From an uncultured delta proteobacterium (GTDB taxonomy: Bacteria; Desulfobacterota; Binatia; UBA9968): 64,000 nucleotides of DNA. Of the stretch, positions 1-64,000 are shown piece by piece. The stretch's first letter is position 1. The number at the start of each line of letters is the position of its first letter. Made by a program: the position numbers and the translations under genes. The stretch spans positions 32,001 through 96,000 of the forward strand of contig CAVUZH010000024.1 of assembly GCA_963745835.1 (NCBI GenBank), given 5' to 3'. The notes beneath the pieces were generated by a model. It had not been told where the DNA came from. It searched no databases and worked only from the letters and a program-made list of their open reading frames with translations.

Positions 1-598
1 TGTACCCCTCTCGTTTTGCCAGTACTGCGAACTCAGCATTCAACATAGCTGCTTGAACGGTTCCGCCTACAAGACCCGCCATCATTTCTGGTTGACCGCC
101 GAGCTGTAGTATCCCGATATCTGCCTCGGGTTTAATGCCCCATTTATTTGCGACAAACCGCAAAGCAAAGTCTGTGGTGGAACCGAAACGGGTGATGCCG
201 ATCTTTTTCCCCCTGAGATCCTCGACGCGCTTTACGTCTGGATGGGCCACCAGAATGAAAGGCAGCACGTCTGTTCCAGCCGCGATTATAGCTAAATCTG
301 CACCGGCCAAATTGGCACTGACTACAGTCGCGCCACTAAATACACCCATAGCAACGTCGCCCGACACAAGCACTTGTGATGCCCGGGAGCCTCCCCCGAC
401 ATAGAGTAGCTCAACGTCAGCGCCGTTTTTGCGGAAAATACCTGCTTCATACGGGATCCATAATGTGCTTTGTGATGCTCCAATGGCGCTATAAACAACA
501 CGGATCTTTTCTGGCACTGACCGTAACTGCGCGTTGGATGGACTGATAAGAATTGCCACTAAAAACAAAGCGAAGGCAAATTTAATCTGTTGTTTCAC
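1..598 (-). CDS. ABC transporter substrate-binding protein, NMT1/THI5/SsuA-like (runs off the window edge)
   Basis: Not in the ORF track. Manual translation from GTG at 598 (GGAGA SD upstream) gives MKQQIKFAFALFLVAILISPSNAQ...GIFRKNGADVELLYVGGGS...DLRGKKIGITRFGSTTDFAL, open to base 1, with a signal peptide and SsuA/THI5-type motifs. Confidence 0.85.
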   Translation of the reverse strand, partial: MKQQIKFAFALFLVAILISPSNAQLRSVPEKIRVVYSAIGASQSTLWIPYEAGIFRKNGADVELLYVGGGSRASQVLVSGDVAMGVFSGATVVSANLAGADLAIIAAGTDVLPFILVAHPDVKRVEDLRGKKIGITRFGSTTDFALRFVANKWGIKPEADIGILQLGGQPEMMAGLVGGTVQAAMLNAEFAVLAKREGY

Positions 599-782
599 CG
601 GAAGGTCTCCGATTCAAGTATTTCTGAGGAATCGCTTAGTTCATAGAGTGGATACTAGCCATCGGCTTTTCTTCTTATTTTCTGTCAAAAATTGGCGCAG
701 TGCAAAATGAACAGCAAGAAGTTCTAGTCGATACGAAGCAATATGAGAATCTGAGCCGAGCTTCTTTTCAATTATCTCCTTC

Positions 783-1733
783 TTATTGCTTTATGAATCG
801 TTCCTGGATCAATTCCTGCAGTACGGAATTATCATAAAGATCGCCACTCGGCTTTTCGGTAGTCTTGCCTACCGGAAGCGCAGCTGTGATGGCTGCGGCA
901 TCAACGAGGGGCACAGTAGATGTATGTTTTACGAAATAGTCATGCGTTTTGGATACGAGCTCCTGATCCGACAGACGTGAGTACTTCTGCATCACATCAG
1001 TTGCTGCCTTTTTGTTTTGCTTATATAGAGATAAACCCTCAGCAAAGCCCATCAGAATCTTTTTTATCAACGGCCTGTCGCGGTTAAGCTGAGACCGACG
1101 GACTGTAATTACAGATGCCGGATATTTCAGGCCGAGTTCTCCCAGATCGACGTACATCTTGAGACCCATCGAAGTGGCTCTATACAGACCTGGTGGCGCA
1201 ATGACGGTCGCAGCTGCGGTACCGGAATACACGGCAGCGATTCTGCCTGCCTCTGAACCTGTCCGGATAAATGGGCTTTCTTTCGGATTCACCTTGAGTC
1301 TTTCGAGCGTCATCAAAAGAGCCGCTTCAACGGCTCCGCCCAAATTTCCCACGGCCATGGGCTTACCCTTAAGATCTTCGGGACTACGAACGTCTTTGCT
1401 CACCACCATCGCATAGGGCATGAGGTTATAAGATGACGCCACAAGAATTAAGTCGGCTCCCTTGAGTGCTGCATTGAGTGGTGCGGACCCTGTGGAATTG
1501 ACAACATCGATATCGCCAGCAACTAACGCTTGGATGGTAGGGCTTGAATTCGCGATCAGTACAAGTTCGCTGTTAATCCCATGTTTCTTAAACAGACCTG
1601 CCTCATGAGCAAGAAAGAACGGCACGTTAAAACCTGCTGTGCCCGGATAAGCCATTCTAATGGTTTGCGCAGATACGGATCCGGTAAACCAAGTTAGTAG
1701 TAGCGTGAGGATTATGGATGTCTTTAGTCGCAT
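783..1733 (-). CDS. ABC transporter substrate-binding protein, NMT1/THI5/SsuA-like
   Basis: Signal peptide and AGLFKKHGINSELV / DLKGKPMAVG motifs. ATG 1733 follows a GAGG SD (the ORF track starts at 1748). Confidence 0.85.
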   Translation of the reverse strand: MRLKTSIILTLLLTWFTGSVSAQTIRMAYPGTAGFNVPFFLAHEAGLFKKHGINSELVLIANSSPTIQALVAGDIDVVNSTGSAPLNAALKGADLILVASSYNLMPYAMVVSKDVRSPEDLKGKPMAVGNLGGAVEAALLMTLERLKVNPKESPFIRTGSEAGRIAAVYSGTAAATVIAPPGLYRATSMGLKMYVDLGELGLKYPASVITVRRSQLNRDRPLIKKILMGFAEGLSLYKQNKKAATDVMQKYSRLSDQELVSKTHDYFVKHTSTVPLVDAAAITAALPVGKTTEKPSGDLYDNSVLQELIQERFIKQ

Positions 1734-1847
1734 GCCAACCTCGAACAACAGTGGAGTTGAAATAAGAAGCTGATCAGTACTAAATGAATACCCGCTGTGT
1801 CAAACCAAAGTATGATGCGAATAGACCTCACCGGAAACAATCAGAGT

Positions 1848-1877
1848 TTGACAAAAGCTAAGGACGATCTGTATACA
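1848..1877 (+). promoter_or_regulatory. Putative sigma70 promoter of the amidohydrolase gene
   Basis: TTGACA-N18-TATACA upstream of the AGGAGA SD at 1921. Confidence 0.45.
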
Positions 1878-1930
1878 GCAACCTTTACGATTGCCGTCGG
1901 GGACCTACAAATCAACACAGAGGAGAATTG

Positions 1931-3598
1931 ATGGCTTCACGGGCACAAAGCAAGAATGAGAAATCATCAGGAGATATCGTCATTATCCGGGGAGGTCGAC
2001 TCATTGATGGAACCGGCAAACCGCCGATCGAAGATGCGGTCATTGTAATCGAGGGAAATAGAATAACATCCGTGGGTAGCAGGCAGGACGGGATTTCTGC
2101 GAAAAACGCTCGGGTCCTCAACGTCAGGGGCAATACTATTCTTCCAGGTTTTATGGACGGACACGGACACTATGAGGATTTCGCCGGTGAGCTTTATCTA
2201 CATCTTGGAGTTACAAGCTGTCCAGATATCGAAATCTTTCGTGATGACTACTGGTCGATGGCGCAAAGAGACGGAATAAGGATGGGAAAGATTCGCGGTC
2301 CGAGATTGTGGTCCGCAGGACGCGGGTTGGGATCCCGACCTCCTGAATACGCCCCTCCCGGAGGTCGTGCATTTAGAGGTAATGTTCCCTTTAGCACGCC
2401 CGAAGAAGGCAGAGAAATCGTTAGAAGAAAAAAAGAAATCGGTCTTGATATGATCAAGATCAACGAGTTCCTTACTCCCGAGCTCGTCAAAGCTGTAGTA
2501 GACGAAGCAAATCGGCTTGAGATGCCGGTGATCGCACACACATTTGATGTGATGGTAGCGGCGGATGCTGGAGTTGCGGCAGCGGAACACCATTGGTCAG
2601 TCGGTTTGACTTCGATTGCGGACTTTGAGCGGCGGAAAAAGCTCACGATGGATCGGCTAACTGGTCGTGTTGGTCAAGAAGAATTTCCTTTCTTTTACGA
2701 GAGCGGAAACTTTGACCGAATCATCGCCAAGATGGTGGAAAAAGGACTCTCGTGGTCTCCTACAATTGCAACCGTCTTCAGACCATTATCTCCGAGTGCA
2801 GATTTATTTAGACAACGAGAGCTATCGATTGTTAATAATCGCAATGCCAGCTATCTACCGCCGGTCGTACGGGCTTTCGCTATGGGACAATATGAAAAAT
2901 ACGCAAAGTTTCCGCCAGATGAGCTGAAAAGGATTAAAGTAGGTTATAAGAAGATCGAAGATTTTATGCGCCGGTTTGTTAAGGCCGGCGGCTTAATCAG
3001 GGCTGGATCTGATCCTAGTTGGGGCATGCCTGCTATTGGCATCCATGAAGAAATGAAAATGTTCGTGGAAGCCGGGCTTAGTCCCATGCAGGCCATTCAG
3101 TCTGCAACCATCAATGTCGCCAAAACGTTTAGGAAAGATAAGGATCTCGGCACGGTCGAACCTGGCAAGATCGCTGACATGGTTGTCATTGCAGGAGATC
3201 CTCTAAAGGACATTTGGGCGACACAGAATGTGAAGACGGTCATCATGAACGGCAAACTTGCTGATACCAAATTTCATTCAGATTATAAAAATCCGATCCC
3301 CAGTCCGGACCCTTGGAAGGTAATTCCGCGGAATATCGAAGTGTCTCCACCTTCCATTCCTCAAGGATCTGGTCCTACGGTTGTAAAAATCACGTCCGAG
3401 AGGTTACAGCCCTACCACCGTGTGATTCTGAACGGCAAGGAGCTAAAAACTAAATTTATCAGTAAGAACGAGATTACGGCGACGATCCCGCCTGATGCAA
3501 TCAAAAGAGCAGGAGTTTACAAAATTACGGTAGTTAGTCCAGGAGAATTTGGCGGACAATCACATCCCGCACATCTAATCGTTCCTTTTAAGATGTAA
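1931..3598 (+). CDS. Amidohydrolase-superfamily enzyme with a C-terminal IPT/TIG-like domain
   Basis: GGRLIDGTG, PGFMDGHGH (HxH), AGSD and GTVEPGKIADMVV motifs. The last ~85 aa (VSPPSIPQGSGPTVVKIT...LNGKELKTKFISKNEITATIP) look like a TIG domain. Confidence 0.85.
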   Translation: MASRAQSKNEKSSGDIVIIRGGRLIDGTGKPPIEDAVIVIEGNRITSVGSRQDGISAKNARVLNVRGNTILPGFMDGHGHYEDFAGELYLHLGVTSCPDIEIFRDDYWSMAQRDGIRMGKIRGPRLWSAGRGLGSRPPEYAPPGGRAFRGNVPFSTPEEGREIVRRKKEIGLDMIKINEFLTPELVKAVVDEANRLEMPVIAHTFDVMVAADAGVAAAEHHWSVGLTSIADFERRKKLTMDRLTGRVGQEEFPFFYESGNFDRIIAKMVEKGLSWSPTIATVFRPLSPSADLFRQRELSIVNNRNASYLPPVVRAFAMGQYEKYAKFPPDELKRIKVGYKKIEDFMRRFVKAGGLIRAGSDPSWGMPAIGIHEEMKMFVEAGLSPMQAIQSATINVAKTFRKDKDLGTVEPGKIADMVVIAGDPLKDIWATQNVKTVIMNGKLADTKFHSDYKNPIPSPDPWKVIPRNIEVSPPSIPQGSGPTVVKITSERLQPYHRVILNGKELKTKFISKNEITATIPPDAIKRAGVYKITVVSPGEFGGQSHPAHLIVPFKM

Positions 3599-3793
3599 GA
3601 ACGCATCGGTTTGCCAACGGTCGAAATCCATAACGCTATAACTTCTGCTCGACAGCTACACTATGCCAGCTCAGTAGTTGCTTAACTGTGAGTTTAGCGC
3701 GCGTTTGCTTATGAGGAGCGACGTCTCCGTTGATTATTTATACTCGTCTCCGTCTTTGTGAGTTGCTATCGCCCACCGGGACAGAGGCTTCAG

Positions 3794-4029
3794 GAAACGC
3801 ACGCCTACATTCAAGTAATGCAGGGCGCGCCTTAAAAGCGCGGCGGCTTGTGAGTAAGAAGAATTTTTGAGTTGGTAAGGAGCTAAAGATCGACCGTGGC
3901 AAGGTTAGTATGATCTAGCGGCTGCCGCTTCAATACTGGCCGGGCGGGAGCAAAGAACTGGTTCTTTACAGTATTCAATTTAGGGCGGGGCAACCATATT
4001 GCCGGTATAAATACCTGACAAGCCGGTGA
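3794..4029 (+). pseudogene. Relic 3' end of a large serine recombinase gene with att-proximal sequence
   Basis: Broken frames read HAYIQVMQ/ARLKSAAACE*EEFL/KELKIDRGKVSMI*RLPL...ELVLYSIQF. These align with DAYIAEMRRRL/KQIGAKREFLQEVLKEVRVRGGNVTLTYKLPL of the LSR at 25.2-25.36 kb. GGTTCTTTACA is shared (3960-3970 and 25342-25352). Confidence 0.7.
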
Positions 4030-4176
4030 TTTACACTTCAAAAACTTGAGATGCTCCCCAAGTTGCTAATTTCGTGCTCGCGTACTTCAATCATCCGCTG
4101 TATTTCTATGAATCGTTAACAGAACGGCAGTGTGAAATACGGGCCGCAGACATTCGGTAGGCGAACCCGACCTTAC

Positions 4177-5280
4177 CTAACGACTCAATGCCGATGTAGA
4201 GACGATTTGTGTGACCTTATCTGAAAAGGCTTCAAAGGCATTGAGTTGCTGCAGATTAATCGGTTCAAGTACTTTCGCATTGGGTGCCTGTTCCTTCAAA
4301 AGCTGGCCTAGCTTCGAGTTCTTCGATGTTGTCCGAGAACTAAATTCCATTTCCTCGAAGATTCTCATCCCGTCTGTCACGAACCATGCTAAGAACAATC
4401 GTCCTAAGTTGGGATGGGGTGAGGTTTTGGTCAAGGCGTACCCTAATGCTACTACCGGGACATAGTCGCCGTAAGTCTTCCACTGGACCGGGGCATGTCT
4501 CGTTTTGAGACGCTCCGTTTCATGAATGCTACCCAATCCGATGGCGGCTTCTCCGGCGGCTACAGCATTGATTACAGGAGGGACATTATTCTTAAAGATT
4601 GGCTTGTTTGCGAGCAGCTTCTGCAGTACGTCAAGTGTTTTTTGCTCGCCCCACACCAAGGAGAATAGATCGAACGGTGAAGCAACCCCACCACCTCCGC
4701 TCATAGCAAACCTGCGAGCCCACTTTGGGTCCGCAAGACCATCAAAATTGTTTGGTACCTCCGAAGACTTTACCAAATTCGTGTTGTATACGAGGCTCCG
4801 AGTACCGTCATATGCGGCAATCCACTTACCTCTCATTTCCATCGGAACCCGGTCGACCGCTGGCTCCTTGATGTCTGGGAATTCGGTTCCGAACACGCTC
4901 AACCAATCGAATCCCTCCAATAAACCGGTATGATCCAAATCCAGTGCGGCTCGGACGCTCGCCATGAATACGGAAGGCCCTTTTTTGTTCGCGTTGACCT
5001 CCGATATGATGCGCGCGACAGCGGGTGTTGGAAAAAGCGACAACCAATCGTATCTAAATTCCAACTGAAACCTTTTTTTGAACGCGTCGAAGAGTGCCTG
5101 CCGGGTTTTCTCCTCACGGGGGTTGGAAGCGTACACTAGAAACACATCACCTCTGGCGGCTTCCTTCCTAGCTGCTTGCAATAGGTCTTGAAACTTTCCA
5201 GTCTGCGCGTTGGCGACACCAAGAAATTGCCACCAACAAATCAACGTGGCGATCATAGTCATTCGCAAGACCTTCATCAT
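4177..5280 (-). CDS. ABC substrate-binding protein (Fe3+/thiamine/polyamine-type family), paralog 3
   Basis: Signal peptide; LVYNTNLV, DGLADPKW and AVAAGEAAIG motifs; strong similarity to the genes at 8638 and 11434. Confidence 0.85.
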   Translation of the reverse strand: MMKVLRMTMIATLICWWQFLGVANAQTGKFQDLLQAARKEAARGDVFLVYASNPREEKTRQALFDAFKKRFQLEFRYDWLSLFPTPAVARIISEVNANKKGPSVFMASVRAALDLDHTGLLEGFDWLSVFGTEFPDIKEPAVDRVPMEMRGKWIAAYDGTRSLVYNTNLVKSSEVPNNFDGLADPKWARRFAMSGGGGVASPFDLFSLVWGEQKTLDVLQKLLANKPIFKNNVPPVINAVAAGEAAIGLGSIHETERLKTRHAPVQWKTYGDYVPVVALGYALTKTSPHPNLGRLFLAWFVTDGMRIFEEMEFSSRTTSKNSKLGQLLKEQAPNAKVLEPINLQQLNAFEAFSDKVTQIVSTSALSR

Positions 5281-5311
5281 GTCGCTCCTTCCATCCCAGT
5301 ACGTGCGGACT

Positions 5312-6688
5312 TCAAATAATCGGCCACCGTTGCGGGTAAGAAACTTTCATTCTTGCGAGCAGAGCCTCCCCTATTTCCTCCACTTTCTGTATAAGCCGCC
5401 ACTCGTCGACAAATTTCTGCTTGTAATCCTCCACTACGACTCGACCGTCTATGATAACCGTATGGATGCTCCGCCCATCTGCGCTATAAACGAGATTATT
5501 TACCGGGTCAAACAATGCGCGCCACTCCGGTCGTTTTGTGTCAAACAGCACTAGGTCAGCTTTTTTTCCGGCCTCAAGCGATCCGAGTTCATCACCCAAT
5601 CCGCAGGCCTGCGCTCCCATTAAAGTCCCCATTTCGATCGCCTGCTCTGCCGGAATCATCTTAGTGTCCTGCCTGGCATCTTTGTAAATGCACGCTGCAA
5701 GATTCATAGACCGCACAATATCGAGGTGATTCGAACTATTGACTGAGTCGCTACCCAGCATCACCTTAATCCCCTTCGCCAACATTTCAGGCATCTTCCC
5801 ATTTTCCTTGATGCCTCCGGCTTGTTTTATGACATTACTGGGGCACATCACTACGTTCGTACGAGTGCGGGCAAGGGACTCGATTTCCGCGTCATTAAGT
5901 CCCATGACATGGGCTAGAAGGACATTCGGGCCCAAGACGCCGATCGATTCCAAAAATTCCGTAGGGTGCTTACCGTATTGCTGTAAGCAGGCTTCTCGTA
6001 TCTTGGGTCGAATAGTGTGGTGAAGCGTCATGCCAGTGTCATATTGATCCACTAGCCTCTTAGCGGCCTTGAGCAAATCAGGGGTACAGTTGAACGCCGA
6101 GAAAGGCATCGCCCAGGCACGCACTCTGTCATTGAGCCGATGGTCATACGTTTTGATGATATGCTCGATACGCCGGATCGCCTCTTCAGTCGAATACAGG
6201 GGTAATTTTCTTTGTTCGGTAATATCGGTTAGTCCTTCGCCTAGAATGATCCGACATCCGGAATCTTCATATGCCTGCATGCAAGCGTCTGGATATTTGG
6301 TCGAGCCCGGATCTACGAAACAGGTGTTACCGTTTTTGAGCAATTCTACAATCGCAAGCAATGACGTATGATATTCCTCTTCTTCGGTCATGGCATCCTG
6401 AAGCTGAAAGACAGTGACGAGTCGGTCGGCCACATCGTCTGGAAAGATTCCGCGCACAGCATGAGCATAGCTTATGTGCATGTGGCCATTATAAAATCCA
6501 GGCGTCACGACCATTTCTTGAGCATCGATCACTCGATCTGCCGATATTGCGGCCAGATCCCTAGCTTTTCCAATCTGAGAAATTCGCTGGCCCTCGATCA
6601 TGATCGATCCATCACGAATAATTCGGCGTTGGGGATCGAGGGTCAAAATATATCGAGCGTTCTCGATTTTAACTGTGGTAATGGGCAT
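5312..6688 (-). CDS. Amidohydrolase, deaminase/chlorohydrolase (SsnA/MtaD/AtzA-like) subtype
   Basis: TPGFYNGHMH, LLAHV, CPSN, LGSDS and GSLEAGKKADLV motifs. Confidence 0.85.
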   Translation of the reverse strand: MPITTVKIENARYILTLDPQRRIIRDGSIMIEGQRISQIGKARDLAAISADRVIDAQEMVVTPGFYNGHMHISYAHAVRGIFPDDVADRLVTVFQLQDAMTEEEEYHTSLLAIVELLKNGNTCFVDPGSTKYPDACMQAYEDSGCRIILGEGLTDITEQRKLPLYSTEEAIRRIEHIIKTYDHRLNDRVRAWAMPFSAFNCTPDLLKAAKRLVDQYDTGMTLHHTIRPKIREACLQQYGKHPTEFLESIGVLGPNVLLAHVMGLNDAEIESLARTRTNVVMCPSNVIKQAGGIKENGKMPEMLAKGIKVMLGSDSVNSSNHLDIVRSMNLAACIYKDARQDTKMIPAEQAIEMGTLMGAQACGLGDELGSLEAGKKADLVLFDTKRPEWRALFDPVNNLVYSADGRSIHTVIIDGRVVVEDYKQKFVDEWRLIQKVEEIGEALLARMKVSYPQRWPII

Positions 6689-6846
6689 GATGTCCTCCGA
6701 AATGGATGTTGAAAGTCACACACCGCTTGCGACGGTTCCGGGTTTCTGCATTAGTAGAATCATCCAGTAGGGCCCCTGGTCCCTTTAGAAACGCGAGGCG
6801 TCTTGCATGACGGTGCGGGCTGTGTGAGAAAGCGGGCGCAGTTATG

Positions 6847-8100
6847 TCAGGAAACGGGTCTCGACAACCGGCCGCGCTCCTCGAATTCCCGCTGCGCTGC
6901 GTCTACAAACTCGCCATTGCTTAGCAGGTCACAGGTGGTAAGAGCGAGGACCTTAGCAACATCCAAAGCTACGTCCAAGGCAAATTCAGACCGTGCAGCT
7001 TCTGTGAGCGCCGTGGAGTGTCCTGCGACCGGCGTCTTGCTGATTGCAAATGAGATATTGAAAAAGGGCAGCACCTGGCTCACATTCCCGGAATCCGTGG
7101 ACGCAGTGCTTCGACGGACACTCAATGCTTTGTCGTCGACTTCCAAACCTACGTCCCTTGCGTTCGCGAGGGTTAGTTTCGCGAGCAAATTGTTGGGTCG
7201 CACATTCTCATAAAACGGATACAACGGCTCAATCTCAACCCGCGCTCCAGTCATTTTCCCTGCTCCCTCGGCAATCTGTGCCACCTTCGGAACGACTTCG
7301 TCGCGGAGGTATAAGTGATCTCGGCTACGCAACATGAAATTCGCCGCAGCAAAGTCGGGAACAACGTTGGCCGCTTTTCCGCCATGTGTGATTACGCCAT
7401 GAATTCGTACATCGTCACGCAGGTGCTGTCTCAACGCATCGATGCCGGTAAAGAGATGAATTACCGCGTTCAGAGCGTTGATGCCTTCCTGTGGCATCGT
7501 TGCCGCGTGTGCCGACTTTCCATAGAATAGGTAGCGATACCCTACCATTGCCAGCCGCCAGTTCTCTTCTAGGGGGACCTCTAAAGGAATTGACGTGCGA
7601 TGACTTCCGGGATGAGATTTGAGTGCGACATGGACATCGTCAAAAACTCCCGCCTTGAGTAAACGAACCTTTCCTCCGCCTCCTTCTTCAGCCGGCGTCC
7701 CAATGACCATGAGCCTTCCCGGCAGAGTTGAAAGTGCGGCTTGCACTCCCAATCCGGCTCCGACAGCTGTCATCGCGATTAGATTGTGGCCGCACCCGTG
7801 GCCGATTTCTGGTAAGGCGTCATATTCCGCAAGAACCGCCACCGTTGGACCTTTGCCGGCACCGCCCTCAAGCGTCGCTCGAAAGGCAGTCTCGACACCA
7901 CCAACGCCGCGTTCCACGACAAATCCCTTTCGCTCGAGAGTGTCGGTTAGCAACTTAGCCGCATAGTGTTCTTGATAATTGATTTCAGGGTGGTCATGAA
8001 GGTCTAAGGCAATTTGAACTAATTCCTTTCTCGAGTTATCGATCGCCTTTGTGCCGATTTCAAACCACCTTTTTTCGGATCTACTCTGTTCGAGAGCCAT
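6847..8100 (-). CDS. M20 amidohydrolase, AbgB/ACY1L2-like
   Basis: HDHPE, AEYDALP, GHGCGHNLI, GTPAEEGGGGK and STDSGNVS motifs. Confidence 0.9.
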   Translation of the reverse strand: MALEQSRSEKRWFEIGTKAIDNSRKELVQIALDLHDHPEINYQEHYAAKLLTDTLERKGFVVERGVGGVETAFRATLEGGAGKGPTVAVLAEYDALPEIGHGCGHNLIAMTAVGAGLGVQAALSTLPGRLMVIGTPAEEGGGGKVRLLKAGVFDDVHVALKSHPGSHRTSIPLEVPLEENWRLAMVGYRYLFYGKSAHAATMPQEGINALNAVIHLFTGIDALRQHLRDDVRIHGVITHGGKAANVVPDFAAANFMLRSRDHLYLRDEVVPKVAQIAEGAGKMTGARVEIEPLYPFYENVRPNNLLAKLTLANARDVGLEVDDKALSVRRSTASTDSGNVSQVLPFFNISFAISKTPVAGHSTALTEAARSEFALDVALDVAKVLALTTCDLLSNGEFVDAAQREFEERGRLSRPVS

Positions 8101-8133
8101 TAGATACCCCCTCGTGTTGCTTGCCGTGCGGTC

Positions 8134-8613
8134 TCAGACACTTTCGCCTTCGATTCTCCCCGCGTTTCCGGTGGGAACAAAATCAAAGGATCCAATATTA
8201 CTCATCAATGATGCCGTGTGGACGGCGAATAACCGCACCCTTCGGCTCATTTCCAGATTGAAATGTTGATGCTCGGACATTGGCGGAACAGAAATCGTAT
8301 CACCGGCACTCCACTCGAACTTGACGCCGTCTATCTCTGTATATCCCCGTCCTTCTAGCACGTGAATGATCGCCTCCATATTGTGCCGGTGCCGGCCGCT
8401 TTTCCAACCTGGTGGAATCTCGCGAATAAAACCACTGATCTGGCGATTTGCGAACCCATTAGCAGGACTCACATGCTGCGCGACCGTACCTGAGGAACTT
8501 GTCTTAAAAGTCAACTCGTCACTTTTGATCACGATTCGAGAACTCTTCCACCTCTCGTGCCCCTCCTGAGCTCTCACTTCGAGCGCAGCCTTTTCTTGCG
8601 TTGGTGTCTCCAT
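8134..8613 (-). CDS. Cupin-domain protein
   Basis: HRHNMEAIIHVLEGRG and GDTISVPPMSEHQHFN cupin metal motifs; strong GAGGAGG SD. Confidence 0.9.
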   Translation of the reverse strand: METPTQEKAALEVRAQEGHERWKSSRIVIKSDELTFKTSSSGTVAQHVSPANGFANRQISGFIREIPPGWKSGRHRHNMEAIIHVLEGRGYTEIDGVKFEWSAGDTISVPPMSEHQHFNLEMSRRVRLFAVHTASLMSNIGSFDFVPTGNAGRIEGESV

Positions 8614-8637
8614 ACCTTTACCTCCTCACCAAGGTTT

Positions 8638-9750
8638 TTATTGACCCGTAACGCTTCCGGCGATCATTTTGTCAAGTTTATCCCCAAATGCTTCAAATGC
8701 GTCGAACTCCTTCTGACTCTTGGGTTCAAGGACTTTCGCGTTCGGTGCTCGTTCCTGGATCAGCTTATTCAAAAACGACCCTTTGCGGGTCACCCGAGTA
8801 CTGAACTCCATCTTCTCGTAAATCGACATGCCGTCCGTGGCCAACCAAGCGATGAAAAGGTGTGACAGATTTGGATGGCGCGACTTCTTACTCGTGGAAT
8901 AGCCTTGACTTAGCACAGGGATATAATTCCCGTACGTTTTCCAATCTATCGGAGCACCCTTCATTATCTTAAGGCGCTCGGCCTCATGAATGCTCCCGAA
9001 ACCAACCGGTGCTTCGCCGGCGGAAATAGCGTTTACCACTGCCGGCGTTCCTTTCTTAAATATGGGCTTGTTGGCGATAAGCTTCTTCACGAGATTGATC
9101 ACGCGCTCCTCTCCCCAAGCCAACATAAAAAGATCGAATGGCGATGCGCCGCTTGAGTTCATAGCAAATCGCCGTGACCATTTCGGATCCGCCAGATCCT
9201 CCAGCTGGTTGGGGACATCACCTACCTTTAACTGATCGCTATTGAAATTGAAGCTCCTCGTAGCATCGTAAACAACGACCCACTTGCCCTTTAATTCTGT
9301 GGGAACGCGATCCTCGGTCGGCTCTTTAATATCTGGAAACTCTGCACCGAAAGTTCCGGTCCAATCAAAAACTTCAAGTAACCCAGCCTTGTCTGCTTCG
9401 ACGAGCGTGTTGGCACTACTCATTACTATGTCCGGGCCGCTTCGTCCTGCTCGTGCCTCTGACACTAAGCGAGGAACGGCAACGCTCGGGTGCAGCGTTA
9501 ACCACTCGAATTTGAAATTAGGCAACGAATATCTCTTTTTGAAGGCATCAAAAAAGGCTTGCCGTGTCTTTTCCTCGCGAGGATTGGACGCATAGACTAG
9601 AAACGTAGTCCCCTGGCCCGCTTCCTTCTTAGCCGCCGCAACCAACTCCTGAAACTTTACGGTCGCCGCACCCGCCGGGAGGGTGGACAATTGGATCCCG
9701 CTACAGAGCAACGCTGCGTGCAACCATATGAACATCGGTTTTGTTCTCAT
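8638..9750 (-). CDS. ABC substrate-binding protein, paralog 2
   Basis: Signal peptide; shares YASNPREEKTRQA and GSIHEAERLK...WKTYG with its paralogs. Confidence 0.85.
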   Translation of the reverse strand: MRTKPMFIWLHAALLCSGIQLSTLPAGAATVKFQELVAAAKKEAGQGTTFLVYASNPREEKTRQAFFDAFKKRYSLPNFKFEWLTLHPSVAVPRLVSEARAGRSGPDIVMSSANTLVEADKAGLLEVFDWTGTFGAEFPDIKEPTEDRVPTELKGKWVVVYDATRSFNFNSDQLKVGDVPNQLEDLADPKWSRRFAMNSSGASPFDLFMLAWGEERVINLVKKLIANKPIFKKGTPAVVNAISAGEAPVGFGSIHEAERLKIMKGAPIDWKTYGNYIPVLSQGYSTSKKSRHPNLSHLFIAWLATDGMSIYEKMEFSTRVTRKGSFLNKLIQERAPNAKVLEPKSQKEFDAFEAFGDKLDKMIAGSVTGQ

Positions 9751-9795
9751 ATAGAATGACCCCCTACATCATCGTTCGTAGTCAATCATTAATGA

Positions 9796-11271
9796 TCAAT
9801 CCGCATCCTCCAATTCACGACCCCATGTTCGCGCGATCTCAGCCATGAATTCTGGGCTAGATTCGGTTACTTGAGGGAACTCGTCAATCCAATCAAAGGG
9901 TCGACATGCGTCGAACAGCGCTCGGGAGTTGTAAGTGGGGCCGGGGTCTCGACGCATGGGATCCACCTTGCTGCCCTGAGTCTTATGTATGACTTCAATA
10001 TCTGTAGCCGGGTCCACACGAGTGCAGAGGGCCCATACGACTTCTTCTAGGTTCATATAATCGACATCCTCATCAACCACGATCACGTAACGATTCATAT
10101 ATGACGCCTCCGGACACAGTGATGTGATTGCGGCTACCTGGCGCGAATGACCACAGAAGCCTTGTTTCATCGAAACGATGATCAGAGACCTCCCTCCTCC
10201 ACATTCTGGTGCCCAGACCCCACGAATTCCCCTCAGGCCAGCTCTAACGAGGGCATCGTGAATCATGGCGGACTTCATCACTGATTTCATGTACGAGTAG
10301 TCATGGGGCGGCTTGCCAGGCGGCGCCCCTAGTAGGATAGGATTCTTTCGATGGAGCACTGTGTCCACTTCAAGGATCGGAGCCCTACTTTCTCTTTTCC
10401 CTCCGGTATAATATCCTGTCCACTCTCCAAAAGGTCCTTCACTGGCTTGCTTATCTGGATAAATCCATCCTTCTAAGACAGCTTCAGCTCCGGCGGGGAT
10501 TGGCAGGCCTGTTTTAGGTGCGGCTACAACATCTACGGGCATGCCGATCACGGCCCCAGCATAATTGTATTCCCCAATACCTAAGGGAACTTCCAGGCCG
10601 GCCAAAGCAAACAACAAAGGATCATGTCCCAAAGAAATGGCTATAGGGCATCGGCCTTCTCGCGCCCACCACTTTTCATAATGCATGCGGCCCTGCTTGC
10701 CGGCGCCGATGAGCACGGAAACATGCTTCTCATCCAATATCATAATCCGGTATGCCCCTAGATTGACCCAGCCTGAATCCGGATCGCGTGTTACCACTGC
10801 GCAACCCGTACCGATATAACGGCCACCGTCTTTCTCGTGCCAAATTGGAGCTGGAAATTCGAAAAGGTTTATGTCCCCATTTTCATGAACCTCCTCAAAG
10901 GCGGGTGCCGTTGTAACCATATGTGGTGGAAAATTCTGCGCACCCTGTTCCCATGCAAGAGGTTTACCTCGAAGCGCCTCTATCAGTCCTCTATCGTCTA
11001 ATTCAGTTGACAGACGAAAGGTAAGCGCCATTCGACGTACGCTACCCATTGACGCCGTTAAGATTCGATAGCCTGCCGGGTAATCCTTAATCTCATCGAA
11101 AAGAAGCGCGCGGTTAGGCCGGCGCCTATAGTTCAATTGGGAGATTCCACCAATCTCCATATTCCAATTAGCGCCTTTAATAATCCTTAACTCTCCCATG
11201 CTCTCTACGGCCTTGATCCAGTCTCTAAAGTCGTTGTTTCCGCCAAGCTTAATTGGCCTCACCTCTCCCAC
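9796..11271 (-). CDS. UbiD-family (prFMN-dependent) decarboxylase 1
   Basis: DGGRYI, NLGAYR, EGPFGEWTGYY and VVDEDVD motifs. GTG 11271 follows a GAGGAG SD (the ORF track starts at 11358). Confidence 0.92.
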   Translation of the reverse strand: MGEVRPIKLGGNNDFRDWIKAVESMGELRIIKGANWNMEIGGISQLNYRRRPNRALLFDEIKDYPAGYRILTASMGSVRRMALTFRLSTELDDRGLIEALRGKPLAWEQGAQNFPPHMVTTAPAFEEVHENGDINLFEFPAPIWHEKDGGRYIGTGCAVVTRDPDSGWVNLGAYRIMILDEKHVSVLIGAGKQGRMHYEKWWAREGRCPIAISLGHDPLLFALAGLEVPLGIGEYNYAGAVIGMPVDVVAAPKTGLPIPAGAEAVLEGWIYPDKQASEGPFGEWTGYYTGGKRESRAPILEVDTVLHRKNPILLGAPPGKPPHDYSYMKSVMKSAMIHDALVRAGLRGIRGVWAPECGGGRSLIIVSMKQGFCGHSRQVAAITSLCPEASYMNRYVIVVDEDVDYMNLEEVVWALCTRVDPATDIEVIHKTQGSKVDPMRRDPGPTYNSRALFDACRPFDWIDEFPQVTESSPEFMAEIARTWGRELEDAD

Positions 11272-11433
11272 AGTACGCTCCTCGCCATTGCTGCTCGATT
11301 TTGAACTGGGAACAATCGTCTTTGTGATCTCTTTCGATAGATTCTGAGGCATGAACAATCCTTTCTGCGTTATCGCTCGAAGGCGTCGGTGTCAAAAGCC
11401 TAGACAAGCTCCTTAGGGGAGCTATATCGTGGC

Positions 11434-12567
11434 CTACCCACCGCTAAGTCCAGCGGCAATGATTTTGCTGGCCGTTTCGCCAAATTGGTCATGGATCTCA
11501 AACTCCTTTCGACTGGCAGGAGCCAACACTTTTGCGTTAGGAGCACGCTCCTTGATCAACTTATTGAGCGGCGACAATTCATGCGATACTCGGAAGCTGA
11601 AATCCAACTTCTCGGCGATTGCTATACCATCCATTGCAAACCAAGCGATAAACAGCCTGGCAAGATTCTTATGTTGCGACTTTCTTGTTAGTAAGAGACC
11701 TTGCGGCAAGACGGGAATATAGTCTCCTTGCGCTTCTAACCCATAGGTTTTCCAATCAACTGGAGCTCCCTTTGCCTTTAGTCGCTCAGCTTCATGAATG
11801 CTGCCAAAACCGACCGGCGCTTCGCCTGCCGCGACTGCGTTGTTTACCGCGGGGGTGCCTTTCTTGTAGATAGGTTTATTCGACATTACCTTTTTCATTG
11901 CATTTATTGTGCGGTCCTCTCCCCATCTGAGAACAAACAAATCCCATGGCGAACTTCCAGTATTGCTCATGATAAATTTTCTCGACCATTGTGGTTGGCT
12001 GAGATTCTCAACGAGATCCGGGACCTGACCAGCTTTGAGTTGTTGTGTATTAAAAATGAAGCTGCGAGTGGCATCAAACAAAGCAACCCACTTTCCCTTC
12101 AGCTCCACAGGCACTCTTTCAACAGCTGCTTCTTTGATCGTCGGAAACTCCTCGCTAAAGGCTGCTACCCAATCATAAGCTTCGAGGAGACCTGCTTCGT
12201 CTATATCCGACAGAGAATTATGACTTCCGAAAACTACGTCGGGACCGCTTCTGCCGGCTCGAGTTTCTGCTACGATGCGAGCAACTGTGTCACGAGGATG
12301 AAGCGGAAGCCGTTCAAACTTTAGCTCACCTAAACCGTATTTTTTCGCGAAGGTATCTACTAGAATTTGCCAGGTCTTATCGTCCCTAGGATTCGAGGCC
12401 CAAATCACAAAACTTCCCGTAGTTTCCTTCTTCGCTTCCACCAAGACGTGCTTAAATCTGAGGGGTTGTGCATCAGTTCTTGTTGCATCAACATTCGACA
12501 GAAAGGACCAGATTAAGGTCAAAACGACAATTTTGATGGGCCCATTTTGGAACATTTTCTCCCCCAT
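11434..12567 (-). CDS. ABC substrate-binding protein, paralog 1
   Basis: Signal-like N-terminus; WASNPRDDKT, EARAG-like ETRAGRSGPDVV and GSIHEAERLK motifs. Confidence 0.85.
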   Translation of the reverse strand: MGEKMFQNGPIKIVVLTLIWSFLSNVDATRTDAQPLRFKHVLVEAKKETTGSFVIWASNPRDDKTWQILVDTFAKKYGLGELKFERLPLHPRDTVARIVAETRAGRSGPDVVFGSHNSLSDIDEAGLLEAYDWVAAFSEEFPTIKEAAVERVPVELKGKWVALFDATRSFIFNTQQLKAGQVPDLVENLSQPQWSRKFIMSNTGSSPWDLFVLRWGEDRTINAMKKVMSNKPIYKKGTPAVNNAVAAGEAPVGFGSIHEAERLKAKGAPVDWKTYGLEAQGDYIPVLPQGLLLTRKSQHKNLARLFIAWFAMDGIAIAEKLDFSFRVSHELSPLNKLIKERAPNAKVLAPASRKEFEIHDQFGETASKIIAAGLSGG

Positions 12568-12880
12568 TCTGCTTGTAAAATCGGAAGCGTCAAAAATGAA
12601 ATCCGATCGCGTTGAAGTACTCCAGGTGCAGCACTAATGAGTTCAATGGATCACCATAGTCAATTTCCCGGAATGAACGTCGGCAACCGCCAAACCGATC
12701 GCTTCGATGCCCGGCGAGATGGGTGCGTTTTCGTTTCCTCCCTTCGGAGGACAGTTCCTCTACCCACAGCTGAATCTAGCATCAGCCATTTTCTCGGCAG
12801 TTCTCCGCAATTTTTCTGAACTCAAAAACTTTCATTTGGCTGACACCTTCATTGTCACAGGACGGCTCCATCTCGCCAGC

Positions 12881-14620
12881 TCAACCCGCAGTCTCGGTTT
12901 TGCGCGAAGTGTAAATTTGAATTGGGAGCACCAACGCAAGCAAACTGCCGACCATGAGGATCAGAAGTGCACAGGCCGAAGGTACGTCTCCGAAGCTCCA
13001 GAGTAGCCAAAGCATTGAGCTGACAACAACGCTATCGGGAGACATAAGGACGAGTACCATCGTCAGATCCCGCATGCTGTGAGCAACAATCCAAAGCCAG
13101 CCGTTTATGAAATGCGGACGGAGCATAGGCAAAAGGATCTTGCGCATCATGGTGATCCAGGAGCTACCACAAGCGGTTGCCGCATTTTCAAGTTCAGGAT
13201 GAATTTGAATGAGACCGGCATTCATGGTTCGGGTTCCGAAAGCCAGATAGGCGGTGATCTGAGCAATGATGATGATCCAAATGGTTCCGTAAAGTGGCGT
13301 ACGGATGTACAGTAATAGGATTGCGATGGCGATCACGATGTTTGGAATTGCCAATGGCGCAAAGGCGAGAATGTCTAACAAGCGGCCGATCGAGAGCTTG
13401 GTCCTTGTAGAAAACCAGCTGATCAGACTCGATAGCACCATCGTGACAGTTGAGACCGTGAAAACCAGCAAAAAAGTGTTGCCAAGGGAGCGACGTATGG
13501 TGACACTTTCGAAGAGTGAGCGATAGTTATCTAAAGTTAGAGCACCGATCGCCTTAGTCGATGGCACCTGGTAAAACGGCAAGAGACTGGTCCAAATCAA
13601 GATCAACAAAGGTAGAACCATCAAACCAAAATAAACGGCCACGAAGACTAAAGCCGGGTATCGCCAAGGACCCAGCTTGATGCGCCGAGGCCGAAAGCCT
13701 TTACCGGTAACGACCCGAAACTGTTCGCTTACACGGGTGGCGCGATAATACCCCCACATCAACAGAAGGGCCAAAACGAGCAGGCCTATACCAAAGGCAG
13801 CAGCCAACCCATAATTGGGGGTTCCACCTTCGGGGCTGCTCAAGACGTAAATGTAGACGCTCAAAACCGGTACGCCGGCGGTTAGCCCGATGGCTAACGG
13901 GCCTTCAAACGCCTGTACCATAATCATCAGCATGTAAATTCCGATGGACAAAATTCCCGGAGTCAATAGCGGCAGCGTTATACGTCGAATGGTACGGATG
14001 AAATTGGCACCGGATACCGCCCCTGCATCCTCCAACTGGGGATCCATGTTGCGAAAGACCCCGCTTAGCATCACAAACATAGTCGGAACAATGCCAGTCC
14101 CCGCGATGAAGATCATCATCCACAAAGTGTAGACGTCCACCGGCGATGTTTCTAATCCAAGCAAATTCTTGAGAAAGATATTAAGCGCTCCGTTGTTGGG
14201 GTTGAATAGGAGTATCCAGCCGAACACAAAAGCTAGGGGCGGAACTGGCATCTTTGCGAAAGTCATCACACGGATTGTGGTCCGTAGCGGAAGGTCGGTT
14301 CGCTCCAAAAGCCAAGCTAAGAAGCAGGCAATAACGAGCCCTAAGAGAACGCTGCCGCTAGCATAAAGAACCGTGTTGTAGAGAAGCCGTAATGTGGCGG
14401 GATTTACGTACGCAACTACGAAATTGTTTAAGGTGAACTCGACAGTGTCGAATGGAAGTTTGCCCGGCGGTAAGAAACTCGTTCGAAACAGAATCAGCAA
14501 AGGGGCTATTACGAGAAACCCGGTGATAAGCGTAATGACGGGAAGGGCGAGTTTCTGTTGCGTGATTCCGCTCCGACTGATGCCTTTCGTGTCTAGCTCT
14601 TGTAGATTTGCCGTCGCCAT
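12881..14620 (-). CDS. ABC transporter permease (FbpB/ThiP-type, duplicated TM domain)
   Basis: About 12 TM segments and two EAA loops (LEDAGAVSGA, LENAATACGS). Confidence 0.92.
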   Translation of the reverse strand: MATANLQELDTKGISRSGITQQKLALPVITLITGFLVIAPLLILFRTSFLPPGKLPFDTVEFTLNNFVVAYVNPATLRLLYNTVLYASGSVLLGLVIACFLAWLLERTDLPLRTTIRVMTFAKMPVPPLAFVFGWILLFNPNNGALNIFLKNLLGLETSPVDVYTLWMMIFIAGTGIVPTMFVMLSGVFRNMDPQLEDAGAVSGANFIRTIRRITLPLLTPGILSIGIYMLMIMVQAFEGPLAIGLTAGVPVLSVYIYVLSSPEGGTPNYGLAAAFGIGLLVLALLLMWGYYRATRVSEQFRVVTGKGFRPRRIKLGPWRYPALVFVAVYFGLMVLPLLILIWTSLLPFYQVPSTKAIGALTLDNYRSLFESVTIRRSLGNTFLLVFTVSTVTMVLSSLISWFSTRTKLSIGRLLDILAFAPLAIPNIVIAIAILLLYIRTPLYGTIWIIIIAQITAYLAFGTRTMNAGLIQIHPELENAATACGSSWITMMRKILLPMLRPHFINGWLWIVAHSMRDLTMVLVLMSPDSVVVSSMLWLLWSFGDVPSACALLILMVGSLLALVLPIQIYTSRKTETAG

Positions 14621-14648
14621 TTATCTATTAGTATTTTCCGCGAAACGG

Positions 14649-15752
14649 TTATACCTTCCCCACGATCACTAATCGATCCGTCGGGAGATGGAGATAGACC
14701 TTCTCGCCAACCTTAAATTCAAGATAAGGATCAAGCATTACTCGTAGGATCTCGTCGTTGCCAGCCTTGACCTGGCATTCGAGAAGATCCCCGATAAAGT
14801 TGACTGTCTGGATGGTCCCAGCGATATTATTAGCGGTCTCCTTGAACGGCGTTCGAGCCACATGGATGCCTGATGGACGGACAGCCAACAACACCGTGTC
14901 TCCTACTGTGATCGGTTGCTTTAATGCGCATTGGATATGACCCACCTTAGTCTCAATCACAGCGAACGTAGAAGCGTTTGTTAAGTCGATGACCTGCCCT
15001 TTTATGAAATTGCTCTTGCCAAGAAAATCTGCAACAAAGCGATCCTTTGGAGCAAGAAAGATCTCTCTAGGGGTTCCCTCCTGAACAATGCGACCGCTCT
15101 GCATCACGGCGATTCTGTCCGACATCGATAGAGCTTCTAGCTGGTCGTGAGTCACGTAAAGAGTGGTAATTTTTAGACGAGAAACCAAATCTCTGATCTC
15201 AAAACGCATCTCTTCACGCAGTTTAGCGTCGAGGTTGCTTAGCGGTTCGTCGAGGAGTAGGAGTTTGGGTTCTTGCACAATAGCTCGCGCCAAGGCTACT
15301 CGTTGTTGCTGACCACCACTTAAGAACGGCGATGGACGGTTGGCTAGCTCACCCAGCTGAACCAACCCGAGAGCTCTGGTTACGCGCTCTGAAACGAGAC
15401 TTTTGGTTATGCGTTGCCGACCGTATAACAAGGGAAAGGCAACGTTATCGAAAACCGTCATGTGAGGCCAGATAGCATAGGATTGGAACACCATGCCTAT
15501 ATCTCGACGATGGGCGGGAACGATCAAGTTTTGATCGCTGGAAAAGACTGGTTGATTATCCATTATGATTGCGCCTTCGTCGGGAGTTTCTAAGCCGGCG
15601 ATGCATTGCAAGGTAGTTGTTTTCCCACAACCGCTCGGTCCCAGCAAAGTGTAGAATTCTCCCTGCTTGATCTCGTAGCTGACACCGTCGATAGCCCGGA
15701 CTTGTCCGGTGTCCGTGGAGAATACTTTGCGAAGGTTTTTTACAGTTAACAT
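14649..15752 (-). CDS. ABC transporter ATP-binding protein (FbpC/PotA-type, TOBE domain)
   Basis: GPSGCGKT, LSGGQQQR, LLLDEP and VTHD motifs. Confidence 0.95.
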   Translation of the reverse strand: MLTVKNLRKVFSTDTGQVRAIDGVSYEIKQGEFYTLLGPSGCGKTTTLQCIAGLETPDEGAIIMDNQPVFSSDQNLIVPAHRRDIGMVFQSYAIWPHMTVFDNVAFPLLYGRQRITKSLVSERVTRALGLVQLGELANRPSPFLSGGQQQRVALARAIVQEPKLLLLDEPLSNLDAKLREEMRFEIRDLVSRLKITTLYVTHDQLEALSMSDRIAVMQSGRIVQEGTPREIFLAPKDRFVADFLGKSNFIKGQVIDLTNASTFAVIETKVGHIQCALKQPITVGDTVLLAVRPSGIHVARTPFKETANNIAGTIQTVNFIGDLLECQVKAGNDEILRVMLDPYLEFKVGEKVYLHLPTDRLVIVGKV

Positions 15753-15828
15753 TTGTTTTCGTCAGTTGATTCGTGCGCCAACGTTGCGAAAACAGCGGTT
15801 CTTAATTCATGGCCGAGAGTGTCGGAAT

Positions 15829-17121
15829 TCACTGGCGAGCAGGATTTCGTATCTGTCCATCGACGACTTCCATCCGGCCCCCGATCAGAACATGTACGGG
15901 ATGCTTTAGACTATCAAGCCGTCTTAGGGGATCGCCCTCAACGACTAGAATGTCGGCCAACTTCCCGCGACCGACAATGCCAAGGTAAGATTGCCGTAGC
16001 GCATGCGCGCTGCCGCTAGTGCCCGCCACGATAATGTCCATAGGTGAGAGCCCTGCCTCAAGTAGATGGCCTAATTCACGATGGTACGTGATAGCGCCAA
16101 AATCAGTATCGGTTCCAGTTACGATTGGGCCGCCGATCTTATGGTAATAACCGATCCACTGTTTGGCGCGTTCCAGCCCTTCACGCCAATCATTCCGTAT
16201 TTCTTCGGTCCATTCCTTGCAGATGTCGGCTTTCATCTGCTGGAAGCTCTGCTTTAATTCTTCGGGTGATTCCCGATATTGCGGTTCCGTCTCAAGTGAC
16301 GCCTGCAGAAATCCAGCCCAATGCTCAAACGAGACCAGTCCCGGAGCCCACTCAATCTGGTGCTCGGCGAGTGTTCCCAAGATTTCTTGCATCGCACCTG
16401 TCGGCGCGGTGGCCCAAAGCCGTCCCAGCATTCCGAGGCGATGGGAGACGGAGCGGTAGCCGTGCAAAGTTGCATCGTCAAAAATTGGGCTTTCCGGGAT
16501 TCGTGATGTATTCTCAAGACCGTCAATGCCGACCTGAGCCGCTTCGCGTGCGCTCAAGTTGTAGACTTGACCCGTCACCGGCCGGCCGTGTGAATGAGCA
16601 ACGTCTAACATGGCACGCAAACAGTCAGCATCGATTCTTCGAGCGGCGAAAAGAGCATCGACATGTTCGTCTCTGATGAGCCGTTCAGCCTCACGAACTG
16701 CTTCTGCTGGGCTGTTGACAACAAGAGCGCTCTGCGGTCTAGCAGTGGGAGGGGAGTCCATCGTTGGACCAACGGAAAAAATACGCGGGCCGATCAATTC
16801 ACCGCACCGTATTCGGTCACGCAATTTCAGGATCGACGCTTGTTTGCCACCGGCAAAACGGATTGAGGTAATACCGCGTTGCGGGAACAGCGCTTTGTCC
16901 CATTCATTGAGCGTATGCTGGTGTAAGTCAATCAAACCCGGCAAAACTGTTCGATCCTTGGCATCCAGCACAATGGCGTTCTCAGGGATGAGTGTCCCGA
17001 TGCGGGAGCCAACAAAGGAAACATGGGCACCCCGGACGATCACAGCCGTGTCTGGGATAGGTTTCGCACCCGTTCCGTCAATTAGCGTACCGCCAACTAT
17101 CGCTATTGTATCGGCACCCAC
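15829..17121 (-). CDS. Amidohydrolase-superfamily protein
   Basis: GGTLIDGTG, PGLIDLHQH, TGTD and GKLADILVV motifs. Confidence 0.85.
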   Translation of the reverse strand: MGADTIAIVGGTLIDGTGAKPIPDTAVIVRGAHVSFVGSRIGTLIPENAIVLDAKDRTVLPGLIDLHQHTLNEWDKALFPQRGITSIRFAGGKQASILKLRDRIRCGELIGPRIFSVGPTMDSPPTARPQSALVVNSPAEAVREAERLIRDEHVDALFAARRIDADCLRAMLDVAHSHGRPVTGQVYNLSAREAAQVGIDGLENTSRIPESPIFDDATLHGYRSVSHRLGMLGRLWATAPTGAMQEILGTLAEHQIEWAPGLVSFEHWAGFLQASLETEPQYRESPEELKQSFQQMKADICKEWTEEIRNDWREGLERAKQWIGYYHKIGGPIVTGTDTDFGAITYHRELGHLLEAGLSPMDIIVAGTSGSAHALRQSYLGIVGRGKLADILVVEGDPLRRLDSLKHPVHVLIGGRMEVVDGQIRNPARQ

Positions 17122-17176
17122 AAGCTACAACTGTCCTATAGTATTAAACCGTCGCTAACTCACTTGCCGCGGTTTG

Positions 17177-18151
17177 TCATACGTAAGGAAGCACTTCTTC
17201 CATACATCGCTTAAGTAATCCCATTTGGTCCCAGCCCGTCAAACGCATGGTGATCATTTTGATTCCAACATCTATATACTGTCGCAGTCGAGTGATGCAT
17301 TGCTCCGGCGATCCGTATGCTAACCAGCTCTCCACGACCTCGGGTTTAAAATTCGTCATGTAGTAGGCGTTAAGAAAGCGGGTGGATTCCTCGAAGGCTG
17401 CTTTGCGGTCCTCGTTAATGTTGATGTTGTAATATAGAGCGGTGCTCAGGGTGTCTGGATCACGCCCGTACTCCCGCATAAAGCCGGAAATAGACTTCAG
17501 TGTCGATCGGTAGTCTTCGGGATTTCCTTGAGCAGCCATATAGCCGTCCGCCATCCGCGCTGTGCGTCGCTGCGCTCGCTCGATAAATTTCGGCATACCT
17601 TTGTGAGAGTGGGCAATCCATATCGGCGGTCGCGGTTTCTGTGCAGGCTTGGGTTCAACGGTAACATCCTCAAAATTGTAGTAGTTTCCCTTGAAGCTTA
17701 CGTGATCCTCGCTCCATAGACGTTTGAAGATTTCAATCTGTTCCTCCATTCGCGGAGCGCGATCCTTGCGTTCCATATTGTAAGTGTGCGCCTCTTTGCC
17801 TTGGGCATCCGCGGAACCCAGACCCGTGCAGGCGACGAAGACTGTGCGTCCCGCCGAAATCAGGTCTAGACTAGCCCATTGAGTCGCTAAGGTAATCGGA
17901 TGTCTTAGTGCCATACTGGCCATACACGCGGGACCCATCTTGACCCTTTTGGTGCGTGCAGCGACAGCCGAGAGCAGCGCCACAGCTTCAAGCCGAGGTT
18001 TGGCAAGGATGCTATCGCCAACCCACACCCAATCGTAAACGCTTGACGTGTCGGCTATCTCGCTCATCTGTAACATCTGCTCAACAGTGGTTACGCCGAT
18101 GACGACGCCTCGATTCGCGAGGGTCAGTCCGAACTGGACGTTGTTAGCCAT
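17177..18151 (-). CDS. LLM-class (luciferase-like) flavin-dependent oxidoreductase
   Basis: WVWVGDS, LLSAVAARTKRVKMG, WASLDLISAGR and PKPAQKPRPPIWI motifs. Confidence 0.92.
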   Translation of the reverse strand: MANNVQFGLTLANRGVVIGVTTVEQMLQMSEIADTSSVYDWVWVGDSILAKPRLEAVALLSAVAARTKRVKMGPACMASMALRHPITLATQWASLDLISAGRTVFVACTGLGSADAQGKEAHTYNMERKDRAPRMEEQIEIFKRLWSEDHVSFKGNYYNFEDVTVEPKPAQKPRPPIWIAHSHKGMPKFIERAQRRTARMADGYMAAQGNPEDYRSTLKSISGFMREYGRDPDTLSTALYYNININEDRKAAFEESTRFLNAYYMTNFKPEVVESWLAYGSPEQCITRLRQYIDVGIKMITMRLTGWDQMGLLKRCMEEVLPYV

Positions 18152-18181
18152 GTTTCCTCCTCGTGGTTAGAGTTCGCAATT

Positions 18182-19855
18182 TTATGGTTTCTTCTTTGAG
18201 GTTTCATTTGTTTTGGCAAAGTCGCTGTGGCTGCGGTGTTGGCGTCGAAAATCATCGATGCGACTTCCTGGAGGCGTCGGCTCGCGGCGCGCCACCAGTT
18301 TCTCACCAGTCTCAAAATGTCTGCCCTCGGTCGCCAGTCTCGCCTCCTCCTGGGCTTCGGCGGTCCAAAGACCCAGCGAATAGCCGAACCAAGGATTCTT
18401 TAGTTCCAGAGTCGGTAAATCCAACTCCTTCCATAGCTCTTTAGCATGCTCCATGTACTCACGTGCCGGCAACGAAATGGGCGGAAAAGGACACTTGGCC
18501 GTCGCATCAATTAATAGAGCCGAATCTGTCTTGTCGTAACTGTTACCATCGGCGAGAAAGCGAAGAGGGCCGTGTGGAAGTGGCCGGGGCTGGATTATGC
18601 GTATATCTCGGTGCGGTTGGGAGCGATTGACGATCGCCCAGTTTACCGCCATAGGATCTTCCGCGTCGATGTCATCATCCACCGCAACGATGATCTTGGA
18701 ACGAGTTCGCGTTCCCAGTAGAGCATACATGGCATCCCATGGTTCGATGTCGCTCACTTTTTTCATTTTGATTACGCCGTACTGTCGATTGAGCAATTGT
18801 TCGTAGAACACTACCCGCTGCACGCCTTTGAATCCGTGGTGCTCGCGTAGCAGCTTCAGAGCAGAAGTTTCGTAAGCCCGCTGTTTAGTTTTGCTGCTTT
18901 CGCTGGGTGTCAGTTGGCTGATAATAGAGACCCAAATCGGCTCCCGCCGGTGCGTAATGCCGGTGACTTCAAAATAAGGTGAAAAGGTGCGCGGATCCGA
19001 GTACCCGTGGGATTCACCAAAAGAGCCTTCCGGTTCCAGCCCATCCGTATGGATCAATCCTTCAACGACGATCTCCGCATCGGCAGGAACCTCCAGGTCT
19101 ACGGTTTCCGCTTTGACAAGAGGTATCGGTGCATCTATCAAACCTCCGGCGATCGCAAGTTCGTCTATACCGTAGGGAACGGTCTGGATAGCTGCATAAG
19201 CCACTGCTACGGGACCGCCAATGACGGCTGCTGCTTCAAGTGGCTTACCTCGCGCGTTGGCTTTAGCCCAGTTAGTTGCCGTGTTATTCCCATCACCGAT
19301 ATAAAGTCCCGTGTGAAGCGGCCCTTTGATCTGAGCTCGGTACATACCCATATTTCGAGTACCGGTGTCGGGATCCTTCGTAATCCAGCAGGCGGCTGTG
19401 AAGTAAGGCGCGTTATCGAACCCTGGAGTCGATATAGGAATCGGAAATTCTTCCAGCCCACCGTGGTCAAGCAGATTTTTGCCTGTGTGAATGACTTCTT
19501 TGACTTTTCCCGTTTTGACTGATGTCGGTGCAACGGGATTCGAGAGAGCCTTATTCCAGCGAGTCACAATTTCTTCTGGAGCACACTGTAATCCCAACGC
19601 ATAAATCTCCTCAGACGCAGCCAACCCTCCGACAAGAACAGGGATCTCATAGCCTCGATCTCGCGCATCGGTGACTTTCCGAAACAGGAATGCCCGCCGT
19701 TTTTCTTCTGGCAGACCCCGGAACTGAAGCCGGACCAGAGGATGAAGCTCGCTGTCCTTATTTACAACCCTGTCGATCTCTACGAGCAAACCTTTGTCCG
19801 CCAGGGCTTTGATGTGATCGCGGAGATCACGATAGTAACCGATTGTGGGGCTCAT
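18182..19855 (-). CDS. UbiD-family decarboxylase 2
   Basis: DLRDHI, NMGMYR, VPADAEIVVEG, EGSFGESHGY and VAVDDDID motifs. Confidence 0.92.
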   Translation of the reverse strand: MSPTIGYYRDLRDHIKALADKGLLVEIDRVVNKDSELHPLVRLQFRGLPEEKRRAFLFRKVTDARDRGYEIPVLVGGLAASEEIYALGLQCAPEEIVTRWNKALSNPVAPTSVKTGKVKEVIHTGKNLLDHGGLEEFPIPISTPGFDNAPYFTAACWITKDPDTGTRNMGMYRAQIKGPLHTGLYIGDGNNTATNWAKANARGKPLEAAAVIGGPVAVAYAAIQTVPYGIDELAIAGGLIDAPIPLVKAETVDLEVPADAEIVVEGLIHTDGLEPEGSFGESHGYSDPRTFSPYFEVTGITHRREPIWVSIISQLTPSESSKTKQRAYETSALKLLREHHGFKGVQRVVFYEQLLNRQYGVIKMKKVSDIEPWDAMYALLGTRTRSKIIVAVDDDIDAEDPMAVNWAIVNRSQPHRDIRIIQPRPLPHGPLRFLADGNSYDKTDSALLIDATAKCPFPPISLPAREYMEHAKELWKELDLPTLELKNPWFGYSLGLWTAEAQEEARLATEGRHFETGEKLVARREPTPPGSRIDDFRRQHRSHSDFAKTNETSKKKP

Positions 19856-19924
19856 TTATCACTCCGTATTTGCCTATTATCCTGCTCACTGACATCATTC
19901 CACGTTGTGGAAACTATGACTGGC

Positions 19925-21307
19925 TCAGGCTTGCGCATATTTGCACCAGATATTGGCCGCATATTTGATCCCCTCAATAAAATGACCTGTTGTAATAAAT
20001 TCATTAGGTGCATGGCCGCGCCATTTGGGAGGTCCGATGCCACTTGCCGCCCCTTCGATACCAAGACGGCTGGCGAGCCAGGGTCCTTGCCGACCCGAAG
20101 CCTCACCTGTGGGCTTGATCATCGGTTCTAAACGGTAACTTTCTTTGGCTGCGGCGATGAGAGTTTGCGCAATCTTACTTCGGAATGGAGTTCTCGACGG
20201 CTCAATATGGCCTAGAGATTGAGTCTCAATATCCGGGAAGCCGTGCTGGATTAGGTGTCTTTTTACTTTCTCCAAAATGTCACTAGGATTTTGCTTGTGA
20301 ACCAACCGAAAATCGACCTTGACTGTAGCTTCCGCAGGCACAATAGTTTTCATGCCTTCCCCCAGATGGCCCGCCTTAAAACCAGAAATATTGCAAGTAG
20401 GTTGGAAGAGCAGTCTCTCGCAAGCCGCCGTCCCTTGAATACCGAGTATGAAGTGATCCACCCCGTATTCTTCCAGGTGTGATTGATCATCCCAGCCTGA
20501 ATCGCGCAACAACTTTAATTCTTCTTCGGTCGGAGCCAGAATGTCATCGTAAAAATTGTCAATCAAAATGCGCTCGTTTTCGTTCTTCATCGATTGGAGT
20601 GCCCATATCAATCTCCAAGCAGGATTCTCCACAAGCCGAGCCCGAGCAGAATGGAGATCTCTCTTGGGACCTTTGGCCTTCATTTCCAGGTAAAGAAGGC
20701 CACTGGAGCCGAGCTGAATACGCGGGCGCCCGGATGCGTCGAAGCCGCCATCGAATGACAAAACCCCGTCTGCCTTGAGCAATTCACGTTGGCTTTCCAC
20801 GAAACCAGGCAGGCTCGGACTACCGATCTCTTCCTCGCCATCGAAGAGAAACTTAAGATTCAGCGGCACATCTTGTCCTGTTCGTATGAAAGCCTCCACG
20901 GCTTTCAGATGGCTCAACAAATTGCCTTTACTGTCAGTAGATCCTCGTCCGATAATTCTGTCTCCGATCATCCTCGCTTCAAACGGGGGTTGTTCCCATG
21001 CATCCAAGGGCTCGACTGGTTGGACATCATAGTGGTTGTAAATTAGCAATGTTTTCTTCCCATTGCCGGATTTATGGTGACCGAATACTACCGGTTGACC
21101 ATCGGTTTGGAGAACGTCGGCTTCAATGCCGAGTTCGTGCATCATGCCACGGATCAACTCGGCACATTCTTTGACTCCATTGTTTTGGCTCGAAATACTG
21201 GGTTGCCGAACCAGATTTCTGAGTTCCTCCACAAATTTGCCCTGCTGGGAATCGACGTATCGACCGATTGCCCCTAAGTCACAGGAACTATTTGATGTTA
21301 TAGTCAT
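19925..21307 (-). CDS. M20 peptidase (dipeptidase/ArgE/DapE-like)
   Basis: YNHYDVQP, GRGSTDSKG, DGEEEIGS, DLHS and HAPNE motifs. Confidence 0.92.
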   Translation of the reverse strand: MTITSNSSCDLGAIGRYVDSQQGKFVEELRNLVRQPSISSQNNGVKECAELIRGMMHELGIEADVLQTDGQPVVFGHHKSGNGKKTLLIYNHYDVQPVEPLDAWEQPPFEARMIGDRIIGRGSTDSKGNLLSHLKAVEAFIRTGQDVPLNLKFLFDGEEEIGSPSLPGFVESQRELLKADGVLSFDGGFDASGRPRIQLGSSGLLYLEMKAKGPKRDLHSARARLVENPAWRLIWALQSMKNENERILIDNFYDDILAPTEEELKLLRDSGWDDQSHLEEYGVDHFILGIQGTAACERLLFQPTCNISGFKAGHLGEGMKTIVPAEATVKVDFRLVHKQNPSDILEKVKRHLIQHGFPDIETQSLGHIEPSRTPFRSKIAQTLIAAAKESYRLEPMIKPTGEASGRQGPWLASRLGIEGAASGIGPPKWRGHAPNEFITTGHFIEGIKYAANIWCKYAQA

Positions 21308-21310
21308 ATT

Positions 21311-21868
21311 TCAAATTCCGCCTCCAGAATTGTAAAGCTCACTCGTAGCCGAGATGACATTAGAGTCGTACAGTTTGTATATGTTCATTTGCTCCAACGG
21401 AGGTGTGTACACGTGCAATGAGATCGTGTTGATCGATAGCGGTTGAAGGTTTGATACCTGGTGAATAGTACTTTGCGTCTCGAGTTGAATACTTCCCGAT
21501 TGATAATCTTCAGACGCAATGGGTTTAATCATTCCATTTGGAGCAACGGCGAACAGGCTCTCTGTTAGAACGCCTTGAAGCACTTTTACACCGCCTAGGG
21601 AACGGCCATGGTCGTGGATTAACGAACGCTGGCCGCTTTTCCAGCAGATCATGAGAATTTCGAACATCTCGTCCCGATAGACTGTATTCCTCGCATAGCC
21701 TCGTTCTCGAAAGGACGCGTATCGAGATATCTCGACTTCCGGAATTGCTAATAGTTCCAGCAGTTCGATAAGTCGCGGGCCATCGAGGGTAGAACTTTCG
21801 TGTTTCAATTGGTCAATAATGTTTGCTATCGAGAGTTTCTGATTCATTGCTGGCAAAGCTGTAAGCAC
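21311..21868 (-). CDS. Cysteine dioxygenase-family thiol dioxygenase (Arg-type)
   Basis: YARN (Tyr/Arg substrate site), SLIHDH plus IHQV (3-His iron site) and SLHVY motifs. An alternative ATG lies at 21847. Confidence 0.85.
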   Translation of the reverse strand: MLTALPAMNQKLSIANIIDQLKHESSTLDGPRLIELLELLAIPEVEISRYASFRERGYARNTVYRDEMFEILMICWKSGQRSLIHDHGRSLGGVKVLQGVLTESLFAVAPNGMIKPIASEDYQSGSIQLETQSTIHQVSNLQPLSINTISLHVYTPPLEQMNIYKLYDSNVISATSELYNSGGGI

Positions 21869-21877
21869 TGTGCCGTT

Positions 21878-22681
21878 TTAGTTATAAACAATACGTTTAA
21901 TTTTCTCTGTGCGGTTCTGTCTTGGGCTCCTACTAGGATAGTCGAGCTCATCAGACAATTTCTCAGCCACACCTTTTACAAGCGTACCCAAACGGTCAAC
22001 CCCGAATCGCTTCATACGTTCTATAGGTCCAATAATTGCCAAGCTGCCGACTACTGCGCCACAACTGAATACAGGTGCGGCAATCCCTGCCGTATCAAGA
22101 GACTTTTCCTTCAGGCTAACGGCGTAGCCCCTTCTCCTAATTCCGTCTATCTTTTTCCAAATTTGTTTTTGCGTCGTAGGCGTGAAGGATGTGTATGGCA
22201 AGAATTTTTTGTTGCCTAGGATGGATTTGATCTCTTCATCGGGAAGCATAGCCAGTATGGCCGGTCCTGAAGATCCGACGTAGAGTGGTCGGGGAATACC
22301 AGTTTGGGAAACGGTCCTGGTTTCTTGTGGGCTTTCCCATCGCTCTAAAGTGACGCACATATCAGCTCGGAATCTCTCCGTGTAGCCGACGGTTTCCTGA
22401 CTGGAATCAACCAACGCTTGAATAAAAGGTAGGACCTTCTCTCTAATTACACCATTTCTACGAAACGCCTCCGCAAAAAAGAGAAAAGCGGGACCCAGAG
22501 TGATCAATCCATTTTCTGAAAGCTTATGAACAAGGCCTTTTGCCTCCAGCGATATCATAAGCCGATAGACTGTCATCTTGTTCAGTCCGGCCGCCGCTGC
22601 GAGCTCTTTTAACGCAAGAGGTCGACCAGCTCTAGCCAGTGTTTCGAGTATTGCTACGCCTCGAAGAATAGATCGGTTCAT
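21878..22681 (-). CDS. IclR-family transcriptional regulator
   Basis: N-terminal HTH (LKELAAAAGLNKMTVYRLM), PLYVGSSG and IRRRGYA...GIAAPVF motifs. Confidence 0.95.
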   Translation of the reverse strand: MNRSILRGVAILETLARAGRPLALKELAAAAGLNKMTVYRLMISLEAKGLVHKLSENGLITLGPAFLFFAEAFRRNGVIREKVLPFIQALVDSSQETVGYTERFRADMCVTLERWESPQETRTVSQTGIPRPLYVGSSGPAILAMLPDEEIKSILGNKKFLPYTSFTPTTQKQIWKKIDGIRRRGYAVSLKEKSLDTAGIAAPVFSCGAVVGSLAIIGPIERMKRFGVDRLGTLVKGVAEKLSDELDYPSRSPRQNRTEKIKRIVYN

Positions 22682-22690
22682 TACAGTATG

Positions 22691-22736
22691 TGAAATTGGA
22701 TTTTCATTTTTTATTGTAGAGGAAAATTTTTGTCAA
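22691..22736 (-). promoter_or_regulatory. sigma70 promoter with a candidate IclR operator
   Basis: Minus-strand TTGACA-N17-TAAAAA, followed by the imperfect palindrome TGAAA-N6-TTTCA (22691-22706) just before the ATG. Confidence 0.55.
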
Positions 22737-22749
22737 GGCGATCGACTGA

Positions 22750-23736
22750 TATGTCTGAGATACAACACCGTCGTCGATGCCTTGAATGTCAGGAAGTTTT
22801 CAAGGTGCTAAAAGCGCCGCCGGTCGATATGCTGAAATCGGCGTTGGGAGAAATCCGATCCGGAGAAGCAGACACGACTCGATTGGAGCCAAGCGGAGCG
22901 CGAGCGGCTGACGCACGAAGAACAGAAAGCGCGAGCGCATGCCGACCGCTCTTATGGTAGCCTTGAGTGTGTTCACCGCGATGCGCTCGCGAAACTTGAA
23001 AGCGTCTTAGAAGAGAAGGAGAGGATCGAGCAGAAATTCGCCATGGAACCACTGGTGACGGCGACGATGTTCTCTAATCTCTAAGACGGTCAGTTTTGGC
23101 GCATGAAGCTCGCGAATCAATTCGTCGCGGCCGGCAGGTCGCAAGATTGATATAGCTGTCGGGTCGCCCGTTTTGGTAACGGCAACCAAAAGATCTTTGC
23201 GTCGATCCTTTGTTTGGAAGCCGTTACCACAGATGTGATCGATAATGACGAAGATCGCAAGATCTGCAAAATTGACGTTCTTAGATTTGTCATGCGCCGG
23301 AAGAACCTCCACTGATGAGATTGCGAAAATCACCAGGGACGGGCTTTACAACGTAATGCGGAAATTCCGTCTTAAAGCGCACCGGTCTCGATCTTTGCGA
23401 CAAAAAGCCGATGAGCTTAACCGGGCGGGTCCGATCTCTCGAGTGGATTGCGCAGCACTTTAATCAACAGCATTTAAGAAGTGCGTGGGGAAAGATGTGG
23501 ACACCTGTGATGATGAAGGAGTTACTACGTGGCCCCCGGGACAAAGCTACGTTGCGGAAAAAATTCATCGGAATGCGATCCTAGAGGCCCTCGCACGCGG
23601 TCTCGACTTTCGAGAAATCGCCAATGACTTTAACGAAAAAAAGCTCCGCCGACGGAGGGGTAGCCACTCTTGGACGGCGCGGAGTGACAGGCAGCGGTGG
23701 AACGATCTTAAGCGACTGCAATGTAGCCGGGAATAG
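22750..23736 (+). pseudogene. Decayed recombinase-family gene (coiled-coil plus recombinase DNA-binding-like segments)
   Basis: Broken frames include ERERLTHEEQKARAHADRSY...ALAKLESVLEEKERIEQKF and RGLDFREIANDFNEKKLRRRRGSHSWTA, both typical of LSR C-terminal regions. No catalytic domain is seen. Confidence 0.45.
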
Positions 23737-23789
23737 AAAGGCGAAATTCGACCGGACCTGTCGGAATCGGTGGTCTTAAAGAAATCAGC

Positions 23790-25406
23790 ATGATCACGAA
23801 CACAGCAACAAAACAGCAGCAACCGCCGTCATTTACGCCCGGGTATCATCGGAAGAGCAGGTGCAGGGATACTCGATCCAGGCACAGCTCCGAGCATGCC
23901 GCGATTGGGCGGAAAAGCACGGCTACAAAGTTGGCAAAGAATATCTCGACGAGGGCTACTCCGCATCGCGGAATCCTCGAGAAACGTGAATCGTTCAAGG
24001 AGATACTGGGAGATGCGGCTTCGAAGAGCCAACCGTTCAGCACTATCATCGTGCACAACCTCGATCGCTTTTCCCGCGACAGCCTGGAATCCTTTACGTC
24101 CAAGGCAATACTCAAGCGCCACAAGGTCCGCCTGATTTCCGTTCAGGAACCCGTCGTCGGCTCCGACGCGCCGGAAGACGCCTTCATGGAGCACATCCTT
24201 GTCGGAATGGCCGAGTTTTACAGCAAAAACTTAGCCCGAGAAATAAGGAAGGGGCTTACCGAAAGGATTCGACAAGGGTTTCCCGTTTTCAGGCCACCCT
24301 ACGGGTATCGCCGCGAGGTAATCGAAAAACGGGAAGGTCAGATAAGGATCCGCACGATCAGCCGACCGGCAGTTGATGATGCTGCCGCAGGCGTGGTCCG
24401 AAAGATTTTCGAATTATGTGACCGCGGCGTTGGGTACAAAGAAACGCGAACATCCTCAACAACGAGGGCTTTCGAACCACGCTGGGAAAGCGATTTGCGA
24501 GCAACCACGTTTATTGGATTGTACACAATAAAGCTTACGTCGGTGTGCTCGAATATAATTTCCGTGAACGGTACGGCGCGGTCGAGCCGATGACCATCCC
24601 GGGATTTTATCCAGCGATCATCGACCCGCAGATGTTCGAGCAGGTCCAGGCCAAACTTCGCCTCAGTTCCGCGAATTGGCGAAATTCCTACGCGAACCGC
24701 ACCTCATACTTATTGAGCGACCTGGTCATCTGCGATGGATGCGGCCGTCGGTATCTTGGAACGGCCGCAAAAGGCGGCAAATTTCATTACTATGGCTGTG
24801 GCTCTTATCTGAAGGGCGGCAAGCAAACATGCGACTCATCAACAAGACGAAACTCGAGAGCGCAGTCGTAACAAAGGTCATGGAGGAAATACTGACGCCG
24901 ACCAATATCAGGAACTATATCCGACGTGTGATGGAAAGCGCTCGGAATTCAGAAGAGACAAGCCCTTGCCGGAGTACGAGGCGGTCCGAACGGCGCTGAC
25001 TGATTTGCAGAGCCGGCTTAAGCGTTGGGAAAATGCGCTTGAGTCCGGCGAACTTTCGATCGAGCACGCGGCTCAGCGGATAAAGGAACTCCATGAACAG
25101 CGCCAGGAATTGCTCAGAAAGAAAGCGGCTCTCGATGGTGATCGACGCAACCATGAAAAACAGTGTCGGCGATTCCGACGGCGCGAATGGACGCTTACAT
25201 CGCCGAGATGCGGCGTCGGTTAGCGGCCCAAGCAAATCGGGGCAAAAAGGGAATTTCTCCAGGAGGTTCTTAAGGAGGTGAGAGTGCGCGGCGGCAACGT
25301 CACCCTCACCTACAAGCTACCTCTGGCAGCATCTGAGTGTAGGTTCTTTACACCATTAAGATTGGTGGGCCCACCTGGACTCGAACCAGGGACCAACCGG
25401 TTATGA
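23790..25406 (+). pseudogene. Large serine recombinase (integrase) with about 6-7 frameshifts; may be intact if these are assembly errors
   Basis: AVIYARVSSEEQ catalytic motif at 23825, in a frame the ORF track misses. Then LDRFSR, MAEFYSKNL, PPYGY, YPAII, a CDGC...YYGC...C zinc ribbon and a coiled coil. The last frame ends at TGA 25404-25406 inside the tRNA. Confidence 0.9.
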
Positions 25407-25439
25407 GCCGGTGGCTCTAACCAACTGAGCTATGGGCCC
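25363..25439 (-). tRNA. tRNA-Ile2 (CAT anticodon, lysidine type)
   Basis: GGGCCCATAGCTCAGTTGGTTAGAGC...ACCGG-CT-CAT-AA-CCGGT...GGTTCGAGTCC...GGGCCCACCA, 77 nt. The GGGCCC acceptor stem and the position after rpoD favour Ile2 over Met. Confidence 0.92.
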
Positions 25440-25479
25440 GTAACAAGGAAATACGCGTGGAATGATAGGAAGCTGATGC

Positions 25480-27357
25480 TTAAGTCTCCATGAAGCTCTT
25501 CAGCCTTTTGCTGCGACTGGGATGTCTGAGCTTCCGGAGCGCCTTGGCTTCAATTTGCCGAATGCGCTCGCGTGTAACGGTAAACTTTTGACCGACTTCT
25601 TCAAGGGTGTGATCGGATTTCTCACCGATTCCGAACCGCATGCGCAGAACTTGCTCTTCACGTGGGGTTAAAGTGGCGAGTACCTTCTTTGTTTGTTCTT
25701 GCAGATTGATATTCACCACCGCATCGGAAGGAGTGATAATCCTTTTGTCCTCGATAAAGTCCCCAAGATGACTGTCTTCTTCCTCACCTACCGGAGTCTC
25801 CAGGGATATGGGCTCCTTGGCGATTTTAAGTACCTTCCTTACCTTATCTAAGGGAATTTCCATTTTCGTGGCAATTTCCTCGGGCGTTGGCTCGCGGCCA
25901 ATCTCTTGCACTAGATACCGAGAGGTCCGGATAAGCTTATTGATGGTCTCAATCATGTGAACCGGTATGCGGATTGTCCGAGCCTGATCGGCGATCGCTC
26001 TAGTGATTGCTTGACGGATCCACCAGGTGGCATAGGTGGAAAACTTGTATCCTCGCTGATATTCAAACTTATCGACGGCTTTCATTAAGCCGATATTTCC
26101 CTCTTGGATAAGATCGAGAAACTGCAATCCACGGTTGGTGTACTTCTTGGCAATACTCACAACCAATCGCAGATTCGCTTCGATCAGTTCTTTCTTCGCC
26201 AGATTAGCTTTGGTCTCGCCATCAACAATCGACCAAACGCGACGCTTGATTTCTTCCGCCGGGATGTCAAGGTCTTTTTCGATATGCCGTATATCGCGCC
26301 GCGCGCTCCTGATCTCGTCTGACATATGCAGAACCGCGTCGTGCCCCATTCGCAGCGAACTGGTGAGGCGTTGCCAATCCTTCTTACGTCCGTTCAGGTT
26401 TGCAACAAGCTTCAGGAGTTCGGAAGCGCTCTTCCCGGTCCTTTGCTCGAATTCCTTCACCCGGCGCTCAAGGGTTTGCATTCGATCCATGGCTCTCTTG
26501 AGACCATCAACAATCGCTTCGGTTTGCTTTCGATTCAGCTGAAGATTTTTCAGGCCGCCGACAATTCGGTCGTGATACTTTTCTAAAGTTTGTTGCAGCG
26601 CCTGACGACGTTGCGCCGAAAGCCGCTTGCCCTCGAGTTCGTCTTTAATCTTGTCTCGCTCATTAGCGGCCCTGCGGATTTTAGCGATTTGATCGAGCAA
26701 GCGCCGTTCGTGCACCTCTTCATCTTCGAGGTATTCGGCATCCTCATCACCATCTTTAATTATTTCACGCACTCGGATCTCATGTTGCGCCAATTTTTCA
26801 CCGAGTTCCAAAACGTAACGCAGTGCGAGCGGGCTGGATAATACTTCCTCAATGACTTTCTTTTCGCCTACCTCAATTTTCTTTGCGATCTCTACTTCGC
26901 CTTCACGGCTCAGCAGTGAAACAGTTCCCATCTCCCTTAAGTACATACGCACTGGATCGCCGGTCTTGCCAATCGCATCCCCATCAGTTTCGCCTTCGAT
27001 TTCCTTCTCATCCTCTTCGTCGTCGGCAAGGTCCTCACCGGCTCCTCCAAGAGTGACTCGTTGATTGGAATCAACAACCTCGATATCCATCTCGCCAAAA
27101 ATGGACATCACGTCATCGATCTGATCCGGAGAGACAACTTCCGCAGGAAGCATATCGTTCACATCATCATACGTCAGGTAACCCTTCTCTTTGCCGAGAT
27201 CAATGAGCTTCTTCACCTCCTTCATGTTCTTTTTCTCCGCCGGTTGCCCGGCGGCATGACGCGAGGAAGCTTTATCGTTGGCTATCGAGCGGTTATCTTC
27301 GGCGACGCGAGCTTTCGGCGTTCTAGCTGGCGTTCTTTTCGTACGATTTCTTGCCAT
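25480..27357 (-). CDS. rpoD: RNA polymerase primary sigma factor
   Basis: [41 protein letters not shown] and [16 protein letters not shown] motifs; GGAGAGG SD. Confidence 0.98.
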
Positions 27358-29087
27358 TCTAGTATCCTCTCCCTGGTTGCGTTCTCGTCCTTTTGTTCTT
27401 CGGCAGTTCGGATCGCGATTCGCAAGTTTCTTTCTTGCTCTCGCAAATACTTTCGTCGCAGATGGGCTATGCAGTCATCAGCCATCTTCTGGGACTCAGT
27501 TTCAGGAACGTTTTCTCCTTCGATTGCCAAAGCGGCTATCTGAGCAGCAACCTCTGAATCGAAGGCCTGCACGATCCTCCCAACATCGACGTTTTCATGC
27601 TCTTGCCACTCGGTCCTAATCAGATCAATAATCTCGCGCCAAGCTGATCCGACCCATTGTCGCACGTCTGCTTCTTCGAATACATATCCAGCGATTCGGG
27701 GATAACGTAAAATCAGAGATATCAGGGATCTTTCCGCGGCATTTGCGCGATTGCCGAGATCACTGGAAGAGAGCCGTCGGTTTGCTAACAACGGCGGCTT
27801 GGGAAGCACCGAACTCTGCAGAGGCTTGCGAAAGAACTCCTCCCGAATACCTAGCGAATCTACCGCCCGAGCAATCAGAAGATCAACTTCGAACGGGTTA
27901 CGCACCTTTTGCAGCACGCGTGAGATCTCCCCGGCAATTTGACTTTTGCCTTCCAAAGTTTTGCCGTAACGATGCTCTAGAGATGAGAAGTAATAGTCCG
28001 CCAACGGTACTGATCTATCAAGCAGTTCTTCCACGGCCGCTTTGCCGCGCGCGCGGATAAAAGTATCTGGATCTTCACCGTTGGGCAAAAAAGCGGCGCG
28101 CCCAAGCAGTCCGGCTTCAACAAAGATTTGGAAGCTTCGCTCCGCGGCTCGGCTACCGGCATCATCTCCATCGAAAAACGCCACAACGTTCTTTGTATAA
28201 CGCGACAAAGCGCGTACATGCTCCACCGTGAGCGCTGTTCCGAGAGTGGCGACGGCATAATCAACACCATATTGGTGCAAAGCTAAAACATCGAGGTAAC
28301 CTTCTACGACGACGGCTCGGTCCCTTTTGCGAATCGCTTCTTTGGCTTGGAACAGACCATATAGGGTAGACCCTTTCCGAAAAAGCGGGGTATCACTTGA
28401 GTTGAGGTATTTCGGAATTCCTTGTTCCAGCACCCGCCCGCCGAAGCCGATGACTTTGCCTCCGGCGTTGACGATGGGAAAAATTAGCCGGTCAAAAAAT
28501 TTTTCGTGGAACCGGTTGCCTTCCCTTTGGCCAATCAGCCCCAACCGAAGCGCATCTTTCAGCGAAAGCTTTTCCTTTTTGGCGACCTCCAGAAGCCCTG
28601 AACCATAGGGTGGCGCGAAGCCTAACACGAAACGCCGCGCAACCGACTCCTCGATTCCACGTTTCTTAATATACTCGAGAGCTCTTCTTCCCGAGACGTC
28701 ATTGAACAGAACGCGATGATAATTCGCCGCGGCACATTCATTGAGACGATAGAGAGCATCGCGGTCAGCCTCTCCCCCCGAGTCTCCGTTCTTTCCTGAG
28801 CGTTCCACGGCAATGCCATAGCGCTTGCCCACACACTCAACCGCTTCAGGAAAAGAAAGATGATCATACTGCATCAAGAAGTTGAAGACGCTGCCGCCAG
28901 TCTTGCAGCTGAAGCAGTGAAAAATCCCCTTCTCATCGTTCACCGTGAAAGAGGGAGTTTTCTCCCCGTGAAAGGGACACAGCCCGACATGATTACGGCC
29001 GATCTTTTTTAGCGTGACGTAATCGGAAATGACCTCAACGACGGAGGCCCGAGCACGAATCTCAGCGATCTTCTCCTGAGTGATCAT
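27282..29087 (-). CDS. dnaG: DNA primase
   Basis: [11 protein letters not shown] zinc finger, KYLNS, VVEGYLD, FDGDDAG and DPD motifs. Confidence 0.98.
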
Positions 29088-29095
29088 GCGGCAAC

Positions 29096-29629
29096 TTATA
29101 GGATCCGGGTTTGACTTAACAGTCGTACCCGATTGTCCTCTGTCGTCAAGATCCTTTCTTTTCCGATTCGAATAATAACGTCGCCTAATCGGGATAACGA
29201 TGGGACCAAAACAGAAGTCTTGATTGTTTCACTAGCAGAAGGTGGAATCCAAGACGCGGAGCTCATAAAAAAAACAATTAACGCCATGACTGCCGCACCC
29301 TTACCGATTCCAATAACAATACCGCCGGATCGATTCAATGTCTGTAGAAAGAAAAACTTCTCAGAATTATGAAAAAACCAGCCCAAAAAGTTGAAACAGA
29401 GATAGACTGCAAAAAAGATCCCGACAAAAGAAGCTCCCTTGAGGATAAAGGGAGAAATTTTCCAATACTCTTGGCTGAGCGTTGCTACAGTGTGGTTATA
29501 CCGCGCAGCTGCCATGAAGCCAACTATCAGGCCCGCGAGCGAAAAGATCTCTCGAAAAAAACCTTTGACATAACCTCGCAACCCAAAAAGAAAAAGAAGA
29601 GATAGCAGGATGAGATCGACGATGTTCAC
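29096..29629 (-). CDS. cvpA: CvpA-family membrane protein
   Basis: MNIVDLILL...GYVKGFFREIFSL and LNRSGGIVIG motifs. Confidence 0.88.
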   Translation of the reverse strand: MNIVDLILLSLLFLFGLRGYVKGFFREIFSLAGLIVGFMAAARYNHTVATLSQEYWKISPFILKGASFVGIFFAVYLCFNFLGWFFHNSEKFFFLQTLNRSGGIVIGIGKGAAVMALIVFFMSSASWIPPSASETIKTSVLVPSLSRLGDVIIRIGKERILTTEDNRVRLLSQTRIL

Positions 29630-29735
29630 CGGTGACAGCCATCCGTCTTGTTAACTCTCGCTAATCGTAAACGCCACCACTCGTGAAGCATTGGTTCCTT
29701 TGATGCATTACGAGCAGGGGTGACATTCTTCTGGC

Positions 29736-29763
29736 AAAAAGCTGCTCAACGCCGCTAAGCAGC
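29736..29763 (-). terminator. Intrinsic terminator after rpsU-yqeY
   Basis: Minus-strand GCTGCTTA-GCGGCGT-TGAGCAGC hairpin followed by TTTTT. Confidence 0.6.
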
Positions 29764-29821
29764 AAAGGAGCGGCCATTGATTGTTTGATGGGAAGGTAAA
29801 GAGAACGTGCCCTATAAGCAT

Positions 29822-30271
29822 TCAGGCGCCACGAAGTATTTCTCGGGCCAGCTCATTGACTCTTTTGCCATCGCTTCGGCCGCTCACCTTTGGCATCACT
29901 TCTTTCATAACTTTGCCAAGATCTTGCAAACCTTGCGCGCCCGATTCCCGGATTGTGATTCGAATCGCCGATATTATTTCGTCGTCGCTCAGAGGCTCAG
30001 GTAGGAAACGTTGCAGAACTTTCAACTCGGCCTGTTCTTTTTCCACGAGATCGCTGCGACCGCCCTTTTGAAACATGTCAATGGACTCCGCACGCTGTTT
30101 GCAGAGCGTCGAAATCGTCCGTTGAATCTCGTCGGTTGTGAGCTCTCTCCGAGATTTGATCTCCTCGTTCTTTATAGCCGCCAGTACCAGCCTTAAACTT
30201 TCCAGCGTGATCTTATCACCGCTTTTCATGGCCGACCTTATAGAATCCTGAATTTCGGCCTTTAACTGCAT
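29822..30271 (-). CDS. GatB/YqeY domain protein
   Basis: AMKSGDK...LRLVLAAIKNEEI, KGGRSDL and DLGKVMKEV...GRSDGK motifs; ATG at 30271. Confidence 0.92.
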   Translation of the reverse strand: MQLKAEIQDSIRSAMKSGDKITLESLRLVLAAIKNEEIKSRRELTTDEIQRTISTLCKQRAESIDMFQKGGRSDLVEKEQAELKVLQRFLPEPLSDDEIISAIRITIRESGAQGLQDLGKVMKEVMPKVSGRSDGKRVNELAREILRGA

Positions 30272-30317
30272 GGCGAATTTCTTTCTACATGGTAAGTAGA
30301 CACGAAAGCTCCAAGAC

Positions 30318-30512
30318 TTAAAAAGAATGACGCACTCGCCGTAACGCACGTTTCTTAGCCGCTATGGCTTTCTTCTTTCTTTTAACACTGGGCTTTTCGT
30401 AATGTTCCCGCTTTCTCAACTCCGCCAGAATTCCCGCTTTCTCACAAAGCTTTTTGAAACGCCTGATGGCACTTTCGATGGATTCATTTTCTCTAACTCG
30501 AACACCGGTCAT
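30318..30512 (-). CDS. rpsU: 30S ribosomal protein S21
   Basis: [16 protein letters not shown]...[15 protein letters not shown]. Confidence 0.98.
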
Positions 30513-30554
30513 GGATTAAATCACCCCCGATCTCTGACCACGTATGGGACTGCA

Positions 30555-30582
30555 ATTTTATCCTAAATACGTCTCAAGTCAA
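30555..30582 (-). promoter_or_regulatory. sigma70 promoter of rpsU
   Basis: Minus-strand TTGACT-N16-TAAAAT. Confidence 0.6.
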
Positions 30583-30685
30583 GCAATTCACCGACCATAA
30601 CACCGCTGATTTTCGACCGTAAGACTAGTACTATCGACAGACAGACTAGAAGCGCCAAAATTCCCGCGCTAGCAGCGATGAGCTT

Positions 30686-31414
30686 TCATCGTTTCTCCAG
30701 GCGCCAAAACCGCTCCGGGAAATCGGTCATGATTCCCTGAACACCCAATGAGGCGAAATCTTCCATCTCTCGCAGTTCGTTCACTGTCCACACGAAAGCA
30801 TCCAGCCCTAACTCCCAACCCGTTTGTAAGAACTCGCGGCTCGCAAGTTCTTTCTGCACGTGCAAAGACGCAGCTTCAATTTCTGCAGCTATCACGAATG
30901 GGTTCTCTTCAATGCCGGTACCGTAAATCACACCCAACCGCGCTTCTGGCCCCAGTTCACGCACCCTGCGAAGGCAATCGTAGTCGAAGGAGGAAATAAT
31001 TGTTCGATCGAGATAATCGTAGTGGCTAAGAATGAAGAGAAGCTTTAGTTCAATGCCGGGCGGAGAACCCGGGTATTGTTTGATATCGAGGCAGAGCTCA
31101 GCCTCGCCGCCGACCAGCGCGACAACTTCCTCCAAAGTCGGGATCCGTTCCCCTTTGAATGCGGCGTTTCGCCACCCTCCGGCATCCAATCTCTTGAGCT
31201 GCTCTAAAGGCGTGCGGTTAACGATACCTCCCGCGCCGGTGATCCGAACAAGCCGCTCATCGTGAAAAATGACCACATGACCGTCGCTGGACAATTGGCA
31301 GTCCAACTCGATCATATCGGCACGGGCTTCTATGGCTTTTTCAACAGCTAGGCAGGTGTTTTCCGGGAAGCTCCCAGACGCGCCGCGATGGGCGATGCGC
31401 AGAAACTTTGCCAT
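30686..31414 (-). CDS. Glycerophosphodiester phosphodiesterase
   Basis: AHRGAS...PENT, IELD, HD, IPTLEE, WTVN and GIMTDFP motifs. Confidence 0.95.
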   Translation of the reverse strand: MAKFLRIAHRGASGSFPENTCLAVEKAIEARADMIELDCQLSSDGHVVIFHDERLVRITGAGGIVNRTPLEQLKRLDAGGWRNAAFKGERIPTLEEVVALVGGEAELCLDIKQYPGSPPGIELKLLFILSHYDYLDRTIISSFDYDCLRRVRELGPEARLGVIYGTGIEENPFVIAAEIEAASLHVQKELASREFLQTGWELGLDAFVWTVNELREMEDFASLGVQGIMTDFPERFWRLEKR

Positions 31415-31468
31415 ACATAGGACAGGTTAGCAGACGATGCGTGAATTGAAACCGCGCGATGGCTGTAG

Positions 31469-32215
31469 TTAGGTTCGGGAATCTGGATCAGTCAAATGAA
31501 TTAGGAACTCCTTATTGCCTTTGGGGCCGAGCAGTGGTGATTCGGTTACATCTTGAGCCGTGAAGCCCAAGCTTGTCGCCGACTGCTTGATTTCTTCGAT
31601 CACACGCAGGTGTTCTGCACTAGACCGGACCACGCCACCTTTGCCGACCTTGCCTTTGCCAACTTCAAACTGAGGTTTGATCAGCGCGATTATCTCGCCT
31701 CCGCGCGATAGTAGAGTCTTAACTTTAGGAAGAACCAAGCGTAACGAGATGAACGAGACATCGATCGTCGCGAAGCCCGCTAGGCTCGGCAAATCAAAAG
31801 CTTCAAGATAACGTATGTTTCTCCGTTCCAAAACTACCACACGTGGATCGTTTCTGAGCTTCCAATCGAGCTGACCATAGCCGCAGTCGACCGCGTATAC
31901 CCGGCGCGCGCCATGAGATAACAGGCAATGCGTAAACCCGCCGGTTGAGGCGCCAACATCCAAAGCCACTTTATCCTTTATGTCAATCTGAAATTGGCGA
32001 AGCGCCTTTTCCAGTTTCAAGCCACCACGACTCACATAAGGCGCAACTGCTTTAAGCCGGACTTCCGCGGTTTGATCGACCAACGCGCCTGCTTTTGTCA
32101 ACGGTTGCTCGTTTACCAGCACTTCAGCTGCGAGGATCCTGCGCCGTCCCTCTTCACGGCTCGAGACCAATTCGCGCTGTACCAGCAAAAGATCTAGGCG
32201 CTCCCTCTTTCCCAT
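31469..32215 (-). CDS. tlyA: TlyA-family rRNA methyltransferase
   Basis: YVSRGGLKL, DVGASTGGFT, DVSFISL, LIKPQFE and GNKEFL motifs. Confidence 0.95.
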   Translation of the reverse strand: MGKRERLDLLLVQRELVSSREEGRRRILAAEVLVNEQPLTKAGALVDQTAEVRLKAVAPYVSRGGLKLEKALRQFQIDIKDKVALDVGASTGGFTHCLLSHGARRVYAVDCGYGQLDWKLRNDPRVVVLERRNIRYLEAFDLPSLAGFATIDVSFISLRLVLPKVKTLLSRGGEIIALIKPQFEVGKGKVGKGGVVRSSAEHLRVIEEIKQSATSLGFTAQDVTESPLLGPKGNKEFLIHLTDPDSRT

Positions 32216-34110
32216 CCCTCTCTACTTTTCTTTTTTGCGCGCCGTACGATCTGTAACGCCGATTGAGCGATGCCCTCCTTGTCGAAGCCGCATAGCTTTC
32301 TTAATTCGTCCTGAGTCCCGTGCGTAACAAAGCGATCGGGCACGCCCAGACGCCTAACCTCTACTCCGGTGATCCCTTCTTCAGCCATCATTTCCAACAG
32401 CGCGCTGCCGAAGCCGCCGACCACTGTGTGATCTTCCACCGTGATCAAACGAGGCACGCGCAACAGCAAATCTCGGAACAAAACGCGGTCCAGCGGCTTG
32501 ACGAACCGAGCGTTCACCACGGCCGCATCGATTCCTAAAGAAACCAGGTCCTGGGCTGCTCTCAACGCCGGCATAACGGTCTGGCCCACGGCCGCGATCA
32601 CCACATCGCGTCCGTCCCTGAGCAGTTCAGCCCTGCCTATTTCTAAATTTTTCATCTGCGCATCCATTTCCACACCGCAGCCCTCGCCTCTTGGATAACG
32701 AATTGAAATAGGCCCCGAATACTCAACCGCAGTTTTCAACATATGTTGCAGCTCATTCTCATCCTTTGGCGCCATGATGACGATATTTGGAATCGAACGC
32801 ATATAGGCAAAATCGAAAACGCCGTGATGCGTCGGGCCATCTGCGCCCACCAGACCGCCGCGATCGAGAGCAAAGACGACATGCAAATTTTGTAAGCAGA
32901 CGTCGTGCAAGATCTCGTCATATCCTCTTTGCAGAAAAGTTGAGTAGATCGCCACGACCGGTACGAATCCCTCGGTCGCCATGCCCGCCGCAAAGGTAAC
33001 GGCATGCTGTTCGGCAATGCCAACATCGTAAGATCTGTTCGGAATCTCGCGCGAAAATTTATCGATTCCTGTCCCACTTCCCATCGCTGCGGTAATACCG
33101 ATGACTTTGGGATTTTCCTTCGCCAGCCGGACCAACGATTCACCGAAAATATCCGTGTACGTTGGGATTGCACCTTTGCCTTTTTTCGGTTTACCCGTAA
33201 GAACGTGAAAAGGAGTCACGCCATGAAATTTTACCGGCTCTTTTTCAGCAGGCGGATAACCTTTTCCCTTAGTCGTCAGGACATGGACTAGAGTTGGTCT
33301 CTCTATCTTCTTAACGTTCTCCAGAGTCGTGATCATCTCTTCGATATTATGACCGTCGATGGGACCGACATACTGGAAACCAAGGCTTTCAAAGAGAAAT
33401 CCAGGCGTCACCAAGCCGAGAAAAGATTCCTTGACTTTTCGCGCCAGATGAAACAGATTTTCGCCCTTAGGCAGAGTTCGTAAAAGCGTGGAGAGATTTT
33501 TTTGCAATCGCACGCCAGCATCGGTAGTAAATTGCTTGCTCAAAAACGACGACACCGCACCGACCCGCGGATCGATGAAGATGGCGTTGTCATTGAGAAC
33601 CACAATCAGATCCTTCTCCAAATGCCCGGCCTGGTTCAAACCTTCGTAAGTCAATCCCGCGCTCAAGCCGCCATCGCTGATTACCGCAACCACCTTGCGG
33701 GAAGATGACTCGAGCGTCTTCGCCTCGACCATACCGAGCGCGGCTGAAATGGAAGTACCCGCATGACCCGCGCCAAAAACGTCGTACTCGCTTTCATCCC
33801 GACTCAAAAAACCACTGAGACCGCCAAATTGGCGGATGGTTGCAAGTCGGCTGCGGCGCCCGCAGATGAGCTTGTGCGCATAGGCCTGGTGTCCCGTATC
33901 CCAAACGATCCGATCTTCGGGCGTGTTGAACACATAGTGAAGCGCAAGCGTAAGCTCCACAGCCCCGAGGGTGGAAGCGAAGTGTCCGCCCACTTCTGAA
34001 ACAACCGAGATCACTTCCTGACGTATCTCGGCTGCGAGTTGATTGAGTTCATCAAGCGTGAATCCGCGAATGTCTTTCGGGTACTCGACACCGTCAAGCA
34101 AGTTAGCCAT
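32194..34110 (-). CDS. dxs: 1-deoxy-D-xylulose-5-phosphate synthase
   Basis: WDTGHQAYAHK, GPIDGH, DVGIAEQHA and DRGGLVGADGPTHHG motifs. Confidence 0.98.
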   Translation of the reverse strand: MANLLDGVEYPKDIRGFTLDELNQLAAEIRQEVISVVSEVGGHFASTLGAVELTLALHYVFNTPEDRIVWDTGHQAYAHKLICGRRSRLATIRQFGGLSGFLSRDESEYDVFGAGHAGTSISAALGMVEAKTLESSSRKVVAVISDGGLSAGLTYEGLNQAGHLEKDLIVVLNDNAIFIDPRVGAVSSFLSKQFTTDAGVRLQKNLSTLLRTLPKGENLFHLARKVKESFLGLVTPGFLFESLGFQYVGPIDGHNIEEMITTLENVKKIERPTLVHVLTTKGKGYPPAEKEPVKFHGVTPFHVLTGKPKKGKGAIPTYTDIFGESLVRLAKENPKVIGITAAMGSGTGIDKFSREIPNRSYDVGIAEQHAVTFAAGMATEGFVPVVAIYSTFLQRGYDEILHDVCLQNLHVVFALDRGGLVGADGPTHHGVFDFAYMRSIPNIVIMAPKDENELQHMLKTAVEYSGPISIRYPRGEGCGVEMDAQMKNLEIGRAELLRDGRDVVIAAVGQTVMPALRAAQDLVSLGIDAAVVNARFVKPLDRVLFRDLLLRVPRLITVEDHTVVGGFGSALLEMMAEEGITGVEVRRLGVPDRFVTHGTQDELRKLCGFDKEGIAQSALQIVRRAKKKSREGWERGSA

Positions 34111-35043
34111 TTATGAAATACTCTCCTCTGCCGCTCTCCCTCTATCCTGGATAGCTCGTGCAATGATATGTTTTGCGATCGCCCGTAGCGGTTCTGAGCT
34201 CTCGCCGAAGGATACCAGCTCCCGATCGCACAACTTCAATAATTCCTGCAAGCGTTCGGTCGCTTGAACGATTCCGACCACTGATGGATAGGTCGCCTTC
34301 TTGAGCTCATTGCGACCCGACTCGGCGCCCTCGCCAGCAATGGTTTCTCCGATATTATCGAGAACGTCGTCAGCGATTTGAAAGGCCAATCCTAAATACT
34401 CGCCGAATTTGGAAAGCCTTCGCAACTCACCAGTCTTTGCACCCGCGATCTCGGCGCCGATCCGAAGCGCGGCAAGAATCAGAGCGCCTGTCTTTCGGAC
34501 ATGGATATACTCGACCGTAGCAAGATCGACATCTTTGTTTTCCGATTCTAAATCCACTGCCTGGCCGCCGACCAAGCCCGCCACACCGGCTGCATGGGAT
34601 AGTTCGTGAATTAGCCGGAGCACCAACTCGGCAGGCAGCCGCCTGACTTCTGGACCGGAGATCAAATGAAAAGCCTCGGTGAGCAGACCATCTCCCGCCA
34701 GCAAAGCCATTCCTTCGCCAAACACTTTATGTGCGGTGGGTTCGCCGCGGCGCAAATCATCATTATCCAACGCCGGCAGATCGTCGTGAATAATCGAATA
34801 AGCGTGGATCAACTCCACGGCGCATGCAAACGGCATAAGCTCTTTCTGTTTAGCGCCAAACATTTCGCCCGCCGTTAATGTGAGGATCGGGCGAATTCGT
34901 TTGCCGCCGGGAAACAGCCCATATCGCATGGCTTTAAGAATTGCGTGCGTCTGTCCGCCATAGACCTTCAGAAACTGCTCGAGAGCGCGATCGATGGCCG
35001 TCCTCCGCGTTTGAAGATAGTCGGCCAGTTCAGACTGAGTCAC
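34111..35043 (-). CDS. ispA: Farnesyl diphosphate synthase
   Basis: GGKRIRP, HDDLPALDNDDLRRG, KTGAL and FQIADDVLD motifs; directly upstream of dxs. Confidence 0.93.
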   Translation of the reverse strand: MTQSELADYLQTRRTAIDRALEQFLKVYGGQTHAILKAMRYGLFPGGKRIRPILTLTAGEMFGAKQKELMPFACAVELIHAYSIIHDDLPALDNDDLRRGEPTAHKVFGEGMALLAGDGLLTEAFHLISGPEVRRLPAELVLRLIHELSHAAGVAGLVGGQAVDLESENKDVDLATVEYIHVRKTGALILAALRIGAEIAGAKTGELRRLSKFGEYLGLAFQIADDVLDNIGETIAGEGAESGRNELKKATYPSVVGIVQATERLQELLKLCDRELVSFGESSEPLRAIAKHIIARAIQDRGRAAEESIS

Positions 35044-35165
35044 CGGGTCGGATCCTCATGGACGTAATGGCGGTGAGCAGGCTCGTTAAACTGCGTGAAT
35101 GTATAAAAAGCAAATTACCTTGCAATTTACCCCGACAACGTTGGTTCTTCAATTGCAATTTGCCG

Positions 35166-36011
35166 TCATTCTCCTTGTGAAGACAATGCCCTCGCTCTGC
35201 CAGACGGACGCAGGTCTCGCAGCTCGCGCGCCGCTACAGTGCTTCCGTTCCTGCCGAACACGAGAAAAGCAATTGCGATAGCGCCCAAACCCACCCAAAC
35301 CGCCAACCAATACTGATTCAACACACAGAATCCGAGCGGCAAAGCGAAATTGATGATGTATACCGAAATTGCAAACCTCAGCTCGCTATGCGGGGCTGGC
35401 GCTATTTTGGAGAGTATGACGAATAGCACCAACCCGGTAACGCCCCAGCCGAGCAAGTTCATCCAGGGCATCCCGTAGTATGTGCCGCTTTGCCCCCAGA
35501 TCCAGTAACTGGTGACTTTGCTCATCGCCGGGTCGAGCAAAAGATCCCACGCGACCAGAAGAGCCGTGGCGAGAATTACGGCCGAACGCCCGTCCCTGCG
35601 CTGCCGCGCAATTACCCAGCAGGCCCAACTCATCGTGAACCAGCTCAATGGAATCAAGAGCGGCACGCGATCCAACCATTTAAAACCGAGCAGCGCGGTA
35701 TAAGAATACGCGCCAAATGGGATTCCGTACGTAGTGCCAAGTAGTTCGCTGACAAGACTGACCGAATAGATCAAGGCAAAGGCCCATAGACCCCTCGTCC
35801 GGTCACGCAAAACCGCTTCTGCCACGACAGCAAGACCGCCGAACAGCATATTGCCGACGGCAAATCCATAAAAAGCCCAAGTAAAAAAACGTGCGCCTGG
35901 GTCGAGTTGTATCAGAAGCTCGGGGCGAGAAGTGAAGATACCGTAGCCCAGCAAACTAGCAGCGACGATAGCGCCCTGGACGATTAAACACAGCCACGGG
36001 ATATAGTGCAT
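35166..36011 (-). CDS. cruF: Carotenoid 1,2-hydratase, CruF family
   Basis: Membrane protein with SELLGT..GIPFGAYSY, VPLLIPLSWF, WDLLLDPAM and YYGMPWMNLLGW motifs; follows crtB. Confidence 0.8.
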   Translation of the reverse strand: MHYIPWLCLIVQGAIVAASLLGYGIFTSRPELLIQLDPGARFFTWAFYGFAVGNMLFGGLAVVAEAVLRDRTRGLWAFALIYSVSLVSELLGTTYGIPFGAYSYTALLGFKWLDRVPLLIPLSWFTMSWACWVIARQRRDGRSAVILATALLVAWDLLLDPAMSKVTSYWIWGQSGTYYGMPWMNLLGWGVTGLVLFVILSKIAPAPHSELRFAISVYIINFALPLGFCVLNQYWLAVWVGLGAIAIAFLVFGRNGSTVAARELRDLRPSGRARALSSQGE

Positions 36012-36048
36012 CGGGCAATCTCCCTGCTACGATTATATTTCTCCCAGA

Positions 36049-37002
36049 TCACCTGAGTTCTGAATGCCGCCATACCCGATGAATTGGCACGGCAGACCAT
36101 GGCCGCATCAATCGGGCCGGCATAGAAGCGATTACGTGAAGCACCCCGAAGAGTATGACCCAAAGTTTACGCGCGCCTGTAACATAGCTCCGCTGGTCCC
36201 AAGCCGACGGCCCTTTATGCAGGAGAAGTGAACCGATTTCGGCATAAACATGCCGCGCCGCCGCCACGGCGCAAGCGGAACGAAACGACAAGTGCCACAA
36301 GCCGGCATCTCCTGAAAGATAATACCGATCCGCTTCCTGCAGGAGCCGCTTCGTTATTAGCGCCAGTTTTGCGCGATTTTTTACCGCGGCTATCTCTTCC
36401 GGCTCTACACCTGCTTCTTCTAACCATCTCAAAGGCAGATATATTCTACTCATTGATGCGTCCTCGGTAATATCCCGGGCGATGTTGGTAAGCTGCATTG
36501 CAATTCCAAGCTCTGCTGCGTGCTTAAGCGCCTGCTCATCGCGCAGCCCCATCACGTGAGACATCATTAATCCGACGGTTCCGGCCACGCGGTAACAATA
36601 AAGCGCAAGATCATTAAATGTCTGGTATCGGGTGCCACGAGCATCCATCGCCATCCCTTCGATTAGTTCCAACGCATAATGAGCCGGAATCGAATAACGT
36701 TGGACGATGTATTGCATCGCGATAAATACCGCTTGCTCCTGAGCGGCGCCAGAAAAGACCGACCGGGTGGCCTCAGAGAGCTTGGCTAGGCGCTGTTCAA
36801 GTTGTTCGCGGCTCTCCTCCATTCCCGCCCGGTCCACCTGGTCATCACAGTAACGGCACCAGCCATAAAGAAAAAAAGCCGCATCCCTGGTGCCCGAATC
36901 AAAAAGCCGCGCGGCGAGCGAAAAACTTTTTGAACCTTTGGTGATCATCCAGCGGCATTCGTCCAAGGCCGCTTTGACTTTCGGCGACATTGCTTCAGAC
37001 AT
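36049..37002 (-). CDS. crtB: Phytoene synthase
   Basis: GSKSFSLAA, CRYCDDQVD, YCYRVAGTVG, MQLTNIARD and RIYLP motifs. Confidence 0.96.
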   Translation of the reverse strand: MSEAMSPKVKAALDECRWMITKGSKSFSLAARLFDSGTRDAAFFLYGWCRYCDDQVDRAGMEESREQLEQRLAKLSEATRSVFSGAAQEQAVFIAMQYIVQRYSIPAHYALELIEGMAMDARGTRYQTFNDLALYCYRVAGTVGLMMSHVMGLRDEQALKHAAELGIAMQLTNIARDITEDASMSRIYLPLRWLEEAGVEPEEIAAVKNRAKLALITKRLLQEADRYYLSGDAGLWHLSFRSACAVAAARHVYAEIGSLLLHKGPSAWDQRSYVTGARKLWVILFGVLHVIASMPARLMRPWSAVPIHRVWRHSELR

Positions 37003-38530
37003 AGGATAATCTTTGCACCTGGTTGGAACTCCGCACTACCACAGCTTTTCTGATGTCATCCAGAATAAGCCCGGCGGTGGCCTTGGCAGAGTTTACGACC
37101 CCGGGAATTCCTGCCCCGGGATGGGTCCCGGCGCCGACAAGATACAAGCCGATGAGATTTGGGTCACGATTCTGAACCCGAAAATACGCACTCTGCATCA
37201 AACGAGGTTCCAGTGAAAACGCCGATCCAAAATGGGCATTCAGCTCTGAGTGAAAATCCTGCGGGGTAAAAATCCGTTGCGTGACAATCTCATTGCGCAG
37301 GTTTGGAATGTAATGCCGCTCAAGATACTCCAGAATTCGCTCGGCATAACGCGGCCCTTCCACGCTCCAGTCCACTGACAGCTTGCCCAAATGAGGAACG
37401 GGGGATAGCACATAGAAGGCCTCGCAACCCGGCGGCGCCAGCGACGGATCGGATCGTGTCGGCGCATGCAGGTAAAGCGAGAAGTCATCTGCCAACCGAC
37501 CGCGGCGGAATATGTCCTTCAGGAGCTCCCGGTAACGCGGTCCAAAGATGATGTTGTGGTGTTGCAGGTTTGAATACCGGCGACGCGTACCGAAGTAGAT
37601 CAAAAACAACGACATGCTGTAGGACATCGCGGCCAGTCTTTTGCGCGTGTGCTGGATTTTCGGCTCGCGACGCAGAAGGCGATCGTAGGTATGAACCACA
37701 TCGGCGTTACTGGCCACTAAATCACACTCGTGTGTCTCGCCGGTTTTGGTCGCGATCCCCACAACACGATTGCCGCGGGTTAGAATCTCGGACACCTCCG
37801 ACTCCAATCGAATTCTCCCGCCCAATTCCTGAAACAGCTTCAGCATTCCCTGCACGAGTGCGCCGGTGCCGCCTCTGGGGAAAAACACGCCCCATTTCCG
37901 TTCCAAACAATGAATTAACGTATAGATCGACGTGGTCGTAAACGGATTGCCGCCGACGAGCAGAGGGTGAAAGCTAAAAAGCTGTCGAAGATGCGGATCT
38001 TGAATAAACTTGGCGACAATACTATGCACCGATCGATAAGCTTTGAGCCGGAGCAGTTGCGGCGCTACCTTCGCCATACTCGACCAATCCAGAAATGGTA
38101 CATGCGCCAGCTTCACATATCCTTCTTCGAAAACTCTCTCGGAATATCTCAGAAAACTTTTGTAACCGTGCAGATCCCCCGGTGCTTTGCTGGCGATCTG
38201 TCGCTCGACATCGGCCAGGTCGGCCGAATAATCGAAGCTGAAACCGTCCTGCCAAAATAGACGATAAAAGGGTTTAACCGGCAGCAGCGTGACATAATCA
38301 GCCATTGATCTTGCTGCCAACGTAAAAAGCTCTGTTAAACAATTGGGAGCTGTAATCACTGTTGGTCCGGCATCGAACGTAAAGCCCTGGTCGCGATAAA
38401 CATACGCCCGGCCTCCTGGCTGATCGCGTTTTTCAAAGATTACCGTGCGACAACCGGCTGCTTGCAAACGGATGGCTAGGGCGAGCCCGCCGAAACCGCT
38501 GCCGATGACAGCGGCAGAGACTCTATCCAT
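36995..38530 (-). CDS. crtI: Phytoene desaturase
   Basis: VIGSGFGGLALAIRLQAAG, FDAGPTVIT and GAGTHPGAGIPGV motifs. ATG 38530 overlaps the upstream stop codon. Confidence 0.96.
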   Translation of the reverse strand: MDRVSAAVIGSGFGGLALAIRLQAAGCRTVIFEKRDQPGGRAYVYRDQGFTFDAGPTVITAPNCLTELFTLAARSMADYVTLLPVKPFYRLFWQDGFSFDYSADLADVERQIASKAPGDLHGYKSFLRYSERVFEEGYVKLAHVPFLDWSSMAKVAPQLLRLKAYRSVHSIVAKFIQDPHLRQLFSFHPLLVGGNPFTTTSIYTLIHCLERKWGVFFPRGGTGALVQGMLKLFQELGGRIRLESEVSEILTRGNRVVGIATKTGETHECDLVASNADVVHTYDRLLRREPKIQHTRKRLAAMSYSMSLFLIYFGTRRRYSNLQHHNIIFGPRYRELLKDIFRRGRLADDFSLYLHAPTRSDPSLAPPGCEAFYVLSPVPHLGKLSVDWSVEGPRYAERILEYLERHYIPNLRNEIVTQRIFTPQDFHSELNAHFGSAFSLEPRLMQSAYFRVQNRDPNLIGLYLVGAGTHPGAGIPGVVNSAKATAGLILDDIRKAVVVRSSNQVQRLSYV

Positions 38531-39641
38531 AGGCAACTGCGATCTCCTCGCCGAGCTCTTGTAAATCTTCAAAAGCACGTTTCGACCAGCGTACGTTGGC
38601 GCTGTCAAGGCGCTCTTTTAACTGCCGAAACGCGCTGTCCAAATAACCTCGGGCACAGACACGGACCCGTTCTGTAAGGTTATGCGCCTCAGACCATGAC
38701 TCCAGTTTACGCGCATCCGGTAAACTGCCGACTGCGGTACAGAACTCCGCATACGCTTTGGAGCTGCTGCTTTTTGCGGCGCATGCCCAGACCCATGAGG
38801 GTCGAGATAATCTAAGATCTTCATACCGCTTGGCTGGTTCGCACTTGCCGATGAGATTACCCAAATCATCGAACATCTGCAGCGAGACGCCGAGGTCCTG
38901 GCCGAACTGATCCAAAATCGACAAGGCACCTTCCGATGCTCGTGCAATGGCGCCGCCCAGAATGGTGGCAAAGCCCATCAATGCGCCGGTCTTGAGTTTC
39001 ATCGATGCCAGGCAAACTGGGGCAACCCGGTGCTGGGGCAGGGATCTAACGGGGGCGCCCAAATCAACCGCCTGCCCAAAGTGGGCGCGCAGCAGAGTTC
39101 GATGACAATGCTCATAGAGGTAAAAAATCTTATCGACCGGTAGTTCGGTTTCGCGAAGCAATTCGAATGGCCAAAAGTAGAGCCAGTTGCCTGCGTTCAC
39201 CGCGATGGGGACACCAAATTGAAGATGCAGTGCCGGACGGCCCCGGCGCACACTGCTGCCATCCTCGATATCGTCGATAACCAGGGATCCTGTATGAATC
39301 AATTCGACTATAGCGGCGCACCAGCCGCATTGTTTGGTGGCAAGAACGGAGGCTGGAGTGTCGCTAACGAGACGGTAGCTCAACGTCACCAACTGTCCAC
39401 GTATGCGTTTACCACGGGTCGAAGTCGCTTCGGCGAGTGGATCAAGTAAAGCGTCACGAAGAACATCCTGGACAATCGAGGGGTCATCCAAACCGAGCAG
39501 TTCCGCCATGCGTTCAGTCTTGGGCAACATGCTGCGCAGTCCTTCTCGACCTATATTCCGCTGCTCTTGATTTTTCGCCTGGTCTGAGAAAATCCGCTCA
39601 GCCGACACCTCGTTCGACAAATTGAGGCTTAAGTTTTTCAA
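38523..39641 (-). CDS. crtE: Polyprenyl (probable geranylgeranyl) diphosphate synthase
   Basis: GKRIRG, DDIEDGSSVRRG, GQAVD, KTG and QMFDDLGN motifs. TTG 39641 follows GGAGG; ATG 39530 is an alternative start. Confidence 0.8.
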   Translation of the reverse strand: MKNLSLNLSNEVSAERIFSDQAKNQEQRNIGREGLRSMLPKTERMAELLGLDDPSIVQDVLRDALLDPLAEATSTRGKRIRGQLVTLSYRLVSDTPASVLATKQCGWCAAIVELIHTGSLVIDDIEDGSSVRRGRPALHLQFGVPIAVNAGNWLYFWPFELLRETELPVDKIFYLYEHCHRTLLRAHFGQAVDLGAPVRSLPQHRVAPVCLASMKLKTGALMGFATILGGAIARASEGALSILDQFGQDLGVSLQMFDDLGNLIGKCEPAKRYEDLRLSRPSWVWACAAKSSSSKAYAEFCTAVGSLPDARKLESWSEAHNLTERVRVCARGYLDSAFRQLKERLDSANVRWSKRAFEDLQELGEEIAVAYG

Positions 39642-39651
39642 GAATCCTCCC

Positions 39652-40551
39652 TTAAGATCGGAAGATGTTGTGGCTCGATAGTAGATCTTCCGGCGAAGTC
39701 CCCAATGAATTCGCCAGACGCAGTACCACATCCATTGAAATGTTCTGTTTTCCGCCTTCAATGGCGACGATGGAAACACGCGTAAGGCGCGCCGATTCGG
39801 CTAATTGCTCTTGGGTCCAACCCTTTTTGTTGCGCAAGTCGCGCACTCCGCGACCCAATCCGATCAGGTATTCCTTCAACACAGCTTTAGGCCGCCCGGA
39901 TTTCAGCAGCTTGCCGGCAAGCTGCACTCCTTCGAGGGCGTTACGAGCAACTGCGCATGTTGCGTCTGACGGCCACTCGTTTCGTATCATTGCCTGCCCA
40001 CCTAAAAGAATCTTTGGCGCATCCGGCATCGTCCTGAGTTCTCCCACCAGACGGCGCGCGTGAGCGAGACCGCTCGACGTCCTGACAGAGAGTGCCACTA
40101 AGTGCGGTCGTCGAATTTTGATTGTCTCGATCAATGACGGCGTGGGAACGTCGGCTCCGAGAAAGTCCACCGACCACCCTTCAATATCCAACAAGTCAGC
40201 CACCATCCGGGCGCCGATGCAATGCAGTTCCCCTTCCACACATGCAACCAAGATACGTTGCGGCAACCGTGGCCTCTCGCTGCTGTGCATGCCGCGCAGT
40301 CGGTCCATATGCTTCAGCACAAGATGAGAGGCCAGTTTTTCCAGGCCGACACCGATCTCTCCGTCACACCAAAGCTGACCTATCTCGATCAATGCGGGGG
40401 TGATCAAATTTAAGTAGACATCGCCGAGCGGACGCTGCGCAAGCATCAACTGATGGATGATCTGGAAGGCAGCCTCATCGTCACCGTTCAACAGGGCTCG
40501 AACATAAAGCTGCTGTCGTTGACCAGTCTGATATTTATTTACTGCGCTCAT
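39652..40551 (-). CDS. Cobalamin-binding transcriptional regulator (CarH/LitR-like sensor with a C-terminal XRE HTH)
   Basis: B12 cap motif GQLWCDGEIGVGLEKLAS, Rossmann B12 motif GELHCIGA...FLGADVP...VALS, and C-terminal LRNKKGWTQEQLA...IEGGKQNIS HTH_3. Confidence 0.88.
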   Translation of the reverse strand: MSAVNKYQTGQRQQLYVRALLNGDDEAAFQIIHQLMLAQRPLGDVYLNLITPALIEIGQLWCDGEIGVGLEKLASHLVLKHMDRLRGMHSSERPRLPQRILVACVEGELHCIGARMVADLLDIEGWSVDFLGADVPTPSLIETIKIRRPHLVALSVRTSSGLAHARRLVGELRTMPDAPKILLGGQAMIRNEWPSDATCAVARNALEGVQLAGKLLKSGRPKAVLKEYLIGLGRGVRDLRNKKGWTQEQLAESARLTRVSIVAIEGGKQNISMDVVLRLANSLGTSPEDLLSSHNIFRS

Positions 40552-40558
40552 CAGCGTT

Positions 40559-41464
40559 TCATAGATGCAAGGACTCCAGAGCCGGCAGCAGATTGCCATA
40601 CTTAAATTTATAACCAAGGTTCGTGGCGGCCTGCGGCACAGCACGTTGACCGTTCAGCAGCATCTCGGCCATCTCGCCGAGCAGCAGAGTCAATATACCG
40701 CCCGGGACAGTCGCCCACGAAGGCCGGTTAAGAACCACGCCCATCGTTTTGCAAAATTCCGTCATGGTTACCGGATTCGGAGCCGTGGCATTGAAAGGAC
40801 CCCGAGCATTTTGGTTTTCGATTAGAAGCAAGAGTAAGCCGATTTGGTCTTCAATATGAATCCAAGGCATCCACTGATTCCCCGACCCCAGAGGACCGCC
40901 GACAAATAACTTAAACGGCATGACCATTTTTGCTAGCGCGCCCTGCCCTTTATCGAGCACGATCCCTGTTCTTACGAGCGCGACGCGTATACCATACGAT
41001 TCGGCCTTTCTAGCCTCCCTTTCCCAATCAACACAGACTCGCGCCAAGTAATCACTACCGGGGGCAGTTTCTTCGGTAACGATTTCCTCACCGCGGCCGC
41101 CGTAATAACCTACCGCAGAGGAGCTGATGAAAAATCTTGGTTTCTGTTTGGTCTTAGCAATGGCGTTGACCAAAGCCTTGGTGGTCTCAACCCGGCTAAA
41201 CCTGATTTTCTCCTTCTGCACATCGCTCCATCTCTTGGCCGCGATTGGCTCGCCTGCGAGATTAATGATGCCATCCACACCATCAATGGCCTCTTCCCAT
41301 TCACCGGATTCGCCGGGCACCCAAAAAACCCACTCCTGCTGAGTGACATTCGATTCTCGAGGAGGGTTACGGCTCAGTAAAATGAGATGATGACGCTGCC
41401 TCCACAGATGATCGGCAAGAAGAGATCCGATGAAGCCGCTGGCTCCAGTTATCACAATTTTCAT
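40559..41464 (-). CDS. TIGR01777/YfcH-like NAD-dependent epimerase-family oxidoreductase
   Basis: ITGASGFIG, INLAGEPIA..RW, SSAVGYYG, GGPLGSGNQWMPWIH and GPFNATAPNPV motifs. Confidence 0.92.
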   Translation of the reverse strand: MKIVITGASGFIGSLLADHLWRQRHHLILLSRNPPRESNVTQQEWVFWVPGESGEWEEAIDGVDGIINLAGEPIAAKRWSDVQKEKIRFSRVETTKALVNAIAKTKQKPRFFISSSAVGYYGGRGEEIVTEETAPGSDYLARVCVDWEREARKAESYGIRVALVRTGIVLDKGQGALAKMVMPFKLFVGGPLGSGNQWMPWIHIEDQIGLLLLLIENQNARGPFNATAPNPVTMTEFCKTMGVVLNRPSWATVPGGILTLLLGEMAEMLLNGQRAVPQAATNLGYKFKYGNLLPALESLHL

Positions 41465-41488
41465 CTACTACTCTCGTCATTTCTTCTT

Positions 41489-41514
41489 CTAAAGTCAAGT
41501 ATAGTTGACTTTAG
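41489..41514. promoter_or_regulatory. Perfect inverted repeat (candidate operator) in the divergent promoter of the carotenoid cluster
   Basis: CTAAAGTCAA-GTATAG-TTGACTTTAG. Its centre holds -10-like hexamers on both strands (TATAGT on +, TATACT on -). Confidence 0.7.
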
Positions 41515-41681
41515 CCGATAAATGTATTGAATAGTCAACATACAAGCTCAACATTAAGAGACATTCGAGATAAATAGACCTAAACCGGAAAGAAAAAGAA
41601 ATGTCGCGGCGTTGGATTTAGTGAGAGTGAGATTCAAAGGCTGATGTTCCGGCAACTTGATCGACCCGCCTTGCGGACGGC

Positions 41682-42158
41682 ATGAAAATCTATCACCTAA
41701 AAACCGAACTGTGGCTGCCTCAATCGCGCTCTGAGATTTTTAAGTTTTTCGCCGACCCGAGCAATCTTGAACGGCTCACGCCCGGCTGGCTCCGGTTCGA
41801 GATCATCAGCGAAGCCCCGCCAATAATGCGAGTAGGAGCACGGCTGGACTACCGTTTGCGCATTCACGGCGTGCCGATTAAATGGCGAAGTGAGATTAGC
41901 GTTTGGAATCCGCCGCACCGATTTGTCGACCGGCAGACTAAAGGTCCCTACCAGTTTTGGGAGCATGAACATACTTTTTTTGAGCAGCAGGGCGGCACTT
42001 TAGTTAACGATAACGTCCAATACTCGGTTTTCGGCGGCGCTCTGGTGAATAGATTTTTTGTCGCACCGGATCTGGATCGAATCTTCAAGTACCGTCATAC
42101 GGCTTTGAAAACCATCTTTAATCCGCGGGATGAAAAAAGACTCGGCAACGGTTTGTGA
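41682..42158 (+). CDS. SRPBCC-family (START-like) protein
   Basis: FFADPSNLERLTP and PPHRFVDRQTKGPYQFWEHEHTF...IFKYR motifs. Confidence 0.88.
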   Translation: MKIYHLKTELWLPQSRSEIFKFFADPSNLERLTPGWLRFEIISEAPPIMRVGARLDYRLRIHGVPIKWRSEISVWNPPHRFVDRQTKGPYQFWEHEHTFFEQQGGTLVNDNVQYSVFGGALVNRFFVAPDLDRIFKYRHTALKTIFNPRDEKRLGNGL

Positions 42159-42373
42159 TTTCTAATTTAAACGCGCAATGTTCCTCGACAAGCCGATGTG
42201 CGTGGAATTGGGCTGTCGTTCGGGTCGGGAACTGCAATCTGACTCATCTGTTTATCAATGGAACGTCCACCTGAACGAATCGACAGGTTAGCGCATCGAA
42301 TTTCGATCGGGTACAAGTCGAAATGATACCCCTGGGGCAGGACAGCGTTACGAACACGGATCCAAAAGACAGA

Positions 42374-43150
42374 ATGGCAACAGCCCGACGGTGCATTGGC
42401 CGATACTTGGTGTTACTAAGCAGCTTGATGTTTTTGAGCGGCGTTTCCGCGGCACAAGACGATAATCCCCTACCACCCGGCATGTATCGTCTGGAAATGA
42501 TCCTGGCATCGGTGGCACGTTTGCCGTTTTTTGGCATGTCCAAATCCGCATCCAGGTCGATTTCATTAATAGAGGTTAGAAGCGATCGCACCGGGTTACT
42601 GCAGCGTCACGAAGTATGCGACTTCCATGTGCTCCAAGATTCCGCGATGATCAAGATGGTATTTCCCGACAAGTTCGTTGCCGCATTGGCCAAACACTCC
42701 TATCCCATCCAAGTTGAGAAAGACGGTCAAGGATGGCGCTATCGAGCGGATCTAGGAGTTGAACGAATCGGCTACAAGCCGAGTTCGAGCGAACCGAATT
42801 TGCCGACGAAGTTAGATGACCCTTCGGTTTATGATTGGGATGGTGACGGGCATCCGGGCGCGACCCTGAAAATTTCCGTGCCGCTACTGCCCGACGGAGA
42901 GTTGTATGTCGTCCAGCGAGGTCACTCGATTCTCAACGGCCGTATCACTGGGCAAGGAAGAGTCGAGGGTAGCATTGAGGTGCGCAGCTTCGAACACCGG
43001 GTCCTTGGCGCTTGGCCGGGGTTCTTGAATCGCTCTCCGGAAATCGTGCCCGATCCCGCAGCAAGCCGGTTCACGATCATCGCTATCCCACAGGACAGTA
43101 TTTGCGAAACCTTGCGGGGCTCGCCCCGCCAGTCGACGCAGAAAGATTAG
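42374..43150 (+). CDS. Hypothetical exported protein
   Basis: Signal peptide (MATARR...GVSAA/QDD), beta-rich sequence and a DWDGDGHPG motif. The ORF track starts at 42323. Confidence 0.7.
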   Translation: MATARRCIGRYLVLLSSLMFLSGVSAAQDDNPLPPGMYRLEMILASVARLPFFGMSKSASRSISLIEVRSDRTGLLQRHEVCDFHVLQDSAMIKMVFPDKFVAALAKHSYPIQVEKDGQGWRYRADLGVERIGYKPSSSEPNLPTKLDDPSVYDWDGDGHPGATLKISVPLLPDGELYVVQRGHSILNGRITGQGRVEGSIEVRSFEHRVLGAWPGFLNRSPEIVPDPAASRFTIIAIPQDSICETLRGSPRQSTQKD

Positions 43151-43161
43151 TAGGAGCTCAA

Positions 43162-44317
43162 TTGTTTTTGTTGCTGGGCTTATTGCAGACGATACTTGCA
43201 GCGCGAGTATTTTTTCGCATGTCGAAAACTTCGCAATGCAGGGTTGTTGAAACATCCGACCAGCCCTCATCGGCGCGCATCACCATACTCCTACCAGTCC
43301 TCAATGAAGCAACGCGCATCGCAAATTGCCTGGAATCCCTCATCGCTCAACCCAATGAAGTGGCCGAGATTTTAGATAATTGATGGCGGATCCACTGATG
43401 CGACCCGAGCCATCGCTGAATTGTATCACCTGCACGATGATCGCGTGCAATGGATCGATGCCAGCCCCGCCGAGTCGCGCTGGACAGGCAAGGCCTGGAA
43501 TCTTAACTTCGGTCTCGCTCGCTCAAATCCGGCGAGCCAATGGATTCTTTGTATCGATGCCGATGTGCGAGTCTCCCCAAAACTATCTCGCTCCTTAATA
43601 AGCCACGCGGCGCGCACTGGAGTATCCACATTTTCGCTAGCCACCCGTCAGCATCTATCCGGGTCATCGGAAGCGTTGATCCACCCTCCTTTATTAACGA
43701 CTTTGGTTTACCGCTTCGGGCAACCCGGCCGCGCTTATCGCAAGGTTCATCAAGTACAAGCCAATGGACAGTGTTTCTTTAGCCCTAGGGAGACTCTACT
43801 CGGCGCAGAAGCTTTTGCCGCCGCTCGCTCATCTCTTTGTGAGGATATTACAATCGCGCGTCGATTGGTCGAACGGGGCGAAGCGGTCGGCTTTTATGAA
43901 ACCTACGGTCTGGCGGAAGTATCCATGTATCGTAATTGGCGTGAAACCTGGAGAAACTGGCCAAGGTCGCTGCCGATGCGCGATCAGTACTTCGCTTGGC
44001 GGCAGGCATTGGGACTGCTCGAAGTGTTTTTTGTCCAAGGCCTGCCACTGCCGATGCTGATTTTCGCTTGGAATATAGGCGCTCCGAGATTATTTTTCGC
44101 TCTAAATGCGCTTCTTTTAGCCCTACGAGCGGGAGTTTTGTTCGGCACCGCCAGAGCCTATGATCAGCGGCCCTGGACTTACTGGTTGTCGCCGCTCTGT
44201 GATTTCGCCGCGGCTGTTCGGCTCATCCAAAGCGCACTGTTACGGAAACACAGCTGGCGCGGCCGTTCCTATGTTCGCAGAAGCGCTGGGATGTTTGAGC
44301 CAAAAGAAACTTGCTAA
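43162..44317 (+). CDS. GT2 glycosyltransferase (carotenoid glycosyltransferase, CruG/CruC-like) with one frameshift at ~43375
   Basis: TTG after AGGAG; ILLPVLNEA, [V]IDGGSTDAT (restored by removing one base), WTGKAWNL, CIDAD, ANGQC and EDI motifs. Confidence 0.82.
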
Positions 44318-44343
44318 TTAGTGCCTACTCCAAACAACAAAGC

Positions 44344-45060
44344 ATGGTGTCACAGGGATCCGTAGTTGAATCCGCAACAGCAAAGTCGATGCGACTGATC
44401 GCCCGTGCTGTCGCGTTCGGCCGCCTGCAGACCATATCTTCAGGCGTCGGGCACATCCCTGCGAATGGACCTGCGCTTATTGTCGTCCGGCATTATCATC
44501 ATCTGTACGATGGTCTGGCGCTGTTTGCTGCCCTGCCGCGCCAATTCCATATTCTTGTTACACTGGACTGGGTTCGAAACGCGGCGCTGCAATCGCTGAT
44601 GACACAGCTAACGCGCCTGGCGCGATGGCCTGTGGTCCTGCGAGCCGACGCCTTGCTACATAAAAATGATCGGGGCGGACATTCTCACAACGGTTTCTCA
44701 CTCGCGGATGTGGAGCGATACCAGCGCAGGGCGTTCAAGAACTCGGTGCAGTTGCTCGTAGAAAATCGCTTGCTCGTGGTTTTTCCTGAGGGGTACCCGA
44801 ACATAGATCCGGCTTATACGCCGAAGATCGACAACCACGGCTTCTTACCGTTCAAGCGAGGATTCGTCGCAATCGCCCGTGCCGCTGAGCGCCGCCTGGG
44901 CGCATCACTGCCGATTATCCCGACAGGTCTACAGTACAGCTCGGGGAAAACTTGGCATGCACATGTGCGGTTTAGCGAGCCGATCAATCGTGAAAGCTAT
45001 GCGTCCGATAATGACTTGATCCGCTACTGTGAAGAGAAAGTAAGGCGGTTGTCGTCTTAG
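44344..45060 (+). CDS. PlsC-like acyltransferase (possible carotenoid-glycoside acyltransferase)
   Basis: PANGPALIVVRHYHHLYDG, VVFPEG, PFKRGF and PIIPTGL motifs. Confidence 0.8.
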   Translation: MVSQGSVVESATAKSMRLIARAVAFGRLQTISSGVGHIPANGPALIVVRHYHHLYDGLALFAALPRQFHILVTLDWVRNAALQSLMTQLTRLARWPVVLRADALLHKNDRGGHSHNGFSLADVERYQRRAFKNSVQLLVENRLLVVFPEGYPNIDPAYTPKIDNHGFLPFKRGFVAIARAAERRLGASLPIIPTGLQYSSGKTWHAHVRFSEPINRESYASDNDLIRYCEEKVRRLSS

Positions 45061-45113
45061 ATTTGCCAAATTCTATAGTAACTCGAGATTGGGGTCTGCA
45101 GCCGTGTTCCAAC

Positions 45114-45377
45114 TCACTGGCCTGACTCGGAGTCCGCCGGGCCGTTGCCAAATGCTTGTAACCGCAAATGGCCCTGCTTGTCCTTTACCAGCAACTCCAC
45201 TTTCTTTTCGACTTCGCTCAACTTTTGATTGCAGTAGCGCACCAGTCCCACACCTTTTTCGAAAGCCGCCAGTGAATCTTCCAGCGAAAGATCTCCCGAC
45301 TCTAACTGCTCGACCACCTGCTCTAAGTCTGCGATGGCCTCTTCGAATTTCAATTCTTGCGGATCTTTCTTTGCCAT
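45114..45377 (-). CDS. xseB: Exodeoxyribonuclease VII small subunit
   Basis: FEEAIADLEQVVEQLESGDLSLEDSLAAFEKG. Confidence 0.96.
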   Translation of the reverse strand: MAKKDPQELKFEEAIADLEQVVEQLESGDLSLEDSLAAFEKGVGLVRYCNQKLSEVEKKVELLVKDKQGHLRLQAFGNGPADSESGQ

Positions 45378-45392
45378 ACCTGCTCCGTCTGA

Positions 45393-46292
45393 TTAGTTGC
45401 CGATAGCGCTTTCTGGTTGTTGAGATTGGCCGAATGAAATTTTCTGGATCAATTCCATCGGGTCAACCCGAGCAGTACCCAAGCGCGCAGCCCAATGTAA
45501 GTGCGGCCCGGTCACGCGTCCGCTCATACCCGACAAAGCAAGCACATCGCCACGACGCACCATCGCGCCCGCATCAACTTTGAGCTCGGACAGATGGAAA
45601 TACATCGTGTACAATCCGCCGCCATGATCGAGAACGACGCTTTTACCGGCGAAAAAATAGTCTCCCGTCAATACGACTCGGCCGTGATTGGCCGCCAGCA
45701 CCTCGGTACCGATGGGGGCGCGCAGATCCGCGCCGGTATGAGGCGCTCGCGGCTTTCCGTTGATGACGCGACGATAGCCAAAGGAAGAAGAGGATTCCTG
45801 CGGGACTGGCCGGATGAAAGGAGCTTCCCAGAAACGTTCGGCCGCCGGCGTCGAGAATGCCAGCGCAAAATCTGCCCGTTCGATACGAATTAGCTCGAGC
45901 GCCTCCGGACTTAACTGATCGAATGATGAAGCCACAGTAAACGACTCCTGACGAAAGGCTTTCGATAGCGTCTGTACGATCGTTTCCGCGCGCCGCTGCC
46001 TGCCGGCATCGTTCGTGGCGGTGATGGTGATTTTAGACATTCCCGGTTTAGCTTCCAGATCGACACCTATGATTGCTGCAAACAATCCTGGCGCAAGCGC
46101 ATAGAACGGGAGATTCTGTTCGGCCCATCGTGCTTCAACCGAGGATAAGCCTTCGCCGTAGATTTTTAGCTCGACGATTTCACCTCGCGGGATTTGGAGG
46201 CGCGCCGGCCACCTCAGAGGAAAAGACTCTGTCGCATGGACAGCCGAACCTGAGAAACAGAGTAGGAGAACGACTGCGCCCACAGTGATCAT
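45393..46292 (-). CDS. M23-family metallopeptidase
   Basis: Signal peptide; HTGAD, YFHL and TGPHLHW motifs. Confidence 0.9.
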   Translation of the reverse strand: MITVGAVVLLLCFSGSAVHATESFPLRWPARLQIPRGEIVELKIYGEGLSSVEARWAEQNLPFYALAPGLFAAIIGVDLEAKPGMSKITITATNDAGRQRRAETIVQTLSKAFRQESFTVASSFDQLSPEALELIRIERADFALAFSTPAAERFWEAPFIRPVPQESSSSFGYRRVINGKPRAPHTGADLRAPIGTEVLAANHGRVVLTGDYFFAGKSVVLDHGGGLYTMYFHLSELKVDAGAMVRRGDVLALSGMSGRVTGPHLHWAARLGTARVDPMELIQKISFGQSQQPESAIGN

Positions 46293-46293
46293 G

Positions 46294-47517
46294 TCACTCT
46301 TTGCCTTCGACACGACAAGTCGCTTTGCCCTGCGCCAGGGTAATCCGCACAAGATCACCGAGGACTAGGCCCTCGGCCGTCTTGACGATAGCGCCATCCG
46401 AAACTTTGTGCGTGATACTGTAGCCACGATCGAGAACAGCCAGTGGACTCAAGGCAGTCAAGCGGCTACTCTCGTGGCCCAAACGTTCTTTAAAGTGGTT
46501 CAGCCGATCTGAAAAACGGCGCTGCAGATCCACAGAAAGATCATCCAGATGTTGTTGCTTTTCGCGCAACTTGCGCCCGGGATCCGATAATCTTTTGACC
46601 AGCCCGCGGCAGATTTCCTGGGCGCCGTCTATTTTAGTTTGCATACAGCGAAGCAACTGATTCTCGATCAGTTGCAATTCCGCCAGCAGATCTTTTTTGC
46701 AAGGCACAACCATTTCCGCGGCGGCGGTCGGCGTCGGCGCGCGTTGGTCGGCGACAAAATCCGCGATGGTAAAATCAACTTCGTGACCGACGGCGGAAAT
46801 CACCGGCACCGAACAGGCAAAAATCGCCCGCGCGACGACTTCTTCGTTGAAAGCCCAAAGATCTTCCAACGAGCCGCCACCCCGCCCGACAATCATGACT
46901 TCCACACCGGTCGTACATAGATCCGCAATGGCTGCGGCGATCTCTTTTGCAGATCCGAGACCTTGAACTTTAACGGGCCGGACCACCACACGCCGATCAG
47001 GGTAACGATCCCGGATGATTCTCAGCATGTCGTGTAACGCCGCGCCAGTGTCGGAGGTCACGATTCCAATCGTCTCAGGTAAGAACGGCAAGGGCCGTTT
47101 TCGTTCGGCGGCAAACAAGCCTTCCTGAGCCAGCCTTTTTTTGAGCTGCTCGAACGCCAGGTAGAGCGCGCCTTGACCTCGGGGCTCCAGTGATTCGACA
47201 TAGATCTGCAAATCGCCGCGCGCTGTGTAAAGACTGACCCGGGCAAAACATAAAACCTGCATGCCATTCTCCGGCACGAATGCTAAGTTCTGCCCCTGTC
47301 GTCGAAACAGCACCGCTGAAATCTGGCTCTTGTCGTCCTTGAGCGTGAAGTAACAATGGCCGGAGGGAGGGATCCGAAAGTTAGAAATCTCGCCAAGCAC
47401 CCAAACCGCATCCATGCGTGTTTCCAACGTCACCCGAACGAGCTGATTCAGCTGACTGACGGTGAGATACTTAGGAGTTTGGGTAAATAGCGGTAAACCC
47501 GCTTCTTTCCTAATCAC
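46294..47517 (-). CDS. xseA: Exodeoxyribonuclease VII large subunit
   Basis: GEISNF..PSGHCYFTLKD, RGGGSLEDLWAFN, SAVGHEVDFT and APTPTAAAE motifs. The start is uncertain. Confidence 0.96.
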   Translation of the reverse strand: MIRKEAGLPLFTQTPKYLTVSQLNQLVRVTLETRMDAVWVLGEISNFRIPPSGHCYFTLKDDKSQISAVLFRRQGQNLAFVPENGMQVLCFARVSLYTARGDLQIYVESLEPRGQGALYLAFEQLKKRLAQEGLFAAERKRPLPFLPETIGIVTSDTGAALHDMLRIIRDRYPDRRVVVRPVKVQGLGSAKEIAAAIADLCTTGVEVMIVGRGGGSLEDLWAFNEEVVARAIFACSVPVISAVGHEVDFTIADFVADQRAPTPTAAAEMVVPCKKDLLAELQLIENQLLRCMQTKIDGAQEICRGLVKRLSDPGRKLREKQQHLDDLSVDLQRRFSDRLNHFKERLGHESSRLTALSPLAVLDRGYSITHKVSDGAIVKTAEGLVLGDLVRITLAQGKATCRVEGKE

Positions 47518-47530
47518 GATCTGGTTCCAC

Positions 47531-47562
47531 AAAAAAATTAGCCCTCCGTGGGAGGGCTAATT
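47531..47562 (-). terminator. Intrinsic terminator after ctpA
   Basis: AATTAGCCCTCC-N3-GGAGGGCTAATT hairpin with a T7 tract on the minus strand. Confidence 0.85.
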
Positions 47563-47586
47563 CACAGTCACAGTAACCAACAAAGA

Positions 47587-48945
47587 TTATGCGGCCTTCT
47601 TCTGCACGACTTGCTTGAAGACATCCCAGCTCTTTAATAGATCCAGAGCACGCTTTAATTGAGCGTCATTGTCAATCGTTTCATCTCCAGTCGGAGCCGA
47701 AGATGGAATCTGCTTTTCCCGCTCTCTGTCCAGTTGCTCTTGTGACGACGGATTCTGCTGCTGGTTTTGCAGATGGCCGGGCAAATTTTCCTCGCGCAGG
47801 CTCTGCCTCTTGCGATCGTCGGGCTTGCCGTCCTGCTGTGGTGTGCTCTCAACGATGATATCGGGAACGATTCCGGTGGCCTGAATAGATCGTCCCTTGG
47901 GTGTAAAATAACGCGCAGTCGTAAGACGTAGCGCCGAGTTATCGTCCAAGGGAAGAATGGTCTGGACCGACCCCTTGCCAAAGGTTGTGGTGCCCAATAC
48001 GACGGCTCGCTTGTGATCCTGCAAAGCGCCGGCAACTATTTCGGAGGCGCTGGCGCTGCCGCCGTTTACCAGCACGACCAACGGGAAATCCATCGAGGAG
48101 GCATCTTTCTGGGCAAAAAACTTCTGCTTTTGAGATTCGATTCGTCCGTCGGTATAAACGATCAAGCCCGCATCCAAAAAGATGTCGGAAATCCTGACCG
48201 CTTGCGTCAGTAAACCGCCGGGATTGTTGCGCAGATCTAGAACGAGCCCTTTCAAACCGCCTTTTTCCGCCGCCATTTTCTCCAGCGCCCTCTGTAAATC
48301 ACGGTCACTGCGCTCCTGGAACTGCGCCAAACGAATATAGCCATACCCCGGCTCCAAGGTTCGATTGCGAACGCTTTGAACCCGAATGGTATCGCGGGTC
48401 AAGCTTAGATTGATCAGTTCCGGATTCCCTTCTCGTTTGATCGAAAGATTGATTTTGCTGCCTTTCGGGCCGCGCATTCTTTTGACGGCATCGACCAGTG
48501 TCATGTCCTTGGTAAAATCATCTTCAATTTTGAAGATCATATCGCCCGGCTTGACCCCGGCTTTAAACGCCGGCGTATCTTCAATCGGTGAAACCACCGT
48601 CAGCACACCGTTTTTAACAGTGATCTCGATTCCAAGGCCGCCGAATCTCCCCTGGGTATCCATTTGTAGTTCTTTATAGAGGTCGGGGGTCAGGTAAGCG
48701 CTATGAGGATCGAGTGAAGTTAGCATCCCATTGATCGCGCCGTTGACGAGATTTTTGGTTTCTACATCCTCGACATAATTCTTCTTGACGATGGAAAGTA
48801 TGTTGGTAAAGGTTTCTAAGGTTTCATAGTCCTGCCGGGGCACCGCCGAAACATTCGGAACCCACTGTCCGGCTAGAACGAATCCCAGGGCAATTCCAAC
48901 AAGTAGAATTGAAAGACTCACACCATGCTTAGTCATCGAACGCAT
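47587..48945 (-). CDS. ctpA: S41 carboxyl-terminal processing protease
   Basis: LDPHS, FGGLGI (PDZ), DLRNNPGG, SASASEI and FGKGSVQ motifs. Confidence 0.95.
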   Translation of the reverse strand: MRSMTKHGVSLSILLVGIALGFVLAGQWVPNVSAVPRQDYETLETFTNILSIVKKNYVEDVETKNLVNGAINGMLTSLDPHSAYLTPDLYKELQMDTQGRFGGLGIEITVKNGVLTVVSPIEDTPAFKAGVKPGDMIFKIEDDFTKDMTLVDAVKRMRGPKGSKINLSIKREGNPELINLSLTRDTIRVQSVRNRTLEPGYGYIRLAQFQERSDRDLQRALEKMAAEKGGLKGLVLDLRNNPGGLLTQAVRISDIFLDAGLIVYTDGRIESQKQKFFAQKDASSMDFPLVVLVNGGSASASEIVAGALQDHKRAVVLGTTTFGKGSVQTILPLDDNSALRLTTARYFTPKGRSIQATGIVPDIIVESTPQQDGKPDDRKRQSLREENLPGHLQNQQQNPSSQEQLDREREKQIPSSAPTGDETIDNDAQLKRALDLLKSWDVFKQVVQKKAA

Positions 48946-49017
48946 AGGATCTCACCTCGCCAGTTCTGGCCACGTTTGTAGTAAAACAATACTATATCAA
49001 CGGTTTGGAAATAGCTA

Positions 49018-50166
49018 TTATCTTCGAAACCAGGGCGCCGGATCGATCGATTTGCCGTCCTTGCGCATCTCGAAATAAAGCTTTGATCCCGCCAGTGAAT
49101 CGCTATCCCCGACTAGGGCAACGGCTTCTCCCCGTCGTACGAAATCTCCGTTTTTCCTGAGAAAATCCGATAAATGAGCATAAACTGTGTAATAGCGGTC
49201 GCCGTGATCGATTATCAACATTTTACCATATCCGGAGAATCGGTCGGCGAAGACAACTTTCCCCTTCTCAACAGCCCGAATCTCCTCCCCGACGGGAGCT
49301 TCGATCTCCAAACCCTTACGGAAGACCTCGGTCGAAAACTCATGGTGTTTGGTCTTACCAAAGCCGCCGATCACTTGGCCTTTAACTGGCCAATCGAGCT
49401 TCCCACGCATGCTTTCTAAACCGCCATCGGCCGAAGCTTCCTTAGATTTGGCCGCTGAGCGCCTGGAAAGTTCCTCGATCATTCTCTGCAAGCGTACGGC
49501 AGCCTGCTCTAAATCTTTCAATGCGCGCTGGCGCGATTCTTTTTCCTCTCTGATGCTGGCGAGCAACTCGCGTTTTTTTTGCGCCTCTTTTTGGACCGCT
49601 TCCTTGACCTGGGCCAAGTCACGTCTCTGATCGTCAACGTCTTGCCTTTTGCGGGCCAGTTCTTGCGCAAGCATTTCCTGATGCGCCGCCTGCTCGTTCA
49701 ACGATTGCACCATCGCTCGGTCAAAGGCCACGGTGCGTTGCAAGTAATGTTTTCGCTTGATTAATGAGTTTAAGGATAGATCGCCATTGAAAATCATCAT
49801 TGGACTGCCGCTGCGCTGCCAACGATAAAGCGCTTCAGCGCGTCGCGCCAAATAGCTTTTGCGCTGCTCCAGCGACTCACGCATTCGCAGCGCCTCCGCT
49901 TCTTTCTTCTGCATTTCCGAGACGACTACTTCTAGTTTGGCGGTCGACTGTTTGAGTAGTTTGTTTTTTCGTTCAAGTTCGCTCTCCACCTGACTCAGGG
50001 ATTGAATTACCGAACCTTCCTTTTTGTTCACCTGAGAAAGGACACGTTTTTCCGATTCAATTTTTTTCTTGATGCCTTCCAGATCTCGATTGACACTCGC
50101 CGAATGAGCGAGCGCCCCTAGCAAACCGGCAAGAAGGCAGACAGCTACAACCGCTAGCCGCGCCAC
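49018..50166 (-). CDS. envC: Murein hydrolase activator, EnvC family
   Basis: Coiled coil plus a degenerate M23 domain (KGLEI, LYFEMR, lacking the Zn ligands); follows ftsEX. Confidence 0.88.
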   Translation of the reverse strand: MARLAVVAVCLLAGLLGALAHSASVNRDLEGIKKKIESEKRVLSQVNKKEGSVIQSLSQVESELERKNKLLKQSTAKLEVVVSEMQKKEAEALRMRESLEQRKSYLARRAEALYRWQRSGSPMMIFNGDLSLNSLIKRKHYLQRTVAFDRAMVQSLNEQAAHQEMLAQELARKRQDVDDQRRDLAQVKEAVQKEAQKKRELLASIREEKESRQRALKDLEQAAVRLQRMIEELSRRSAAKSKEASADGGLESMRGKLDWPVKGQVIGGFGKTKHHEFSTEVFRKGLEIEAPVGEEIRAVEKGKVVFADRFSGYGKMLIIDHGDRYYTVYAHLSDFLRKNGDFVRRGEAVALVGDSDSLAGSKLYFEMRKDGKSIDPAPWFRR

Positions 50167-51062
50167 TTTCTAAGGAACCTCCTAAGAGAAAAGAGACTGC
50201 CAAGGCCGCCGAGCAGCAAGCCGATCGCAACGATCATCGTGATGCTGGCGGGATCAAGAAAACGCAATTGCATCTTGGGCCCGAACAGAGCCAATTGGCC
50301 GACCAGATATTGCTGCAACAACACATAACATAGCCATAGACAGAATAAAGAAACGCCCGCGCCAACTGTGCCTTGAAGCATGCCTTCAACCACAAAGGGT
50401 GCGCGAATCAGTTCTTCCGAAGCACCAACGAACTGCATAATTTCGATCTCGTCTTTACGCGCCAACAATGCCAACCGAACGGTACTGCCGACAATGAAAA
50501 AGGTCGCGATGAAAAGAATACCGCCTAGCGCCCACTTGGCCCACTGGACCGCTAACACGAACAGGTTGAGTCGGTCAACCCACTGTTGCGGATACTCCAC
50601 AGCCGCAATGCCGTTGATCTTGCCGAGGCGACCCGCGAGATCCTGAACTCGCGGCGGGTCCCGAAAAACGGGCTTAACGGTGATTTCAAACGACGCCGGC
50701 AAAACATCGCTGGGCAGACCCTCTAAAACAGCGGACTGGGCGCCTAAAGCGGTTTGGAAATCGTTCCAGGCTTGCTCTTTGGAGATATGCCGCAAACCCT
50801 CGACTTCCGGCATTGCCCGAATCCGGTCCATCATCGCTTCCACTTGCTCAGTACCGACATCGTTAGCGAGATAGGTGTTTATTTGAATCTGATCTCCCCA
50901 GCCGTTTAGCATATGCTGAAGATTCTCTTGAAGGAGGATAAAAACACCGAAAACGAATAACGAGGTCGCCATAGTTCCCGAAGTAAGGACGTGACTCCAC
51001 AGCAGCTCCCATAAGCTTTGGCGCACACGACGAGCGACAAACGCGATATGCGACCAGCTCAA
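50154..51062 (-). CDS. ftsX: Cell-division permease FtsX
   Basis: LPASFEI and ARKDEIEIMQFVGAS...IRAPFVVEG motifs; 4 TM segments. Confidence 0.93.
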   Translation of the reverse strand: MSWSHIAFVARRVRQSLWELLWSHVLTSGTMATSLFVFGVFILLQENLQHMLNGWGDQIQINTYLANDVGTEQVEAMMDRIRAMPEVEGLRHISKEQAWNDFQTALGAQSAVLEGLPSDVLPASFEITVKPVFRDPPRVQDLAGRLGKINGIAAVEYPQQWVDRLNLFVLAVQWAKWALGGILFIATFFIVGSTVRLALLARKDEIEIMQFVGASEELIRAPFVVEGMLQGTVGAGVSLFCLWLCYVLLQQYLVGQLALFGPKMQLRFLDPASITMIVAIGLLLGGLGSLFSLRRFLRKWRG

Positions 51063-51742
51063 GACGCGTGCGCCTCCGTCACTCTTTCGAGATCATCAAC
51101 GAGGCGACCCTGACGCAGTGAAAGAATTCGGCTGCCATACCGCTTGATCAGATCCAGATTGTGACTGGCAACGATGAGAGTAGTTCCAGCTTCGCGCAAT
51201 TTGAGAAATATTCGCATGATTTCTTCGGCAAGGCCCGGATCGAGGTTTCCAGTCGGCTCGTCAGCCAAGATCAATCTGGGTTCATTGATCAAAGCTCGTG
51301 CAATCGCGACGCGTTGCTGCTCCCCGGCTGAGAGCATCAGCGGTTTGGCTTGTGGTTTTTCTAGTCCGAGTTCCCTCAGTATGCGAACAGCTTTGATCTG
51401 AGCCTCGCGGCGCGACACGCCTACCACTTGCGCCGCTAATGCGACATTTTCCATTACGGTGAGCCGCGGTAACAATCTGAATTCTTGAAAGACAAGCCCA
51501 ATGCGCCTCCGTAGGCGAGCGACTCCGCGGCTGCGCAAACGCGTGACGTTCTGATGATCAATTAGAATCTGTCCTTCACTGGGTTCTTCCTCCCGGAACA
51601 GCAGCTTAAGCAGCGTGGTTTTCCCCGCGCCGCTAGGTCCGGTGAGAAAAACGAACTGACCATCCTCGATACTCAGCGTAATGTCGGTCAGAGCCGGTGA
51701 ACTCGGAGGATAAGTTTTGGTAACATGAAGCAGTTGGATCAT
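51059..51742 (-). CDS. ftsE: Cell-division ATPase FtsE
   Basis: [31 protein letters not shown] and ADEPTGNLD motifs. Confidence 0.93.
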
Positions 51743-51793
51743 CGAGGCTAGGGCCGGCAAGCAGTTACAGGTCTGCCAAGCTGTGCAAAAAGC

Positions 51794-51822
51794 TTGACTT
51801 GGTATAGGGTGGTTGTTACAGT
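51794..51822 (+). promoter_or_regulatory. sigma70 promoter of the radical SAM gene
   Basis: TTGACT-N17-TACAGT with an extended -10 TG. Confidence 0.65.
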
Positions 51823-51882
51823 TGCCAAGGGCTTGAATTTATTAATTTATCTATAAAAGATGTCAGCTATACTTACAAGCTC

Positions 51883-54111
51883 ATGGAGGGCAGCGTGACG
51901 CATCAGCAAAAGACAATTGAAAAACTGCGGATAGTTTTGATCAAGCCCTCCAAGTATGACGACGACGGTTACGTCATTCGCTTTTGGAAAGGCGTCCTAC
52001 CGAGTAACACGTTAAACGTTCTCCATGGCTTGACTGAAGATGTGATACAGCGCCGTGTGTTTGGAGATCTTCCGATAGAGATTACCACATTTGACGAAAC
52101 CGCAGAAAAAGTTCCTTTGCACAAAATCATTCGCTGGAACAGCGAGCCTAATACGCAGCTGCTGGTCTGTATGGTTGGCGTGCAAACCAATCAATTTCCC
52201 CGCGCTGTTGATATGGCAAGGATCCTGCGCGCCGAGGGGATCACGGTGATCATCGGCGGCTTTCACACGAGCGGAACCGTCAACATGTTGGGTGAGCAGG
52301 AACCCGACATGCAAGAACTTTTTCGGGAAGGCATCTGCGCGGTATCCGGCGAAGTCGAAGGCAAGTGGGACATGATTCTAACGGACTTTCTCGAAGGGAA
52401 ACTCAAACCCCTTTATAGCTTCGCCCAAGATTTACAAAGTTTGGTCGACATCGAAGATTCGCCATTGCCGAAAACCAGCTCCAAAACCATGGAGCATTTT
52501 GCCTACCCTAGCTTTGGCACGGCAGATACATCACGCGGGTGCCCATTTGCCTGCAGCTTCTGCACGATCATCAATGTTCAAGGGCGTAAGATGCGTGAAC
52601 GAAGCCCGCAAAGCATCGCGGCAATGATGCGCCGGAACTATCGCGATCATGGCGTGTCATTTTATTTTTTCACTGACGATAACTTTGCTCGCAAAAAACT
52701 CTGGCGCGAAACGTTTGAAGAGATTATCAAACTTCGAGAAGAAGGTCTCGATGTGACCTTCATGATGCAGGTTGACCTCGCAAGGAAGCCGAAAGACTTC
52801 GTTTCACTGGCGGCGAAAGCGGGCTGCACGCAGGTCTTTATCGGCATGGAAAGCGTCAATCCGCAGAACTTGGAGTCTGAAGGCAAAAAGCAAAACAAAG
52901 TTGAAGAGTATCGCGAGATCATCCAAGAATGGCATCAAGTCGGAGTAGTGGTTCATACCGGCTATATCATCGGCCTACCCTGGGATTCAAAAGAGCAGGT
53001 TCCGAACGACATCCGCTTTCTCATCGACGAGGTTGGCCCCGATCAGGCTTCATTTTTTATGCTAACTCCCCTGCCGGGGTCGCACGATCATCGAGAGATG
53101 AAAAAACGGGGCGATTGGATGGATCCGGATTTCAATAAGCGCGACTCATTTCATGCCACCATCAAGCATCCGCTGATGAGCGAACAAGAGTGGACCGATT
53201 GTTATGAAAACGCCTGGAGAACATTTTACAGCAAAGAAAATATGATCAGGGTCCTTTCCAGGTGGGCCGATAATCCGAGAAACTACTGGAACTTGATGTC
53301 GATTTTCTTGTGGTACAAGAACGCGGCTTTGATTGAGAAACAGCACCCGATGGTCGCCGGTTTTTTCCGGCTCAAGGATCGTAAAGCCCGCCGGCCAGGC
53401 TATGCCATCGACTCTATACCGGTTCATGCCTGGAAGCGCAGTAAAGAAATTACGCACCTGCTAGTCAATTGGGCCAAGTTTTTGAAGGAGATTGAAGAAG
53501 TTTGGCTGCAAACCAGAAAAAAAAGCGACACCGAGGAGCGGTGGGTCGAGCAGATCCAGAAAATACAAACAGATATTTGGCAAGCTTTACGAATTGCTGA
53601 GCTACAAAATGTTTACAGTAACGCACGAGAAACGCTTTCGGGACGGGCCAGAGCCCTGCTAGATCCTCTGGAAGAGCTCTCGTCGAGAATTCTTTACAAC
53701 CGCAGCGATCTGAACCGCTTTCTAAAGCAATGGGAACACCTGAGAAATAGGATACAAGAGGTCCGTTCCGTCGAAACGGAAGCGGCACGAAGTTGCCTTG
53801 ATGAGATGCACAGCCTACAGGCGAACGTACGTCTCAGCGACCGCGTGAACGAGTGGCAGGAAGCTTACACAAAGTTACGGGGTTCATTGCCATCGCGTGC
53901 TAGCTTACGGCTGATTAAGTTCGACGCGATTAACAATCGGGTGGTCTATTCCAGACAGGAACTGCAGCGGATTTGGAGCCATACGATTCACAATGCGCGC
54001 CAGATGAAATTATGGCACATCCGGCCGTGGCGCCTTACGCGGGCGATGATCCAGGATTTCTCGTTAACCACTTCCTTCGCCGCAAACTTTAAGGAATTCG
54101 CCAGACGATAA
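51883..54111 (+). CDS. B12-binding-type radical SAM protein with an extended helical C-terminus
   Basis: SRGCPFACSFC (CxxxCxxC), VIIGGFH, FTDDNF, FIGMES and LTPLPGS motifs. Confidence 0.9.
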   Translation: MEGSVTHQQKTIEKLRIVLIKPSKYDDDGYVIRFWKGVLPSNTLNVLHGLTEDVIQRRVFGDLPIEITTFDETAEKVPLHKIIRWNSEPNTQLLVCMVGVQTNQFPRAVDMARILRAEGITVIIGGFHTSGTVNMLGEQEPDMQELFREGICAVSGEVEGKWDMILTDFLEGKLKPLYSFAQDLQSLVDIEDSPLPKTSSKTMEHFAYPSFGTADTSRGCPFACSFCTIINVQGRKMRERSPQSIAAMMRRNYRDHGVSFYFFTDDNFARKKLWRETFEEIIKLREEGLDVTFMMQVDLARKPKDFVSLAAKAGCTQVFIGMESVNPQNLESEGKKQNKVEEYREIIQEWHQVGVVVHTGYIIGLPWDSKEQVPNDIRFLIDEVGPDQASFFMLTPLPGSHDHREMKKRGDWMDPDFNKRDSFHATIKHPLMSEQEWTDCYENAWRTFYSKENMIRVLSRWADNPRNYWNLMSIFLWYKNAALIEKQHPMVAGFFRLKDRKARRPGYAIDSIPVHAWKRSKEITHLLVNWAKFLKEIEEVWLQTRKKSDTEERWVEQIQKIQTDIWQALRIAELQNVYSNARETLSGRARALLDPLEELSSRILYNRSDLNRFLKQWEHLRNRIQEVRSVETEAARSCLDEMHSLQANVRLSDRVNEWQEAYTKLRGSLPSRASLRLIKFDAINNRVVYSRQELQRIWSHTIHNARQMKLWHIRPWRLTRAMIQDFSLTTSFAANFKEFARR

Positions 54112-54135
54112 AAACCGGTGCCAGAGAATTGCGTG

Positions 54136-54969
54136 TCAGTGAATCTGGACGTATCGGTGTCTTACCGATTCGATCTGCGCTTTTATCATCGCCGCATCTT
54201 CGGCACCAGGAGCTAATCTTAAGTAGCTTTCCAGATCATCGAGTGCGGGCGCATAACATTCAAGGGTGATATACAAGAGCCCGCGATCGCGAATTTCGCT
54301 GGCGGCGCTCGGATCCAGTACCACCAACTGATCGAGCACCGACAGAGTTTTCAACGGTTCGCCTCTCTCCAGGTAAATCCATTTCAGGTTATTGAGCATC
54401 CGCCGCAAAATGTCTCGTTTGCCTAAAGTGGCGACAAAACCGGGTTGATACGACACCTGACCTCGATAAAGCTGTTGCAGCATTCGATCCAAATCTTCCC
54501 GAGCACGGATCTCTCCCCCGTTGAAAACATCGATCAAAATTTCCACATCGCCATCGTCATACTTGACCAGAAAATGACCCGGGAAACCTATTCCCTCAAG
54601 CGATAATCCCACTCGCCGGGCCACCTCCATGTAAACCACCGAAAGGCTGATAGGAATTCCTTTCTTGCGAGTGATGACATCGTTTAGGAAACTATTTTTC
54701 GGATCGTAGTATTCAGAACGGTTTCCTTGAAAACCTAGCTCTTTGAAGAGGACCGTGTTGAGTGCGGCGATAGTGCGGTAGGGATTTTTCTCGCCACCGA
54801 TTCTAAGCTCGACTGCCTGTCCCAGCCCATCGAGCTGGGACAGGTAATCGTCAATTTTAAGATCCGGATACTCATGCATGGCAATTGCTAGAGCCGCGCG
54901 GCCGAGATCGATCTGATCTTCCGGACAATCGATGGCCTCGCGAAATGCAACGTAGAGATCGTTGCTCAC
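54136..54969 (-). CDS. SirB1/YchA-family transglutaminase-like protein with TPR
   Basis: FQGNRSEYYDPKNSFLNDV...GIPISLSVVY, GFPGHFLV and EIRDRGL motifs. Confidence 0.92.
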   Translation of the reverse strand: MSNDLYVAFREAIDCPEDQIDLGRAALAIAMHEYPDLKIDDYLSQLDGLGQAVELRIGGEKNPYRTIAALNTVLFKELGFQGNRSEYYDPKNSFLNDVITRKKGIPISLSVVYMEVARRVGLSLEGIGFPGHFLVKYDDGDVEILIDVFNGGEIRAREDLDRMLQQLYRGQVSYQPGFVATLGKRDILRRMLNNLKWIYLERGEPLKTLSVLDQLVVLDPSAASEIRDRGLLYITLECYAPALDDLESYLRLAPGAEDAAMIKAQIESVRHRYVQIH

Positions 54970-54980
54970 AACGAAAGCTC

Positions 54981-56762
54981 CTATCGCGGCTCTGAAACCA
55001 CGTCCACCAAAGCCGGCAATTGCTTCTCCTTTACGTATTTCAACGCGCGCTCGATCGCCGGACGCAATTCCGAGGTTCGGCGGATCGTCCCTTCGGCATG
55101 CACGCCAAAAGACTGCGCCATCTTGGCATAATCGACCTCCGGATCGTCCACGTGAGTTCCTATACCGGCGTTCTCGACCGGTCGCTTGCGAAACTTAGCC
55201 ACTTCGATCCCATGCTCTTCGGAGTTGTAAAAAGACTGATTGTTGTGCAGCACCATCAGTAGAGGAATCCTGTGTTTGGCCGCGGTCCAGAGACAACTCG
55301 AGGTCATGAGCAAGTCGCCATCCGACTGGATATCGATTGCGACTTTGCCGGTCCCTTTCAAAGCCAAGGCTGCGCCGATGGCTGCGCTGGCGCCGTAACC
55401 AACTCCGGCGCCGCCGCTGGCGCCAAGATACTGGTTCGGTTTGGTGAAGTCCCATAAACGGCGAGCCCAGCCGTTTGAGGTTCCGTTCACCAGCACCCAA
55501 TCCTCTCTTTTGATCACCTCACCTAGATCATACGCGAGAAAAGCGGTCGAGATGTTTTGCAGCGAAGCCTTGGCTTGCGCATCGGCCAACCACTTAGCCC
55601 GCCGACTCTTACTTTTGTCGGCCAGTTCTTTCTGTCTTGCCTCGATTGACGATTTCCTCTTCGAATCCTTGCCTAAAAGTTCGCGGCAGAGGCGAGTCAG
55701 TTCCGGCACCGCCACCGAAGTATCGGCCGTGAGTGGAATATCGGTGGGCTGTAAGGCCTGGTAATCTCCGGCCCACGAGCGCACCAGCATGTCGTGCATC
55801 GAAATAGTGATGATCTTTACTGATGGTGAGGTCACATAGACGCAGTCGCGGGTTTGCTTGCTAACGGTCGTAAGAGATCCATACAAATCGGCGACGTCCA
55901 GAGCCAAAATCACATCGGCTTTGGGCAAGATCTCCTTTGCCCCATCGGTAACATCCAATGGGTGGGTGGTTGGGAAATTAAAGCGCGCCCCTTTATCGAT
56001 CACTGGAATCGCCAACAGCTCGGCAAGCTCAACCAATGTCGGCACTGTTTGTGGGTTGCGTCCCAAGCTATCTGCAATGATCAAAGGCATTTGAGCATTG
56101 ACTAATAGCTCGGCGGCGCGCTTCAGCTCCACAGGGTTGGCCTGTACTGGAGCTGGCGGCGCATAACGGCTAATATCCGGCAACTCGACAGGGGTGGAAA
56201 CAGACTCTTCCTGAATGTCGGCGTCGTAATTGATATAAACCGGCGCCATCGGTTCCGTCGTGGCGATCCGGTATCCGCGAATGAAAGAATCCGGAACATC
56301 GGCAAGCGTATAGGGTTGATCGTCCCATTTCACGTAATCCCGAACCTGGTTTCCCTGCACAAGAGCGGTGTGAATCCAATCGATGCGAGGCCGGCGTCGC
56401 TTGGTGTTCATCGGACCGGTGCCGCCCAGGACAATGATTGGCACCCGGTCTATCCAAGCGTTGAAGATTGCCATACTCGCGTGTTGCAAGCCCACCATGT
56501 TGTGAACAATGGCGATCATCGGCTTACCTTTCGCCTTGGCGTAGCCATGAGCGATCGCCACGGAAAATTCCTCATGGCAACAAAAAATCACTTCCGGCTT
56601 GTAGTTCCCACCGTAGTTTACGATGGAGTCATGAATGCCACGAAAGGTCGCTCCCGGATTGAACGCCGCATATTCGATGTCATGGGCTTTCATTAGATCG
56701 ACAACGACATCCGACCCGTATTGTGGTTGCTTCTTTTCTACCCTGCTTTGCGATTTCGCCAC
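54981..56762 (-). CDS. Thiamine-diphosphate-dependent enzyme (acetolactate synthase/benzoylformate decarboxylase-like)
   Basis: NPGATFRGIHDS, HEE..VAIAHGYAK, and the SDGD...NN ThDP motif. Confidence 0.9.
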   Translation of the reverse strand: MAKSQSRVEKKQPQYGSDVVVDLMKAHDIEYAAFNPGATFRGIHDSIVNYGGNYKPEVIFCCHEEFSVAIAHGYAKAKGKPMIAIVHNMVGLQHASMAIFNAWIDRVPIIVLGGTGPMNTKRRRPRIDWIHTALVQGNQVRDYVKWDDQPYTLADVPDSFIRGYRIATTEPMAPVYINYDADIQEESVSTPVELPDISRYAPPAPVQANPVELKRAAELLVNAQMPLIIADSLGRNPQTVPTLVELAELLAIPVIDKGARFNFPTTHPLDVTDGAKEILPKADVILALDVADLYGSLTTVSKQTRDCVYVTSPSVKIITISMHDMLVRSWAGDYQALQPTDIPLTADTSVAVPELTRLCRELLGKDSKRKSSIEARQKELADKSKSRRAKWLADAQAKASLQNISTAFLAYDLGEVIKREDWVLVNGTSNGWARRLWDFTKPNQYLGASGGAGVGYGASAAIGAALALKGTGKVAIDIQSDGDLLMTSSCLWTAAKHRIPLLMVLHNNQSFYNSEEHGIEVAKFRKRPVENAGIGTHVDDPEVDYAKMAQSFGVHAEGTIRRTSELRPAIERALKYVKEKQLPALVDVVSEPR

Positions 56763-56817
56763 TGTGTGTCTCCTCTTGTTTAGAACATCCTAGTCAATTC
56801 AATCACCCATGCGCCTA

Positions 56818-57732
56818 TCACTTGCTCGCATTTGGCGCAAGACGCGTATTGCTCAAAAGTCCCTGTTGATAAAACAACTCCAGCGTCTCCATGAGATCTC
56901 CCTCACGCGCGCCTTTCGCCGAGGTTTCGCGGATCTCCAAATCGGCAATGTTGCCCAGAACTTTTTGGATCGCCGGGGCCATTAAAGCTTGCATACCGTA
57001 ATGGGCATACGTGCGCTGGAGCTCATCCATTTCCTCAGCGCGACGTCTCGCATGGATGCGCAGTCCAACGATGCTAGAACTGACTTTCTCGAGCAAACCG
57101 GGGAAGCTCTCATCGTATCGTTTGATGATCTCATCGAGCAGACCGAAGCGCTTGGCCCCCATAAGCAGTTCAACGAACAGTCCCTGCAATCCTTTCGTCA
57201 ACCCGGCATAAACTACTTTGAAGGCGGATGCCTGCGATGTTCCACTTCCAAGAACTTGCACGCTTAGACCATAACCGCCAAGCTCGAGAATGCGGGATGC
57301 TTCGGGACCGGAGGCGTAGATCACCGCTCCTTTGTCCATTTTAGAGGCTGAACCGATTATGCAGCCATCAACAAAGTTCACACCGCTTTCACTGACGACT
57401 CTGTTAATCGTCTCCGCAGTCATCGGCGAAATCGCATTGGCGTCGAAATAGATCAAGTCCTTGCGATGAGCATCGCCCGCGGCCTTGGCGATTTCTGCTG
57501 CTAGCTTGAGTGCTGCCGATGGCACCACGATCGAGACGATTAGATCCGCGCTCGAGCACAGTTCTGTCAGGGAACCAGTGGACTCGACTCCTGCGTTTTC
57601 AGCGCGCCTTTGTGTCACCGGACTACGATCTCGATCATAAGTCAGCACCTCGGCACCCCGAGCTTTCAAGAGCTTTGCCCAGTGATATCCCATCTCGCCA
57701 ATGCTCATGATTCCAATTTTTGCGAAAGCCAC
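56818..57732 (-). CDS. NAD(P)-dependent oxidoreductase, 6-phosphogluconate/3-hydroxyisobutyrate dehydrogenase-like (DUF1932 type)
   Basis: SIGEMG, DANAISP, ASAFKVVYAGLTKG and HARRRAEEM motifs. Confidence 0.85.
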   Translation of the reverse strand: MAFAKIGIMSIGEMGYHWAKLLKARGAEVLTYDRDRSPVTQRRAENAGVESTGSLTELCSSADLIVSIVVPSAALKLAAEIAKAAGDAHRKDLIYFDANAISPMTAETINRVVSESGVNFVDGCIIGSASKMDKGAVIYASGPEASRILELGGYGLSVQVLGSGTSQASAFKVVYAGLTKGLQGLFVELLMGAKRFGLLDEIIKRYDESFPGLLEKVSSSIVGLRIHARRRAEEMDELQRTYAHYGMQALMAPAIQKVLGNIADLEIRETSAKGAREGDLMETLELFYQQGLLSNTRLAPNASK

Positions 57733-58045
57733 AGATACCTCCTGTCATCGAGGCCAAAACGTTCACATAGAACCGCTTCTCTGGTCGGCATTTCTTGCTT
57801 TGGCACTATGCGATCCGTCACGTTGTTCCTGTCTAATGACACATCGCCCGCTATTTTGAAAGATTCTCAGGGGATCACTTAGAGGTCGATCAATTCGAGC
57901 GATTGTAGATTGAACTGGGCTCGACTAGTTCGTTTCTGATAGCTTACAATTTTATGTTATCTAGAATTTTAGCGTCGGTTAAAAGTCTTGTTAGCAAGGG
58001 GGGTGGCTTTTCGATTTATTGATTCGTTGAATGCAATACAACTCA

Positions 58046-58085
58046 CAAAAAAATGCCCCGTCGCAGGGCGATCGGGGCATTTTTG
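58046..58085. terminator. Intrinsic terminator, probably bidirectional, after the csbD-like gene
   Basis: AAAAAAATGCCCCG...CGGGGCATTTTT hairpin. Confidence 0.8.
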
Positions 58086-58150
58086 CAATTGAGATGACAG
58101 GCTTTCCGGAGCAGGATCAGTCCGCCGTAACCTCGAATGCACAATCAACT

Positions 58151-58621
58151 TTATTCGTCATAGGATCGATCACTGCCGCCAATACTACGCGCTATCAAGT
58201 AGCCCAAACCGATGCCGATCAAACAGGCTTGAATTGGATAGCGACGAACCCATGCGGCTATCTCACCGGTCAATTCATCGAAATCTCGCTCCTGCAAATA
58301 GGACCGGGCCGCTTGCACTCGGCTAGCCATCGCCCCCGCCGCCTCACCGGCTTTGTTGGACACGGTAGCTCCCAGTTCGTCAACTTGAGATCTTAGGTTG
58401 GAACCTATTCCACCGCCACCGGTCCCATACTCGGAAAGGCGACGATCGACTTCTCTCTCCGCCTGCTCGCGAGTTTGACCGTACCTTTCTTGTACCAAGC
58501 CTACCAACTTGTCTTTTTCTCCGCCGATTATCTCTAAATCATCGTCGCTGAGCCGGCCCCACCAAGATCGTAAGGTGCCACGCATTTCTCGCCATTTTCC
58601 TGAAAAAACATCTTCGTTCAT
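58151..58621 (-). CDS. CsbD/YjbJ-like stress protein fused to a DUF883 (ElaB/YqjD)-like tail
   Basis: MNED...GKW...WGRLSDDDL...LVGLVQERYG N-terminus and VRRYPIQACLIGIGLGYLIAR C-terminus; GAGGAGG SD. Confidence 0.85.
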   Translation of the reverse strand: MNEDVFSGKWREMRGTLRSWWGRLSDDDLEIIGGEKDKLVGLVQERYGQTREQAEREVDRRLSEYGTGGGGIGSNLRSQVDELGATVSNKAGEAAGAMASRVQAARSYLQERDFDELTGEIAAWVRRYPIQACLIGIGLGYLIARSIGGSDRSYDE

Positions 58622-58681
58622 AGCATAACCTCCTCGTAATTTGATCGCGACGATCTTTACATGTCAAAATCAAAAATGAGG

Positions 58682-58696
58682 GCAAATCATATGCCA
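58682..58696 (-). promoter_or_regulatory. sigma54 (-24/-12) promoter upstream of the csbD-like gene
   Basis: Minus-strand TGGCAT-ATGAT-TTGC matches TGGCAC-N5-TTGC, 61 nt upstream of the ATG. Confidence 0.7.
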
Positions 58697-58815
58697 CGCC
58701 GAGGCGTGAAAAAGCGCCGGAATAAGCCGAAGCATTATTTTTTTGTCTACGGACTGCGACGCGAGCGCATTATCTGTCCCATGACCGGGAAAAGTTTTCG
58801 CTGTCGAGCTTAAGC

Positions 58816-59052
58816 TCATCGAGGTATCAAAAAGATTTGATCCTCATTCTCCTGTACGAACATCTTACCTGTCTTCAAGCACAACGTTTTGTGGCCGCCA
58901 ACGGCGAGGAGCTGGGGAGGCTGGTTTCTTCCCTTGTAAGTTTCACTGATACTGCGCTTATCGGCAGGACCATCATCGAGGTGAAGCCGAACACGCATCG
59001 GATGTTCGGCACCACATTCACTGCAAAGTACGTGGATTTCATACTGAGGCAT
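58816..59052 (-). CDS. Small hypothetical protein with a CxxC-x3-H...C motif
   Basis: Strong AAAGGAGGT SD; 78 aa. Confidence 0.7.
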   Translation of the reverse strand: MPQYEIHVLCSECGAEHPMRVRLHLDDGPADKRSISETYKGRNQPPQLLAVGGHKTLCLKTGKMFVQENEDQIFLIPR

Positions 59053-59228
59053 GATGAAACTACCTCCTTTTCACCACTCTACATGTTCAAAGCAAGCATC
59101 ATCAGCACTAACTTATTTCTAGTTCCCGATCGCTGGGAGAAGCCCAGTGTAGATGCATTGGCCACAGGTTTCATCTACAGAAAAAGCCTCGACTCGCTGA
59201 AACCGCGGATGCTCTAGCCAGACTTGCG

Positions 59229-59318
59229 TGGTGCCCGGAGCCGGACTCGAACCGGCACGGACCTTTCGGTCCTCGGGATTTTAAGTCCCGTGTGTCTACC
59301 AAATTCCACCATCCGGGC
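59229..59318 (-). tRNA. tRNA-Leu (TAA)
   Basis: GCCCGGATGGTGGAATTTGGTAGACAC-CGGGA-CT-TAA-AA-TCCCG, long variable arm GGACCGAAAGGTCC, GGTTCGAGTCC and CCA end. Confidence 0.95.
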
Positions 59319-59393
59319 GTTAAAAATCCATCGCTCAAAAGATTCTGCCATCTCGATCAGAAAGGTCGAACGAGAAAGTTTCAAACCAGCCGC

Positions 59394-61516
59394 TTACACG
59401 AAAAGCGGCGCCAGCACGAGCGTAATTGTCGCCAATAATTTGATCAGCACGTGCAAACTGGGACCCGCAGTATCTTTAAAAGGATCACCTAACGTGTCTC
59501 CAACCACCGCGGCTTTATGCGGTTCCGATCCCTTGCCGCCGTAGGCACCGGTTTCGATATATTTCTTGGCATTGTCCCAGGCTCCGCCACTATTGTTGAG
59601 AAAGGTAGCGACGAGAATACCGGCGATGGTGCCTACCATTAGAAATGCCGCGACCGCCTCGGCACCGACGCCGAAAGAGCGGAACAGTAAGCCGACAGCA
59701 ATTGGCATCGTCACCGCGACCACGCCGGGAAGGATCATCTGTTTCAGCGCACCCACGGTAACGATATCGACACAGCGACGATAATCAGGTTTTACCGTGC
59801 CCTGAAGTATGCCTGGATTTTCTTTGAACTGGCGCCGGACCTCGTTGATAACGTAATACGCGGCTTTGCCGACTGCCCGGATCGCATACGCGGAAAAAAG
59901 AAAAACCAGCATTGCCCCAAGCAGTGCGCCGACAAATACTTCCGGCTTGGCTATATTGACCGCTTCGAGCCGATGACCATAGTGAGCCACTTCGTCGAGA
60001 TAAGCCGAAAATAGCAGGAACGCCGCCAGCGCCGCTGATCCTATAGCATAACCCTTGGTCAACGCCTTAGTGGTATTTCCTACGGCGTCGAGCCTGTCGG
60101 TTTTACGGCGAACCTCCTCGGCTGGCCGCTCATTTCGACGATACCGCCGGCGTTGTCGGTGATCGGACCGAAGGTGTCCATTGCAAGAATATATGCCGCC
60201 GTTCCAAGCATTCCCATGGTGGCAACCGCGGTGCCGAAAAGGCCCGCATTTTTAACTCCGCTATTCAGCCCCAAATAGTAGGAAGCAATAATCGCTACCG
60301 AAATGACGACTACCGGCGCCGCTACACACTCAAAGCCAACCGCGATTCCCGCGATAATGTTTGTTGCCGGTCCGGTTTGAGAGGCCTCGGCGATTTCTCT
60401 CACCGGGCGATATTTATATTCAGTATAGTACTGCGTTATATAGACGAAAGCTTGCGCCATCAGAATGCCGATGACGCCGCAGAGAAAAAAGTAAAACCAC
60501 GCGGACTGGGCTTCTGGGTACTTCGCCGGATCGACAGCTAGAAGCCATTGAGCGCAAACGAAAAAGCCAACCATCGCCAACCCGCTGGTTACGTAATATC
60601 CCCGGTTCAAAGCGTGCATCGGGTCGCCGTTCTCATCTGTTTTAACGATCATGATACCGACGATCGAGGCGAGGAGACCAAGTGCACGCGCGACTAACGG
60701 AAAAACGATTCCTTTGATGCCGAAGTAGGGATAGAGGCCCACTCCAAGGATCATCGCGCCGATATTCTCCGCCGCGGTGGATTCGAACAAATCAGCACCA
60801 CGGCCGGCGCAGTCCCCGACATTGTCGCCAACCAGGTCTGCGATAACCGCCGGGTTACGCGGATCGTCTTCAGGGATGCCGGCTTCTACTTTGCCGACCA
60901 AATCCGCGCCGACATCCGCTGCTTTGGTGTAAATGCCTCCGCCGAGCTGAGCAAAAAGCGCGACAAAAGATGCGCCAAAGCCGTATCCGACAATCGTGAA
61001 TGGAATTTTCTGCGGGTCGTGCCCAAGGAACTCGAGCAGCGCGTAGAGGCCGCCGACACCGAGCAGACTCATAGCAACGACAAATAAGCCTGACACAGCG
61101 CCGCCGCGCATTGCGATGCGCAGGCCTTCGTTGAGACTAGCGCGGACAGCCGAAGCGGTTCGGATATTTGCGCGAATTGACACCCACATGCCGATATAAC
61201 CGGCAATTACCGAACAAAGAGCCCCGAGAGCGAAAGAAAAAGTCGTCCAAAAGGCCATTTGTACGGGCGCCACCGGATCTGCCGGACTGGGCGCGCGAAC
61301 ATATGCGTACAGAAAAAAGATCACCGCGGCCAAAACAGCGGACATCAATATAATCGTTCGATTCTGCCGTGAGAGAAAAGCTTCAGCGCCTTCCTTGATG
61401 GCATCGGATATCTCCCGCATCTTTGGGGTACCGGTGTCGCGCGCCAGCACCCAACGCGCCAGATAGATAGCGAATACCAGCGACAAAAAGCTTACGGCGA
61501 TAACAAATGCAACCAT
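59394..61516 (-). CDS. hppA: Membrane-integral pyrophosphatase, K+-independent type, with one frameshift at ~60120
   Basis: GGGIYTKAADVGADLVGKVE, DNVGD, DNAGG, GGAWDNAKK and GDPFKDT motifs. Adding one base in CAG-CC-GAG restores QPEEVRRKTDRLDAVGNTTKA. Confidence 0.93.
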
Positions 61517-61551
61517 CAATCCTCCTCGTCCCTATGACTGAGAAACCAAGC

Positions 61552-62280
61552 TCACTCAGATTTACGCCAGACATATGCGACACCTATACTTAGAATGTAT
61601 AGCAGCAGCATTGGTACGGCTAACAACAATTGATTAATGATATCCGGCGTCGGTGTTAAAAACGCAGCCAGTATGAATATCACAATAACCGCATAACGAA
61701 AGGACCGTCGCATGAAGCGGTGATCCCAGACTCCCAACCTGACGAGTACAAATGTGATAATTGGCAACTCAAAGGTGATTCCGAAGGCCAGCACCATACG
61801 AAAAAAAAAAGTGAAGTACTCGCCTAGCCGGATTGCCGGCGTAACTCCCAAAGTGCCGTACTGTTCGATAAAATACGAAAATGCCACCGGAAGGACAATT
61901 CGGTAACAGAAATACGCGCCGCCGAGAAAGAATAGAGTCGCACACAGAACAAACGGGATGACTAATCTGCTCTCGTTGCCGATCAGGCCCGGTCTGATGA
62001 AACGCCAGACTTCGTAAAAAACGAAAGGAGAGGAAAAAAGCACGCCCGCTAAAAACGAGACTTTTATTTCAGTGAAAAAGGCTTCGGTGACGGTAGTACC
62101 AATTAAATTTTGGCCGGGAGGCAGAATTTGCTTGAGCGGATCCACCATAACCGCAAAGATCGCATCGGCGAAAAAATAGCAGGCCAGTGAAGCGACAACA
62201 ACCGCAGCCAACGCCCTCAGCAAGCACCAACGAAGCTCTTCAAGGTGCTCCGTAAAAGTTAAATAACTATCCGATACCAC
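61552..62280 (-). CDS. tatC: Twin-arginine translocase subunit TatC
   Basis: EHLEELR, EAFFTEIKV, YEVWRFIRPGL, FGITFELP and AAFLTPTPD motifs. Confidence 0.95.
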   Translation of the reverse strand: MVSDSYLTFTEHLEELRWCLLRALAAVVVASLACYFFADAIFAVMVDPLKQILPPGQNLIGTTVTEAFFTEIKVSFLAGVLFSSPFVFYEVWRFIRPGLIGNESRLVIPFVLCATLFFLGGAYFCYRIVLPVAFSYFIEQYGTLGVTPAIRLGEYFTFFFRMVLAFGITFELPIITFVLVRLGVWDHRFMRRSFRYAVIVIFILAAFLTPTPDIINQLLLAVPMLLLYILSIGVAYVWRKSE

Positions 62281-62301
62281 AGGCCTTCCACGGCGCAATT
62301 A

Positions 62302-62337
62302 CAAAAAGGGGAAGGATAATTACCCTTCCCCTTTTTG
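62302..62337. terminator. Bidirectional intrinsic terminator
   Basis: CAAAAAGGGGAAGG-N8-CCTTCCCCTTTTTG. Confidence 0.85.
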
Positions 62338-62365
62338 GTTGGCAAATAACCTGAGGGTTAGAACC

Positions 62366-62614
62366 TTACTTGGTTTTCGCCTCGTCCTTCGTTTCAGGAG
62401 CTTTTTCACTAGTGGCTGGAGCCCCCGCATCGCCGCCCGGTGTCGGCGTTGCTGGTGCCGGTTCCGCCGGAGCTGGCGGCGGTGCTGGCTCTGCAGCTGG
62501 TGGAGGCGGAGGCGGCGGTGGAGCCGGCTCTTCTTTCTTGCCGCACCCTGCACTTGCAAGAGTCAAAGTAAAGAGGGATATCCCTGACATTAGAACAATT
62601 TTCTTACCGATCAT
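62366..62614 (-). CDS. Small Pro/Ala/Glu-rich lipoprotein
   Basis: AAAGGAGGTG SD, signal peptide II with lipobox ASAG/C, then GKKEEPAPPPPPPPP. Confidence 0.8.
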   Translation of the reverse strand: MIGKKIVLMSGISLFTLTLASAGCGKKEEPAPPPPPPPPAAEPAPPPAPAEPAPATPTPGGDAGAPATSEKAPETKDEAKTK

Positions 62615-62946
62615 TAGTTCACCTCCTTTCCCGTCACACATCTACAAAAAACGTTTAACTAAGTAAATTTTATTACATATGTCAGTCGTGGATGCAAGGC
62701 TTTTGAACGCTTCGAGAGCGCGCGCCGCTATAGTCAACGATTACAGAAGAGCGACTTTCAGCAAGAATCGCTGCGCGCAACATTTCACTCGGTCTTCATA
62801 CGTTGGCCAGCTCTCCGTTCAAAGCGGCAGAGATATTGTGCCGGAGATCAGTCGAACCAAAAGCTGGCTTTGTGTTTAGGCAGCAGCCAATTGTCAAACG
62901 AGCCTGCTATCCGTGATGCCCGCGAATTTTGATCCGAGGAATGATG

Positions 62947-62980
62947 TTGGCCACAGTTCTTGTGCATAAGTTGTTGATAA
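62947..62980. promoter_or_regulatory. Cluster of DnaA-box-like 9-mers
   Basis: TGTGCATAA (= TTATGCACA, fits TTWTNCACA), TGTTGATAA (1 mismatch) 11 bp later, and an opposed TTGGCCACA (2 mismatches). Confidence 0.5.
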
Positions 62981-63079
62981 CCGAACGAGAACCGGCGTGT
63001 ACCTGCGAAAGATCGCGGATCCGAGCAGAATGCCCGGTTTGACAGCAGTCTTTCCCCTAGTTCCGTCCATGCTTACGAG

Positions 63080-64000
63080 TCAGCGTCTGCGCAGGCGCGA
63101 CTGCGCCGCGCGCCGGCATTGATCTAAAATCTGCCATTCAGTACTCCTAAGCAGATAACTGAGCCCGAGATACAATGATATTCCGAGACAAATCAGGCAA
63201 GCCAGAATCAAAGCTTTCGAATACACGGCGATTCCGGTGCCTGTCCAGTCAACTTTACCAGCGAGCCAAAAAAGCGGTATCGCCATAAGCAAGGTACTGA
63301 TGAGATTCCGCAGAAAGGAGTGGGCGACATCTCCTAATGGAATTCCTTCTAGGCGCCTATGCAGAATAAACAACAAGATAAAGAAGTTGCATAAGGAGGA
63401 AATCGTTGTCGCTAACGCAAGTCCGCCATGCCCCAACGAAACTAAACCGATGCTAACTGATGCCGAAGCGACCATTCGGGTTATCACGCCGGCGGAATTG
63501 CCATCAACATTGATCTCACCCATCAGCGCAAGACTGGCAACGAGATTTATGACAAACGCTATGATTCCAACAAATACCGGGGTCTTAGTGTCCTCCATTG
63601 CATAAAACACTGGCGCGACTAACTTCGTTCCTGAGATACTCCAGAGCCCGAATGAAAAAAAAATGAGGGCTTGAGCCGAGTTCAGCGTGGCGGTCGAATC
63701 GAACGCGCCTCGTTGAAAAAAGATCGCGAATAACGGAACCGCCAGGACAGCTAAGCCGGCTGTCGCGGGTAAACAAATGAAATTAACGATTCTGAGCGCG
63801 TACGCCAGCGTCGCGCGAAGCTCTTTGACGTTACCCGTAACCACCAATGTGGAAAAGCTGGGTAGGGCTGCCGTGCCCAGGGCTATAGCAAAAATTCCCA
63901 CCGGAAACTCTAAAAATCGGTCTGCATAATACAGATAAGAAACGCTTCCGCTCGGCAGAAAGGAAGCCAGCATAGTGCTAACCAGAACGTTGATTTGATA
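63080..64000 (-). CDS. murJ: Lipid II flippase MurJ (5' part outside the window)
   Basis: LYYADRFLEFPVGIF, FQRGAFD, FYAMEDTKTPV and HGGLALAT motifs. Confidence 0.95.
   Translation of the reverse strand, partial: YQINVLVSTMLASFLPSGSVSYLYYADRFLEFPVGIFAIALGTAALPSFSTLVVTGNVKELRATLAYALRIVNFICLPATAGLAVLAVPLFAIFFQRGAFDSTATLNSAQALIFFSFGLWSISGTKLVAPVFYAMEDTKTPVFVGIIAFVINLVASLALMGEINVDGNSAGVITRMVASASVSIGLVSLGHGGLALATTISSLCNFFILLFILHRRLEGIPLGDVAHSFLRNLISTLLMAIPLFWLAGKVDWTGTGIAVYSKALILACLICLGISLYLGLSYLLRSTEWQILDQCRRAAQSRLRRR

Follow-up and report, generated by a model that had tools for sequence, protein, structure and literature searches.

The end of a large serine recombinase gene is read, in the DNA described here, from the antisense strand of a tRNA gene, and we consider it probable (at roughly 80%) that this overlap is the imprint of a genomic island that enters the chromosome there. 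As comparison of sequences would have it, a recombinase pair, LSR-A and LSR-B, moves the island, the 3′-terminal part of the LSR-B gene contains its 48-bp attP, a tRNA or tmRNA gene serves as attB with its 3′ end, and the tail of LSR-B is swapped upon integration. The attP would consist of a 13-bp arm (TTCTTTACAC..), a 22-bp spacer and an inverted arm (..GTGTAAAGAA), and attB would be the extreme 3′ end of the RNA gene. Crossover would be confined to a handful of bases, those near CCA, the discriminator and position 72, so that the tRNA stays intact and no long direct repeat is formed. The LSR-B frame, stopless before the crossover, would then continue into the antisense of the tRNA until it meets a chance stop – in the window, that is, the whole stretch of 64,000 nucleotides analysed, a TGA in the anticodon loop – and the last 17-19 native codons (..EAxGQCKEPxxxVSFxLx, then stop) would be left at attL, on the far side of the island. 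The recombination would presumably be catalysed by LSR-B, alone or together with LSR-A, and the exact cut site as placed below is a predicted one. The interest of this system comes from the recombinase family rather than from the locus of the window, whose copy is dead.

Recombinase remnants and the tRNA gene of the window

The features of the locus are the following.

21878-22681, IclR-type gene, intact, 267 aa; the broken frames come after it
22790-23751, plus strand, LSR-A remnant (upstream partner recombinase), found by tblastn with the LSR-A of genome G069, in several frames
23822-25406, plus strand, LSR-B pseudogene (large serine recombinase), in pieces, with Pfam domains
25224-25406, plus strand, last open frame of LSR-B, reading ..IGAKREFLQEVLKEVRVRGGNVTLTYKLPLAASECRFFTPLRLV, then GPPGLEPGTNRL and stop; the residues past LV are tRNA antisense
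25344-25356, plus strand, P-arm motif TTCTTTACACCAT (codons Phe-Phe-Thr-Pro..), the presumed outer recombinase-binding motif of attP and attR
25360-25368, common core GATTGGTGG: three trailer nucleotides, CCA, A73, C72
25363-25439, minus strand, tRNA with anticodon CAT, most likely tRNA-Ile2, intact; B′ side (target) of the element
25404-25406, plus strand, TGA that ends the LSR-B frame, complement of U33-C34-A35
25480-27357, minus strand, rpoD, intact, 625 aa

LSR-B no longer has one continuous reading frame in the window: it is a pseudogene of the LSR family. Set against intact relatives, its pieces lie in alternating frames (23822-23974, 23976-24443, 24446-24832, 24832-24957 and 24954-25403), with one more shift of frame over 25157-25225 and, at 25221-25223, a stop codon; in all there are at least six frame breaks and one TAG. 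The motif ..IYARVSSEEQ.. can be read from 23822 on. The Pfam domains Resolvase, Recombinase and Zn_ribbon_recom are found on separate fragments only; the resolvase domain (PF00239) is itself divided over two frames, with matches on two fragments (E 2.9e-6 and 1.5e-13), the Recombinase domain (PF07508) reached 54.3 bits in the genome search, and the zinc ribbon (PF13408) scored 36.4 bits. The LSR-A remnant corresponds, by tblastn, to residues ~395-736 only of the 743-aa protein of G069, some 394 N-terminal residues being lost; its fragments give weak Pfam Recombinase matches, and a small piece inside it (23070-23230) is inverted. Gap-free contigs from the runs of two other studies cover 24105-24520 and 24536-25145. 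Three of the breaks in the frame, those close to 24445, 24835 and 24955, fall within this cover, so that the breaks of LSR-B are not peculiar to this assembly. A motif search found the P′ arm, the second half of the attachment site, nowhere in the genome of the window. This copy of the system is dead: LSR-B is frameshifted, LSR-A truncated, and attL, the far end of the element, lost. The region 22790-25406 would then be the eroded right end of a genomic island moved by a recombinase pair encoded in the order LSR-A, LSR-B.

The tRNA, of 77 nt according to ARAGORN, sits between an intact rpoD and 2.7 kb of broken frames, and its place next to rpoD is kept in all 41 related genomes searched. The final frame of LSR-B overlaps it by 44 nt (25363-25406), or 14.7 codons. 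The open reading frame at 25278-25406 on the plus strand translates as MRVRGGNVTLTYKLPLAASECRFFTPLRLVGPPGLEPGTNRL and stop, its end part being ..VTLTYKLPLAASECRFFTPLRLVGPPGLEPGTNRL, and the same frame stays open upstream as far as the TAG at 25221-25223. Counting from the tRNA's 3′ end, with A76 at 25363, the plus-strand bases T25404, G25405 and A25406 complement A35, C34 and U33. The initial annotation had described the tail of the recombinase as the antisense of the tRNA, with its TGA opposite U33-C34-A35; the ARAGORN call and the frame coordinates agree with this to the base. The practical message for the window is one of annotation. The open reading frame that overlaps the tRNA is the tail of a pseudogene, and beside it the tRNA is intact host DNA.

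That annotation had also named the tRNA as tRNA-Ile2. The genome has three CAT tRNAs of ordinary type; a fourth ARAGORN call (89 nt, on contig C16) looks spurious. The CAT tRNA of contig C8 is initiator-like, with a C1/A72 mismatch, and that of contig C3 is of a different elongator type. The tRNA of the window matches tRNA-Ile(GAT) of its own genome at 62 of 77 positions, the highest score of the pairs compared, and its best Escherichia coli matches are annotated as tRNA-Ile, the one inspected having CAT. These likenesses fall short of proof, and point to tRNA-Ile2 as the most likely identity.

Recurrence among relatives and the place of crossover

In the genus of the window, G004 has the same recombinase, in a frame open over at least 302 aa and with an identical tail inside the tRNA. 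G005 and G002 retain remnants only, while G001 and G006 carry a broken tyrosine integrase at the same tRNA instead; the remnant in G006 also reads into the tRNA, in another frame. Relatives of LSR-B occur in 11 of 123 genomes of the order. The one of G069 is intact: a protein of 558 aa with all three domains (Resolvase, Recombinase, zinc ribbon), it ends 65 nt inside tRNA-Ala(CGC) and is preceded by a 743-aa LSR-A with Resolvase and Recombinase domains. A protein search delimits the LSR-B clade at about 90 clusters of at least 49% identity, beyond which identity falls sharply to 34% or less, and most tails in the clade resemble tRNA antisense.

To describe the 3′ ends at the level of DNA, 24 genome loci and 80 metagenome loci were collected, where a pattern match located 79 gene ends with 54 distinct sequences (G000 and G004, identical over their last 108 nt, counting as one). 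They are distributed as follows.

32 of 54: stop inside a tRNA or tmRNA called by ARAGORN on the opposite strand
1 of 54: tRNA at a distance of 23 nt, behind a duplication of 13 nt (L066)
3 of 54: cut by the end of the contig
14 of 54: 14-47 nt of the 3′ end of a tRNA or tmRNA, followed by unrelated DNA
1 of 54: P-O-P′ junction (L125)
3 of 54: odd ends (L110, and L113 twice)

The RNA genes entered by the 32 ends of the first kind are tRNAs with a CAT anticodon (four), tRNA-Ala(CGC) (13), tRNA-Ala(GGC) (three), tRNA-Val(CAC) (seven), tRNA-Lys(CTT) (one) and tmRNA (four). From the end of TTCTTTACA to the tRNA's 3′ end the distance is 10 nt in 31 of them and 9 nt in the last. Because the same arrangement and the same spacing recur in 32 of the 54 ends, the overlap is more than chance. 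A check suggested from the window was whether homologous tails, too, translate antisense tRNA or instead end upstream of it; these homologues do not end upstream of the tRNA.

Among the 36 metagenome loci with room for it, 25 have an LSR-A fragment directly upstream of LSR-B, and four more have a match at 29% identity. Between its two sites the island of G069 holds helicase-nuclease genes, WYL and other regulators, insertion sequences, and toxin-antitoxin-like and metabolic genes; phage or conjugation genes were not recognised in it. In phage and plasmid collections there was no close relative of LSR-B (the nearest being at most 35% identical) and no intact gene in the excised form.

The conserved motif just ahead of the tRNA appears to be kept as DNA. 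Over 51 ends (L110 and L113 left out), the codons for Phe-Phe-Thr under TTCTTTACA are TTC in 51, TTT in 47 (the others not encoding Phe) and ACA in 51, with no synonymous variant, and in the same ends a nearby invariant Tyr uses two codons and Pro four. This lack of synonymous variation therefore indicates a constraint on TTCTTTACA at the DNA level. Its counterpart is seen at L125, where TTCTTTACACTGT is followed by 22 nt and then by the mirror motif ACAGTGTAAAGAA; the 13-nt inverted arms are perfect, and identity with the tRNA ends after TGGTGGAG. L100 and L111 are further P-O-P′ junctions. The mirror motif is also present in other P′ arms, three of which lie upstream of an LSR-B gene, inverted and on the same contig.

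G069:C2, P′ arm GAGGCAGYGGGACAGTGTAAAGAA, 69.3 kb upstream of LSR-B
G096:C15, P′ arm GAGGCAGYGGGACAGTGTAAAGAA, 46.2 kb upstream of LSR-B
G092:C25, P′ arm GAGGCAGYGGGACAGTGTAAAGAA, 5.5 kb upstream of LSR-B

L160, L161 and L163 are orphan P′ arms. Pairs of attL and attR were assigned by motif, orientation and contig, and the comparison with empty sites comes from the genus of the window, the congeners of G069 being too rearranged. In the genus of the window, contig C153 of G004 starts with a P′ arm, and joined to this arm is the flank (a tyrosine-integrase remnant) that stands next to the tRNA in both G001 and G006; in the window and in contig C156 of G004, LSR-B is joined to the tRNA, as expected of attR. 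When attB (G001, G006), attL (G004:C153) and attR (window, G004:C156) are aligned, they have only GATTGGTGG in common (AATTGGTGG in G006). With so small a core, crossover must therefore lie where the tRNA terminates on its 3′ side, among the three bases of the trailer, CCA, A73 and C72, and at most the last five nucleotides of the tRNA are exchanged. From the dyad symmetry of the 13+22+13 site, the central dinucleotide would be the GG at 25367-25368 (C72 and C71 of the tRNA). On this alignment the tail of LSR-B reads host DNA where it passes through the acceptor, T and anticodon arms, and the tRNA is not split within its arms. No direct repeat of the 3′ part of the tRNA, such as might mark attL, was found in the window, over the 80 kb upstream in G069, or in G001 and G006; the shared core is small, which is why no long repeat is found. 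Short sites, inverted arms (13+22+13 bp in L125) and a small core (GATTGGTGG), all known here by comparison, are what one would look for in the attachment sites of a large serine recombinase. In G004 and on contig C25 of G092 the end of a tyrosine integrase precedes attL, so that accretion of elements is visible.

Junctions at which 25-47 nt of tRNA are left (L004, L018, L065 and others) had been candidates for attP, and were dropped on account of the P′ arms and of the core shared within the genus. In the fourteen junctions with longer fragments the break falls at the T arm or at the loop of the anticodon; we take them for probable insertions of a later date, made at this tRNA by elements of other kinds. 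One of them, L004, belongs to an unpublished genome, G018, in which the flank of the tRNA itself shows no integrase among open reading frames of at least 60 aa, as judged by eye. As a separate observation, contig C17 of G092 carries a 73-nt tRNA-like stretch, a tmRNA match below threshold (25.4 bits for a gathering score of 47), and neither an integrase nor a tRNA was found in the 20 kb downstream of it.

The native tail and its replacement

Two features of the gene had been foreseen from the window: that the integrase gene contains the att site, and that the integrated and excised forms differ in their tails. Both find support in the attB, attL and attR sites of the genus, in the P-O-P′ junctions of L125, L100 and L111, and in the attL sites 5.5, 46 and 69 kb upstream of LSR-B. 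The P arm supplies the Phe-Phe-Thr codons, so that attP sits within the integrase frame, as in SSV1, and the part detached is about 18 codons long. Read in the frame of LSR-B, the P′ arms encode EA[AV][GRA]Q[CYR]KEP, four residues, [VF]SF.L and, one residue later, a stop, in nine of ten sites; the arm and 10-11 further codons carry the frame to this conserved stop. L157 is a P′ site without the conserved tail. In G069 the usual stop is lost and the frame runs 15 codons further, and the copy of the tail in G004 is cut by the end of the contig.

This tail has the pattern typical of a coding sequence under selection. Past the arm, nine codons compared over six independent P′ sites (15 pairs) differ by 0.35, 0.21 and 0.68 per site at the first, second and third codon position. 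When this stretch is translated, amino-acid identity reaches 0.62 in the frame of LSR-B; the two other frames, which contain stops, give 0.22 and 0.16. The position of the stop is conserved in five of the six sites tested. The conserved in-frame tail therefore suggests that the native C-terminus is encoded across attP and replaced on integration. The full-length gene of LSR-B would thus exist in the excised form only, and integration would swap some 18 of its codons for tRNA antisense. The three carriers of a P-O-P′ junction, L125, L100 and L111, all have a frameshifted LSR-B; an intact gene of the excised form is not among them. Nor is a joint of the excised circle listed among the assembled contigs of public runs, some of which leave parts of the stretch uncovered, so that this is no sign of absence. 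In the integrated state tails vary with the target, in sequence as well as in length, from about 10 to about 75 residues.

Might the swap have a function? The initial annotation had suggested a switch of directionality or of stability, with convergent transcription against an essential tRNA; both would be conjectures. Quite tentatively, for we find the idea rather doubtful, one may picture a clade that targets the 3′ ends of tRNA and tmRNA genes, in which only the circle encodes the full enzyme, with its selected peptide (..KEP....VSF.L. and stop), and in which the loss of this peptide on integration acts as a self-encoded sensor of state. Were it so, the direction of recombination could depend on this sensor, or the integrase could be silenced by it once the element is inserted, whether or not an accessory factor also takes part. 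A gene that spans its own attachment site is, in any case, a testable model of an element sensing its integration state.

Alternative readings and known systems

The same architecture would be obtained if the swap were a neutral by-product of attP abutting the gene, any tail being good enough for the enzyme, and conservation of the peptide reflecting a constraint on DNA or close kinship; we would grant this a sizeable chance, if somewhat below even. It agrees with the wide variation of the integrated tails, from about 10 to about 75 residues according to target, with a codon-position test that rests on six independent P′ sites, and with the existence of one P′ site that has no tail and another whose usual stop is lost. 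What it accounts for less readily is the excess of third-position differences (0.68 against 0.35 and 0.21) beyond the 13-bp arm, together with a stop conserved in five sites of six and an amino-acid identity that falls from 0.62 in the LSR-B frame to 0.22 and 0.16 once the frame is shifted.

Other readings touch the architecture itself. A crossover deeper in the tRNA, at the T loop or the anticodon loop, would make true attP sites of the junctions with 25-47 nt (L004, L076, L118, L065, L093 and others), of which there are fourteen, with downstream sequences that are alike within a type of target. We deem this improbable: attB, attL and attR of the genus share only GATTGGTGG, the attL sites carry no sequence from the arms of the tRNA, no repeated 3′ fragment of it lies in the window or 80 kb upstream in G069, and the conserved motif would be 38-63 bp away from the crossover, out of the reach of an LSR site, usually of about 50 bp. 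That the frame breaks are errors of assembly, and the integrase of the window alive, is highly improbable. The genome does come in 25 contigs with 9.3% contamination, and run X7 includes contigs with 3-4 gap letters over 23761-24134 and 24733-25347; yet the neighbouring rpoD (625 aa) and IclR-type gene (267 aa) are intact, contigs free of gaps from two other studies pass over the breaks near 24445, 24835 and 24955, LSR-A is without some 394 N-terminal residues, and the P′ arm is nowhere in the genome. Finally, the recombinase might merely stand beside a tRNA where another integrase had inserted, for example one of the tyrosine type, whose remnant occupies the same tRNA in two congeners, G001 and G006. 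This we find scarcely credible, in view of a fixed spacing of 10 nt over six different RNA gene targets, and of G004, where the LSR element sits between the tyrosine-integrase remnant and the tRNA. Insertion by the recombinase pair at the extreme 3′ end of the RNA gene is the reading we retain.

Compared with what is known, the system borrows features from several sources. Phage-type large serine integrases have a short attP with a central dinucleotide and a core of a few bases in common with attB. Like those of phiC31, Bxb1, A118/LI and TP901-1, LSR-B has the domain order Resolvase, Recombinase, zinc ribbon, and its attP, of some 48 bp, has inverted arms about a central dinucleotide and shares a few-base core with attB; unlike them, its clade targets the 3′ ends of tRNA and tmRNA genes, has attP inside the integrase frame and has two recombinase genes in tandem. 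Paired LSR genes, and entry into the 3′ end of a housekeeping gene without its destruction, recall CcrA and CcrB of staphylococcal SCC. The target of the latter is a protein gene, rlmH/orfX, and the att site lies outside the ccr genes, whereas here an RNA gene is the target and the site is inside a recombinase gene. An attP within the integrase frame, and a gene partitioned on integration into a tRNA, are also features of the SSV1-type integrases. These are tyrosine recombinases of archaeal fuselloviruses, and their gene is split into two large parts; LSR-B, by contrast, would lose just its last ~18 codons, which are replaced. A last parallel is integration-dependent immunity in mycobacteriophages such as BPs and Brujita, where a coding gene has attP in its 3′ end and integration at a tRNA alters the C-terminus of the protein, and its behaviour as well. 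There, as Broussard and colleagues are said to have established by experiment in 2013, the altered gene is a repressor, the integrase is of the tyrosine type and the consequence is the loss of a degradation tag; the tail swap of LSR-B, unlike this one, is deduced from nucleotide data, and any effect of it would be hypothetical.

The usual description of serine integrases has them enter protein-coding genes. The tyrosine integrases, for their part, reportedly cross over at sublocations in the anticodon loop or the T loop, a view attributed to Williams in 2002. As far as the accessible parts of the Islander and TIGER work go (PMC4383910, PMC12884075), the islands of tyrosine integrases resemble ours in that the tRNA or tmRNA target stays functional and the integrase gene, at the end of the island, faces the tRNA; they differ in the enzyme family, in that crossover here is at CCA and the discriminator, and in that no long tRNA fragment is displaced. 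The initial annotation, in holding tRNA targeting to be more typical of tyrosine integrases, is in line with the available part of PMC4383910 (2014), a paper from the main database of tRNA islands, for which only integrases of the tyrosine family, and not those of the serine family, are known to target tRNA genes. In the target statistics of PMC12424338 and PMC12884075, within the portions accessible, serine integrases are not tied to tRNAs; the streptococcal ones of PMC5357655, in the text available, are inserted in protein genes; and the word 'tRNA' is absent from the available text listing of PMC10083194. In the open literature (supplements and subscription journals apart) we came across no description of tRNA targeting by serine integrases.

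The LSR-B clade, by comparison, would target at least six different tRNA and tmRNA genes with a geometry exact to the base. Since the 3′ ends of tRNAs are conserved across bacteria, genome engineering could find, with such enzymes, landing sites that are already in place. The habit of adjoining a tRNA may be wider than this clade. It recurs in other phyla: at 13 of 20 loci the gene of a more distant recombinase (28-35% identity), from Selenomonadaceae, Syntrophomonas, Saccharibacteria or Microbacteriaceae, adjoins a tRNA gene or overlaps one.

Serine and tyrosine integrases at the tRNA next to rpoD

The tRNA gene with anticodon CAT that lies beside rpoD (window 25363-25439, minus strand) is a hot spot for insertion by serine as well as tyrosine integrases. 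In two congeners, with a rpoD region 97.5-98% identical to that of the window, the same tRNA is abutted by remnants of another enzyme:

L006 1781-2179, minus strand, fragmented tyrosine integrase
L007 1204-1569, plus strand, fragmented tyrosine integrase

The frame of this integrase likewise stops within the tRNA (ending in IGGPTWTRTRDQPVMSRWL and a stop codon). It was noted in the initial annotation that an alternative frame also ends in the tRNA of the window: this is the tyrosine integrase frame found at that tRNA in the congeners.

Large serine recombinases and their tRNA junctions

Large serine recombinases of distant relatives, with 28-35% identity to the LSR-B clade, adjoin tRNA genes too (L043-L060, genome contigs). 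They target tRNA-Ala(CGC) in Selenomonadaceae and Propionispira, tRNA-Leu in Syntrophomonas, and tRNA-Ser in Saccharibacteria and Microbacteriaceae; in several of them the frame enters the tRNA or passes through it.

Within the LSR-B collection, at locus L066 (~3619-3660), 13 nt comprising the tRNA 3′ end and core are duplicated in tandem (TTGGTGGAGCCGT followed by TTGGTGGAGCCGA), and this duplication separates the recombinase gene from tRNA-Ala(GGC). Because it shifts the frame, the LSR-B ORF reads through the whole tRNA. A further case comes from a relative, G092:

L018 1367-1439 (G092:C17), 73-nt stretch behind an intact LSR-B of 571 aa

Its match to tRNA-Ala(CGC) starts at the tRNA 3′ end and continues as far as the anticodon loop, beyond which the stretch diverges; its terminal part is a near-complement of the acceptor strand. 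Rfam gives a sub-threshold tmRNA-like fold (25.4 bits). The same genome carries a chromosomal P-O-P′-like site (L159, G092:C13:61890-62090), with a spacer of 23 nt instead of the usual 22 and, on its left side, no more of a recombinase than a short remnant. Such a site may be the junction of a tandem array, or else a scar.

Island cargo and other observations

The island of another relative, G069, was delimited as follows:

L031 10736 to L028 16032, G069 island, ~69 kb

Its cargo appears to combine genes for defence with genes for metabolism, and includes an AddAB-like helicase-nuclease pair, ARPP-1, WYL, DUF4007, DUF2779 and HNH proteins, HepT and PIN toxins, two insertion-sequence genes, a pyruvate:ferredoxin oxidoreductase and a TctC/amidohydrolase pair.

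Elsewhere in the window, a 65-nt stretch occurs three times (4505-4569, 8969-9033 and 11777-11841; 72-74% identity), each copy within a minus-strand ORF of similar size (367, 370 and 377 aa); these ORFs are probably paralogous genes. In the same genome, the 89-nt 'tRNA-Met' reported by ARAGORN at G000:C16:138109-138197, with its anticodon at position 29, is probably a false call, as the sequence is not tRNA-like.
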